A program made the translations under genes and the position numbers. The notes under the pieces were generated by a model. It had not been told where the DNA came from and ran no database searches. It saw only the letters and a list, made by a program, of their open reading frames with translations. A stretch of 61,759 nt of DNA, filler included, from Choristocarpus tenellus KU-1152 (lineage: Eukaryota > Protista > Phaeophyceae): NCBI GenBank assembly GCA_964200185.2. It is 11 parts of 11 records of this genome, joined end to end, with 100 filler letters (N's around TTAATTAATTAA, not from the genome) between each part and the next. Parts side by side here need not be neighbours in the genome. Positions count along the whole stretch, not along the records: positions 8,736 to 18,658 come from CAXNAD020003280.1; 10 more parts are not named here. One strand, 5' to 3'. Of this stretch, positions 1 to 61,759 are shown in pieces; position 1 is the first letter of the stretch; every line of letters begins with the position of its first letter.

Positions 1-46
1 GTGAAAAACGGACGCCGACACCCCCCCCCCCAAGATACTTTGACCC
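1..46. mobile_element. 3' end of MITE family B1 (C-run + AGATACTTTGACCC)
   Basis: Nearly identical to the right end of the complete element at 20207-20386. Confidence 0.85.
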
Positions 47-179
47 TAGATGTATTCAATGAGCCTATTGGCAATTACCGACAACTGAGGAATGCGAAGG
101 ACAAAAACCTGCCTTCTTCACGACGGGTGGGAATCACAAGTTTCAGAGGTTAGTATGCAAAATGTACTGTGGATCTTCC

Positions 180-640
180 AACGCTTCATGTCTGAAACAT
201 TTTTCTACGATCGATCCTAGCTTGGGGATTATTGATTTATTTAGATTATATTGCCTGACCTATCCAACTTGGGCACATCATAAACATTTTATCACTCTAG
301 GGTACTGTCATCGTTACAAACCTTGGTGGTTACGTCGTAGCCATCCAAGGCTCAATTCGGCTCGAAGCAAATCCAGTATTTGAAACACAACGTTAGTTTA
401 CAAGGAAGAACTATATCTCAAGCTCGTGTTGAAGTTTTTGCATCCCCCCCAGACAGTGAAAGGCTTATAATCTCTCTTAGGTTCTATGAATTTCGTCAGG
501 AAACATATTCCTCACCTATCAACAAGAACAGAACCGTCAGCGGAATTGATTCGGCATACTATGGCTCCAGTTCTTCACTTTCTTGATTTTTCAAATGATC
601 ACTTTTTTACTTGCAGATGCCAGTAATATTTGCACATTTT
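180..640 (+). mobile_element. Decayed Ty3/gypsy pol remnant (RT C-terminus, connection, RNase H start)
   Basis: Frame-broken translations PSKAQFGSKQIQYLKHNVS (cf. KCxFxxxxIxYLGHxVS), LGSMNFVRKHIPHLSTRTEP (cf. FLGxxNYYRKFIP) and LLADASN (cf. RNase H TDAS) occur in the expected order. Confidence 0.7.
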
Positions 641-1027
641 AGCTTGGGAGGTAATGCTTTTTATCAGTAGTGAAGACAAGAAGGTGTGAAGCCTAACACG
701 GTTCCCTATTGCTGAACGTGATTAGTGAACTGGATTAAATGGTTGAAATTAGAACAGTGACCTTTGTAGGGTGTTTTCTTATTGCTTGTTTTACTATTAT
801 TTGTGCTTTCTACCTAAGTCAACGGTTATGTCGAAGTAGTTGAATGCAGAATAATAACTAATACGTAATCCCATTCATGATCTGAATGTACGTTCTCAGT
901 AGTTACATCTCTCATACACAAAATAAGGTACACCTCACAATTGTCCTATTTTATACACTCCCCCATGACAGTGCAGGCAATGAAGGGTTGCGGGAACTCT
1001 CAAACTTAACACATCTTATTCTGCAGA

Positions 1028-1285
1028 GAGTGAAAGTATTCTAGAGGGCATGAATTTTCCCCTATTTTCCCTTTGGGGCTTGGTTTTCCACAAGTTGGTT
1101 TTTACACTTCACCTACTTCAAAACGTTTTGGAGCAGGTGAAATGTGTATCTTATTCAAAGGTCTGTGCAGAACATGGATATTGACACTTCATAACAAACA
1201 CGATAGCCGAAATTACATCAAAATCGCAATATTGTATTTTGGACCTCAAACGGACGCTGCTCTACCCTCTAAGATAATTTGACGT
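1028..1285 (-). mobile_element. MITE family A copy (diverged)
   Basis: GAGTGAAAGTATTCTAGAGGG ... TACCCTCTAAGATAATTTGAC; the interior is the reverse complement of 19925-20194. Confidence 0.8.
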
Positions 1286-1639
1286 ATACTCACCCATGAG
1301 GGTGGAAGTAAAATAGAGCAAAATAAAAATAGCAAAATAGGACAATATTGAGGTGTACCTTGTTTTGCACAATATTGGGATGGGGGGCATTTTTTTTCCC
1401 CCCAAAAAATGATGGCAGTTTTGATGTCAGTGCGTACCATCGTTAAGAGAGAAGGCAAAGAGAGATACTGCCGACGAATTCCGTGCTATACCAAGAGGAA
1501 GGGCCGACGTGACCAAGCGAAGGGAGTGACAGAGAGGTACAGTCTATTTACCGGTCACACTCACCTTGAGAAAAGTAATAGTCCTACCCTAGGTTAATAA
1601 TATATCCAATTTCTTCACAGGTCGATATAGTACCATGTT

Positions 1640-3430
1640 AGGCGTAGGACTCAGTCTCACCAAGAGTTGCTGCAAAAATGAGTTGGTCACTCCTGATCGT
1701 GAAGCCCTCAATGATGCATATATAGTATATATATATTCTGTGTGGGAAAAATGGTGCAAGTCGAACAAGATACGGAGAGTTCAGTAGGGGCCTGCCGGTA
1801 ATGAGTTCCAGGTCAAAGTGTTTGCCGGTTTGTAGGGTATTTAGTGAGTCAAACCAACTGAGAAGTATGTAGTGTTTCATTTTAAGGATCCGAGGAAAGC
1901 ACAAATGTCATTCCATTGCACTAAGAGCCTTTGCTGAATTGTGGTGCCGTTTTGTGTGTGGAAAGGAGGAATATCGATTTTGAGTTCACTCTCGTGTGCT
2001 TAAAGCAAATAAAGTTTATTGTTTGGAATAAGAAAGGTGGTTTGGAATGCAAATGGGTACAAACCTGCGTACCCTTCAATGGGTTTGATTCAGTTTCAAA
2101 AACATGAGGTTGGAAGTTTAGTGATGACAATAAATTATGAAAGGCTGCTGCACATGCTGAGCATTATGTTGTAGTAGAAAACTAGTTTCATATTTCTCCG
2201 GATAATAGTACAACGCGTACTTTATACTTCAAGTATGTGTATACTGTACCTACCTGCAGCAGTGTGATGTGACCTTGGCATTCATGGAGAAGAAGTGTAT
2301 GCTCCAAAACTTGAATTTGTTTGCTTCGATAATGGTATTGTGATCATTATCCAAGTGTGAGAGCTATCTCTTTCAAAGCTTCATTTTGGAATGAATATTG
2401 CGGTGTTGAAATAAAATCATCAGGTTTCGCTGTTGGTTAGTGTGCAGTGTGCTCACTGATGAGGTGTTCGCAAGAACATTTATTGTCTTGTGACACTGCA
2501 CATCCCTGATTTCTGACAGAATGTTCTTGTCTTCCTGGTTCACTCCTGGTCTGCTCCTGTTTCTCTCTTCTCCTTCCTGGCTTCAACCATACCCTCCAAC
2601 ATAAACAGAACAATAAAAATATAGTATGAGACAGTGAACACACCACAAAACGCGGGAGAAAAAACAAGCAACGCACAGGGCAGTGTAATTATTGATGTGC
2701 AACCAGTAAATCTTATAGGGCAGAAGAAATAGGGCAATGTGCACTGCCATCTGACCACGGTTCATTGTACTAGGTAGGGTAAAGGTAGTGGAGAAGTTCA
2801 AGATTAATAGTTGAGCAAATGATAATAATACAAAATAATTGAAAGGTAGTCCAGTGTATACTGCCTCTGACCACTCGTCGGGATAGTCCCTGTAGTAAAG
2901 TGAGACAGATTATAATAATCAATAATATATAGTGTTTCCTTGTTAGGGTGGGATCATGACTGAGAAGAGAAGGGGGGAGTATTTATTGCAGTAATAATGA
3001 TGAATGGTTGTGGTTGTTTTGACAAGGGGGGTTTCGGGGAAGTTACTGTTCCTCGAGTGGGTAGTAATTGTGTGGTGGTTATTCTCCTAAGGTGGGATCA
3101 GGTTTGGTTGAGGAAGTGGTCGAAGCATTTCCAGGATCCCATCTCTACCATTAACTTGAAAGAGAGCTGATGAGATAGCCACCTTCCAGCCTAGGTATAC
3201 CTTTAAGGTGACCTTCCTTCAAAAGATACACCTCAATTTCTGTTTCCTCTTAGATCATTTGCTTCCTGATGATGTCAATATTATCGGGTTGTTGAGTTGA
3301 GTTTACAGTACCTTCATTCACTAACTTGTTCATTCTTTGTCTTGAGTGACCTTCTAAGGGTTGTTCATCCTCCTCGCTTGTTTTCATCCCTGTGAATGTT
3401 ACAGTTTCCTTTAATGTGAAAAACCTTTTT
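1640..3430 (-). mobile_element. Possible highly decayed LTR-retrotransposon gag/pol remnant
   Basis: Stop-interrupted coding-like minus-strand sequence. HFDLELITGRPLLNSPY resembles the gypsy pre-RT HxIxLxxGxPxxxxPY motif, and RDVQCHK resembles a knuckle start. Weak. Confidence 0.3.
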
Positions 3431-3629
3431 GGTCAGTTTTCATGAAGAATATGTGATACGATCTATTTTGGTAAGAAAAATAATGGTAGGGTATGTGTTT
3501 TTGGATGGGTAGACATATGCCTTAAAATGGTACCTGAATTAATCCTTTATCAAAGGGATAAAAGGGGAGGACATCTTTAACCAATACTCTCTCTCTAAGT
3601 CCAACAACTCGCATTCAGAAAAGCTAAGG

Positions 3630-5952
3630 ATGACGACTGCTCACCGTCCTACCTGGGCTGCTGCTCAAGCAGCTGCTTCCGATCTCGGAAACTGGTCGAC
3701 AGGAGGTTAGTTATCCTTTTCTTTTGCTGGATGAGATCAAAATTGTGCGAAGGCACTACCCTCTTCAACATATGTCTGTCTGCCTCCGCTAACACCCTAC
3801 TGTCCCATCGATCTCCAACCTCCTCTTCTTCCCCAAATTTGAAGGCCAAGCCAGTCGAGCGCTCTCTGCGAAGGATTTGCCCGGTCAAACATCGCTAAAG
3901 GTTCGGAAACTGGGTCAGAATAGTGAGGCAGACTTGCGATGGCGTGACATTAGGGCTACTGCTGATGAGAACGAGCGGAGAGCTCGGGAGGAAAAGGCAC
4001 TGAGCAAGGGTAGACGCTACGGTAGGTAGCATAAGAATGGAGAAAAAAGATTTTTACAATTGACAAGAGAAAGTCGGAAAGAAAAGCAAGTGACAACTCT
4101 TTGAGTTCTGACCGGAACAAACGTGCACCCACTCAACAACGCCTTGCAGATGAAGGAGTTGGACGAAATGACAGAGATCGTCTACAACTATTATTAAAGG
4201 AGCAAGGTGAGGTTGATCTGGACAAAGTTAGGAAGTACGATGATGCAGATGATGCAGATAGTGGCGATGATCTCGACAGCAGTGACTCGGATGATGACTC
4301 CGATGATGACGAGGAAGCGCTGGAGAAGGAGCTGGAGAAGATTCGAAAGGAGCGTGAAGATGCACGAAAATTAAAGGTATTTGGTTTACGGATCGCACAA
4401 CGTTGTTTTGCTCTCGTCGTTATTTATTGATACAGATGCATTTTTTTCAGCTAGCTACTACCATCCTTCTGACAGTTTGCTGCCCATACCCTCTATTGTT
4501 GGTGTTGACTTCTCCTTCACGATTACTATTTTTGGGCTATAGGAGCAGGAAGAGGCTATAGCAGAGGAAAAGAGGAAACAGGTGAGCGAGAAACCTGAAA
4601 TGTGTTGGGAGTGGATGTGCTGGTGATCCGGCAAAAATTGTTGCACCACCTAGCATGTAAGCATGTAGGTTTTGCAAAGTTTGACAAGGGTCCTATATTG
4701 GTGCTCTCCATTAGCTGTTAGACCCATTGTGCCAATTATGTTCGGCGTCCTGAGAAAGGGCAAGTGCTCAGTTCGGGCCCCATGCTGCACTACTGTCTTT
4801 GTTTATGTTTGATTAATGTTGTGCCCTATTCAAGCCAGATGTAATGTTTTGGTTGCGTATCTTGTATAATATTATCTACCCTGAGAAAAAATGCAAAATA
4901 TCAATGGGTACATGAAATTGTGTCTTTCTGCGGTGTGAAATGATTGTATTTCATTATGCTTCCTCTTCACAACAGCAGTGTATCGATTGATGGAAGTATT
5001 TGTAAAGATTTGTTTTTGCAACACTTTGCTTGAACATGCCTCAAGTTATATTTGAGATATCTGCACCCCTTCTCCTATTCTGTTGAAGGCAACGAGTAAT
5101 CCCTTAAAAATTGTAGTTAATGTTGCCCGGTATGGAAAAACATCATCCAAAGTCTGTGTCATGTGATGGAAACAAGATGACACTGTGCACTTTTCTGAGA
5201 AATGGTAGGTCTTCGGCATTTGCTTTACCTGCTGTTTCATTTTAGGAAGACAGTCTCTAATTTGATACAGTGACACCAGTTCCAATAGCCCTCTTTGTAG
5301 CGCAATGGGCCCCTACCGCAACTAGTGTTAAGGGCATCAAGTAGACCCCCTAGAGGGTAATGACTGTGACCTATTGAGCTATCCAGGTCATCCTCAAGGT
5401 ATCTTAGGCGTGGGGAGACTGCTTTATTAATTATTTTAATAAGTGGATGTGCTTGGATGCTTGTGTACAATAGTTGTTGTCCCTGGTGCTACATGGGGCA
5501 CATAAGTAGTGCCAGTGGGTTGAATAATCTGAAGTTAAGTCTTGGGTGGGCTAGGTCAATGGTCACATTAATGTTGCTGTAGTAGGCTGCTGACGCACCT
5601 CTGCTAATTGTCACTGTGTCCTTCCTCAGGAAGCAGCGATGACTGGCAATGCACTACTGACACATAACACAAGCTCACAGGTCAAGCGAAGGTAGGAGAA
5701 AAGAAAGGCCTTGAAGATTTTCTTCCCACAATATGTGATGTATGACACAAGATGAACGATAATTTTTGTAGTACAATGACTGGTACCATGTTCTGCATTT
5801 TATGGTAATTCCCTTTTTTTTCTTTCAGGTGGAATGATGATGTTGTGTTCAAGGGCCAGGCCAGAACAGAACCAGAGCAGAAGAAGAGATTTGTAAATGA
5901 CACCATCAGAAATGACTTCCATCGCAGATTCCTCACAAAGTATGTACAGTAG
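3630..5952 (+). CDS. CWC15: Spliceosome-associated protein CWC15/Cwf15; exons 3630-3705, 3845-4021, 4150-4376, 4543-4581, 5630-5691, 5829-5952
   Basis: N-terminus MTTAHRPTW, then KDLPGQTSLKVR, acidic YDDADDAD...DDEEALEKELEKIRKER and C-terminal VKRRWNDDVVFK...FVNDTIRNDFHRRFLTKYVQ*. All introns are GT-AG and in phase. Confidence 0.96.
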
Positions 5953-6229
5953 TCATGGGCTTCACATTCAACTGCAGAGGATGGTTGCTGTCAGGTATTG
6001 TGTGCACTTTTATATACACTCAAGTGTATCCAGCCTCACAGGACAATAGAAAGATCAGTGCACATCACCAAGGATCAGGAAGTAAAGGTGCAATTATAGA
6101 CAAAAAACAGAAGCTAGGTGCCTGCAGCATACAAGTGTTTTTCCACACCAAGTATGAGAGAAATAATAAATTATCATGTTTGGTAATGAGGCAGTATATT
6201 CAACAGGATTTCTATTCAGGTGCTTCTAT

Positions 6230-8131
6230 CTACTCACACTCACTCTCTAGTCTGGGCTTCTTACTTGTTGCCTCTGCTCCTGCACTATCAGCAGTCTCTT
6301 CTTTTTGAGCCTCGATTGTAATATCTCGCTTCTTCCCAGTGGCCCTAGACTTGGGTCCCCAATTTGCCTCAGGGTTTGACTGGTACCGGGTTGCCTGCTT
6401 CTTCTTGACCAGATCAGGTGGAATGGTGAAATCTACTTCATGCTCTGGTTCTCTGGCAAGAATTGTCTGTCCTGGGGAATTTTTGGATGCCCGTCGGTCA
6501 TTTATTGGGTGCTTCTTCACCCAACATCGCATTATATCCCACATTACATCATCTGGAGCATCTGTCTTGATTGCCTGGGGTTCCTTATGTTGCTGTGATA
6601 CTCTGTAGCCAGCATTCACAATGGCAGCCTGAACATCAGACAAGCGGGGACTGTTGCAGTGAAGAGTACTACAGAGGTCTGGCAGTGAGTAGAACAAAGG
6701 CACATCCGGCAGCTCCTCAGACACTGAGGTGAGCATGCCATGAATACGAACCCTGGTGGAGAGTGGGAAAGGGCCCTGGTAGCTGTCCACCCTTTCGAGA
6801 AGGGCCTGCACCCAATCCATGTCGTGGATTGGAGGTCCCCAAATTGGACCACCTACTTTGAGTCGAGCACCTGTCTGTGGACATACCCCGGACCCTGTAG
6901 CTAGAGTTGGGTTGTAGTTGTTGTTACTTGACTGCTTCCCTACTGACTGCAGGAAAAATGATCCACACGACAGGCTCTGATATACATAACAAGCCTTGGT
7001 GCAGCCTTTCTTAACTTCAGACGGAGAGGTATACACCCGTACAAAAAGTCGCACATAGAAGTCGATGCTGAGGCTGAGAATTGGTACGATGTGACGTTTG
7101 TAGCGGTTTGCCTGGGACTCTAGCGAGTGTAGTACCATACGAAGCGCCATCTCGTGCAGGTACTTGCCTCTCGTCGGCATGCTGCCGTACCTGGCATAGC
7201 AGGTCTCGGGATGTCCTCCACCCAGGACCGCCATGTCAGTGCATGTAACACAGAGTAGCCCTCCGTCTGCCACTGATTGCAAAGCGGCATCAATGAAGGG
7301 TGCAGCTGAGCCATAGGGGTCCAGGTCGATTACATCAAACCGATCGGCTGGTTCCCTGCTGCTGTACATGACCATAGTAGCATCTCCCTGTTGCACTTTA
7401 ACCTTGGACGGATCAACCTGGTTGTAGGTCATGTTTCTTTGAGCGGCTTCCACTGCAGCCTCGTCGAGATCGTTCACCAACACCTGCTTTACGCCAGGAA
7501 TCTCCTTAACGTAACGAATAGAACGCAAAGCCGTCGCAGCAAGTGCATCAAGGATTCGGATACCATCTTTGGACGCTGTCTGCGAAGCCACTTCTGTCCA
7601 GTTTGTGCTTTCCAGGGCTTGCAGCTTTGTGGCAGGTACCTCAATTCCCTGGGCCTGCCTCAACGGGCATGTACAGACAAGAGGGTAGCCGATGTAAGTT
7701 TATCAACACGTCACAGATAACACGAGTGATCAAGGGAAACTATACTACATGGCTGGAGTGAAATTACTTTTACAGTAGAAATAAGCTTTGTGCCTTCGTT
7801 GGACTACGTTTTCCCAACTCACCTTGGTCTCCTTTCGCAAGGCTTTTTCCGCCTTCTCCTTCAGTCTCTTTTCCGCAAACAACTTGATGACGTGAATAGA
7901 GAGATCCCTGTTGAAAACTTGAACTTTGTTGTAAAAGACTTCGTTTCCCTCAGAAAAAGGAATCGCAGCCTGGCCCTCGACGAGTAGACTATGCCCTTCA
8001 GGGGGGGGTGGTAGGTCATTCACTGACGGCCCTGCCGATGTCATCCTCTTCTTGCCAGGCACGTTTTGTCGTGTAGTCGACCTGAAGTCGAGTATTCGGT
8101 TGAGAAGAGGACGTCGACAGCAAGTTATCAT
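6230..8131 (-). CDS. TRM1: tRNA (guanine(26)-N2)-dimethyltransferase; exons 8131-7823 and 7654-6230 (start may be the downstream MTSAG ATG)
   Basis: VFYNKVQVFNRDLSI, ILDALAATALRSIRY, NDLD, FDVIDLDPYGSAAPFID, GGLLCVTCTD, GGPIW, IKTDAP, NPEANWGPK. GT-AG intron 7822-7655. Confidence 0.97.
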
Positions 8132-8635
8132 CGGAGTACCATTCTTTATGCAGGTCGCATCTCAACCTTAACTCTACACCTTCACACCACAAACAATAAC
8201 TTTTTGTGGTGATTTCCTAGTTTTTGGGGTCACTTCATTTCAATAATAGAATACTACTACTAATCTATTACTATTATTTCTGAAATTGAAAAGTTGGTCC
8301 CAATTTGTATATTGAGGTAGAGTAGAACCTTATCCTTACAAGTGAGGTAGAGGAACTTCATCCATCTCAACACCAGAGGACGTCCAGGCTCTCACCAATC
8401 TTCATAACTTTTCAGGAAAATTTGATGTATACAACTCAATACACACACGTTCTTTACCTAACCACTGAAAAGAAAAAACAATGAAACACCTGATTTTGGA
8501 TTTGTTGATGTGTTGATAATACTCTATCGTTATGCGCCGTGATGTTGTGTGATTGGGGTGATGAGAATCATCACAGATGAGGTTCGGAGAGGAAGCGATA
8601 GATGGAGCTGAGGCATGCTGGGTGGACGTTAGAGT

Positions 8636-8735
8636 NNNNNNNNNNNNNNNNNNNNNNNNNNNNNNNNNNNNNNNNNNNNTTAATTAATTAANNNNNNNNN
8701 NNNNNNNNNNNNNNNNNNNNNNNNNNNNNNNNNNN
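8636..8735. other. Artificial contig spacer N44-TTAATTAATTAA-N44 (also at 18659-18758, 21573-21672, 24817-24916, 30888-30987, 35375-35474, 38256-38355, 49268-49367, 55697-55796, 58779-58878)
   Basis: Ten identical 100-bp spacers whose core places stop codons in all six frames. Confidence 0.99.
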
Positions 8736-8783
8736 GAAAAAATTGACCCCCAAATGGACAGCCACCACCGCCCCCCTCCCCCA
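8736..8783. mobile_element. Fragment of MITE family B2
   Basis: GAAAAAATTGACCCCCAAATGGACAGCCACCACC + C-run matches 24930-24970 and 61707-61750. Confidence 0.75.
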
Positions 8784-10853
8784 GTGAACATGACCATAGG
8801 AGTGGTGGAAGAGGTTAATGTCGACCTCAGTGTGGGGAGCAGAATTGTTTGTGTGTATGTGTGAGGGGGCGATGGTAGCTTTGAGAGCAGTTTCAGCAAT
8901 TTTAGGCAGTTGCAACAAATTACATGGACCGTGCAGGGTGTAGCGACAACCAGAAACTATTTTGAAGTCGATTTTTCCATCTAAAAGCAAGAACGAGCTA
9001 GCTGTGCCAGTACATGTCACACCCATGTTTGCTGCAGCTTGGTAAGAGAAACAGGTTAAGCCAAGATTTTGGACATGAGCAATATTCTGAAGTAGTATCT
9101 TCACTTTCTTATTGTCACAGGAGGGAGACAAGATAGATCTCCATGGCCTTCGATATGAAGGGAGTTCTGACTAGCAGTGATTGTCCTTCAATCAAGTACA
9201 CAAGGCTTGTAGTTGGTCAAGAATGTTCTCACGTTAGTCATATGACACAGGGCCGCATTATCACAAGTCCAATCCTCTCTTTGTGCACCATTATCCCTAA
9301 CACTTGACACCAGACACTCATTTACCCCTCACTTGCCTTGAGCATTGCTGCTTGTGGAGTGAGTCCTCAGCAGTGTCCAGTGGTTCATAACGCTTGTTGT
9401 CGCTGCAGCGGATCACACTTGGACATTTCACAGTGGTGTGGGAAGATTCAGTGTTAGTCTCATCCAGCCCAGTAGCTTCCCTTTCTTCCCCAGCTACCGC
9501 CATGGTCATAGATACTGAAGCAAATGTTGTAGCATCATGAGCACGTCTGGAGACAATGGGCTAAAAGAAGCCATCGTGCATACCCCAGTGTCATAATCAG
9601 ATCCCAGCACACTCATAAACTGAAGAAGTATTATTTTGTCACAGATGACGAGGTCCTTTGGCATAATCCAGCTCCATAAGAACTCTGGTTCCATTAGGGT
9701 GAGGAATGGATTGCCCCCCTTCTCCACCTTTGAAGAGAAGAATTGCTGGAATAAATCTTGGCTGTTGCCCACTGTGTTTGGCATAAACCAGTTATCCACA
9801 GCTGCAAAAAGCTCGCTAGGGTTCAGGTGCATGCAGCACAGACCCTTTGTGGCAGGGGTAACAAGAGCAATGGTGATCGCATAATTTTCTTCCTCAGCCA
9901 TCCAAATCTCCTTTCACTAAACCAATCAACCAGTAGTTCCTCATGCAATCACTCCTGATTGATGGATCTTGGGGCAGTTAATGCAGGTAAATAGCCAGTG
10001 CACTTATAGTGGATCATGAAACTCTTTCTCCAATCACAGTAGTTGGAGTTGTCCAACAATTTTGGATGATTGGGCCTTTGATCACTGCCCTCTACCGTAG
10101 GGAGCAAGAACAATTCCAGACCCTGAAATTGCCAAAGAACCTGATCTCCGGCTCACATTGCTCTAACACTAAATCCGTCCAGACTTTCACCATCTTGGAA
10201 ACCTTCACCCACAATGGGTTCAATAGGTCCGACTTCAGCTGGTACAAAGCCAGCTGGCGGCCGTGTGCTGGGCACAGCGGTGTAGACGGTAGGAAGATAC
10301 CCACCACCAACTCTATCAACATCCATCCGAAAATGATGGTCCCAATCTTGGTTCAGTTCAAGTGTTGCCTTTGATTGGTCCTCCACAGTAGAGGAGAGTT
10401 GTTGATATCGATCTGAAGCAAGGGCGGCCTCACTTCGGCCCCTAACATGGACTGGTGTCTCTTCTCCTAGGGAAGACATGATAGGCATGGGTCGAAGCCT
10501 AGGTTTTAATAGTTTGTATTGTAGTACCCCCCGGCTCATGTATGGATAGAAGAGACAAATAAATACCGGAATGTTACCAAATGTTGTCGGGTATTTAATC
10601 CCAAGCAGAGGGGGGGCGGGGCGACCATACAACCTCAAATCATTATGCTTAATGGAGTCAATCCCTATCCATCCATTCGTACACAAGAATAAGTATGGGT
10701 TTACCATATAATAACTCCTGTATTCTGATTCTACATGTATACTACTACTGATATACAATATAGTTGAAGAGTCTACTCGAACATCCGCAACCCTGCCTAG
10801 CCAGGCAAAAGGGTTGGACACACGGTTCCACAAACCCTAGTTGAGTGTGGACA
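8784..10853 (-). mobile_element. Decayed Ty1/copia retrotransposon 5' half (putative 5' LTR ~10710-10853, gag, protease, GAG-pre-integrase)
   Basis: UBN2-like gag (NWFMPNTVGNSQDLFQQFFSSKVEKGGNP...LQFMSVLGSDYD), protease (DWTCDNAALCHMT...HIEGHGDL...LQNIAHVQNL) and pre-integrase (DINLFHHSYGHVH) lie in copia order. Stops and frameshifts are present. Confidence 0.8.
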
Positions 10854-10854
10854 T

Positions 10855-11082
10855 GCATTGCTGAGCTTGAATATATTCCTACTATAATTATATAGTTAAG
10901 AACAATAGCAATATCGGTGTGAGGAATTTTCCAAGAATACTAAACATCCATTTTTCATTCAAACAAATCGCGTAACAAGCAATACAGAATATGACACTAA
11001 ATGATAGTAAAGATATGTCGTGATAAAGAAATTCTAAACCATCATGCCCTACTGTTATACAACGAGGAATAACACCAAATGC
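10855..11082 (-). pseudogene. brnQ: Fragment of bacterial branched-chain amino acid transporter BrnQ (LIVCS family)
   Basis: AFGVIPRCITVGH...FSVIFCIACYAICLNEKWMFSILGKFLTPILLLFLT, then after a 1-nt frameshift IIIVGIYSS. This matches the BrnQ PFxxIPRxxxV and GKxLTPxLL motifs. No introns; AT-rich. Confidence 0.7.
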
Positions 11083-11264
11083 ACTCAACTTGCCCAAACT
11101 ACTATGCGCTCTGAAATTGGTAAACTCAAGCTTGATAAAACCTTTGAAGAAAGAGAATCCCTCAACCACTCCATAGTAACTACTATGAATCAAGCGGCTA
11201 CTAACTGGGGTATACAATGTATGCGTTATGAGATTAAAGATATACAACCTCCTGGATCAATATT
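11083..11264 (+). pseudogene. Fragment of SPFH/stomatin-like (paraslipin/SLP-2) gene, Rickettsiales/alphaproteobacterial type
   Basis: TQLAQTTMRSEIGKLKLDKTFEERESLNHSIVTTMNQAATNWGIQCMRYEIKDIQPPGSIL is a clear SLP-2 SPFH core. AT-rich codon use; no splice sites at its boundaries. Confidence 0.85.
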
Positions 11265-11449
11265 ATGTACCTAGCTCTAGGGAAGAGGAGGGCGTGTGTG
11301 TGCGCGCGCGCGCGTATGAAGTGTTAGCCGTGAGGATGAGCAATTTCCTAGAACAAAAAGGTTTGTGGTATACAACAAACAAATGTTTGCATGGGGTATA
11401 TAGGTACTCATCTCACAGTGCCTTGCTGTGTATGTAGTGACTCTGTATG

Positions 11450-13200
11450 TGTTAGGTTGCTAGGTAGAGAGGGAAAATTTACCTGTGGGGGGTTCTGTAA
11501 TAGCAAAAATGTTGTGGTCCTACCAGTATCGCTATGGTGGGATCTTGTCCTCATCATCTGAGGACTCACCATTGCTGTCAGAGGAGCGTATAGAATGTGG
11601 AGGCAAAGATGGGGTTCACTCTGATCCTGCTGCTGGAGGCATTTCTGGAAGGACGTGGAGATGGTCATCAGAGCAGTAAAGACGGTGTCGACCTTGCAGA
11701 TTGTCGAGAATGGTTATTGTTGGCATCTGCCTCACTGCTGTAGTGTTCACTTCTTGGCCCAGATTTGAGGCCATCACTTGGTTGTATGTTAAATTATCCC
11801 CCAGCTCATACATGGATAGGAGTGATGAACAGAAGGATATTGCCAAATGTTGTAGTGGAGTGAACCATGGCATCCCCTCCCCTGCTTAGCCATGTGAAGC
11901 TCCACTCCCCCAGTCTCACCAGCCTTGTGCAAGCAGCCCTTGCCGACCACCTGCCTCGCCAGGATGCCTTCCCTAGGAGAGTCATCAAGGTCTGCCTTCA
12001 CAGCAAGCACTTTGGAAGCAGCAAGACCTCCCCCTCCAGGGGTTGCCCGCTTGACTCCTTCTCCATTAGGAGTTGGAGGCTTGACTCTAGCTGTTTCATG
12101 AGCGAGTGGGGGGTCTTGTCTTGGAGGTGTGTCATTGCAGCAAGCACCTCAGGTGTAGCTGCTCCTTTCTCCTCTGATGGAGGCTTTGCTACTTCTCCTT
12201 CTGATATCCTGTTCCCTTTTGTGGCAGGTATGGTGACTGCTTTTCTTGCTCTGTAAACAAAAACCTTGTCATCTCTAATCAGTGGGCATGCCCATACCCT
12301 CTCAGGGACAAGTGTGGCAACTTCTCCAGGTCTATCTGGCACAGGCTTGTTAACAGCTGCAACTCTGACCGCATTGCATCGATTGTCTCCATCATCTTGT
12401 GCAGGGATGAGCTCGTTATAAGTAATGGCTGTTGTCCTTGGAGCACTTTTTAGTGTCACGGCTACCGCCCCATTTTTTCTCCTCTCTCACGTTTCATCTC
12501 ACCAATCCACAAGGCGCCGCTTATGACCGTGGTGTTCTCAATAGTGCTGTCCGAGATGGAAAGAATCATTTTCATGGGAAGAATGATTTGCTGCCTCATT
12601 TCAGAACCCTTCATCCCATAGGGACAATCTGGGCCCGACTTGGGCTGGTACACACCCAGTTGAGGGCCGTGTGTTGGGTACAGCAGCCAGGACAGCAGGA
12701 TGATCCCTGCCGCCAACTCCAATACCGGCATCCACCTGAAAACGACAGTCCCAGTCTTGCATTGATTCCATTATCACCTTAAATAGACTCTCTACAGTAC
12801 AGTTGTTTGAAACGATCTTCAGCAAAGGGGACATCACTTCGAACTCAACCATGGACTGGTGCCCCTTCTCCTTCCGAGATATGTTTAGTATGGGTAGAAA
12901 CCTAAGGTTCCAATATATTGTGTTAAAGTATCCCCTGACTCATGTGTGGATAGGGGTGATAATTAGAGGCATAGTGCCGGAAGTTGTCAAGGAGTGATTA
13001 ATCATAAGGAGGTAGGCGGCTAGGAACATCAAGGCACATTGTAATAGTATAATCAATTCCTATCGATTCATTCATTCATATGAAACAATAGTTCTGGGAT
13101 TACCAACTAATAGCTATTGTATTCTGACTCTAGTTGGATATTACTACTGGTGTTCTTCGATGCAGTTGGAGGAGTATATTCGATCATTGTGCCCACTACA
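11450..13200 (-). mobile_element. Second decayed LTR-retrotransposon-like element; its 5' region is homologous to 10200-10790
   Basis: 12600-13190 aligns by eye with 10200-10790 (e.g. CATGGACTGGTG, TGTATTCTGA.TCTA, QDWD...AVP.TRP..G.VPA.VGP). PBS-like TGGTAATCCCAG on the minus strand near 13100. Confidence 0.5.
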
Positions 13201-15974
13201 GAAAAGATCATACCAATGGTCTCAGACAAATTATCGAGGAGGGATTTGTATTCCATTTATTGGCTGGGTTGCTCATAATTTTATGTCCAGTGCCAAGTTG
13301 CATTGCTCTACCCTTTAATGCAGCGTATTCTGGAGGAGGAATGCCTTGAGTACACAGTTGTAGGGTAGCTTTGTTAAAAACTCCAGTGGCGTGATCAGCA
13401 AGCCACTCTGATGTGAAGAATTCACCATACTTGTACCAATCAGTCAACAGTAATGTCAAACACACACACTCACACAACAAATTTCCACATGGCAGATTAG
13501 GCATTCCCCCCCTCTCACGCACTCTATAGAAGCAACAGATGTCTACCCTCAATCCAGCAGGCTTCTGTCGCCCACTACTCCTTCTCACACTTACTTTCTG
13601 CTGCTCAGCCTTAGCCTCGATCTGAGTCTTGTCAGACTCTTCTTTGTTTTATCTCACCCTTCACCTTCCTTGCCCTACCCTTCACAAGTGGAAGGTCATA
13701 TCCAGCAAATTGGTTGACTTCATGCTCATGATCTAGGTACTCGCCCCCACCATCCTAAGAGTACCTGCCCGTGTTCATGGCTCATATTCTCGTTGAACTA
13801 TGTAGTAGTGAGCTTGCTTGTGTGGTCTACATACTCCAAAATAGAAAATACTTTTAACCTAATAGAAATAATCAACCTCTTGGATTACGATTTCCATCAA
13901 TCCCGGTTTGTTCCAATTGGAAGCAATTGGAATTGCTACGTTTCACAACACTTAATAGAAGCGATGATTGCAAACCTGTCTCACAAGACAATCCTTTCAT
14001 TTCTGAAGGATTTCCGCCCACATGAGAATGTCACAGGTGGTTGGTGTAGGCCTGGTTGGACTCGACGGGAAGCATGGACCGGTCAAGTTTAGATTTTGTT
14101 GCTGTAGCAGTAATTACAAGAACAGCTATAGACGCAAATTGTACCGCATCCCGTCTGTTCTTGAAGTTAAGCTGGGTCGGGCTGGGGTAGTATTGCGATG
14201 GGGATCCATGTGGGAAGCCCAAACACGGCTCCTTTTTGTGCTTTGTCTCATGGACTACACACCAGCCCGCTGCAAAACAACAACAAAAAAAATCAGAGAA
14301 GAGGAGGGAAGGGGTATCATGGCGAGTATAAAATCCGATTAGAAGGTAAATCAAAGCCACAAACTCATAGTCCCTCTGTTCTGTGAAGCAAAGGTGCAAG
14401 GTGAGAGGCATTCAATATGCCCATCTCCAGGGTATATGGACGGGTATGCCAAGGGTCATGTCTGCCATGTCCACTTCAAAAAAATTCGGATATATCTGGA
14501 ATCCCACACATAGTGAACGCAGATATATTTGATGGTTGGCGGATTCAGAATTGTTTTCATCCGAAGTTATACATACTTATTTTTTCGTGTTGGGGTCGTA
14601 TAGTACTAGTATATAATACCTAATATATTTTAGTTATAACGTCCAACACCTTCCCGTTGGAAAGTTTGGGGCACCTTGGTAAGCATTCAGAAATTTTTCT
14701 GGACGAGCTAGCTACACATGTGGTAGGGGGTAGAGGAACAGGAGGCTACAGCAGAAAAGGGCTGGTCAAACCCAGATAGTCTCAGTCACAACGCAAGTAG
14801 CCCTATCTAGACGTGTTATGCGTTTTTAAGCTGGAGACACCAGGGAGATGGGCAAGGATATAAGAGTGGTCAAAAACACTATTTTAGCCATCAAAGTCAT
14901 TGTCATGCAGGAACCATGACTTGACCAGGGCCAAAAGAAATTGAGGCTCCCAAAGGCAGGTACGAGAGTGAGTTGCTTAGATCTATTATTGTGCACAGGG
15001 AATCACCACACAACCTACTGCACGTTGCAAAAAGCTGTTCATCGCCACATCATCTCAGTCCACCTCGATTAGCCCTCAAGAATCACAAATATGCGTAACA
15101 GTCTTTTTTAGTATTGGGGATTTGGCCAGCAGCCACCAAATACTTAGGCAACCAAAATCGGATATCACCACAGTGAATAAAACACTGGATGTCGGAATGG
15201 TATGAGAATGGAAGGGTAATTGTTGAGACTATGGGCTACCCATGATACGCTCGTATACCGACCCTCAGCCCTCTACAAATCCCAATGTCAAATGGGTCGA
15301 AGGATCTCAGAATATCTTAACTATCCTACTGTCATCTTCGCAAACATTTCTGTATTGTCTGTGGTGATATTGCATACCAAAGGTTGAATGCCATCTCGTG
15401 GCTACTGCTCAAAATATGTAGCTTGTATAGTAGTGTAGAAAAAATCAGTTTGTATCCTCTCTCCGAAGCTTGTTTGTTGGATATTTCTTAGTCATAGATT
15501 GACCTAACCCTGACAGGAAAAGCGCTTGTGTTCATGGTCAAGGGTCAAGGGATTAAGACGCCTTTTTTTTGCTATATCCACCATACTGACACCACCAGCA
15601 AACCCCCATCACCCGGTTATGGAAAGAAAATTACCAATCATTGATCAGTCTTCTAGAGTGTATGTATAACCCCTTCTCAGTCAGGTACGGCTGGGCAGTT
15701 TCACTTATCATACTCAATAGTAGTATAGTGGTTGTGGGTTGACTTGTGAAAATCATTTCAAGCCTTTTTTTCTTGTGATTGGAACTTGTGCGAAGTAATT
15801 TGAACGTCAGAGGACAGATATGTCATATCACTATCGCATGAGAGATTAAAGGACATTGGGGATCTGCATTCTTTGTCTCTATTTCACCATCATTCCACTC
15901 ACGTATCTCAATTATGTCCCTCCACTTGGTCCATCCTGCACGGTCTGGTGGATGTATTTTGATGTATTTTGCAG

Positions 15975-16707
15975 GAGATCACAAGACTCTTGATTGACAT
16001 ACTTGGAGTCGCGGAAAATAATGGTCTTAAGCTACCCAGGGAGTTTGGACTGCTCATCAAGCAGGCAAGGGGAGCAGTTTCCACCTCTATTGGATAGGGT
16101 AGTAACGGAGTGCTTTTAAGTAGAGCCTACTGCACAGTTTGAAATGACACTGATGTGCGTTCACATCCTTTCCATTGCTGATTGTTGGCATTCGTACATG
16201 ACTTGCTCATTGACTAGGTGATGTGCTAACTGGAGTAATTTGTGCAGTCTGTTTTAGGTAGTGCAGCATACCCCCGATTCTTGTGCATGCAATGCCAGGT
16301 TCAATGTTGTGCCGAAGGTGAATCATAGGCATTTTTTTGTTGCTTGTTGTGTTTTTTGTATAACTTGAACCCTGAACCAAGTGAAATCATTGTGTGTGTG
16401 TTGTGAGGGTTGTTGAGGACTCCTGATAGAAAGTTCACACTTTATGCCTGGCTTCACATCCCTGCCTCTGACTCTTCCCTCCATCTGTGCCAAAACTGAC
16501 ATCCACAAACTGGCACAACAAACATGGCATTCCCCCCCTACAGAGACAGAGCATAATCAACCCATTTGTCCCCCTTGCTGTTATGGCATCCTTAAACAGG
16601 CCTTATATTTCGACCGCTACACCCGTCTCCTGGCTCCAGACCTGGACCCCCTACGAGATGACCGCGTGACGCTGCCTAATGGCGATGGTGTGATTGAAAT
16701 GTTCTGA
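15975..16707 (+). CDS. ABC1/UbiB atypical kinase (plastid ABC1K9-like), last two exons 15975-16064 and 16600-16707; upstream exons not found
   Basis: Spliced product EITRLLIDILGVAENNGLKLPREFGLLIKQ|ALYFDRYTRLLAPDLDPLRDDRV matches the plant ABC1K9-type C-terminal motif GLKFPREFALLxKQxLYFDRYTRLLAP. The intron is GC-AG. Confidence 0.85.
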
Positions 16708-18758
16708 TTGCTCTTCTTCGGCGTTGAGATTATCTCAGTCATTGGAAGATCAGCTGCTACAGAGCATTCTTGCAGCGCTCAGTGCAATACCAAGAATGTC
16801 ACAACTTCATTGCTAGCTTCTGTTCCTCTTCCCATTAAGTTTTTTCTTTCCTTGCCTTTTGTTGGGACCTTGACCGACTACTCCTCCCTATCCAAAACGG
16901 AAAATATCAATTAGATAAATGGTCACCTAGGCCAGATGTAAAAGATATATATTATCTTGTTGACAAATTATTGTCGTTTCTGCTTTTCCTTCTACCTTTC
17001 ATTCAAGCTTGGGACCGGGTGTCTACAGACAGATATTAAGACAAAACTATAAGAGGAAAATTTAACTCGTCAAAGTTGTGGAACTTCTGTCCCTTGCTGA
17101 CTTTCTGCAATGTAGGTGTAAACTCGTCTGTATCCTAAGAGGGCCGCATTGAGGTTGTACCTATTTACTCTTAATGTTTATTTTGCAATATTTTCATGAG
17201 GTCAGTGGGGTCTGTGATATCACCTGGAAGCTGGAAAACCTAGTCTAGGCTAAAAAGGATATCACTTATAGGTCGCTCTGGAATCTGCTTGGAACTAACC
17301 TCTGTGAATTATACAATACTTTTGAGTGAAATGAAGGCAGAGGAGGAGTGAGTGTAGAAAGGGTGCCCAACATACTCTGGTCACAGGTGATTGCCATGGT
17401 GTAGTCAGTGCTCTTCCTATCAACATCACATGATACATGTGATACCACTGATTTGTCAAAGAAAAAAAAAACTGCTTGGTGATGTCGTGAGCTGGACTTT
17501 GTCATACAATCGTGCAAGGTAGCAATATCTCTCGGTGAAGAGCCCTTCGAACTTAGATATTATTTGATTCTTTTGGTGGAAGATGACATCCTTCGAGTAA
17601 TTGTGAATACATGTCTCCTCATGCGGCACATATATACATGTGTTCGTTCTTGCTTTGGAGATAGGTAAAAGGACTAGGGTGAAAAAAAAAGCACCATCCC
17701 ACATGATGATGGTGCAGCTAACTGATTGGACAGGAGAAGAGGATACACAGCAGTAGTAGCAACACACTTGTAGACCCCACCATGAGATAGACATGTACTC
17801 CACATGAATTAAAAGTGCGGTCTTGCCATAATTCCTATCATTTGTTTCTTAGTTCATGGATTAGAGTACCTCTTCTCTTGACGAATTTTGATCGCAAAAT
17901 TTAGAACTTTGGTCTGTGGAAGTGGTGGTTCACGCACCTCTTCACCAGCATCAATAGTATAGTGAGTTGGATTGTGCAATCAAGTAATAACAAAATACTT
18001 ATTTATTACTACACTTTCAGGTATCCCACTATATAGGGATCACCAAAGATTGAAACATTGTAAGAACACGATATTCTGTGACACCTCATGAAATTAATTG
18101 TTCTGCTGTTTTCAAGTCTTTTCAGGCGGCAAGATCTTGTACAACGGAGCAGTATCTATACTCTTCTAGAAGTACGAACCAGAGAGACTTGATTTTGTTT
18201 TTATGTTTTCCTTTTATTCCTCCCTAATAGAAATTCGACCTCTTGCAGGTGCTTGCATTTTAGACCTACCCATTTCTAGTTTTGTCTTCAACCGTATGTG
18301 AATCGTGTGATTCTGTGGTGGCATGATTCACTCAGGCAAGGGTGGCGAAGAGAATCACCGGGCAAGACGGACCAGACGAAACGTAACCGAGGGTACGAGG
18401 TTAATGTTGGACAAGTGCAAATTGAGGAGTCATGAGCATCTTCAAAGAAGGACCTCATGACCTCAAGTCAAAACATGAGAACAAAGTGGATCTTCCATGT
18501 GTGACAACCCTGAATGACGAGCTGTCCCAAGTCTGTGGGATTGGTCTCGTAAAGAGATTCCATGGTTTCATTATGATGGAAGGTCCGCTGACAAGGAACC
18601 TCAATCGGTATGATGGTATAACGGTATATGGCATACGGAAATAACGGTATACCAATAGNNNNNNNNNNNNNNNNNNNNNNNNNNNNNNNNNNNNNNNNNN
18701 NNTTAATTAATTAANNNNNNNNNNNNNNNNNNNNNNNNNNNNNNNNNNNNNNNNNNNN

Positions 18759-19270
18759 CCTCCCACAGCTGATACATCATTCAAGGAACGCTGTGCATAT
18801 GATGAATACGTCAGGCATCGCGAAGCCTTGTGGTTCCTGCTGGGACAGGCCACGAGGGGTGCTGCAGCTATTGTGGTCAGCTTGTATGATCAACACGTAC
18901 GAGAGGAGGCAGCCCCGACAGGAGGGCAGCCTGTCTCGAATTAGAGCAGATCTATGGGGGGCGCGCTGTGAGTCAGCGGTCCATGCTCGTCAGTAGAGGA
19001 CACTGCAGATTTCGACTACTAGTCTATATTGCACAGTATCTGCTACGGTAATAAGGGGTATTACTCTGAGTATATAAACAAACCTGCTATCCATATCACC
19101 CCCCCTTCTGATGGGTCTCGAAGTCATGGATGCATGATTCGAGGGTAACGAAAAGGCAATTTCGTCAGGACAACGTCGTATCAGTACATTACACCCGAAA
19201 TTGTTGATACAAAATGAAGTGTAATGAATGAGATGTGGCATTAATGAATATCTGATAAGGATTTAATCAG
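18759..19270 (-). mobile_element. 3' end of a Ty1/copia element: RNase H tail, polypurine tract and 3' LTR
   Basis: Minus-strand SDIH*CHISFITLHFVST...DVVLTK (cf. HIDIxYHxI...IxLxxVxT...ADxLTK), then PPT AGAAGGGGGGG (19109-19099) directly followed by TG at 19098. Confidence 0.55.
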
Positions 19271-19924
19271 CCTATGATAGATTTGATGGTGTGTGGTCAG
19301 GATAGCAATCAATATTTTAAGAGGTCTGAGAGTATGGAATCAGTATATCAGTCAGCCAAATACGAGAGAGGTTGATGGTATGTAGTGGGCATAGAACTAT
19401 CAAGCTCAAGGTCTGAGGGCATGGGGCCAGCAATGTGGTCAGCCTAAGTACAAATCGACAGGAATAGGGGACCATCATATAGGTCTCTGGTCTTCTACAA
19501 ACAGAAGATTCACAAAAATGAATGGGGAAAAGGAAGATATCACTTTACTGTGACAAAAACTGTTGAGTATCATTTCGTTTGTGATCTGATGATACTTGGT
19601 GAATTTTATACCACGATTTTAGTCACACTGCGATTTGTGAAAATACCAATGCTTCTACGGCGTAATCAAAATCAACAGACCAGATGAGTTTAACAGGCGA
19701 TGTGTGTATACTTATCCTTCATCACATTCTGATGTGATTGGACATGTTGCGCAAGGCAATGACAATAGAATGGACAACAGTGGTGGTTCAACTCTCAACA
19801 CGATACGAGGCGACCGCGACCATATGGTCATGATACATCATGTCAGGGGGACTATCCGACTCGAAAACAAAGAAAAATTAGACTTTTCTTGAGTCTCCAT
19901 GGCTTACTTAACAGTATAGTGTTT

Positions 19925-20194
19925 GAGTCAAAGTATCTTAGAGGGTAGAGCCGCGTCCATTTGGGGACCAAAATCCAATGTTGCCATTTTGAGGTAATTT
20001 TGACTATTGTATTTGTTAGGAAGTGCCAATATCCTTGTTCCAGACATATACATGATACCTATTCCAAAACGTACACATTTTGCCTATTCCGAAACATTTC
20101 GGAATGGGAAAAAGTCATTAACAAAACCTTGGGAAGCCAAGCCCCAAAACGGACAAACAGGGCAAGACTCGTACCCTCTAAGATACTTTCACTC
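19925..20194 (+). mobile_element. MITE family A, full length (270 bp), TIR GAGT(C/G)AAAGTATCTTAGAGGGTA, TSD GTTT
   Basis: 23-bp TIRs with one mismatch; GTTT duplicated at 19921-19924 and 20195-20198; about ten related copies or fragments in the window. Confidence 0.92.
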
Positions 20195-20206
20195 GTTTGC
20201 ACAAAA

Positions 20207-20386
20207 GGGTCAAACGGTCTGGGGGGGGGGGATGGTTTGTGAGGGGGCGTCCGTTTCGATCAAACAACTCTTTTTTTTGCTAACATTTCAAATCCGATAC
20301 GTGCGACCAAATCACACCAAAAAAACGCAAATCGAAAAAAGGGTGAAAAGCGGAAGCCGACACCCCCCCCCCAGATACTTTGACCC
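20207..20386 (+). mobile_element. MITE family B1, full length (180 bp), TSD AAAA
   Basis: GGGTCAAACGGTCT-G-run ... C-run-AGATACTTTGACCC flanked by AAAA; ends also occur at 1-46 and 38356-38414. Confidence 0.85.
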
Positions 20387-20541
20387 AAAATGAAATTCAC
20401 TATCGAAAAGAAAAAATGTAAAAAACAGGAAACGCCACCCGAAGGTGACCAGAAAATTCAAGTGTTAGTGAGCGTCCCGTGACGAAAGAGCAGTCTGCCG
20501 TAGCCCGTGTTAGCTTTTGTCTCTATTTCGACCCTTACCTG

Positions 20542-21165
20542 GACATTCCTCAGTGGATTGAGCGATGGAGGTAGATTTTTGTCCGAATGGCGTCTACTTC
20601 TATCGCTCGCCCTGTCTGTGGCTAAAGCAAGTGAGGATCAAAGCACAGGTTGGGGAACAGACTTGACTGGTCGAACGGGTTTTGATTCATTGCTTTTTGG
20701 AATGAACGAGGTGTACATCTCGCAGGAACCAAAGCAGGTTGTTTGTTTGCTGCAGCACAGACAGCTGGCGAGGAGTTCTGAGTTCAATCAGCTTGAAGCA
20801 TCGGTGCGAGGGTTGCCAGTACACTGTTGACAAGCTCTTGGTGTGGCAGCAAAGTTTGGCTTGATACCTCATCGTGCATGTACGTCCTGTTCTGGCGAGG
20901 CAGTCCTAGTTCCTGCCTAACAATCGGGGTTTCGGCTGAGGCAGCGAAAGGGTGTGACATGCTAGCAATCATAACACGGGCATCTCCCATGGTACCCAAC
21001 CAAACCATTGTGAGTCGTGTCCTTGTACAATGCAGCTTTTGTAGCATTTTGGTTGGCTAAACCAAATGCGAATTGGTTGCTTCGATTGGATAATTCCTCT
21101 ATGAGATCATCAAACTTTGAGTGTTGCCCCGAGGGTCTTACCGAGGCGATAATCACTTTCACCAT
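20542..21165 (-). CDS. Possible 5' exons of an unidentified spliced gene
   Basis: CpG-rich zone with ATG (MVKVIIAS) followed by GTAAG, and further AG/GT-bounded segments (QELGLPRQNRTYMHDE; ASDRSRRHSDKNLPPSLNPLRNVQ|gtaag). No family recognised; exon structure uncertain. Confidence 0.3.
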
Positions 21166-23630
21166 TTTATTATTATGCCCTCTGACATTTTGCAGATGTG
21201 TCAGGGGGGAAACCAATGAAATCGTTTTGGTCTAGATTGGGAAATTTGATAAAATTTGAAAATAAACACTACCGCCAGAAATCGGAGGGACACATAAAAA
21301 CTCCGATATAGTGGGTTATCCGATTTGGGCGAAATATTATGAACCAAATCAAAATTAATCATTTTTGTACCGCTTTTTTTCGACATGCTAAAAAATAGGA
21401 TTTTGTACCGCAATTCTCGTATTCGGGCGATTTGGCACAAAATCCCAGACATATTCACGCGAGTTTGGCGCGCGCGTAAAAAATTCTCGCGAAAAGTGCC
21501 CTTCTTCCTGGTTCATGTTACCATACAGCAGGACAGTACGTTGCTGGTAGGGATATAAAGTGGAAGCCATGCNNNNNNNNNNNNNNNNNNNNNNNNNNNN
21601 NNNNNNNNNNNNNNNNTTAATTAATTAANNNNNNNNNNNNNNNNNNNNNNNNNNNNNNNNNNNNNNNNNNNNGGGTGGGGTTGAGGTGATTTGCTGACTA
21701 TGTGGAAGTTGGATTAAGTGATAGGTATGAGTCACAGTGGTTATCCTGCTTTGGACAGAGAGGGAGAGGTGATGCACTGTAGGGTTCATTTCACAGTTCC
21801 TGATTGTGAGAACCATCGCGTCAGACTCAAGAAGGGACATGCACTGTGCGGTTGGTGTTCTTGGCCAATAACGTACAAGAGAATGCGATACATTTTTTGT
21901 GATTCTAATTTTTTTTTTGTGACCTTCATGTTAGTCTGACTACCCCGACTGCATGAAGACAAAGCAGCACGTTTTTTCTGTTGCAGGGAAGTCCTTCATG
22001 TAATATAATATGTTAGTTCGCTAGTTTAGACTGTTTGAAAAACTCACCCTGTGGCAGTCACACCAATGTACCTCAACTCTGAACAAGCGTCCATGACACC
22101 GGCATCGAAAACAACCTTGTTAGTCAGCACCTATTATATAGTAGCATTGCGCAGAGGTAGTTTAAGGCCAAGAAACAGTGGAAGGATCAGGTTAGGAGCA
22201 GAGCTCAGTGGCATTTGTAAGAGCCTGCGAGAAATTTGGGAAATCGAGCACACCAAGACAAGAACGTACGGGAGTCGTAAGGATGAAGTTCGGTAAAGTG
22301 ACACTTCCATCCCCACATTCATTACAGAGAAGGATGCAGAAACACAGAGTTGCTGCTACTGCGGAGCTGGCTGGGTCACCTTGAACGCCTATCAAAGTAG
22401 TTGAGAAGTTGCCTTCTGAGGAGGTTCGGGACTCAATGGACCAAGGAAAATGAATCTCCATCCCGCGATGAAAGGAATGTAAGCCTCAGTCACATCAGAA
22501 TAAAGTCTCTACCTACCACCCCTTCCAAGTGTGCGTTTGTGTCCACCTACCATCTCTGCATGCCCCACCCTTGCCACCGTGTCTGCAGCACCTGTCCTTG
22601 GGAAAAACAGAGTCGAGCCTACCTCATCCAATCCTGTCCAAGGCAAGGACCCCTGATCGGCAGTGAATGAGTCCAGTACTACTACCTGCCGAAGCAATAT
22701 CAGACAAAAATAGGATAGATAACCCGATGTTCAATAGTCAGGAGGAGGTGGCCCAAGCCCAAAATCAGCTTGAAGCTTGATTTCAAATTCGAACTTGATG
22801 TAAAATCAACGGTGTGCAATATGTTTATGTATAGTAGAAGAAATTATCCACGCCATACTCCTACGTAAATTATGGAGATCTGTACCAATAGCTAAATGAG
22901 GGCTGAATCGAGAAGCCATGTAGGACTCACTCTGGCATATTTGGCAGTTTTCTGACCGTCATCGGGTTGTCTCGAGGATGGCAATCGCGTCCCCGGCTTT
23001 GTGGAAATTTCCTTGTTCGGAAGGCAGAAAGGCCGGGGCGCTGGGGTGTACCACGGAATCCTCGAGACTGTCATAGCGGCGAGGAAGTGGCATGTCCCAA
23101 GAACACCAACCAGTAGGACTTGCTTTAGTTGGAGGTACATCCACAGAGGCTGTCCCACTAAGTTCTAAGACTTGCTTCCCTCTCACGAGTCTCTTACAAC
23201 AAAGGAAAGGGTCCAGTTGGCGATTGGACGATGGCTTTGTGTTAGTAGACAGAATTTGTTGCAAACTCGATTTTCGTGTTGATGTTGAGATTTGAAATTG
23301 GTTACGAAATGATAATGTTGATTTGTAATTTGTATTGTGGATCTTCTAGGTTTCCAATTCTTGGAAAGGCGCCATCAATTTTCTTGGATTGTGAAGGTGG
23401 AAAGGGGGGGGCTTGTTGTTTGTGGGAAGGAGGGTTTATCTTGTGCGTACGGGCCAGATTTCGGTGACTAATATCATACCCGAAGGATCATTACTGCTAG
23501 CATCCTAATTCCTCTCTTGTGCTTGGGTCGACAGTCATTGCATTTCATTCTATTGCTGCTTACCTATTTGGCGAAGAGTCTTCACCAGTTCGGCGGGATC
23601 AGACATACCAACAGGCTTTGTACCCTGGCA

Positions 23631-23888
23631 ATGCCCACGGCTGGACTATTTACTCTAGTTGAAGCTCAGGTGTACCACGGCTTCCGTCCTTCTGCTTTTT
23701 CTAGGCCGCCTGGATCCATCCGTTGTGTTACGCCTTCACGAGGTATGGCGAACAAGACTACAGGTGGGGGTACGGTGAATACAAAGGAAGAATTGGAGGC
23801 GGACATGCCGTCGCCAAAGACAGTTGGCAAGGGGTCATCCTCGTCAAATGGAGAACCCAATGCGAAAAAGCCGTCGAATTCAAAGAAG
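23631..23888 (+). CDS. Possible first exon of an unidentified gene
   Basis: CpG-rich ORF ending in a strong donor AAG|GTAAGA (...NAKKPSNSKK). No homology recognised. Confidence 0.3.
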
Positions 23889-24916
23889 GTAAGAACAAGG
23901 AAAGACTAATATGTCACAGAAAAGTCGGTTACATATTCTGTGATACAAACTTGAAATTGTGTTTTTGCACCCAAGCACGGAGGAGGCACATGGGCATAAA
24001 ACACAATCCTATCATCAACCCCTTCTGAAATAAGAGTGATTTTTGACCAAACAAGATGGCGAGAATTAAGTGATGGACGTTCTTCAAGTGTTTTTCAATG
24101 TTTTATTCATACACTCCAATTAATGGAATTGCCCCCTCCATGAAACCTATTGAGCTGTCTTTATATTAAAGTCGCTGTAAAATCGAGCAGGAAGTGGGAG
24201 ATGGACATGAAATGCATCCCCGTTTGATTTTGCTGCTATCACGTAATACAATGGTGAAAGTGTATTTGATACCTTCTATCTATTGCATTACAGTTTTAAT
24301 AAGACTGCGCTTGTGGGAATGGGTATGCAATTAATTGCAAAATACTGCACCAGGAACATACACCATGTATACATGCATGCATTCATCGTTCTTAATGAAA
24401 TCAGGTCAAATCGCTAAAACTGTTTGACATTCATACCTTCATGCCCTTTCACATACAACCCAAATTTAAGTACTACACACGCCTTACCAGGTTCACTACG
24501 AGAACCTCCATCCTCATACAGTGGTAATATACGTATAGGCGATTTCAATTTTCCTAATGCAGCGCTTTTTGATCAATTGGATTCCTTTGTACTAGAGTAC
24601 CTCCCCAATTGATTGCACACCTAACATGCGCTTGCTGACATAACACAAAAAAATTGCATTGCCGGTATCGATGTCCCTTCACCGTAGGTTGGGCGGCGAC
24701 AGGGCAGCACCAGCAAGAGCGGGGGCAGGAACAGTACTGGGGGGAAGTCTGAGGACAGTGTAACCAATGACAGGGATGAACATCCCTGGAAGGTCTGCAG
24801 ATACATGTTTTTTTTTNNNNNNNNNNNNNNNNNNNNNNNNNNNNNNNNNNNNNNNNNNNNTTAATTAATTAANNNNNNNNNNNNNNNNNNNNNNNNNNNN
24901 NNNNNNNNNNNNNNNN

Positions 24917-24985
24917 CAAAAATCACGACATGAAAAAATTGACCCCAAATGGACAGCCTCCACCCCCTCCCAGATACTTTGAGCC
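24917..24985. mobile_element. End of MITE family B2 at contig start
   Basis: ...CCCTCCCAGATACTTTGAGCC; the interior matches 61690-61759. Confidence 0.8.
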
Positions 24986-25982
24986 ACTATTTCGGAATAA
25001 AATAGGAAAACCAAGAATAAAATCGGAACATTTTTTCCAGAGCTTCAATTTGAGGCATACATCACCGGGAAAATATTTGCTTCGTGAAGAAACGGCAAAA
25101 CAAAAGTGAAGATTCATAACGTTGCAGACTTAGTGGGCAGAGGCAGTATGTATTACTCCGGAGTACTTGTGTCGCTTGGCACTGTGCGCACTCAACTCAA
25201 TTGAATAGACTGAACCATTCTGAGTGGATGAATGAAACGCTCATGAATTATTTCAATTCACCGCAACACTTGGAGTCAACAGAATACCCTTTGTCCTGCA
25301 ACGTTTCGGGGATGGATGTATGTATGTAGGGGGGCGGGTTTGGTTGGTGCTACGGTTATGGTTGTGAAAGAAGCTTAAGATGGCATGATGGATTTGACAT
25401 ACACTATCAGCTGTATACCGTCACAACAACATCCTAGCCCCCCAATACTGGATTGATGACAATCTACTATTTTTTCGTCAAAATCGGGAGCCCACGCGAT
25501 TTAGGGACATTGTTACGTCCCTCCTACACTCCCTACAACACTCCCTACAACACTCCCTACGACCCTACCCATTTGAGTATTATATGTTTATTTTGATCTT
25601 GATATCCCTTATAATTTTCATCCTTTTTGCTTTTTGTGCCACATTAGACTCAATTAAGAGTATTGGGGATGAGTGGGAGGATGAAGCAACTAGGGCATAG
25701 TCGTATGGAACTGCTATATGTTGTGTGCAGTGTGGTGTTTTGTGTGGCCCACTACTGGGCAGTGTTGCTCCAAGACTTGAGTTCTCTCGAATTAAACTGC
25801 ACATTGATGGGCAAAGTGGTGTAGTCCAACACTGGCTTAAACTCCAAGCGTTTTTTCAACTTGCTGGTGATATCTCAACTACCCCTACCGCAAACACACG
25901 TTTTTTTCTCATCTTCACAAATGATACTATTGAAAGCCTGAACAGATAACCATTGGAAAGGAAGGCATCTTGCTAAGCTCAC

Positions 25983-28900
25983 CTGATAAAGTGTACCAGG
26001 GGCCTCACTCTCTGGTGGCAATGCTTGATCAATGCGTGCATCCATGCACACAGAGAGCACCCAGTCTCGAACCTCCTCCCGCTCCGACTCCTTAGGAATG
26101 TGCTGTGTGGAAATTAGCAGAAGCATTATTGTTTTGTGAATCAGTCATGAGAAAATAGTGTTTTGCACCAATCTCGAATGGATTTCACAGCGGGCTACAT
26201 CTCATATGAAGTGCCAGGTTAACTACCACTAAAAAAAAGCAGGGGTCACTCTTGCGGCGTTGAAAGAGGTTGTTTTTGCTTGCTTCTCAAGAGTCTGATT
26301 GGAACATTGTCCTTAGTACTTGCATCACTCTTCTCGTGGACCCTCATAGGTTTGCCCCCAAGCTTTGCAAGTACTCCCAACACTGTGTTTTCTACTGGGA
26401 CCTTACCACCTGCACCCCCTAAAAGTGTGTTGTTATTATTCAATTGTAAATGCAAAAATACATGCGAATCTTTTCCATCCTGCTCAGCTTCTCTGCTCCA
26501 ATAATCCCCCAAAAGTGTCCACCACAGTTGTCTATGATTTCCTCGCCAACCACAACTGTTTTTACCTCACACGCTGGACCAAAGCCTGCATATTGAACGT
26601 TGTGGCTTACAAGGTGGAGACTTTGTGGGGACATTGAAGACTACCCCATGGGGACCTGTTTCAAAGTACTATGGTGTAGCTTACAGGACTTTTACACTCC
26701 TGTAGTGAGGATTTCATCCATCACAATTTCATTGGCTTTGGCAAGCACTGCATAAACACGTTCCATCCCTTCTACACTCATTTCAAATACCTGACCCCCC
26801 ACATCCCCATATACACACATGTTCAGAAGTGCCTAGATACTTCCATCCATTTAACGCAACTGCCAATGTACACTGTGTACCTGTTTCGTTGGCAGGGCAT
26901 CAATGTAGGGCACATTTGTTGCTTCTGCAAAGTCGGCATTGTCGAGGGCACCTGAGTCTCCCTCTTCAATTGCCTCAGTGAGATCCACATATCGGTTGAG
27001 GAGTACAAATGCCAAGTTCTCATTGCCCAGCTCCTTACACAGCATACCAGCCTGGTAAAGTGTAAGAATGACAAGACATGGTGTTGTGCGAAAAAAGGCC
27101 ACCCCGAGGGGTGGAGGAGGGGAAAGGGAAATGTTGGGATTGGATAGAGAGCTATATGGTGTGGAAGGAAGAGGGGTCGGCGTAGTTTGAGTTTGCCTAA
27201 GGCATTAAATTTAATCTATGTATCCGGTATTGCAGGTCTCTTGCTCCGAAGAAAGTGCTGGCCTCGCTGAGTGGCAATGATCCAAAGAGCATTTTGATGG
27301 ATGTATCAGTCTTGTTGTGATGCTTTGCTTTCTGGGATTCTTGACTGGAGATGGAGGAGATGAGGTGATGATTTGCTCAGTTTAGAGTTCTATGGATGGA
27401 CAGTCGGCCCTATGACAGGCAGTGAGTGTTGGTATTATGCTTGAGAGTGTGGGTTATCCTCCAGCAACATTTCAGCTGCACTAGATAAAGGTGTTAGGAT
27501 TAATGTTTAATTGTAACTTAGGTTTACACCGATATTTGGTATGATACTCTATATACACTAATCTTCAATACACAACAGTCTGTCAATGATTTGTTGATAG
27601 CAAGTCTCTCAATATTTGGATTTTTTTGTCTTGCTTGCACTCCAACAGCACGGTCAGGAGAAGCCAGTTGCATAAAATGTACATGAATATGAAAGGTGTA
27701 TCCAAAACAAGGATATCAACACATGCTGACAAACACCGTACCCAAAATTACATCAAAATTGCAATATTGGGTTTTGGACCCCAAATGGACACGTCCCTAC
27801 CCATTTAAATGCTTCGAATCAAACGATACCACAGCGTTGCGTATTTCTCCTGCATATCATATCACCACCAATTACTCCCCCTGCCCCACCCTCCCTTGGC
27901 CCCAAGACACATGATAAATTAAGTTTGGGCAGTAAACAGAGGGAAACAATAGAAAGAAAACATCAAAGTGTAGCACTATCAGTGAGAAATACACTTTTTT
28001 GATCACCTGGTAAAAACACTTGTCTGCAGGAATGATGTCAATGTAGCGAAGCAGAGTGATGGCTGCCTTGCAGGCCAACTCCAGGCAATCCTTGCCTGGC
28101 CCACCCCCCATTGCTACTATCTGGCACCGTCCCATCAACGCAGTATAGTGAGTAGCCATGAGGAGATTCTCCAACCTGTCTGGCATTGCCTTCTTTGAGG
28201 ACTGAGATGTACAGATAGAGGACCTTATCCGTCAGGGCAAGAACGAAGAAGGTGGCCTACAACGACAGAAGAAATATGATAGTGAACACTTACCTTAGAG
28301 CTATAGATGCAGTGCAGTGCACGCTTTATTATTGATAGCAAAAAAAAATATTAAATATTCGAGCGTATTTTGCCCTACAGACACAATCTAGGGAAGCAAA
28401 TGATTGGGTAAATAAATTTTGCTGGTGGGTTGGCCATCTGTTGGATTGCTGCTCTCACTGCAACCAATCTTCAGTAGAACAGTGGAAGGGAAGGCAACTA
28501 TTGTGAGTAAAATCTGAAGCACATCCATCTCTGGAGGGAGTTACACATGAAGTCAGGGATGAGATAGGATGGAAAGCCTCCTTTCTTCGTTTATTTTATT
28601 ATTATTGTTGACATTAATTGTAGTGTGCTTCATGTGTTAGGGGATAGGGCAAAGCTGAATGTTACCTGCAGTATAAAGTAATTCATTGCAAGGAATCACC
28701 CAGCGAGAGAGGTTTGAGAGTTATTTGTGTAGATGACAAGGATGGATTCATATCTGTTATGCCTTTGATGGGCAACACAGATGTGAGTGTGTTCCTAGCA
28801 TTGGTCTACGAATTTGTTGCACACACACACACACAAACAGAAACATGCGCACACAAGTATATGCTCCAGAGTACATGTGTTATATCTCCCTTCCCCTTTT

Positions 28901-30505
28901 CACATCGCCTCCAATGCCATCCACCCCCCTTTCACTCTTCATTAGGGTCATCACTCTCTGCCATACTGTTCACGTGGAGATTGGGTGCTACTAACAGAGG
29001 TGGGGGGCAATCTTACACAACAAACTCACTTTAAATCGTTGAGCCTCCGCATATAACACCTTGCGCAAGCAAGACACTGTATTCTGTGCTTGGGGAGACG
29101 CTGATGCTTCCTTATCCCTTCCTAACACTGCCTTCACAAGACTCTCGTAGAGGCTAGGTTCAGAGGGCCCTCCTCCCCCAGTACCTAAGATCGACCCGCG
29201 ACCTGATGGCATTGGGGGGGCACCCTTTCTCTCCAATATCAGCACTGCCTCGTCTAGCTCACACCTGTGAGCGTGGACCAAGCATGAGTTAGCATGTGTA
29301 CTCCGACCTGCTTGATCATCATGCCATTGGTTCAGTGCCCGATTATCAGAGAGGCCTAGAACATTACTGTAGGTGTCAGATAATCACACCTCCATTTTTT
29401 CTAATCTGCTATGCAAGGCGCAGCATGTAGTTGTAGTAGTATAGTTGGGAGGCTTTCAATCTGTCGGAGAGAGAGGGATAAAAAGAAAAAAAATGGAGCA
29501 GTTGTGGCAGCACCAATGAATTTTATTGCAAGACAAGAAGAGACCTGTGGGGGGGGGTTCTACATTTTCAGAGGAGAAAAAGGACAAGAAGGGTCTGCAC
29601 AGATGCATACTATCAACCCAAACACATATGCAGAGAACAGGAGTGTAAAATCTGTAGACGATATGGAATGACACTTGCCCGCATAGGCATACCTCGAGGT
29701 AATATGTCAAAAGCAATGCTGCACCTGTCTGTGCCTGTGTATTGGTAAGGGTGTGCGTAATGCACAAACATCACTGACAAAAAAATGTGTGGGTTTAGTC
29801 GTTTGGAAACAACCATGGTAGCACACAAGAAACCCGTCGACACGCAAGCAGCCAAGGATATCACTCACACGTTGTCTTTGCCAGAAACGAGACACTCCCA
29901 ATCCCCCTTCTCCAAGATTCCTTGGGCCTGAGTCCCAGCATACTTTGCCAGTACAGCAGGCTCCAGGTTTTGCTTCTCAGCTACTTCCCACAGCCTGTCC
30001 CAGTCTCCCCTGGATCAGAAGTGGGTGATACATACCACAGTTTAGTAAGAGTACATATGATTGCGTGGAGAAGAGCCTACCACAGATAGGAGTAAGGAAG
30101 GGTGTGCGGATGTAGTAAGAACAAGGTGCTTGTCCCCTCAAAAAAGCTGCTGCCAATCCTATTGAACTCTTCCCCTCCAATTCTTGCACGGTAGGAAAAT
30201 ACACTCACCCCTCAACCTATCACTGGCATCATGGGCATCGATCTAAAACCGTTATCCCCTCCTCACTGCGGTTCTGATTCTCAACCCAAATAGAAAGAGA
30301 AGAACCACCACAATAATTTTTCCCTGCCACCGAGAGTTCTGACTGTAACCTGCAACTCCTCTCTTTCAATACAAATAGAGCATGTTCAATATATTGTCCA
30401 TCAAGTACAAACTCAACTAAAACCCTGCACCCCATTTCGACCCTTTCAACAGAGGCAAAACAACTCTTGAGTGATAAAAGGGAATAGTGTTCTCCCTACG
30501 AAGTA

Positions 30506-30545
<40 letters not shown>

Positions 30546-30801
30546 AGTTGAATTTTTCTTAAATAATGCAATAGTGCTCCGAAATTCGATGACAAAAAAA
30601 TGTCCACTTGAATAACACCCACCCAACTTCAGACTCAGTACTAACTCAATCCCACACCCTTTGTCCTCTTTTCCCCAAGGCCTTTGTTCTCGTTCCCCAC
30701 CTCTGAGCAAGGATGGAGAGCGCAGCATTGGTCTGCCCCATTTCCATCAGCTCTTCTGTGGCACCCCCCTTCATCAAGTGTCGTTGGTACTCATTCTCCA
30801 C
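25983..30801 (-). CDS. IFT172: Intraflagellar transport protein 172, C-terminal portion; exons 30801-30701, 30009-29869, 29264-29030, 28201-28007, 27051-26881, 26102-25983 (partial at both ends)
   Basis: AALSILAQRGDWDRLWE, LLMATHY, KAAITLLRYIDIIPADKCFYQAGMLCK, NLAFVLLNRYVDLTEAIEEG...LDNADF..T.VP and EREEVRDWVLSVCMD are characteristic of the IFT172 C-terminus. GT-AG introns are in phase. Confidence 0.93.
27690..27825 (-). mobile_element. Partial MITE family A copy in an IFT172 intron
   Basis: AAAATTACATCAAAATTGCAATATTGGGTTTTGGACCCCAAATGGAC matches the reverse complement of the family A left arm. Confidence 0.7.
30507..30538. repeat. (AC)n microsatellite
   Basis: Seen directly. Confidence 0.95.
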
Positions 30802-31328
30802 CTTCATGTACGCCGTCGGAAAAGGGGGCAGGGGGGGATCGAGGTTTTTCTAAGCACGAACAAAGCTGCTCAGTTATCCTCTTTGCANNNNNNNNNNNNN
30901 NNNNNNNNNNNNNNNNNNNNNNNNNNNNNNNTTAATTAATTAANNNNNNNNNNNNNNNNNNNNNNNNNNNNNNNNNNNNNNNNNNNNGGTATGGCGCAAG
31001 GGGTGGGGGGGTGGGGAGTCGCATATTGCAAGTATTGGGGCCGTGAGGACCAAGTTGCAAAAAGGGATTGTGATATGTAAGACCAAGACACAACCCGAGA
31101 ACCCGTCAAGACCCACCTACATTTGCAGTCCCAAGTCCGGGAGTCTCGTTATCATTTTCTGTGTTGATTTCCTGGTTTATCGTGTGCGACAACTCTTTGA
31201 CTGGCCGGGTGGGTGGGGGAACCATTTTTCATCTATCCAAACAGCACTCGGTAGTCACGACATACAGAGCCAAAACTGGTGTGAATAAGCCCAGAAGACA
31301 TTTTTCGTTGATGATACACAAAACACAC

Positions 31329-32075
31329 CCATTAGATAGAAGGATTTTTATCATGTCTGTCTTGCACGCCCAGCAAGCCAAGTGTAGTGGCATCCTGTTG
31401 CGGGGAAAAAAGTGGAGTTGGTGCGAAAGGAATACTGGTTGGGGTCTTGAAGGGTCAGCCACTTTATGTATGTTGAGTGCGTAAGGTGCTTGACTTGGTA
31501 CGTATATCTGAATGCAGATGCAGCGGAATATGGTCTTGAGGTACTTGGAACAACGTTTACCACAAACTCTGTCGTCACTGGAGAACTGAACTACACATAC
31601 AATCGTCTTTAAACTGGTGATGCGACCACAGTGCACACCCTCGCATCAACAAAAACCATTCTGAACTTGCAGCTGCATGTTACAGCATGTTTGGCATTTC
31701 CTACTGGATCCTACATTTTATACACAGGACCTGTATCCATCCATTATATCACCACCTTTCACGGCCGCAGATCCATCTTTGCCTCTCTTCCCCTCAATGA
31801 ACGACGAACAAGTCTTCAACCAATTACCAACCACAGCCACCACAAAGTACCATGCAATGAGAAACGTACAAAATGCAAACATTTGTCAACAGGTATTATG
31901 GAGGTAAGTATAGCAATGAACTCATCATACAACAGGTATCGCTACTACGATCTGCTTGCCTTTGTAAATTGTCCATCTTGTTTACAGACACCAAGGCGTG
32001 AGACTTGGTAGCACCGAGAAAAAATGCCTCTGCAGACTTCGTGTCACCCTCTCTTGCCATGCTATGCAACGACAT
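31329..32075 (-). CDS. Ankyrin-repeat protein, first two exons (32075-31960, 31394-31329), partial
   Basis: MSLHSMAREGDTKSAEAFF...VNKMDNLQR|MPLHLACWACKTDMIKILLSNG gives two ankyrin repeats in register when a GC-AG intron (31959-31395) is used. Confidence 0.75.
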
Positions 32076-32412
32076 CGTCTCACATCCAGTCGCATCAAGT
32101 TCGAACTGGTTTGCCGAAACCTCACTGCAAATGCCACGCGGCGACCTTGAGAGATACTTGATCCCCCAATTTCTCCTCTGTTTGCGCGCGGCGCGCCTCC
32201 GGAAATTGAGATTGAGTTCTTCTTTGGTTCTTTTTTTCCCCAACTCAACAAATAGAAAAAACAAAATGAACGACAGGTATATTCAACATCACACAGTATC
32301 TCCTACAAGGGCGTCCTTGATGGTAGTGAACGGTGTGAATGAGATAGGAGGAGATGCTGATACCCTACCGTGCGAGTCGGATCTATTGCATATAATGTAC
32401 TTCGGGCTTCAG

Positions 32413-32801
32413 GAGAGAAGGCGAGACGGAAAGCAGGGTTTCGAAAAAGTTGGGTATGTTGTCTATTGAACCAGTTGAGACGAGGATCAAATGACAAGGA
32501 GGCATACATGGTGTCACACTGGCAGTAAGAAGTCGTTTGACGGTCGAGAAAATCTGGAGGTGGAAGACATCAACTGGCTGCTGAAGGTTCGGATTCTCCT
32601 ACCAGGCGTATCCAATGTAGTCATGCCGTTCTTGTACGCTACGCCACAACAGTTTACAGAGATGGCCGATAAAGCGAAGAAGAAAGGAGCGGAGAAGAAC
32701 AACTTCTGCACGGTCCAGCGCAAAACGATGGAGTCCGCCTCCTCTATAGATGTACTCTCCATCCTTCTGGATGAAGAAAACATCAGCAATGAAGATAAAG
32801 G
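32413..32801 (+). CDS. Probable 5' exons of an unidentified gene divergent from the ankyrin gene
   Basis: AG/GT-bounded segments join in frame: ERRRDGKQGFEKVG|KKSFDGRENLE|FTEMADKAKKKGAEKNNFCTVQRKTMESASSIDVLSILLDEENISNEDK. CpG-rich; start codon not resolved. Confidence 0.4.
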
Positions 32802-33907
32802 TGAAGGGGGGGGAGATAGGGACACCTTAGAACTTAGACCCTACGGCTTTCCTAATGCAGCCTGGGTGCCAGGGGGCAAACTTGTACACGGAAACCCAGT
32901 CCAACAAGGAAGAAAAGTGAGATCACCAGGACCCTCCAGATAACAGGTCCTCGCCCTGCAAAGTCTGGTTTGACTTCCTCCTGTATTCACACCACAGGGG
33001 TGCAATTGTCCTCCAAAATCAAGGTACAACTAGTCCAATCCTCCAATAGAACAGGAAAATCCAAACCCAGCTAAAAAACACAAGAATTGAGGCAAATTAT
33101 GACCGGTGTTCACTCCCATAACAGCTGCTACATCTACAACCTACCTCGCTTTCGCCCACTCTTCTTGGCTGCCCGACTACTACTAATATTATTGTAGTTC
33201 CCCCTTTAATATTCTGACGAACCTCTCTTGGACGAGTTATCAGGTGCAAGCGTGAGCTAACAAAGACTGCACCGCCTCCAGCCTTACCTAATTACCTATC
33301 CCACTTTGGGGATTATTCACACAAAAAATAATTTAGAATATTCATAAACAATGTAGATATACACTTCCAATCATTTCCAATATCACTAAAATATATACTA
33401 ATGAATACCTTGAAACAATAGTATATATCATTGATCGACTGGACCCTATTCATTGCGCAGAAAATAATTAGATACAAAGGGCTTTACTGTGTGACCAGAC
33501 GTCTACAAGGAGACCACTCTACACCACCAAGCAACCCTTGAGTGCTGATCTTTCCTAATCAATTATGCTTCGCGCCACTCTAAATCCAGTATATGGACTC
33601 AACAGTTTTCATCCCTCACCTGATACACACACGTTTGGACGTTGAGACATGGTTCCACCAGTCCTTCCTAATGTCTGAGATGAGACCAGACCAGTAAGAC
33701 ACAGGAAATTCCACGACCTTACGATATGCATACTTACATTCCCAACACCTTCGCAATGGCAAAGTTTGGGCAACTTGGTAAGAAAGCACAGAGTTCCTAT
33801 ATGAGTTGGACACTGATGACAGTAGCGAAAGGTGGCAGACTGTACTGTTACACAAGAAGTACATTTGCCACAGGTCAATAATCCTTCACAGCCTCAGCCT
33901 CTCAGCA

Positions 33908-34157
33908 GAATTATGAACTGGTCGACAATATATATCCTTCTCCATTAACAGAGATGATGATGTTCTTGCCCCTATGATTCCTCCTCCCCAACACTTGACA
34001 TTATTCATGATTCATAGCACAGGGTATTCGATGAATTATGAACTGGTCGACAATATATATCCTTCTCCATTAACAGAGATGATGATGTTCTTGCCCCTAT
34101 GATTCCTCCTCCCCAACACTTGCCATTATTCATGATTCATAGCACAGGGTATTCGAT
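33908..34157. repeat. Near-perfect tandem duplication, 2 x 125 bp
   Basis: GAATTATGAACTGGTCGAC...CAGGGTATTCGAT repeated with a single visible mismatch. Confidence 0.95.
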
Positions 34158-34647
34158 GAGTTAGAATAGATTATAAAACCATGTGGTTATCTGCCCCCCA
34201 TTGAAATTTATCTTGCTTGCACCTATGGGTCTTCATGCCTGATCAGTTCTTGTTGCACTAAGTGTTCATTAAAAGCAGGCTAATTCAATTCATAATAGGA
34301 ACAAATAACATTGCTACTAACTGTACCATATTGTAGTACGTGCCAATAACTTATCACTGTTTCTTGACCTTGCTTACGTGGTGATACATTATGGATCTCC
34401 TCCCCATCAATCCAATCAGAGATACCCTACAACATCTGCCTCAGACATGTTCAACCCTGTATTTTCTGTGAACAGGTTGGCATAGTTCCAAGAGCTAAGG
34501 ATCAAGCGAGTTCCGCCATACACATCTAGACCCTAGACTTGCACGGACCATCTTCTTCCTCAGTGTCTTACTTAAGTGAAAATGAGCGATTAAAGTTTCA
34601 AAAAAATAGTTCCAGTAAGAGGTTGCCCAGTATGCACGGTTGCTTCA

Positions 34648-34826
34648 GACTCAAAGTATCTGGGGGGGGTGGCAGCTGTCCATTTGGAGTCGACTTTTTA
34701 ATGTCGCAACTCTTGGGTGATTTGGCTTCATACGTAGGATGGATAATCTAAATGCATTTTTTCTGATTTTGGTCCAAATGGACACCCTGGTATAGACCCC
34801 CCCCCCGCCGCCAGATACTTTGGGTC
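34648..34826 (+). mobile_element. MITE family B2, full length (179 bp), TSD TTCA
   Basis: GACTCAAAGTATCTGGGGG ... CCAGATACTTTGGGTC flanked by TTCA on both sides; reverse-complement copy at 61579-61759. Confidence 0.9.
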
Positions 34827-34863
34827 TTCAGTATCAGGAAAGGAGTAAAGCTTTTGTCACATA

Positions 34864-35122
34864 GAGTCAAAGTATCTTAGAGGGTAGGGCCACGTCCATT
34901 CGGGGGCCGAAATCCAATGTTGCGATTTCCATGTAATTTTATCCGTCGTATTTGTTAGGAAGTGTCAGTATCCTTGTTCCGGACACACCATTTCATAACA
35001 TACACATATTACCTACTCCGAAACATTTCGGAGTAGGAAAAATATCACAAAAACCCCATGGGAAGCCAAGCCCCAAATGGACAAACAGGGCAAAACTCGT
35101 ACCCTCTAAGATACTTTCACTC
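34864..35122 (+). mobile_element. MITE family A, full length
   Basis: GAGTCAAAGTATCTTAGAGGGTA ... TACCCTCTAAGATACTTTCACTC; ATA(G) duplicated at the flanks. Confidence 0.92.
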
Positions 35123-36539
35123 ATAGCACTTTGGACATGGTACCAAAAAGGGACAAAATGTCAGATGTTACGTTAATACGTTAATGAATTTGGACCACAC
35201 TATGCCCATTCATTTTCTAAAATCTCTCAACACAGCCAAGGGTGGTCACACAAGTTATAGAGACCACATAATAAGAAAATGAAAAGAGCTATTGTATGCA
35301 CAAGTAAGCTATTCGAGTACACTATAGGCTATCGTCATGAACTCGACCACCATTGGCTCAAAGTATCTGGGAGGNNNNNNNNNNNNNNNNNNNNNNNNNN
35401 NNNNNNNNNNNNNNNNNNTTAATTAATTAANNNNNNNNNNNNNNNNNNNNNNNNNNNNNNNNNNNNNNNNNNNNTGTTTTTTGTTTGTTTTTTTTTTTTT
35501 TTAAGGTTTTGTTTTTGTGCTCGTGTAGTTTGGTGGGTTTTGGTTGGGGGGGGGGGGGGGGCATGGTACAAAGGGTAAGGTTTTAATCGATAGAACTGAC
35601 CTACTTGTCATCTTGAGCTAACCGGACTTTTTTTTTCCTTGCAACCTTTACTACACCATTGGATGTTCTCACTACTACTATTTTGATTTTCATCACTGCC
35701 ATGTGGCCTATCCGTTTGTTAGTGGAAAGACACGATGAGATTAAAGGTTTACAAACTCCATCTTCTGGGGAAAAGTATTTTTTTGCAACTAAAGGTAGTG
35801 AGCATCTTGTTTGTGTTTGTGTGTATGTGTTTGTGTGTCATGCGTTGTGCATTCACCCTGTAACCTCAACTACTTGAATGCTATAGAATCTTATTTTTAT
35901 TGCTGTTGTGACTCCAAATGTGCTCACTGAAAAATGCGCAGCAGTAGTTGAAACTGGATATAGTTGGTCGTTTGAAGGCTGTTGCGGGTATAGAATTTGA
36001 TAGATCTCTGAAATAAATATCGTGACTGAGAAAGAAATTGCTGCAATAGCTCTTTTCCTTCCCTTCCCTTCCCTTTCCTGCTTGGCTTTTAAGCTCTTTA
36101 TAGTAAATCGAAAACGTGAGTTCTGTGCTCCCTAGTACTGTGAACCTTCATGCCCAGTGTGGGATATCCAACACCATGTTTTTCTGATCTTGTATGGATA
36201 TACACCTATCAACTCTTTCAATAGGAAAGATGACTAACCCTAAGTTCCAACTATTTTACTGTGTGCAGCTAGATGTTGTCTGTAATATGTACATGTACAT
36301 ATATTGTGGACATTTATGTGCTGATTATGGCAGGGTTTGCCTTCTTGATGCCCCACTTCTGAGGACATTCAGAAACCAATCGATCCATGCTGCTAATTCT
36401 ATGTTTCTCCACCATGAGCACCTATAAATGAATATACAGTGTTAGTATTAATAGAGACCAGTCGAGTATTACATCTTACCTGTATGTGTTTGTTATCTCT
36501 CTCTCTCTCTCTCTCTTTGTTATTTTCTTTTTTGATGTC

Positions 36540-36960
36540 ATTGTGGAACAAGATCATCAAGGTGTATGACAAGATCGACTCTCTTTCATTGGTGGACACA
36601 ATCAAGGATGACCTCAACCGGGGTACATAGGCTTTGGTATGGCCATTGGTTGGTTGCATGCTGTGTCTTACTGGTTGGTTTGTTGTTGGGGTTTTTCATT
36701 CAATTGACTAGTGGCATTCTAATGAGTGGAAAGACAGGAAAGTATTTGTGGAGTATCCCTGTCGTTGCAACCAGAAAGTCTTGTGACCAGTGGTGGCAAC
36801 AATCAACTGTAGCACTTCCCAGTCGTACCTCAGGCAAGATGTGAATGACCAGAACATGCCTCCTTGTCATAACTAGTTATAGATCTAAGAGAGCTTATTG
36901 TGCCTACATACGTAGAGTGTAGTTGTTCTCAAGACTTGAATAGGATGGAATACTCATACA
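36540..36960 (+). mobile_element. Possible decayed hAT transposase C-terminal dimerisation region
   Basis: DQWWQQSTVALPS...CLLVITSYRSKRAY loosely resembles WWxxxxxxLP...SSAxSERxFS. Very degenerate. Confidence 0.25.
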
Positions 36961-37219
36961 GGATGTTTGTAAGCGCCTTTCAAGATGTTGTGGAAACCTT
37001 TTTCAAAGGCGTTTTTCACACATGCCGATATCTGGAAGGTGCGCAACGAGAATGTGCACTCTCTCTTACTGATCACAAGAGGACTACACATAATTGCATA
37101 CAAAGTACAAAGTAAGTACCTGTGAGTCATAGAAGCAGGAGAAAAATCTTATTTATTGAGTTCATCAAGGCATGTACGTGAACTATGACAGTGTAGTAGG
37201 CAACATCTTATTTATAGAT

Positions 37220-37275
37220 ACCTAGCCAATGATAGTGGCTTATGAAAACCTAGCCAATGATAGTGGCTTATGAAA
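37220..37275. repeat. Tandem duplication 2 x 28 bp (ACCTAGCCAATGATAGTGGCTTATGAAA)
   Basis: Seen directly. Confidence 0.9.
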
Positions 37276-38355
37276 AGTCTTGTCATTGTACGCATAGAAC
37301 ATATTTATTTGGACTAGAGTCTGGGAACTGCAAGGTACATGTTGTTTGGAACAATTGCATGCAATAGGGAGAACAATGAAGAAGTAATACAACACATACA
37401 TGAGCTGCAGGGCACAGTATGAAATATATTTCTGGAATGGTATCGGTCTTTCTATTACCTCTGTTCCCCTGTAGATGTTTGGGTATCAATGTTATTGTTG
37501 ATGAAGATGAAGGAAGTTCTTGTTGCATGGGCATTTGTGTAGGTTGGAGGGCGAACCATGCCACAACTGAAAGAAGGTGCAGATGTTTGCTTTGATCATG
37601 TTTGCCACAGATGAATTGCCACAACCTACTCATCACTTAGTTGTTGAGGAACTTCTTATTTGCAGAACCCTGGGTGCTATGAATATTTGTATGAATGTGA
37701 TCATTGCAAATACTTATCGGATCAAGGAACCAACCTCGATTAGACACTGCAGTAAGTGTGAAGAAGAGAGCATTTACTAGAAGACCATCAAAAAAATTTC
37801 GTGGCTAGTTTTATCACCCGCATACACATATACTTACCTTCGCTGAAAAAGGCATCCGTCCATGTTGAATGTTCTATTTTTAGCTACTAATACTACTGAC
37901 AAATTTCCAGGGTAGAAAACATGAACATGTGGAGAGGGGAAATGTCCAAGAATAATACCTTAGGGTGAGGGAGATACCCGAAAGAAAAGAAATGACTATA
38001 ATCTGGAATAGGCGCAAGATTCTGGATGGCCACATGTACTTGGAGGTAGAAACCTCTACACTGCATTATCCCCTAATGGAACACTTCGTATAACACTTCC
38101 TTCCATTTGAGAATTTTACAGCGGATGTTGCCCATGGTCATATACATTACAGCTCATGGTCTACTCTAGAGAAGCATACTGTGCAAATACTTGAACTACA
38201 CTCTGAGTCTCATCCCTGCCCAAGGGATGCTTACGAGGGCTCAAAGTATCTAGGGNNNNNNNNNNNNNNNNNNNNNNNNNNNNNNNNNNNNNNNNNNNNT
38301 TAATTAATTAANNNNNNNNNNNNNNNNNNNNNNNNNNNNNNNNNNNNNNNNNNNN

Positions 38356-38414
38356 TGTTTGACCGAAACGGACGCCCCCTCACAAACCCGCACCCCCCCC
38401 AGATACTTTGACCC
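38356..38414. mobile_element. End of MITE family B1 at contig start
   Basis: Reverse complement of the left arm of 20207-20386, ending AGATACTTTGACCC. Confidence 0.8.
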
Positions 38415-40054
38415 TTCGGGTCAGGTACTTTATCAATGCCTCTACTACATGAAATGTATCTCTTGCCCCATTGTAATTTCTGTCTTGTTCACCAATGCCT
38501 GTGCACCACCCTTCAAGACTCAAGACTCTTTCGTCATCCAGTCTCTTGCCCCTACTGCCTTCATAGTCCTGCTCTTTTATGGTGCATCTCTTCTCTCACA
38601 TATTGCATCTTGCACCCCTTCTAACGCATTGTTACAACCCAGTGTTTGCATCCACGTCACAGCATAGAATACAACAACAACAAAATGGTACAGTTCATCC
38701 TTCTTTTTAAGATGTTCTCCGCCCGTGTACACTTGCTTTTGAGTGTAGATATTTTGCCTCTTACATATGTCGTATCTTGGTTGTATCATATCGAGTCACC
38801 CACACATGGGTGTGTTGTGTGCTTTGTGCATACCGTATTTACTGCATCTATGAATCACCCTGGGTCAGTGTGAGGACACCTTACTGCATACAGTACACTC
38901 ATATCTCTAGAATGGACTCAGGGAGTCATTTTAAACACACACAAATCATATCTCAGTGATTTCAACACCCAACTGCAACAACCACTCAATACTCTATAGT
39001 CATAGGTGCTACTATGGTTCAAAAATCAAGAAATACATTTGGCCTTTGCTACAACACACAATGGATAACCCTACTTCAAAGTATAATACTAATCTATTAC
39101 TTGCACAAGTACTAGTACATCTTTTTGTGTGACAACGGCAAACTAGACTATTGTGTATGATGGAGGTCTGGGGCAAGGTTGAGAGCAGGTAGTCGAGACA
39201 ATTGTCCTCTATCTCATCATGCAGTCAAGTGGAAATGTTGAGATAACATGTACAACTCCTCCTTTAGCAGCAACGGATGATTGGGGGAAATTCTGTGTCC
39301 AGTGTGCACCCGGCAGCTTTTCTCATGCCAAGAACTAAACACCGCAAAGCTCACCAAAACAAGTCATAGCAAGAGGTCCATGCAATCGGTAGAACATGCA
39401 CATTTTTGTAACATACTCAAGTCAAGGACCCTGCATAAAAATGGCATCAAGATCAAGTGCTGCAACTAGCAATTTGATTAATGACTATAGGTCACATATC
39501 TGTGAGCTCATCCTTGGTGCTCATCAAGCTAGGTAATACATTGATACACCAAATATCATGCACGTAATACTTGTGATTTTGCATAGCAGGCAGGTTGGGT
39601 TCGATAGCAGCTGGCACTGCAATTGAATCAAATTGTAATGCTCATACCTCCTCCCAATCTTAGCATGTCAGTATACATAGGAGATTTTTGTCTACCACCA
39701 ACTTCATACTTGGTGCTCTGTAACACAAGATATTGTCTGGAATGACCATTTCTAGATAGAGCGCTATAATAACAGGACAAAAGACTAGTTACTTTGATAT
39801 GACTAGCACAAAACCTAAAATGTAGCCATCACATGAATGTATATGTTATTGACCATGCATCCTTGCTGTACAGGAGATGTACTTGGTATATACAGGGGAT
39901 GTCGAGTCAGAGGATGAGCATCAAGGCCTAAGCTATGGTGGACTCTACATATGATGTCACAGTCAATACACTCCAAAAAAGAAACACATATCAAATATAC
40001 TCCTGTTTAAAACTCTAAAATTTCCTCCGGTTGAAAAAGAGAAATCTGGTATGA

Positions 40055-43000
40055 CTAGCTAACAGCACAAGATTGATCCTTCTCAACCACTGACACGCCA
40101 TCTTGCTTATTTGTCGAAGTCCTGGCAACATCCATGGTCGAGGTAGATGACCCAGGACGGACTCTATATGATTGTTGATATCGAAGAGCAGATGAGGGGG
40201 AAGAAACAGCTCTCGTCCGAAGGCCTATGGTGGGTGGCTGGAGGTTTGTGACTGGAGATCCCCGCACCCTTCCATAGAGCTGCTGCTGGACAAGACATGC
40301 AATGACAACATATTACATGAATTGTAATATTAGTCAAGGTTGGGTTACAAAAGGCAAGTCATGTCTCTGGGATGCATGCAATCATCATCCAGGTACTCTA
40401 TTGGTACTAGAACGTATTATGTCAACACAATAATTTTAACAACAATAGTGCCTTTCCTTTCTCTTCTTGTACATAAATAGCATGTATCCTTGGCAGGTGC
40501 TATCAACACCATTTATGTGTCAAAACCAATATAGAACTGCTGCAGTTCAACTACAAAAAAATCACAATCAAATGCTAGCAGTACATAGCACACAATGATC
40601 ATGAACAAATCAGAGAGGAAATGGGTAGGGAAAAGGGTGGGGTCACACAACAGGTAGATCTGTCATGGAAAAACATCAACATCTCAAAGTAAGAGATATG
40701 TTGATAATGTTACTAGCAAACCTACCACCGGTACATGATGTATACACACATTGGCTGCTCATTCGCACCTGTGAAGAACCCTTGGGAGGAGATGTGAACA
40801 TATCTTGTTTTGATTCACGGCGGTGTGACCAGTGACCTGACCTCTCTGACTTGCCTTCAGGCCCCTGCAGGCTGAAGTATGGCTCATCAGATTGAATAGC
40901 AGAACTCCCCTTGGGTGGGAGGACGAGGTTTCCAAATCAAACAAGCAAGGGACTGATCGTTAACTCCATACACAATATACATTGCACTGCACCTCTCCAA
41001 ACCACCGCATGGTGACAACAAAGTGATATACAGGAACATAATCAAACTAACCCATGTGCACTTCACATCTAGGCATCCTTGACTGCTACAGTTGGTTGAG
41101 AAGTTTGAGCTACCAGCTGTCTACAAGTTTCTGACCTAAAACCCAATCAGTACATCACTCACATCATATTCAGTGGTCAATGAAAGCATGGTGACCTCGG
41201 CCAAAAGGCATATGGCATTCAAGGCATTACATCTATGGGTGAGCTGCAGATGTGTCAAAAGACAATTCAATGAGAATGCTCAGAATGCTATAAAAAAATT
41301 GCACAGTATCTAAGGACTACAGTATCAGACTAGTTCAGATAGAGCTACAAAGAAAATAATAACCTGATCAATTAAACCTACTTTTTTTTGTCCCAACACG
41401 TGGTTAAACTGATTTTACTCAAGTTTACACATGAAAGCAGACGCAAACCAGCTTGAGTTCATCGAGCACCTTGGGTGGAGTATGTGCAGTGTGTTGGTGT
41501 GATTCCTGCCATTGGATCCCCCTCGCACTCCCAGGTACCTGCACAAATAAGCAAGATTACTTAAGACTCCTCACCATTTACCTAGCAGGGCTGACTGTTA
41601 GGGTGGTACTAGAGACAAAGGATAAACACCTCAAACTTGAAGTATATGTACCTGGGGCAAAGCTTCACACAGTATGCATACAGGGTCGACAGGCAGGATC
41701 CATCCAACAAGTTCTCGACTACTTGTAGTGCATGCTATGGAACTGTCAAACATGGGCAGACATGGATGCATCGTGTAGCAATAATCCCACTCCCAAAGAA
41801 TAAGGAAGATGCTACTTTTACTATGAATGAATACAATCCTCCAGGTGCACAGAAAAAGCAACAGCTGCTACTCAATCCAAGGTCTATCTGGTCTTGCAAA
41901 ATAAACTTGTCCAAGTAAGATAGTCTCCACAACCAGGATCATAAGCTTCTGATAGAACACATGAGAACATACCCTTACCCACAAGGTGATGCCGTAAGCA
42001 AGGATTAAACAAAAGAATAATTGCAACTCACTGGGTCAAACACCTTTCCACCCAAAACCCCATCAAAACCCACTACTTACTTCATCCTATCAAATCCTCC
42101 TTCTCTACACTACACCTGTAGCTGCTGCCCAGAGCCTTCCCCAGAGTCTTTGGGGGTAATCCGGGACAACATTCCACCCAAGTGCCACTGATTGTCTTCC
42201 TTGTATGAAGGAATGAATACTGGTTTTGACATGCAAGAAGGCGGTGACTGCTCAGTACAGGCAGGTACAGCACACAGAGCAGTACATACAATGGCAAGGG
42301 ATATTGTTAGTCAGGTATACTCAATACTAGAGTGAGGTAGGACAAAGTGTCCAAACCTCCAAACAAAAGAAGCTATTTGAGAAAGACGTAGTATGCTGTA
42401 TAAAAAAAACACCGGCTACTCCCACCAAACTGTAAGCACGAATGCATACAAATTGTTGCAACAAACCACACAAAATAAGCGCCTTTTCTACACAAACCTC
42501 TCATGTCATACTTGTCAAATTTGAAGGATGATGAGCCATTTCGGTAAATAAAGTAAGTGAGAAAAACATGAAATGCATTTCGAGAGTTGTTAGAAAGGGT
42601 ATAGGAGATCAAGAGGTGACAGTTGTAGTCAAGTTAGTGCCTGAAAACATTCTGTCCCTACAATCCATGTTGTCAAAACCATCAACACATGCTGCAAAGC
42701 TGCAACTACGTCAAGCAATAGCTCAATAGTTACTTAACATTTACTCAATAGTGAAGAACTAATTCCATTAAAGCAAGAAAATGAATCAGTTGTATTCAAA
42801 TCGCCGCTACTGCAGCAGAACCTGCTAGCTCTCAATCCGAGTACTTAAATCACAGTATCTTATGGCATATTGCAGCCTCTCAAGTGTTGCTACTTTTGAT
42901 ATTATATACTAGTATATACTAGTGGCACATCAACACTGAACACGGTATTATTTCACATATATCTATCTCACATGTCGAAGAGCGCCATCGATCTCTGCCA

Positions 43001-45076
43001 CACAGGAAACTGTAAATGAGTAGAACTCGCCGGGCTCCAGGCCATCAATGATGGCCGAGGCAGCCTCTGATTGAGGCAAGGATAGGTTCTTTCGTAATGC
43101 AATTCCTCGATCAATGATCTGGTTACAACAAGGAGCATAAGGGGGGTTGAAAAAAATTGTACTTATAAGAGAAAAAAAAACTCTAGCAGTAGTTTGAAGG
43201 CAATAGGCGAAGGCTCAAAGCCCACTGCATTTGAAATTGGTTGGCTGATTGATTGGCAAGATCGTATATGATAAAGAGCAACCCTTCCAGTAATATAGTA
43301 ATGGACACCATAATTGAAACAAATTAGTTTTGTACCGTCCAATCCACACTGTCTGACAACAATTATTCTTACGCTGGGAGGAAATCGCCAGTTTCCTTTT
43401 TGGTTGAAGGGTCTGCTGCTGATCCTCTCAATTTCAAACACTCTAGGCTATGTTTATCAAGGTGTATCAGCTGGTTAAGTGGCAACCTCTTGCAACTCGA
43501 TGGTGCATGCTTCTCTCATATGTGCTAAGAACAAGCTACTGGGATGCTACAAACTTGCCTATCACATGTATCACATATTGGGGTTGGACTTGTTCATGAC
43601 ATAGCAGACATGCAAGGCCACCTTTACTGTGCATGCAAACCCAAAGCAAAGGGTGCCAAGGAAAGGAACACAAGGAATTGCATGTGCTGGGCTTGTCTCT
43701 TTTGGCCCTTGGAATACAAAAATCAAATGTCACATAAGAGAGATTTGCTTGAAAACTTTGATCAATCAGACCTGATTGCGACAAAAGTCCCTGCGCTGCT
43801 CCAAAGCTCCTGCTGCAGAGGCCCTGACAACCTCCCTGGCCTTGCTCTTACACCAGCACTTGATCAAGTATCGCTCAGTCTCACCACACCTAGTGGGTAG
43901 GAGGCTATCCTGAGAGGGCACCCGCCATCGTACCTCCACAGTTGGTGCACCATCCTCCGGCTCCAAGCTAGACAGATCGATCAGAGTGGCCTGCACCCTC
44001 AGTGGGGAACGTGGAACTTTTCTAGGAGGCTCCTGCAGCACACTAAGGACAGGCTCTTGGTACGATGAAAAGTTATGGCGAGCCTTTTGGGAAAAGTGAA
44101 AGGCTGTCCGGGAGTCATCTGCTTTCATCTCAACCTTAGCACCCGCCCGCAGCAGCAGCCAGCAGCATTCTTTGCTGCTGGTCAGAGCGGCACCCATCAG
44201 GGGCGAGTAACCACCAAGCTTCGAGGTCACATTGGGGTCTGCCCCAGCAGCTAACAGTTCCGCGACGCATGTTGCATAGCCATCATTGCAGTCAGGTTCC
44301 GGCCGGGAGCGATACCCGAAGGACAACGGCCCACCCATTGTCGCACACCCGGCAGCCAAATGCAGCAGACTCCAGCCCATGTGACTTAACCGAGACACAG
44401 TTGCAGGGTCACCACCATCCAGCAAAAACTTCGAGAGTCGAATGGAGTCACCGTGTTCGGCAGCCTGGAGGGCTCCAGGTGTTCCGACGGCCCCGTCATC
44501 CATTATCTGCTGAGAGTTGTCTCGAACATCATTCACTACGTCAGCGTCCCCTCCGTGCTCGTACAATGTTGCTGGAACTTTGTCCTCTCTGCGTATGAGG
44601 TCCGACAGGGACATCAACTTGTGTCCGTTATCTTCCTCACCATCTTCCTCCTGGGAACGGGTATTTGATAATTGTCTTCCAGATGCTAGGCCATAACGAT
44701 CCATGGACGGCACCCTGGAGTTTCCAGGCGAGCCGGTAGATCTTCTTTGTTCTGCGCCGATGTTACTCCCCTGGCTTCCATTCGCACTTAGAATTCCTCC
44801 ACTTGCTTGTCTCTGGAGTGAGGCGGGCTTCCCCCCGAAAAATTCAGGTCGACCTCCTGACCACCAAGTCAGACCATGGGAGGATGCGGACCTTGTCGTC
44901 GGTGGCCTTATGAATGTCTCACTCTCCGATCGCCTGTGTCGTGAGGCAAAAGGGGGCAAAGAGGGAAGAAGATCGCCTTCACCCGAAATATCCAAGCACG
45001 CTTCCCCAACTGAAGGGAGTGGACCAGTGCTGATGTTCCCCTCCACTGATCCCAAGCTTGGTTTAGAGACGGCCAT
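40055..45076 (-). CDS. Ankyrin-repeat + fibronectin-III-like protein with long disordered termini; exons 45076-43772, 43118-42972, 42247-42116, 41538-41470, 40909-40769, 40285-40055
   Basis: Ankyrin motifs GWSLLHLAAG, CVAELLAAGADPN, GYSPLMGAA...LLLRAGA. FN3-like PRSPLRVQA...VEVRWRVP...YLIKC...IIDGLEPGEFYSFTVSC. All five introns are phase-0 GT-AG and join to a stop at 40055. Confidence 0.85.
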
Positions 45077-45262
45077 ATTAAGACTTCAATGAGGATTTGA
45101 CACAAGAGCAGTTAGGTATGTCAACCCAATGGGTTTTATAAATAGTGTACAGGCTATCGGGTATAGTCGAATCACAATGTGTAACGAGAACACAGACTAA
45201 AATGTATGGAGCTACTCCTGGCTCGGTACCTCTCGCCAGTGTAGTATATCTCTCCAGTAGCA
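45077..45262. promoter_or_regulatory. Putative bidirectional promoter (186 bp between divergent ATGs)
   Basis: Head-to-head start codons at 45076 (-) and 45263 (+); TTTTATAAATA at ~45134. Confidence 0.55.
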
Positions 45263-48200
45263 ATGCCATTGAGAAAAAATAGCAATGGATCGTCCCAAGG
45301 TAGTAGTGACAGTGAAGCTGGCAGCACGGGAAGCGATAGTATAACCGGAGAAGAAGAGACCAACAACGATGAAGCTGGATCGAGTTCTAATGGTGAAAGA
45401 TCTACTATCCATTCTATCAGCTCACAAGACGGAAAAAATGACGGCGAGAATAATGACTCAACCTCGAACTCATCCAGTTCAAGCAGTGGCGCCGGATTTG
45501 GCAATGCCCTCAAAGATCGGTTCAATTCTCTTTTCAAAAAAAAAGATAAGTCTCCTCTGGACGAAACTCCTTCCGACGAAGATCTGAGTCCCCTGATTGA
45601 CAGGTGAGAAAGTAAGGTTTTCTATGCAATCAATACAGATTCATAACTCAGGTTTGATACAAGCTGGTCCGATCGAGGAATGTGAGGGTTTGTCAACTGA
45701 GATTTCTCGAGAACCAGCGCAAAAAAATCATATCTGCATGCATGTACTGGAGTTCTCTAGGTGCTCCCAATGAGTCGGAAGACTCAATTCCGCCATAATG
45801 TTTTCATGCGCCCTGCAGTTGGAGATCTCTTAGCAGTGGTGCGATGTTTTGACTTGATGCATGGCCACAAGTATCTTGCTTGAATGAAGTGTTACATAGA
45901 GTCGTAATCTACCATCATTGTTGCTTTGACTATTAAGTTTTAGGTCAACCCTCTCTCATTCTCACATGGTTTTCCGAGTTAGACCAGAATTTTTTGGTAT
46001 CACCTCTCTTTGTACAAGTATATGAATTGTTTGCACCCTCGAAAATTCTGCAAGGAATGTCATCCATGATGCTGGTGTTCTCGTAGGGACAGGCTCTAGA
46101 ACGAAAGTAAGGTGGAAAAAATTGGCCCATCCATGCAAGAAGTTCTAGTCGATAGTTCTTATGTAGGTCATAGAAAGGTTTCTTTAACCGGCCACTGTGT
46201 AAAAACCATCATAGGCCACAATTCATACAAAGGCATGCTACTGTTCATAACTGGCGAAAAGTTCCAATTGAACTGGTAAATCATGCAGTGATCCCAAGTT
46301 TACTATGCCCCTCTGTTCTTCAGGTGTTTTACAGCAGGTCTGCATTGATGCCGGAAACAGCTTAACTACTCCCAAGGGTATTTTTGGGTTTTAATTAAGA
46401 AACGCAAATGTCATTTTTCCATTCTCTAGCATTAAGTAAGTATCAGTTTTGTCTTTTTTAGGAGAATGCGATCAAGCACTATACTGTACTGCTGCTTGTT
46501 GATGCATTACTGCCCTTTCCCAAACATTATCTTCAAACTCGAACATCCTAATTGGCATCTGCTTACTTGATATTAATTTTTTTTAGCTCTTTAATCAGAG
46601 CAATAATCAATATTACCGTAGGTTGAATCAAAGGATTTTGGGGGTGACAATGTTAGCCTCAATTCAAAGATATGTGCCCTCCCACAATCACGGTTGCAAG
46701 CATCTGTTTTGATCCCAGGAAACATCTTTCACTCCAACAGAGTAGACAACAAGCTTCTTGCTGAAGTTGAGGAATACAATGCTGCTCCAACTGAAGCTGC
46801 AGACTATGGAAAGGCAATGTTTTGGGATGAGCGATATTCCAGTAATACAGAGGTGATGTGCCCATGTGCTCTTTCATGATCAGGGTGGTGATATTTATGA
46901 TGATTTCAAGGCCTGGGGACACCATCAACTAGTGCACACTAGCAGGATGTTTTTCACACACACTTTTAGTTGTACCTGGTATGTGGGGGTCTATAACATC
47001 TTGTCAAACTTGGACTATAACAAAGCTATCTGTTACTTCAATGAGTGAAAGTATCATAGAGGGTACGAATTTTGCCCTGTTTGTCCATTTGGGGCTTGGT
47101 TTCCTACTGTTTTTTTATGGCATTTTCCTACTCCAAAGTGTTTCGAAGTAGATAAAATGTGTATGCTATGAAAATATGTCTTTGCAACAAGGATATTGGC
47201 CCTTTCTAACACAGTAGCCAAAACTCCATCAAAATCGCAACATTTGATTTTGGCCCCCAAACGGATGAGTGAGAGTATCTTAGGGTTAGGGTACGAGTTT
47301 TGCCCTGTTTGTCCGTTTGGGCCTTGACTTCCCATGGGTTTGTATGATATTTTACCTACTCCGAAACATTTTGAAGTAGGTAAAATGTTTATGTTACCAA
47401 ATGTTATGTCCGGAGCAAGGACATCGACACTTCCTAACAAACACAATAGCCAAAATTACATCAAAATTATAACATTGGATTTTGACCTCCAAACAGACGC
47501 GACTCTGCCCTCTAAGATACTTTGACTCAAATTGTCTTAGAGCAATTCTCAACCTGATGCCAAATTGGGTTGAGACAAAGCATCTTAGAGGGTAGAGCTG
47601 CGTCCATTTGGGGGTCAAAATCCAATGTTGCGATTTTGATGTAATTTTGATGTAATTTTGACTATCGTGTTTGTTAGGGATTGTCTGTATCCTTACTCCA
47701 GACACACCTACTGCAATATATTTTCGATCAGGAATGTGTCATAAGAAACCCATGGGAAGTCAAGGCCCAAACGGACAAACAGGGCAAAACTCGTACCCTA
47801 ACCCTAACATACTTTCACTCGGTCGCTACCTACAAAGACCTTTGCCTGAAGAGGCTAACATGTGATGGTAGACACCTATTTCATACCATAGTCCCTGTAT
47901 CGAACCAGGTTGATGTTTGAAGATCCTCGGCCTTTCAATGCATAACATAATGCCATTCTCCCTCCTCATCATCAACATTTAGGCATTTGAATGGTATCAT
48001 CCCTGGGCTACTCTGGCTCCATTCCTCACACAATATATGGACGAGGATGACATGATACTTGTCTGTGGCTGTGGAAACTCAGAAATGAGTGTGGATATGT
48101 ATGATGATGGTAAGCTACAATATACTACAGTATGGAGTGTAACCCCTCACCTACTATACTCTTCCATCACTGATCATACCATCTTCCACACATACATAAA

Positions 48201-48913
48201 CATTGAGAGCACTGGTTTGTGTAGTGTTGACTGCTCCTGCAAGCCACCATGTTATTTCCACTTTCCAACAGTAATATGACACCGACTATCTTCGAAACAA
48301 GGGTTTGAGAACATTGTTAATGTGGACATCTCCCGGGTTGTGATCCTTCAAATGGAAGACCTGTATGAAGAATACAATATGACATGTGAGTACAAAATGG
48401 ATATACTCCGAGTAGTACATATGGGGAGAAGCTCCTGGATGCACCCTACTATTCTAGTGTTTTCTGTGAGTCATTAGTTTGTGCTGTATGAACGTACACC
48501 ATAACCGCCTGTTGTAGGACTACTTGGTATAACCCTAACCCTACAACACACACTGGGTATGTAACAAATTGATAATGGAAGAGTGACTAGCTTGTGCTGC
48601 TCAGCAAAATTTGAAACTGCATTCACAAGATGTAGAACGACACATATTAATGTAGAATGACACCTGTTACTAGGAATCACCTGTTTTTCTCAATTCTTCT
48701 CTTGATTTTTTCCCAACTCATCTTGAAGGACCCAAGGAAATAATGTGCTGTTGTTTGGGGATTATTGTCACTAGGGAAAGCAATGAATCTGAAACAGACC
48801 AACTTTCCAGATGAGAAATTCGATGTGGCTTTGGACAAAGGATGCCTAGACGCTATCCTTTGTGGTATGGATGGGACCCAGAAAGCCAAAGACTATCTCC
48901 AAGAGCTTGACAG
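45263..48913 (+). CDS. METTL13/EEF1AKMT4-like class I SAM-dependent protein-lysine methyltransferase; exons 45263-45603, 46741-46852, 47983-48109, 48302-48385, 48775-48913 (3' end beyond contig)
   Basis: DYGKAMFWDERY...AFEWY, ILVCGCGNSEMSVDMYDDGFENIVNVDIS, FPDEKFDVALDKGCLDAILCG. Introns are GT-AG and in phase. Confidence 0.92.
47043..47820. mobile_element. Cluster of three MITE family A copies in an intron (47043-47266 -, 47267-47528 -, 47572-47820 +)
   Basis: TIRs and interior match 19925-20194; two copies carry TTAGGGTTAGGG inside the TIR. Confidence 0.9.
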
Positions 48914-49367
48914 GTCAGCAAAAACATCCTGTCAAGCTCCTTCTAAATAATTGATGTTGAATTTTTACTCCTAAATAATTATAAGCACGAAATTCAAAAT
49001 ACTAAGTACAGTAACTTGCAAACAAAGAAATATTCAAGTTGTGCACGGATGGGAAATGTGCACCTACAGTATCAGGGCCATTATTGCTGTACTATATGCA
49101 CTTCATCTCCTTAGGATTTTTTGTAGTTATCCACACTCCATATATATACTATATAATGTTATTTAGCGTGATAGAACAACCAAACTCTTTTCCCGAGTAC
49201 TTCAGATAAATTATCTAGAATTTTCCCTAGTTCACCACCTAGACCTGGGTAAAAGTATCTTGGGGGGNNNNNNNNNNNNNNNNNNNNNNNNNNNNNNNNN
49301 NNNNNNNNNNNTTAATTAATTAANNNNNNNNNNNNNNNNNNNNNNNNNNNNNNNNNNNNNNNNNNNN

Positions 49368-49812
49368 CAAATGGACAGCCGCCACCCCCTCCTCAGATAC
49401 TTTGAGCCTGCAAAGTATCTTAGGGATAGGGTAGAGCCGCGTCCGTTTGGGGGTCAAAATCCAATGTTGTGATTTTGATGTAAATTTGGCTATTGTGTTT
49501 GCTAGGAAGTGTCAATATCCTTGTTCCGGACACATCTTTCATAGTATATACATTTTATCAAAATTGCAACATTGGAATTTGGTCCCCAAATGGACGCAGG
49601 TCTACCCTAACCCTACGATGCTTTGACTCATCGTGTTTGTTAGCAAGTTGTAATATCCTTGCTCTGGACACACCTTTCATAGCCCTATATATTTTACCTA
49701 CTCCAGAATCCGAAATTTTGATACAGAAAACCGAAAAAGGGCATAAGAGACTCATGGGAAGCCAAGCCCTGAATGGATGAACAGGGCAAAACTTGTACCC
49801 TCTTAAATGCTT
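49368..49812. mobile_element. MITE B2 end followed by rearranged or nested family A pieces
   Basis: AGATACTTTGAGCC, then CAAAGTATCTTAGGGATAGGGTAG..., an inverted left arm ending GCTTTGACTC (49629), and a right arm ending TACCCTCTTAAATGCTTT. Confidence 0.8.
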
Positions 49813-50259
49813 TGTGTTGTTTATTCCTAAAAGTGGTTGGTCAGACCGGCAAGTGATACTTCTCCACCTCCCATCCCGTCATTCTTTTCCTGTCTATGAG
49901 GCAACAGCAGTTGTGGGGTGGTTGACTTGGCTTAGGTCTCGATTGAATGAAAATGAGAATGAAAATGAGCTGCTGCATTCCGTGGAATAAGGTTTGGGCT
50001 CTTGTCGGAGAGTATTGGTAAGTGGGGAGGGGCATGGAGGGACGGACAGGTGACTAAGGACAAAACCTGTTAATGTTCTGACAAGTTTTACGCTCCATTA
50101 CCATGTAGTTCATTGTTGTTGTTTACTGTAGGGTGTTCCTCAATTAAGGGGGCGAATCACAACGCAAACTTCATACTAACTTGCCCCCCAAGCAACACCG
50201 GTGATGGTGAACCCATATGTGACAAAAATAAATAGGTAAGAGCGTTTGTGTACTGCGGA

Positions 50260-50553
50260 GTAGTCATCCTGATTGCGTTGTAGTCATCCTGATTGCGTTG
50301 TAGTCATCCTGATTGCGTTGTAGTCATCCTGATTGCGTTGTAGTCATCCTGATTGTGTTGTAGTCATCCGGATTGTGTTGTAGTCATCCTGATTGCGTTG
50401 TAGTCATCCTGATTGTGTTGTAGTCATCCTGATTGCGTTGTAGTCATCCTGATTGCGTTGTAGTCATCCTGATTGCGTTGTAGTCATCCTGATTGTGTTG
50501 TAGTCATCCTGATTGTGTTGTAGTCGTCCTGATTGCGTTGTAGTCATCCGGAT
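50260..50553. repeat. Minisatellite, 20-bp unit GTAGTCATCCTGATTG(C/T)GTT, about 14.5 copies
   Basis: Seen directly; head-to-tail with no spacers. Confidence 0.97.
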
Positions 50554-51437
50554 ATCGTTCATTAACAAGGAGTCAACGGAAGTGAGAGAAGAGGTACCCA
50601 GAGTTGCATTTTATGGATGCTGGCAAGTATATGTGGAAAATCTGACTTTTTTTTTTTCAAATTTGTAGTGTCGGAAAGGGATTTCTTCTGAATTGTGTCA
50701 GAAAGTTTGGAACTATAGATAAACATAGCAGTATTAGTCAAACTTAGCACTTCATCCATAGAAGAAAGGATGAATTGCAAGAGATTGGAATACTAGATTT
50801 GGAATGCGATACGGTCAATACCTAGGCAACCACTTGGTTACTTTGGTGCAGGTGAATCAGCAAGATGGAAATTTAGAGCTTTTCTTGCTCAGTTAAATCA
50901 TAGTGTGGAGTACTTCTTGTGTAGAGCCCTAGGACGCATATTATGTTCGGCAACCTATAGTTTCAATCTCTAACTTACCCCTTGTGACCCTCTAGTGGAA
51001 AGAATGGGAAGGTTACATTTTGAATTTCATGTTTGTTGATACAATAATGATGACTACTAATACTTCAGTTTCTACTAATACTTCAGTTTGTCAGCTGAGA
51101 AGTTTGAAGAAGTCAACTGGAAGGGAGGGATATGAAGAAAAGGGTACACCTTTCTTTGTCCGTTCCAAAATTATTTTGTGGGACTGGGAGGTGTGGATAA
51201 GTTAGTTCTTTGCAACTCTTCTGGTTTCTCCAGACAGATGTGAAGGGGAAAGGTAGTTGTCCGGATCATCCTCTTGAGTAGGATGTCAACGCTCAAGTTT
51301 ATTAATGATGTTCAGAGGTGAAAAAGGATGATGACAACCTGGAATGGATGCTAGGTGTTTTTTATATTCATGCTACTTGACATTTCTAACCCCAACCCTA
51401 ACCCTAAGTTTTTGTTGTTGTTGTTCTGGGGCTAAGA

Positions 51438-51693
51438 TTCAAAGTATCTTAGAGGGTATAACCGCGTCCGTTTGCGGGCCAAAATCCAATGTTGCGATTT
51501 TGACGCAATTTTGGCTATCGTGTTTGTTAGGAAGTGTTAATATCCTTGTTCCGGACACACCTTTAAATAATGAAATCATTTAACCCCCTTTGAAACATTT
51601 TGGAGTTGGTAAGATGTCATAAAAAACCCGTGGGAAACCAAGCCCCAAACAAACAAGACAAACACAGCAAAACTCATACCATCTAAGATACTA
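51438..51693 (+). mobile_element. MITE family A copy (diverged right end)
   Basis: ATTCAAAGTATCTTAGAGGGTA ... TACCATCTAAGATAC. Confidence 0.82.
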
Positions 51694-51911
51694 TACTGTC
51701 ACTCCAATCCTAACCTGAATGAATCGACTGACTCCTGACCTTAACAGTATCCTTATCCTTATCTCTCTGAGCTTGGGTTGTAGTGACTTGTACCTGAGCT
51801 ACTCCTCACTGGATATCAGTCATATAAATATACCATGGCCCTAGGCCTGCATTATGATTTTAATGACAACCTAGAGCCTTGAACTGATTTGAAGTCCCAT
51901 TTATTCCTTAG

Positions 51912-53872
51912 GCTGATCCAGAGGGTGGCCCCCAAGAGCTACGCCCAAGCTCAGGGGGAGGTGGTGGTCACGAGAAAGTTCCTGGAAAATTTTTCAGGCA
52001 CGGAATGCGTCGATGCCAAGTTCGGTGTGAATTTGAACAACCCGTGTCAAGGTTCAATGCCTACCATACCATGAACTTTTTGAAGCAATTTATATTGTAG
52101 TCTCCGGCAGCTTGAAGCTTCAGAACGTACATGGCTCTACAATGAGCAGCCAAGTCCTTTCTTGGTCTCCATCTCCGCCTTGAAAGCTATGTTCGGAAGA
52201 GCTCTTTGCAAGGGTTAGGGTTTGAACTTCCCGTTTATTGATTGTTTTTGATTTTGGTAGCGAAGGCGTGTGCAGTGAAGTAGTGTTTTGATTTGTCTCA
52301 CACAGGGGATACTGTTGCTTGGTTCTAATTTTTATTCTTCTTCTTTCAACTGTATGTTTTTTGGACGGGGGGGGGCTGGTTGTTATCTTATTTTGTTTGT
52401 TATCTTGACAGGTGACAATGTTCGTTTTCTCGCTCAGTCTTTCAGCGTCCCAGGGGATCACCATGGACAGGCATCTGCTGGTTACCGCTGGCCATATGGA
52501 CCGGTTGCTGTGGTTAGTCCTTTCAATTTCCCCCTTGGTGAGAAGCTATGCATTGAAACACGATTTCAACAGAGGTTTCAAATGGCAGTATTTGATCAAA
52601 TGGCAGTTTTGATCCCCTGTATCTGGTTATGTTCTATTCCTTTTTTCTCCACCCTGTACTAGTTACTGTACTTGGCGTTACTGTTGCTTGTACTTGGTCC
52701 TGTACTCTTCCTTATTCCTTGACCTTGCTCTAGTTGTTTGTTAAGCTGTCCTTGACGGTCTGTTGTCCCACACAACCAGTTTATTTTATAGTTTATTAGC
52801 TTGTATCACAGTTGAGAAGAGAGTGAGACACCATCACTAGATGGGGCTCACCAAGCCTTACAGTAAATGACTCAGAATACCAAATGACTCAACAGTTCTC
52901 TAGCACAGGTCAGAAACACTCCGACTCTAACATTCTGCCAATTGCTTCTGGTGAAGTACCCTAACCCTAAATGTCCTTGATGTCCCACATCATCGTCTGT
53001 ACGTATATAAAATGTTAATTCAAATCATATTCTCACAAATGGTCAAGCATAATTTTGACATTGTTGTACTTGGTCCTGTACTCTTCCTCACTTCTGGACC
53101 TTGCACTTGACCTTGTACCCCTCCTTGTTCTGAACCCTGTACTCAAACTTGTGTTCTTGCTAATAATCAACCTTGCACTTGACCTTGTACCCTACCTTCT
53201 ATTTCTTCTTGTGCTGGTACACTTGTACTTCTATTGTACTTCTATTGTACCTATATTGGGTGTTCTAGATCTTCCTTCCGTTTGATCGTGTCCTCTACTT
53301 CATGCTTGATCTTATACACAACCTTGTACTGGTCCCTATTATCAACCTCGTGCTCCAACTACAGCAATGATTTTTGATATCCAGCTACAGTAGCCCTGGA
53401 TCTCTTAGGGGGCTGTTGGTCCTTGTAATGAAAGTTCTCTGGAGCCATGGCTCGAGTTATGAAAATAGTTCATTGTACTCCAGGAAGTTAAATGAGAAGA
53501 AGGGGATGTGGTTAGAAGACCTAGTTTTGTACGTCAATATTAGTAGTTTTGTACGCCTATATGTTGTACCTACTGCAGCTGTAGTTTTTTCACAAACAGC
53601 ACATGCGCCTTACACAGAATTTTGAACATCTTGTCCTCTCAAGTGCTAGATTAGGGTTTAGGGTTAGGGAAGCTAGAACAACAACCTTGACCTCGAAATG
53701 CTGTTATATTTGTAGGAAATGTATATATTTATGTTCAACACAATCCTTGTACGTAAAATGCGCTCTAACCCTAACCCTTCAAAATGAAAACTGTTGAACA
53801 GAAATCCCTATGCTTCAGGTGATGGGTGCCTTGTACATGGGGAATAAAGTAATCTTCAAGACGGATTCCAAG
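51912..53872 (+). CDS. ALDH12A1: Delta-1-pyrroline-5-carboxylate dehydrogenase (ALDH12 family), internal exons 51912-51997, 52412-52537, 53802-53872
   Basis: LIQRVAPKSYAQAQGEVVVTRKFLENFS|GDNVRFLAQSFSVPGDHHGQASAGYRWPYGPVAVVSPFNFPL|EIPMLQVMGALYMGNKVIFKTDSK is typical of plant/algal P5CDH. Two of the three donors are GC. Confidence 0.92.
53055..53350. repeat. Degenerate pyrimidine-rich short tandem repeat (CCTTG(T/C)ACTT-like units); related patch at 52665-52730
   Basis: Recurrent CTTGTACTTGGTCCTGTACTCTTCCT and CCTTGCACTTGACCTTGTACCC. The Leu-rich ORF 53055-53285 is a by-product. Confidence 0.7.
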
Positions 53873-54849
53873 GCAAGAATATTGTTAATGAACCTTCCCT
53901 TTATGATGTGAATTTACTTAGCATTAATTTTAATATTACTCAGAGTCAAAGTGAACAAGAGGTACCCTATCCCTGAACTTAAGGATGACCAACATGAGCA
54001 AAACTCGGCTTTTTGTACAGATGAGTACGGTAAGTTTTGTCCCTTTTGTGGAAGAGTTTCAAACAACAAAGAAAGTAACGCTTTCAAGTCAAACTTAGCA
54101 CTTCATCAGCAGAAATAAATGCGGGTGAATTTCAAACGATTGAAATGCAACATGGCCAACACCTGGGTACCTCTTGTTTACTTTTGGTCTCAGTTCATGC
54201 AAGAATCTTTGTGTGCAATGATTACCTCCTCCAAATGCTTTACGTAAGTATGGGGTAGACTCTCTAAACTTGATCCCCTTCTTTTTTATACACAAAAGCA
54301 AAAAATCGTTTAAAGGTATGTGATCACCTTTCCTCAACCATAGATGTGGAAGTAACACCACTGTTCCCTAATACTTTCAGATTGTCAGTTGTGTGTATCC
54401 ATCATCTACTGTTGAGAATATAGTGAGCTAGCCTTTCCCATGGGGGCGGGCAAGCATCCTTAGCTATGTTTGTTATGAACTTGGACGTGTCAAGCGACTC
54501 CTCATGCCGTATCGGAATGTTGCTTCTACTTACATAACATACTGAAATGTACCAACAACAGGCTTTATGTGTTGTGTATCTATTCTTACTTCTTATTACC
54601 CATAATAATTTGTGACAAATTTACAACACCGATTGCGCCACTCACTATCACGCCAAGAGTCACAGCACAATGTACTATCCATTGTTTGGCGCACTTCCTT
54701 GCTCTTTGCTCATGGTTTCACAACAACATCACTATCTATTTCTTGTCTTAATACACTCTCCTATTGATCCCAACATGCGACGGATTTACATCTTTCAGTC
54801 CTGATTCACAGAGTCCATAGTGACCTTTCTCCAAAAAGAAACACAAATC

Positions 54850-54890
54850 TACCCTAACCCTAACCCTAACCCTAACCCTAACTCTAACTC
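54850..54890 (-). repeat. Interstitial telomeric repeat (CCCTAA)5 plus degenerate units
   Basis: ACCCTAACCCTAACCCTAACCCTAACCCTAACTCTAACTC. Confidence 0.92.
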
Positions 54891-56786
54891 TTTTTAAGGT
54901 TGTCCTGCCTACTAATCGTGTCTGTTAGACTTGGGACTCCATCCTACGGCCACCTGTCAACAACTAGTCAAATGTCCACACTTGATTCATTCATCCTACC
55001 CGCTCCCCAACAATCCGCTTGAGCTGAAATTTTAGAGACAATGGGAATCTTCCTTCCTATTCTAGAGTTCTACATTTCAAACATTCAAGTCGCTCAACAG
55101 GGGTCATGTCATCATCCGAGTTGTCATTGCCAAAGAAAAAAAAGAAATAAAAGAAAAAATACGCTGGTCCCAATATGACCCAAACCAAGTCTGTCTAATT
55201 GCATGGTGCTTTCCTTGATCTATGACTGGAGAATGGTTCTCTTGTCCATTCACAAGTCGTTCACCAAATGGTAGTCCTCCATCCCCTGTTGGTGTATGTG
55301 TGATGCATGTGAGATTAACATGGAGCCAGAACATTTGAGAGATAGGGTTAGGGTTGCATTTTAAGGATACTGAGAAGGGGCAAAAAGGCGCTATTCTGCC
55401 GTGTTGAAGGAATAACCTTTGCTTAATTGTGGTTTCACTTGTGTGTGTGGAAAGGGGGATTGTCAAGTTGGTGTGTGTGCTATTGTGCAAATAAGACAAT
55501 GAAGTAGAGTGGTATTGGACAAGGTAAGAAAGATGGCTTAGAATGTAAAAGAGTCCGAGCCTGCCTACCTCTATAATGGTTTGGCTCATATCATTCCAAG
55601 AGTAAATGTCCTGCATCAGCACACTATCTCCTGCGTCTCCTCTTGATCATCCTCCTCATCCTCCTCTGAATCAGACCCAAAGGATCTGGGGGGGGTNNNN
55701 NNNNNNNNNNNNNNNNNNNNNNNNNNNNNNNNNNNNNNNNTTAATTAATTAANNNNNNNNNNNNNNNNNNNNNNNNNNNNNNNNNNNNNNNNNNNNCAAC
55801 GCGGGGGGAGACGTAGGCGACACAAGTCACCCCCTTGCTGTGGAAGCAACTGGCATGGCGTTTTCGGTCAACAGGCAGTCTTGGGCAGTGAGAAGGTGTA
55901 GGAGTGATTAGATTCGAAGACGAGCGTACGAACTTTGTTTGAGCCTTGAGCGATCGGTGGGACCACCCTGAGATCCATGATCCTGAAATTCCGTTCGTTA
56001 CATTGTTTGGAAGTTGTAGATCAGATTATATCCGTGATTTCTATTTTTAATAAATCCAATTATATCAGTGATTTGTATTTTTTAAGACACCAATCACATA
56101 CTTAATTGATCTTGTCCAATTTACAGTAACCAAAACGTCAAAAAACAACTGTAACCCTCTACGTATTTGAAGTTCAAAATCTTACCAAATCGGACAATGG
56201 AATGTCATAAAATGTTGAGGCGATAAAAAGTGGTTCTTTAGGTAAAACTGATCAGTGCGGATCTAGAATATCTAAAGATCCACTTTACACGTGCGTTAGG
56301 TTTTTTTTTATAGTAAATCCAGTAATAACCGTTCTTAGGGTTTTTAAAAATACCAAGAACGCACTTTATGGGTCTCACACGTTTCCAATTTTCAGAAACT
56401 AAAAGGACACTTCCAACTGGTACCCACTATTTATTTTAATACTAAAGACGCCAAAAAGCGGATTTAGTATTTAAATAAACATTAGAAACCACAAAAAAGT
56501 GCATCTATGGTATGGTATTCAAGATCCGCGCGAATATTGTTTACCGTTGAACACCCAAAACACGTGCGTTAGGGCTTTTCCAAAATTAGAATGATATTCT
56601 AATCTTTACATCAAGAAATACAGATACAAACCACATCCTTCGTTGATCTAAAACGTTTGAAACATACGAAACGAAAAGGTCGCAAAAAAACAGGTACTCT
56701 CTGTCCCAGTTCAATTCATTCCCTTCTGTAGATACCACGCAGACCTCTTACTTATCCATCCCCATCACACCCTCCCAATCTTCGCC

Positions 56787-57224
56787 ATGTCCAACATTCC
56801 CTCAACAACAACCCACCCGCCCGCCGATGGCGCTGCCCACAGATCGAGAACGTGGGACTTAACTCTGAAGGGCATGTCCCAGCTCCTAGAGCATCACTTC
56901 CTCGGATCATACAAGATGAAACTCACAAACGTCACATGCACAGAGATGGTGCATCCTTTAAGCGAGCGTGACCTTGCGCACGCGAGTAAGTCTATAAAGG
57001 AGAAAGGTTGGCTGGAGCAGTTTGCTCCAAGTGTTGTCATCCAGCGAGACTGTTTAGGAATGTGGATCAGCTCAAAGCCGAAACTGCGCTTGCCATTGAA
57101 GGGCGTATATTGGATGGAAACCATAGAATAACGGTGCTGAAGAGAGAGTTTGATCCCGAGCGCGCTTTCACCATGCGGATCTACATGGAGTTCAACCAAG
57201 CAGAAGAGAGGCTAATTGCCAATG
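56787..57224 (+). pseudogene. ParB/sulfiredoxin-like N-terminal domain gene, exon 1, with a 1-nt frameshift near 57058
   Basis: Joining ORFs 56787 and 57008 gives VHPLSERDLAHASKSIKEKGWLEQFAPSVVI...RILDGNHRITVLK...EERLIANG|gtggg, matching the ParBc pattern (SIxxxG, PxxV, DGxHR). Confidence 0.65.
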
Positions 57225-57234
57225 GTGGGTGATG

Positions 57235-57466
57235 GAGTGTTTTCGTCGTTCCATAATCGCCTGACCGTTCTGATCAACTAAGCAATAAAGTAAGTTGAGT
57301 GTTCTCGTTGATCCATGTTCGCCTGATGACTATTACCATCAAGTAAGCAACAAAGTAAGTTGATAATCATGACGTTGCTCCATGATCGCCTAACCATTCT
57401 GATCAACTAAGCACCGAAGTAAGTTGAGTGTTTTCGTTGTTCCATGATCGCATGATGACTATTCTG
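57235..57466. repeat. Four diverged ~62-65-bp tandem units (ABAB higher order)
   Basis: Units start at 57235, 57297, 57362 and 57426; shared CGTTGxTCCATGATCGC and TAAGCAxxxAAGTAAGTT. Confidence 0.85.
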
Positions 57467-58007
57467 ATATACGAAATTGTTGCCGAGTTTCCCTTGCTAT
57501 GTTCATTGTCAGTCAGTCCATTGTGGATCTTTTCGTTGTTCATCTTTTTCTGATGTTACTCGTCTTCACTACAATATTTTTGCCATATTTACTTCTATTA
57601 TTACTTAATTTCCTATTGTTTGCATGTTTTGCATTGGTTATTTGCCTTGCGTTCCACACTCATTGTACTATTATAATGTTAGTGGTATGAGATTTCATGA
57701 ATCCCTACGATAACTACTTGTGTGATGTTATTGTCAAGTTTGACACATGCCGGACCCACGCGCTCTCTCCCGCCTTCTATTCATTCAGAGGCTCTTATGG
57801 CGTCGAAGGTGGGCTTGATTGTGGAGGATCATCCCCTAACCTTAATATACAAGACGAGGGGGGGGGGATCGTTAAACAGTAACAGAACGAGCTGGGTGAC
57901 GGTTCAGGGGCGTCAATCCATCCCACAAGTTTGTTTCCCGAATCGGTACGTTAAGCGTCAAAACGCACCAAGAGTGTGTTGCCCTGTATCGGAACGTTAC
58001 TTGTACA

Positions 58008-58262
58008 TTGCGACATGATGAATCCGTGTGCAATACAATATACTCCATAGGAATAATTGACGAACTGCCCTCCTATGATAGGTACACGAATGCTGGGGAC
58101 ACCGTCGTCTCCTACAGTGCAGAGAAGCACAATGTGGTGGAGGCGGACCTTGAACGGAGCAGGAGGGTGGAGGTGTTCGTGTCCAACGCGGCGTCAAAGG
58201 ATGAGGTGAAAGAGAAGATGGACACGCCCTTCGGCCAAGCCTACAAGGACGGCAAGTGGAAG
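58008..58262 (+). CDS. Probable downstream exon(s) of the same unidentified gene or element
   Basis: CpG-rich coding-like ORF (DELPSYDRYTNAGDTVVSYS...FGQAYKDGKWK) ending in donor AAG|GTAAGA. Confidence 0.4.
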
Positions 58263-59379
58263 GTAAGAAGGGTGTGTTGGCTTTTTTTTTCCATTGCTTT
58301 CCAACTTGTTGTCTGTCTTCGTTCCCTATTGATAGATCTCGGGCGTGCAATTGTACTAGTGATGTTTCCTTGTAGATGTTCACACATTCACACATGATTG
58401 ACCAACGGCAAACAGAGGATACGGGAGTGTTTTTCGTTGATGATGTCTCGTTCGTCCAGTATTTAGTTCAAGCAGGTTGTTCGTGTATCTCTTTAATTCT
58501 CGGTAATATGCTTACGAGAGTCGGCGCCCATTATTGCTTCGGGTGACGTGCAGAACTTCGCGCGGTGGCAGGGGGAGGAGGGGTACAACGAATGAGCAGC
58601 AAATATATAAACCTGAAGTTTTATTTTATTTTATATGCTGGAAGATTTTTTAAAACTATTTTTTAGCCCTGGGCTGTTGTGGCCTTATTCTCCCTCTCCT
58701 TGTTCTTCTCTTGCGATGTATTACAAGTCCAACAACTTGCACGAGAAAATAGATAAATGCAGATCGGCGTATCGGACANNNNNNNNNNNNNNNNNNNNNN
58801 NNNNNNNNNNNNNNNNNNNNNNTTAATTAATTAANNNNNNNNNNNNNNNNNNNNNNNNNNNNNNNNNNNNNNNNNNNNCAAGATACTTTGACCCATGCAA
58901 TTCGGGTATGTATGAAATTAAAAGCTGTAATATAGGCATCCTGGAGGTGGACCACACAAAACAGGATAAGCCGGACACAGGTGTTGGGGTACAGCACCTC
59001 TCACAATATGATCATGGTGAGAGCTCACCCCTGCCCAAAGAGGCTCATATAGCATGGGGTTCGCCAAAAATGAATCCCTTGTAATGTGTAGTAGGAGATC
59101 AGTTGCTTGTTGCTGGTGGGGTGGTGGAATTCTTGCCTCCTGAACATAAGGTGACTCAACCAAACAATAATGGCGGTTCAATGGGGAGAGTGGAGGATTC
59201 AATGACCCTTTGAAGTGTAGGAAATTGCACCAGACCTTCATCAAATATACCCCTTGCTGCTACTCCTGTGCTTCTGTACGCAAGATCAAACAAACGCTTG
59301 AACAGGGCTCGTTGTCTCACAAAATACCAGCAATGGCACCTTAGCCAGATATTTTGTATGCATATAGAACCCTAACTTC

Positions 59380-60500
59380 CCTCAGACCTTCCTGGCCCTC
59401 ACCTCCTCCCTCGACTATGCTCTTCTCCTTAAGAATATCACCACACCAAAATCCATCCTCGGCAGCATTCCTTCTATGATCCTGCTCACCATCCTCTCCT
59501 ACCCTGTACCTCTTCGTATCCTGTTACGCAGGCCCTCCTTTTACCTATGATTATTTGAAGGCTTGCGGCCCCTCTTCCTCTTGTGGTTTTGTGTTTCCAT
59601 CCCTACTACATCACATTTTGTTGAGTTAATAGAGATGGAGGCGAAAACATGCAAGAGGAAGGAAAGCAGCAGGCCCCTAAAGATTGAAAGGCGAAAACGG
59701 GCCTGTAGAACAGGACACCAAGTGGGAGCAGCATAGGTGGGAGCGGTGGGTAGGAGCAACAAACGAATGCTTGCAGGGACTCTCACCAATATCGTGGCTC
59801 GGAGGACAAAGGGTGTTGAGGAAGGAGGGTAGGGGCAGGAAGGCCTGAGGGAGGATGTGTGTTGGTGATGGAAGTGGGATGAGGTTCGACCCCACAGACC
59901 GTGTGGAACACAAGACTTACCTTCTGCTCTGGACCAGGCGCATCTATGTATACTTAAGTATGATGCAGGGGGATATGTTTGTAGGAGAAACACAATTGGT
60001 GGTGATTTCATGAGGTTGAACCTACAATAACATCTGAAAACCATTGATCATCTAACCTTCTGACCCTCTGCCAGCAAAGGTATCCACCTGCTGAACAGTT
60101 TTACAGATTGGGCTATAATATTCTTCTCCACCAGTGTAAAGTGTTATGAAATATACAAAACACCCCCCCTGCATCATACTTAAGTATAAATAGACGCACC
60201 GGGTCCAGTGCAGATGGCAAAGTCATGCGTTGGACACGGTTAGTGGGGTCCAACCTCATCCTACTTCCATCACCAACACATATCTTCACTCATTCCTTCC
60301 TGGCCCTCCCCTCCTCCCTCGACACTGTCCTCCAATCACCACATTAGTTAGAGTCCTCACATACATTTGCTTGTCGTTCTTGACCACCGCCCCCTCCTCC
60401 TCCCCTCCTCCCACTCTTTGCCCTCCCCTATGGACCCTTATTCCTTCTTTGCTTCTTCCATCCCCCTATCGCATGGTACTCTGTTGAGTTAGTAGAGACG
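59380..60500. repeat. Three copies of an interspersed repeat; 59760-59985 (-) and 60150-60400 (+) form an inverted pair, and 59380-59640 is a direct copy of 60290-60500
   Basis: TATACTTAAGTATGATGCAGGGGG vs CCCCCCTGCATCATACTTAAGTATA; CCTTCCTGGCCCTC.CCTCCTCCCTCGAC and TGTTGAGTTA.TAGAGA are shared. Confidence 0.8.
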
Positions 60501-61578
60501 AAAAGATACAAGAAGAGGGGCCACAGACTCCTAAAGTGGCAATGGAGATTTAGGTTCTGCCTGGATTTCATTGTGTAATTTGACACTTCATTGAGCTCTC
60601 ATTTTCTTGCGCTCAAGTAGTCTGGGATCAAGGCTCAAGTGCTTTTCTATTTTCAAATGGCCAAGAATCTCAGAAACAACAGTTGGAAAAAATAACTGGC
60701 AGTGCAAATGTCGCAGTTGGGAAATGCTTTTCTGTTGCTTAGACCAGGACTCTTCCTGCCTTTGACTGTAACAGGCACACCTCAAGGCAAGAGAACATAG
60801 TCCATTTTTTCTCCTTGGCATACTATAAAGCAAGGTATTCCTCTACGCTAAAGCAATCTCGGATCATCTCCTTCCTTTGAGTGTGTAGGCAGCTGTAGTA
60901 CTACCCAATAATTGGATTCAACAACTATGGTGAAATTCACATAGTCTAGGATATAATGTACTTCAAAGAGGAATACCATAATCCAAACTGACTCAAGAAC
61001 GCCCAGGAAAAAAAAAAGCTTTCCAAGCTACTAGGGTTGGTGATACACACGATTATGTGTAGGTTAGCCTAGGCCTGAGAATATCTTCACACCCCATCTT
61101 TCTACTTCAACAAATGTGGTACGATCAACACATTGATGAACTACATCGACAAGAGAAAGTACCTAACAACTCATGCTAAACAAAGGATTACTTCAAGAGA
61201 TAAACATGTTACACTATGATAGCAAAAAGTACAACATACTACTCCGAGTACATCAAATGTAAATCTGACCCCTCTGCAATTAGGTAGCCAGGAGAGCTTG
61301 TTGCATGTATTGTTGTCTTTACATCCTATTTTTATAGGCGTGCAGGCACAGGGGAACAGTATCTGGTTTATTGATGTGATTATCGAACTCGTATGACTGC
61401 TACATATATTCAGGTGCTGTAATTCCATACATTTCACATTGCAGACAAAGTTGCTGTGTGTCTGACCATTTATAGTGCAGGCTATCAGCTAATTGCATTG
61501 GGATTATTGCAAGAGGATACGCAGAACTATGCAGAGGATCAACCCACATTGAAATATTCCTGTTTGATATTAAGTTGT

Positions 61579-61759
61579 GACCCAAAGTATCTGTGGGGGG
61601 GGGGAGTGGGGTCTACACCATGTTGTTCATTTGGACAAAATCAGGAAAAATGCATTTACATTATCCATCCGACGTATGAAACCAAATCACCCCAAAATCG
61701 CGACATGAAAAAATTGACTCCAAATGGACAGCCACCACTCCCCCCCCCCCAGATACTTT
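61579..61759 (-). mobile_element. MITE family B2 copy, cut by window end
   Basis: GACCCAAAGTATCTGTGGGG ... CCCCAGATACTTT; reverse complement of 34648-34826. Confidence 0.9.

What the first reader, a model, noticed from the sequence alone, without database searches (positions are those of the whole stretch)
10855..11264. Endosymbiont-like DNA in an algal nuclear contig: back-to-back brnQ and Rickettsiales-type SPFH fragments among LTR-element debris
Seen: a ~410-bp AT-rich, intronless island made of two unrelated gene pieces fused at 11082/11083 in opposite orientation. One is a minus-strand BrnQ transporter segment (FGVIPRCITV...GKFLTPILL, one frameshift); the other is a plus-strand stomatin-like core (TQLAQTTMRSEIGKL...NWGIQCMRYEIKDIQPP). 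The island abuts the putative 5' LTR of a copia element on the left and host repeat DNA on the right, in a contig that also carries spliced host exons. Knowledge: LIVCS/BrnQ transporters are prokaryotic. From memory, the WGIQCMRYEIKDIQPP string is the form seen in Rickettsia-like paraslipins, and Rickettsiales such as Ca. Megaira infect algae. Inference: this is a nuclear insertion of fragmented symbiont DNA joined by end-joining, a molecular fossil of a past or current intracellular infection.
Basis: partly seen in the sequence, partly recalled or inferred. Interest (0 to 1): 0.8.

Follow-up and report, generated by a model that had tools for sequence, protein, structure and literature searches.

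The report
Rickettsiaceae DNA scrap in eukaryotic contig
A 411-base AT-rich island in a repeat-rich, apparently nuclear contig is made of two dead gene fragments from Megaira-group Rickettsiaceae bacteria joined head to head, a small molecular fossil of an intracellular infection of a kind already known from other hosts.

Summary
Window 10855-11084 (minus strand) is a BrnQ/LIVCS fragment with a 1-nt deletion. Window 11083-11265 (plus strand) is an SPFH/paraslipin fragment. The two overlap by 2 nt.

Both trace to Rickettsiaceae of the Megaira group:
- The SPFH piece is 180/183 nt identical to an intact gene on bacterial contigs from three independent metagenomes. In a tree it groups with Rickettsiaceae SAG/MAGs and Ca. 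Megaera venefica.
- The BrnQ piece is 212/229 nt (62/64 aa) identical to a metagenomic brnQ. It sits in a well-supported clade that contains Rickettsiaceae MAGs.

Independent per-run contigs from two samples of the same organism cross all three junctions. Their depth equals that of the single-copy flank (about 18x), so this is not an assembly chimera. The few changes at otherwise conserved residues, plus the frameshift, fit a young non-functional insert.

One sample also holds a contig at about 2000x depth that encodes an intact, related but different brnQ. This hints at a current dense infection by a sister lineage.

Not verified in this piece: the copia/LTR flank, host exons, and that the host is an alga. 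This is a new member of a known kind (endosymbiont-to-nucleus DNA transfer), of moderate interest.

The parts
10855..11084 (-). Fragment of a Rickettsiaceae-type brnQ (LIVCS branched-chain amino acid carrier). It corresponds to residues of about 90-165 of a 375-aa protein, with a 1-nt deletion at about 10890/10891.
   Evidence: PF05525 and TIGR00796 hits. 212/229 nt with 1 gap to L092. 62/64 aa to P0189. Careful tree 99/97 with P0189/P0408. The left end at 10855 comes from the X1 high-depth contig.
11083..11265 (+). Fragment of a Rickettsiaceae paraslipin (SPFH/Band 7) gene. It corresponds to residues of about 109-169 of a 313-aa protein.
   Evidence: PF01145 hit. 180/183 nt to L095, L096 and L097. 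The X18 and X12 contigs run on as the intact gene on both sides. Tree clade with L001/L002/L005, SH-aLRT 98.
11083..11084 (.). Two bases (AC) shared by the ends of both fragments: microhomology at the head-to-head junction.
   Evidence: brnQ homology runs to 11084. SPFH homology starts at 11083.
11044..11274 (+). Chance 76-aa ORF that reads from antisense brnQ into the SPFH fragment and stops in host DNA. I take it to be non-functional.
   Evidence: ORF list. No gene with this product is on record.
10226..10750 (.). Host repeat, copy 1. Its 10354-10785 part is multi-copy. It ends 104 nt to the left of the island.
   Evidence: Self-BLAST gives 67% identity to 12632-13149. X1 contig depth is 160-480 (one bin 59) against 18.6.
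12632..13149 (.). Host repeat, copy 2, in direct orientation.
10786..10854 (.). Single-copy left flank directly next to the island.
   Evidence: X1 depth 18.6. The X2 contig 10813-10963 crosses the junction.
11266..11784. Single-copy right flank. It includes a (GT)n(GC)n microsatellite at about 11296-11314, within the stretch 11284-11320 that read laying skipped as repeat.
   Evidence: Sequence. X1 depth 18.6. One 1509-bp X1 contig covers 10454-11900.

Best explanation
The island is a dead insert of DNA from obligate intracellular bacteria of the family Rickettsiaceae (Megaira group, a marine lineage). It sits in low-copy, repeat-rich eukaryotic DNA.

Two fragments were joined head to head across a 2-nt overlap and captured in the host chromosome: about 230 nt of brnQ and 183 nt of a paraslipin gene. 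These genes are not neighbours in any related bacterial contig seen here. The most likely route is repair of a double-strand break by end-joining, using DNA leaked from lysed intracellular bacteria.

The insert does nothing now. Each piece is a fifth or less of its gene. The brnQ piece carries a frameshift, and residues that are otherwise conserved have changed. It is young, with about 1% of changes that look post-insertional.

Shown: bacterial origin and family, borders, continuity with the flanks at single-copy depth, and signs of decay. Inferred: the end-joining mechanism, a single event, the nuclear location, and an infection of this host as the source.
For: Origin of the SPFH piece:
- The best genome hits are Rickettsiaceae bacterium AH-545-L11 (97% aa by tblastn, 95% in the alignment, 84% nt), MAG SGMAG-38, Ca. 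Megaera venefica and Ca. Megaera polyxenophila.
- The clade with the first three has SH-aLRT 98, inside a 24-row, mostly Rickettsiaceae clade with support 97.
- It is 180/183 nt identical to three metagenome contigs that carry the intact gene among bacterial neighbours.
- The same relation shows in a macroalgal metagenome and a seawater metatranscriptome.

Origin of the brnQ piece:
- 62/64 aa to P0189 and 92.6% nt to L092, where rpsD lies next to brnQ.
- The clade is supported at 99/97, then 100/97 once the Rickettsiaceae MAG P0204 is included.

Not neighbours in the bacteria: brnQ lies between rpsD and leuS, whereas SPFH lies between gapR and the RNase T gene.

Physical continuity:
- One X1 contig of 1509 bp at depth 18.6 covers 10454-11900 with 1 difference.
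- In a second sample, X2, identical contigs cover 10813-10963 and 11022-11283, the latter with 47 nt more.
- The neighbouring unique flank has depth 15.7-18.6.

Decay:
- There is a 1-nt deletion.
- The window reads GHDG where 0 of 243 homologues have G or D, the usual motif being AHGG. It has G after IQPP where 0 of 127 SPFH homologues do.
- The remaining differences from relatives are mostly synonymous: 11 synonymous to 2 non-synonymous for brnQ, and 2 to 1 for SPFH. That part of the divergence therefore arose in bacteria, not in the host.

Precedent: a 9-kb rickettsial insert in the Volvox carteri nucleus (PMC4324946).
Against: - The flanks were not shown to be nuclear or algal. They have no recognisable gene, and organism names are coded.
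- X1 may be the sample the window was assembled from. X2 is from the same study, so the support is only partly independent.
- Contigs cannot show raw read pairs across the junctions.
- The closest brnQ relative is more distant in synonymous sites (11 of 64 codons) than the closest SPFH relative (2 of 61). The two pieces could therefore come from different strains or events, or the difference may only reflect database sampling.
- A 2-nt overlap is weak evidence for any particular repair pathway.
- No empty-site allele was seen.
Confidence: 0.8

Rival explanations
1. Assembly chimera: reads of a contaminating or resident Rickettsiaceae bacterium were wrongly joined to host repeats.
For: Sample X1 holds a very abundant related brnQ contig at depth of about 2000. 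Rickettsiaceae genes also sit on short contigs of a brown-alga assembly.
Against: Contigs built per run from two samples give the same junctions. Their depth is 18.6, like the flank and not like the abundant contig. X2 shows the insert but no high-depth contig. Each fragment is a truncated piece, the pieces are in opposite orientation, and one has a frameshift. No bacterial contig shows such a junction.
Confidence: 0.05
2. The insert is real, but it lies in the genome of another eukaryote living in the culture or sample (for example a bacterivorous protist), not in the labelled organism.
For: Host identity was not testable. The flanks carry no gene.
Against: Three runs labelled with the same organism hold 66-96% of the stretch's words, and no other run holds more than the SPFH part. 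The depth of about 18 is plausible for the main genome.
Confidence: 0.08
3. There were two separate insertions at different times or from different donor strains, one piece landing beside the other, rather than one compound event.
For: Synonymous distance to the nearest known relative differs: 11/64 codons for brnQ against 2/61 for SPFH.
Against: The pieces abut exactly with a 2-nt overlap and no host DNA between them. The distance gap may only reflect which strains happen to be in the databases. The X18 contig with the LEFFYHD motif shows that closer brnQ relatives exist.
Confidence: 0.12
4. The chimeric ORF 11044-11274 is an expressed new host gene.
For: There is an open 76-codon frame with an ATG.
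Against: It keeps 61 of about 313 SPFH residues, without the membrane anchor or the C-terminal domain. No such product is on record. The only RNA contig that matches belongs to the bacterial gene, since its upstream letters follow the bacterium.
Confidence: 0.03

Closest known systems
[quoted passage not shown] 2015, PMC4324946)
   Same: DNA of Rickettsiaceae endosymbionts of algae was fixed in a host nuclear genome. The insert is related to, but not identical with, bacteria found in some present-day strains. It is read as a trace of past infection.
   Different: The Volvox insert is about 9 kb with four genes in bacterial order. Here there are only 411 bp, made of two non-adjacent gene scraps joined in opposite orientation. 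The donor belongs to a marine branch, and the host here is unverified.
Nuclear Wolbachia transfers in arthropods and nematodes, and NUMT/NUPT organelle inserts (from general knowledge)
   Same: Fragments of a cytoplasmic genome are captured at chromosome breaks. They are often mosaics of non-adjacent pieces with short microhomology, and they decay as pseudogenes.
   Different: The donor is a Megaira-group Rickettsiaceae, not Wolbachia or an organelle. Only one tiny insert was seen.
Megaira-group endosymbionts of algae and protists (Davison et al. 2023, PMC10132079; Ciliophrys preprint 10.64898/2026.03.27.714854)
   Same: This is the bacterial lineage of the donor. [quoted passage not shown]
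   Different: Those are living bacteria with whole genomes. This is a dead fragment inside eukaryotic DNA. The nearest species representative is only 84% nt identical in the SPFH piece, so the donor species has no reference genome in that collection.

Membership tests
Endosymbiont-to-nucleus DNA insert (bacterial pseudogene in eukaryotic DNA) | The sequence is of bacterial origin and nests inside a bacterial clade. | tested here: met
   Trees. 98.4% and 92.6% nt identity to bacterial contigs.
Endosymbiont-to-nucleus DNA insert (bacterial pseudogene in eukaryotic DNA) | The sequence is physically continuous with host DNA across both outer junctions. | tested here: met
   X1 contig 10454-11900. 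X2 contigs 10813-10963 and 11022-11283 plus 47 nt. These are contigs, not raw reads.
Endosymbiont-to-nucleus DNA insert (bacterial pseudogene in eukaryotic DNA) | Depth matches single-copy host DNA, not the bacterium. | tested here: met
   Island at 18.6 against a unique flank at 15.7-18.6. The related bacterial-type contig is at about 2000.
Endosymbiont-to-nucleus DNA insert (bacterial pseudogene in eukaryotic DNA) | The flanks are eukaryotic nuclear DNA of the named host. | tested here: inconclusive
   The flanks are repeat-rich with a microsatellite, a weak 5S-like hit and no long genes. There is no host gene, and organism names are coded.
Endosymbiont-to-nucleus DNA insert (bacterial pseudogene in eukaryotic DNA) | The insert is inherited: present in bacteria-free individuals, or an empty site exists in relatives. 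| not testable with these tools
   Only three runs of one study hold the locus.
LIVCS / BrnQ transporter (PF05525, TIGR00796) | Significant match to the family profile. | tested here: met
   29.1 bits against a cut-off of 22.3. Gap-free alignment to residues of about 92-155.
LIVCS / BrnQ transporter (PF05525, TIGR00796) | Complete, open gene of about 375-440 residues. | tested here: not met
   Only about 76 codons are present. There is a 1-nt deletion and the conserved AHGG motif is changed.
SPFH / paraslipin (PF01145 with PF16200) | Significant match to the Band 7 profile. | tested here: met
   34.3 bits against a cut-off of 23.6.
SPFH / paraslipin (PF01145 with PF16200) | Complete gene with N-terminal anchor and C-terminal Band_7_C domain. 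| tested here: not met
   61 of about 313 residues. Intact relatives run on at both ends.
Copia-type LTR retrotransposon next to the island | A pair of similar LTRs around gag, protease, integrase and reverse-transcriptase domains. | tested here: not met
The only repeat pair is 67% alike and encloses 1.9 kb with no such domain.

The most novel reading that the evidence does not exclude
The host may have been infected by more than one Megaira-group lineage. The nuclear scrap records a strain close to a widespread marine Rickettsiaceae. That strain is identical in the SPFH piece across three metagenome contigs that I fetched, and a macroalgal metagenome and a seawater metatranscriptome show the same relation. 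At least one present-day sample is densely populated by a sister lineage, seen as an intact brnQ at about 100 times the host depth.

If so, this would be a second case of symbiont turnover written into a host genome, after Volvox.
Probability: 0.3. Interest if true: 0.6.

Novelty: new member of a known kind. Interest (0 to 1): 0.45.

Why it matters
Dead bacterial fragments in a host chromosome are durable proof that the host lineage was infected, even where the bacterium has since been lost.

Rickettsiaceae of the Megaira group are common in algae and protists, but their history with their hosts is poorly known. A recent preprint counts only two clear earlier cases of such endosymbionts in ochrophyte algae (10.64898/2026.03.27.714854). 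Another reports no endosymbiotic gene transfer in symbiont-bearing diplonemids (10.64898/2026.01.29.702485).

A verified insert, together with a possible living relative in the same sample, gives a concrete locus for dating infection, testing symbiont replacement, and separating true integration from contamination in algal genome projects. The insert itself has no function, so the value is historical and methodological.

Tried and rejected
1. I scanned the JGI metagenome contigs with the 119-aa minus-strand ORF, hoping to catch both the brnQ relatives and the near-identical SPFH gene by its antisense frame.

2. phmmer of the brnQ piece against the 50%-identity representatives gave at most 56% identity, with Berkiella and Bacteroidota labels. 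Taken alone this would have suggested an unknown or non-rickettsial donor. It is an effect of cluster representatives. The word search seeded with the Rickettsiaceae protein P0131 then found 97% and 91% relatives.

3. I looked up the two junction-spanning ORFs as called genes, to learn which runs carry them. Neither is on record.

4. Pfam on 20 other ORFs or open segments of the piece found no transposon or host domain.

5. tblastx of the whole piece against 1.36 Mb of fetched bacterial loci found no second insert. That is a small sample of a bacterial genome, so it is not evidence of absence.

7. A eukaryotic SLP-2 origin is rejected on identity and gene neighbourhood.

8. An organelle origin for the 34-nt stretch 10855-10888, which has a 2000x contig, is rejected. 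Read on the minus strand with its loose ends, that contig is an open BrnQ frame 28/31 identical to Rickettsiaceae-clade proteins.

Full report
**What is there**

The sequence shows an AT-rich stretch with GC of about 0.35-0.37, set in DNA of GC 0.42-0.52.

- On the minus strand, 10891-11091 matches the branched-chain amino acid carrier family: PF05525 at E=6.5e-7 (profile 94-158 of 429) and TIGR00796 at E=4.5e-10.
- On the plus strand, 11044-11271 matches the SPFH/Band 7 domain: PF01145 at E=3.1e-8 (profile 92-151 of 176).

**Borders**

Homologues set the borders precisely.

- The SPFH homology runs from 11083 to 11265. Metagenome contigs that match this stretch continue on both sides with the rest of an intact gene, reading ..YGVNDPYYAV before and QAMELQVAAE.. 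after.
- The brnQ homology runs from 11084 down to 10855-10857.
- The two pieces therefore share two bases, AC at 11083-11084.
- Relative to the closest brnQ, the window lacks one base at about 10890/10891.

**Where the SPFH piece comes from**

A scan of one genome per bacterial species gave these best matches:

| Match | aa identity |
|---|---|
| Rickettsiaceae bacterium AH-545-L11 | 97% (tblastn; 95% in the alignment) |
| Rickettsiaceae MAG SGMAG-38 | 95% |
| Ca. Megaera venefica | 90% |
| Ca. Megaera polyxenophila | 87% |

Nucleotide identity to these was at most 84%, so the donor species is not among those representatives.

In a tree of 80 full-length homologues, the fragment falls with the first two and Ca. 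Megaera venefica (SH-aLRT 98). That group lies inside a 24-row clade (support 97) holding 17 rows labelled Rickettsiaceae, 6 without a family label and one Ca. Synchoanobacter.

A word search seeded with the AH-545-L11 protein then found proteins 60/61 identical. Their contigs are all 180/183 identical to the window, with the same three differences. They come from a JGI metagenome (10.6 kb), a Logan run and an ENA assembly. They carry the gene among bacterial neighbours: HU, cold-shock protein, GapR, SPFH, RNase T, MscS, RecD2.

The same relation was seen in a macroalgal metagenome and a seawater metatranscriptome. Fifteen further runs, mostly marine metagenomes, hold a share of words that fits this piece alone.

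The three plant SPFH proteins that turned up, one of them with two copies of the domain, are only 64-66% identical.

**Where the brnQ piece comes from**

- A full phmmer search against cluster representatives gave at most 56% identity. The labels were Berkiella, Bacteroidota and Alphaproteobacteria. This proved misleading.
- A profile search showed that this short, roughly 380-aa BrnQ subfamily is typical of intracellular bacteria: Rickettsiaceae MAGs, Ca. Tisiphia, Legionella, Berkiella, Paracaedibacter and Bodocaedibacter.
- A further search seeded with the best of these, a Rickettsiaceae MAG protein, found P0189 at 62/64 aa and P0188 at 58/64.
- The P0189 contig, where rpsD lies next to brnQ, is 212/229 nt identical to the window.
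- In a careful tree the fragment joins P0189/P0408 (99/97). It sits within an 8-row clade (100/97) that contains a Rickettsiaceae MAG and a cluster holding Global Ocean Sampling sequences and a short contig of an Ectocarpus assembly.

Both pieces thus come from one family and, as far as can be seen, one marine branch of it. In these bacteria brnQ lies between rpsD and leuS, and the paraslipin gene between gapR and the RNase T gene. The junction in the window therefore joins DNA that is not adjacent in the donor.

**Is it really in the host DNA?**

Contigs that Logan built separately for each run were laid on 10300-11900.

- In X1, one 1509-bp contig at depth 18.6 covers 10454-11900 with a single difference. 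It therefore crosses all three junctions.
- The neighbouring unique flank has depth 15.7-18.6.
- The repeat at 10354-10785 has depth 160-480 in most bins (one bin 59), so it is multi-copy.
- In X2, another sample of the same coded organism and study, identical contigs cover 10813-10963 and 11022-11283, the latter with 47 nt beyond.

This rules out a simple chimera of contaminant reads. X1 may be the source sample, and contigs are not raw reads, so the proof is good but not final.

**Age and state**

Against their closest relatives, the codon differences are mostly synonymous: 11 to 2 in brnQ and 2 to 1 in SPFH. Most of that divergence therefore arose under selection in bacteria, between the true donor and the strains that happen to be sequenced.

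The non-synonymous changes are of another kind.

- The window reads GHDG where 185 of 243 homologues read AHGG, and none has G or D at those places.
- It has G after IQPP where none of 127 homologues does.

Together with the 1-nt deletion, these are about four or five events in 411 nt that look post-insertional. That fits a young pseudogene.

Each piece is a fifth or less of its gene. The 76-codon ORF at 11044-11274 is a chance product of the junction.

**Mechanism**

Mosaics of non-adjacent fragments in mixed orientation, with a base or two of overlap, are the usual outcome when stray DNA is used to patch a chromosome break by end-joining. This is known for organelle and Wolbachia inserts (general knowledge). 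I infer the same here.

The 2-nt overlap is compatible but weak evidence. No empty site was available to show what happened at the outer junctions.

**An unexpected lead**

In X1, the bin 10840-10893 has a summed depth of about 2000. One contig matches only 10855-10888 and runs on with unlike sequence on both sides.

Read on the minus strand, its loose ends and the matched part give PILLLFLSVL-IIVGIYSSSAM-PTDYSATGRN. This is an open BrnQ frame, 28/31 identical to P0200, P0202 and P0204, which form the clade nearest to the insert's within the 8-row group.

Sample X1 therefore seems to hold a genome about 100 times more abundant than the host DNA. It carries an intact brnQ that is related to the insert but differs from it. 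No such contig was laid in X2.

The simplest reading is a dense present-day Rickettsiaceae population of a sister lineage. A high-copy nuclear amplification is not excluded.

**What I could not confirm**

Within this piece I found no copia domains, no convincing LTR pair and no host exon.

- The only repeat pair is 67% alike and encloses 1.9 kb.
- Pfam gave nothing for the other ORFs and open segments.

That the host is an alga, or a stramenopile, was not testable because organism names are coded.

X1 also shows joints from 10503 to about 11785, with 12-14 other letters between, at depths of 24-31. These are probably other copies of the repeat family that lack the 1.3 kb holding the island. 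The sides are short, and I leave this unexplained.

**Comparison and verdict**

The closest described case is the 9-kb rickettsial insert in the Volvox carteri nucleus. It too is related to, but distinct from, bacteria living in some strains (PMC4324946).

[quoted passage not shown] The preprint on the latter says that such endosymbionts are scarcely documented in ochrophytes (10.64898/2026.03.27.714854).

The present insert is a small new member of this known kind. The interest is moderate, and it would rise if the abundant relative in X1 proves to be a living endosymbiont of a different lineage.

Noticed in passing
window 10855-10888 (run X1): A single contig at about 2000x depth, against about 18x for host DNA, matches only these 34 nt. 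With its loose ends it encodes an intact BrnQ stretch 28/31 identical to Rickettsiaceae-clade proteins P0200, P0202 and P0204. This is probably a dense resident bacterium of a sister lineage in that sample. It was not seen in X2.
   Followed up: partly
window 14118-14234 (+): A 5S rRNA match just above the Rfam gathering score (39.7 against 38 bits, full model length). It could be a 5S gene, a pseudogene or a 5S-derived repeat in the host DNA.
   Followed up: no
window 10503 / 11785-11787 (run X1 joints): Other contigs at depth 24-31 join 10503 to about 11785 with 12-14 unrelated letters between. Other copies of the repeat family therefore seem to lack the 1.3 kb that contains the island. The sides are short (23-32 nt).
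   Followed up: no
proteins P0393 and P0411: An NCBI assembly labelled Ectocarpus sp. 12 AP-2014 carries partial Rickettsiaceae-type paraslipin and BrnQ proteins on contigs of 833 and 678 bp. These are probably bacterial contigs left in a brown-alga assembly. A coral 'stomatin-like protein 2' (Stylophora pistillata, P0320) likewise looks like a fused model of the bacterial HU, CSD, GapR and SPFH genes.
   Followed up: no
X18 contig of 252 bp over window 11050-11084: A low-depth macroalgal-metagenome contig carries a close brnQ relative with the motif HGGLEFFYHD. It appears shifted by 2 nt relative to the window's open frame just left of 11050. This may be an error at depth 2.4 or another decayed copy.
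   Followed up: no
L089-L091 (contigs of Rickettsiaceae MAG protein P0131): In this more distant Rickettsiaceae, brnQ lies beside a RHH/ParE toxin-antitoxin pair and a TrbC gene. This differs from the rpsD-brnQ-leuS setting of the insert's closest relatives.
   Followed up: no
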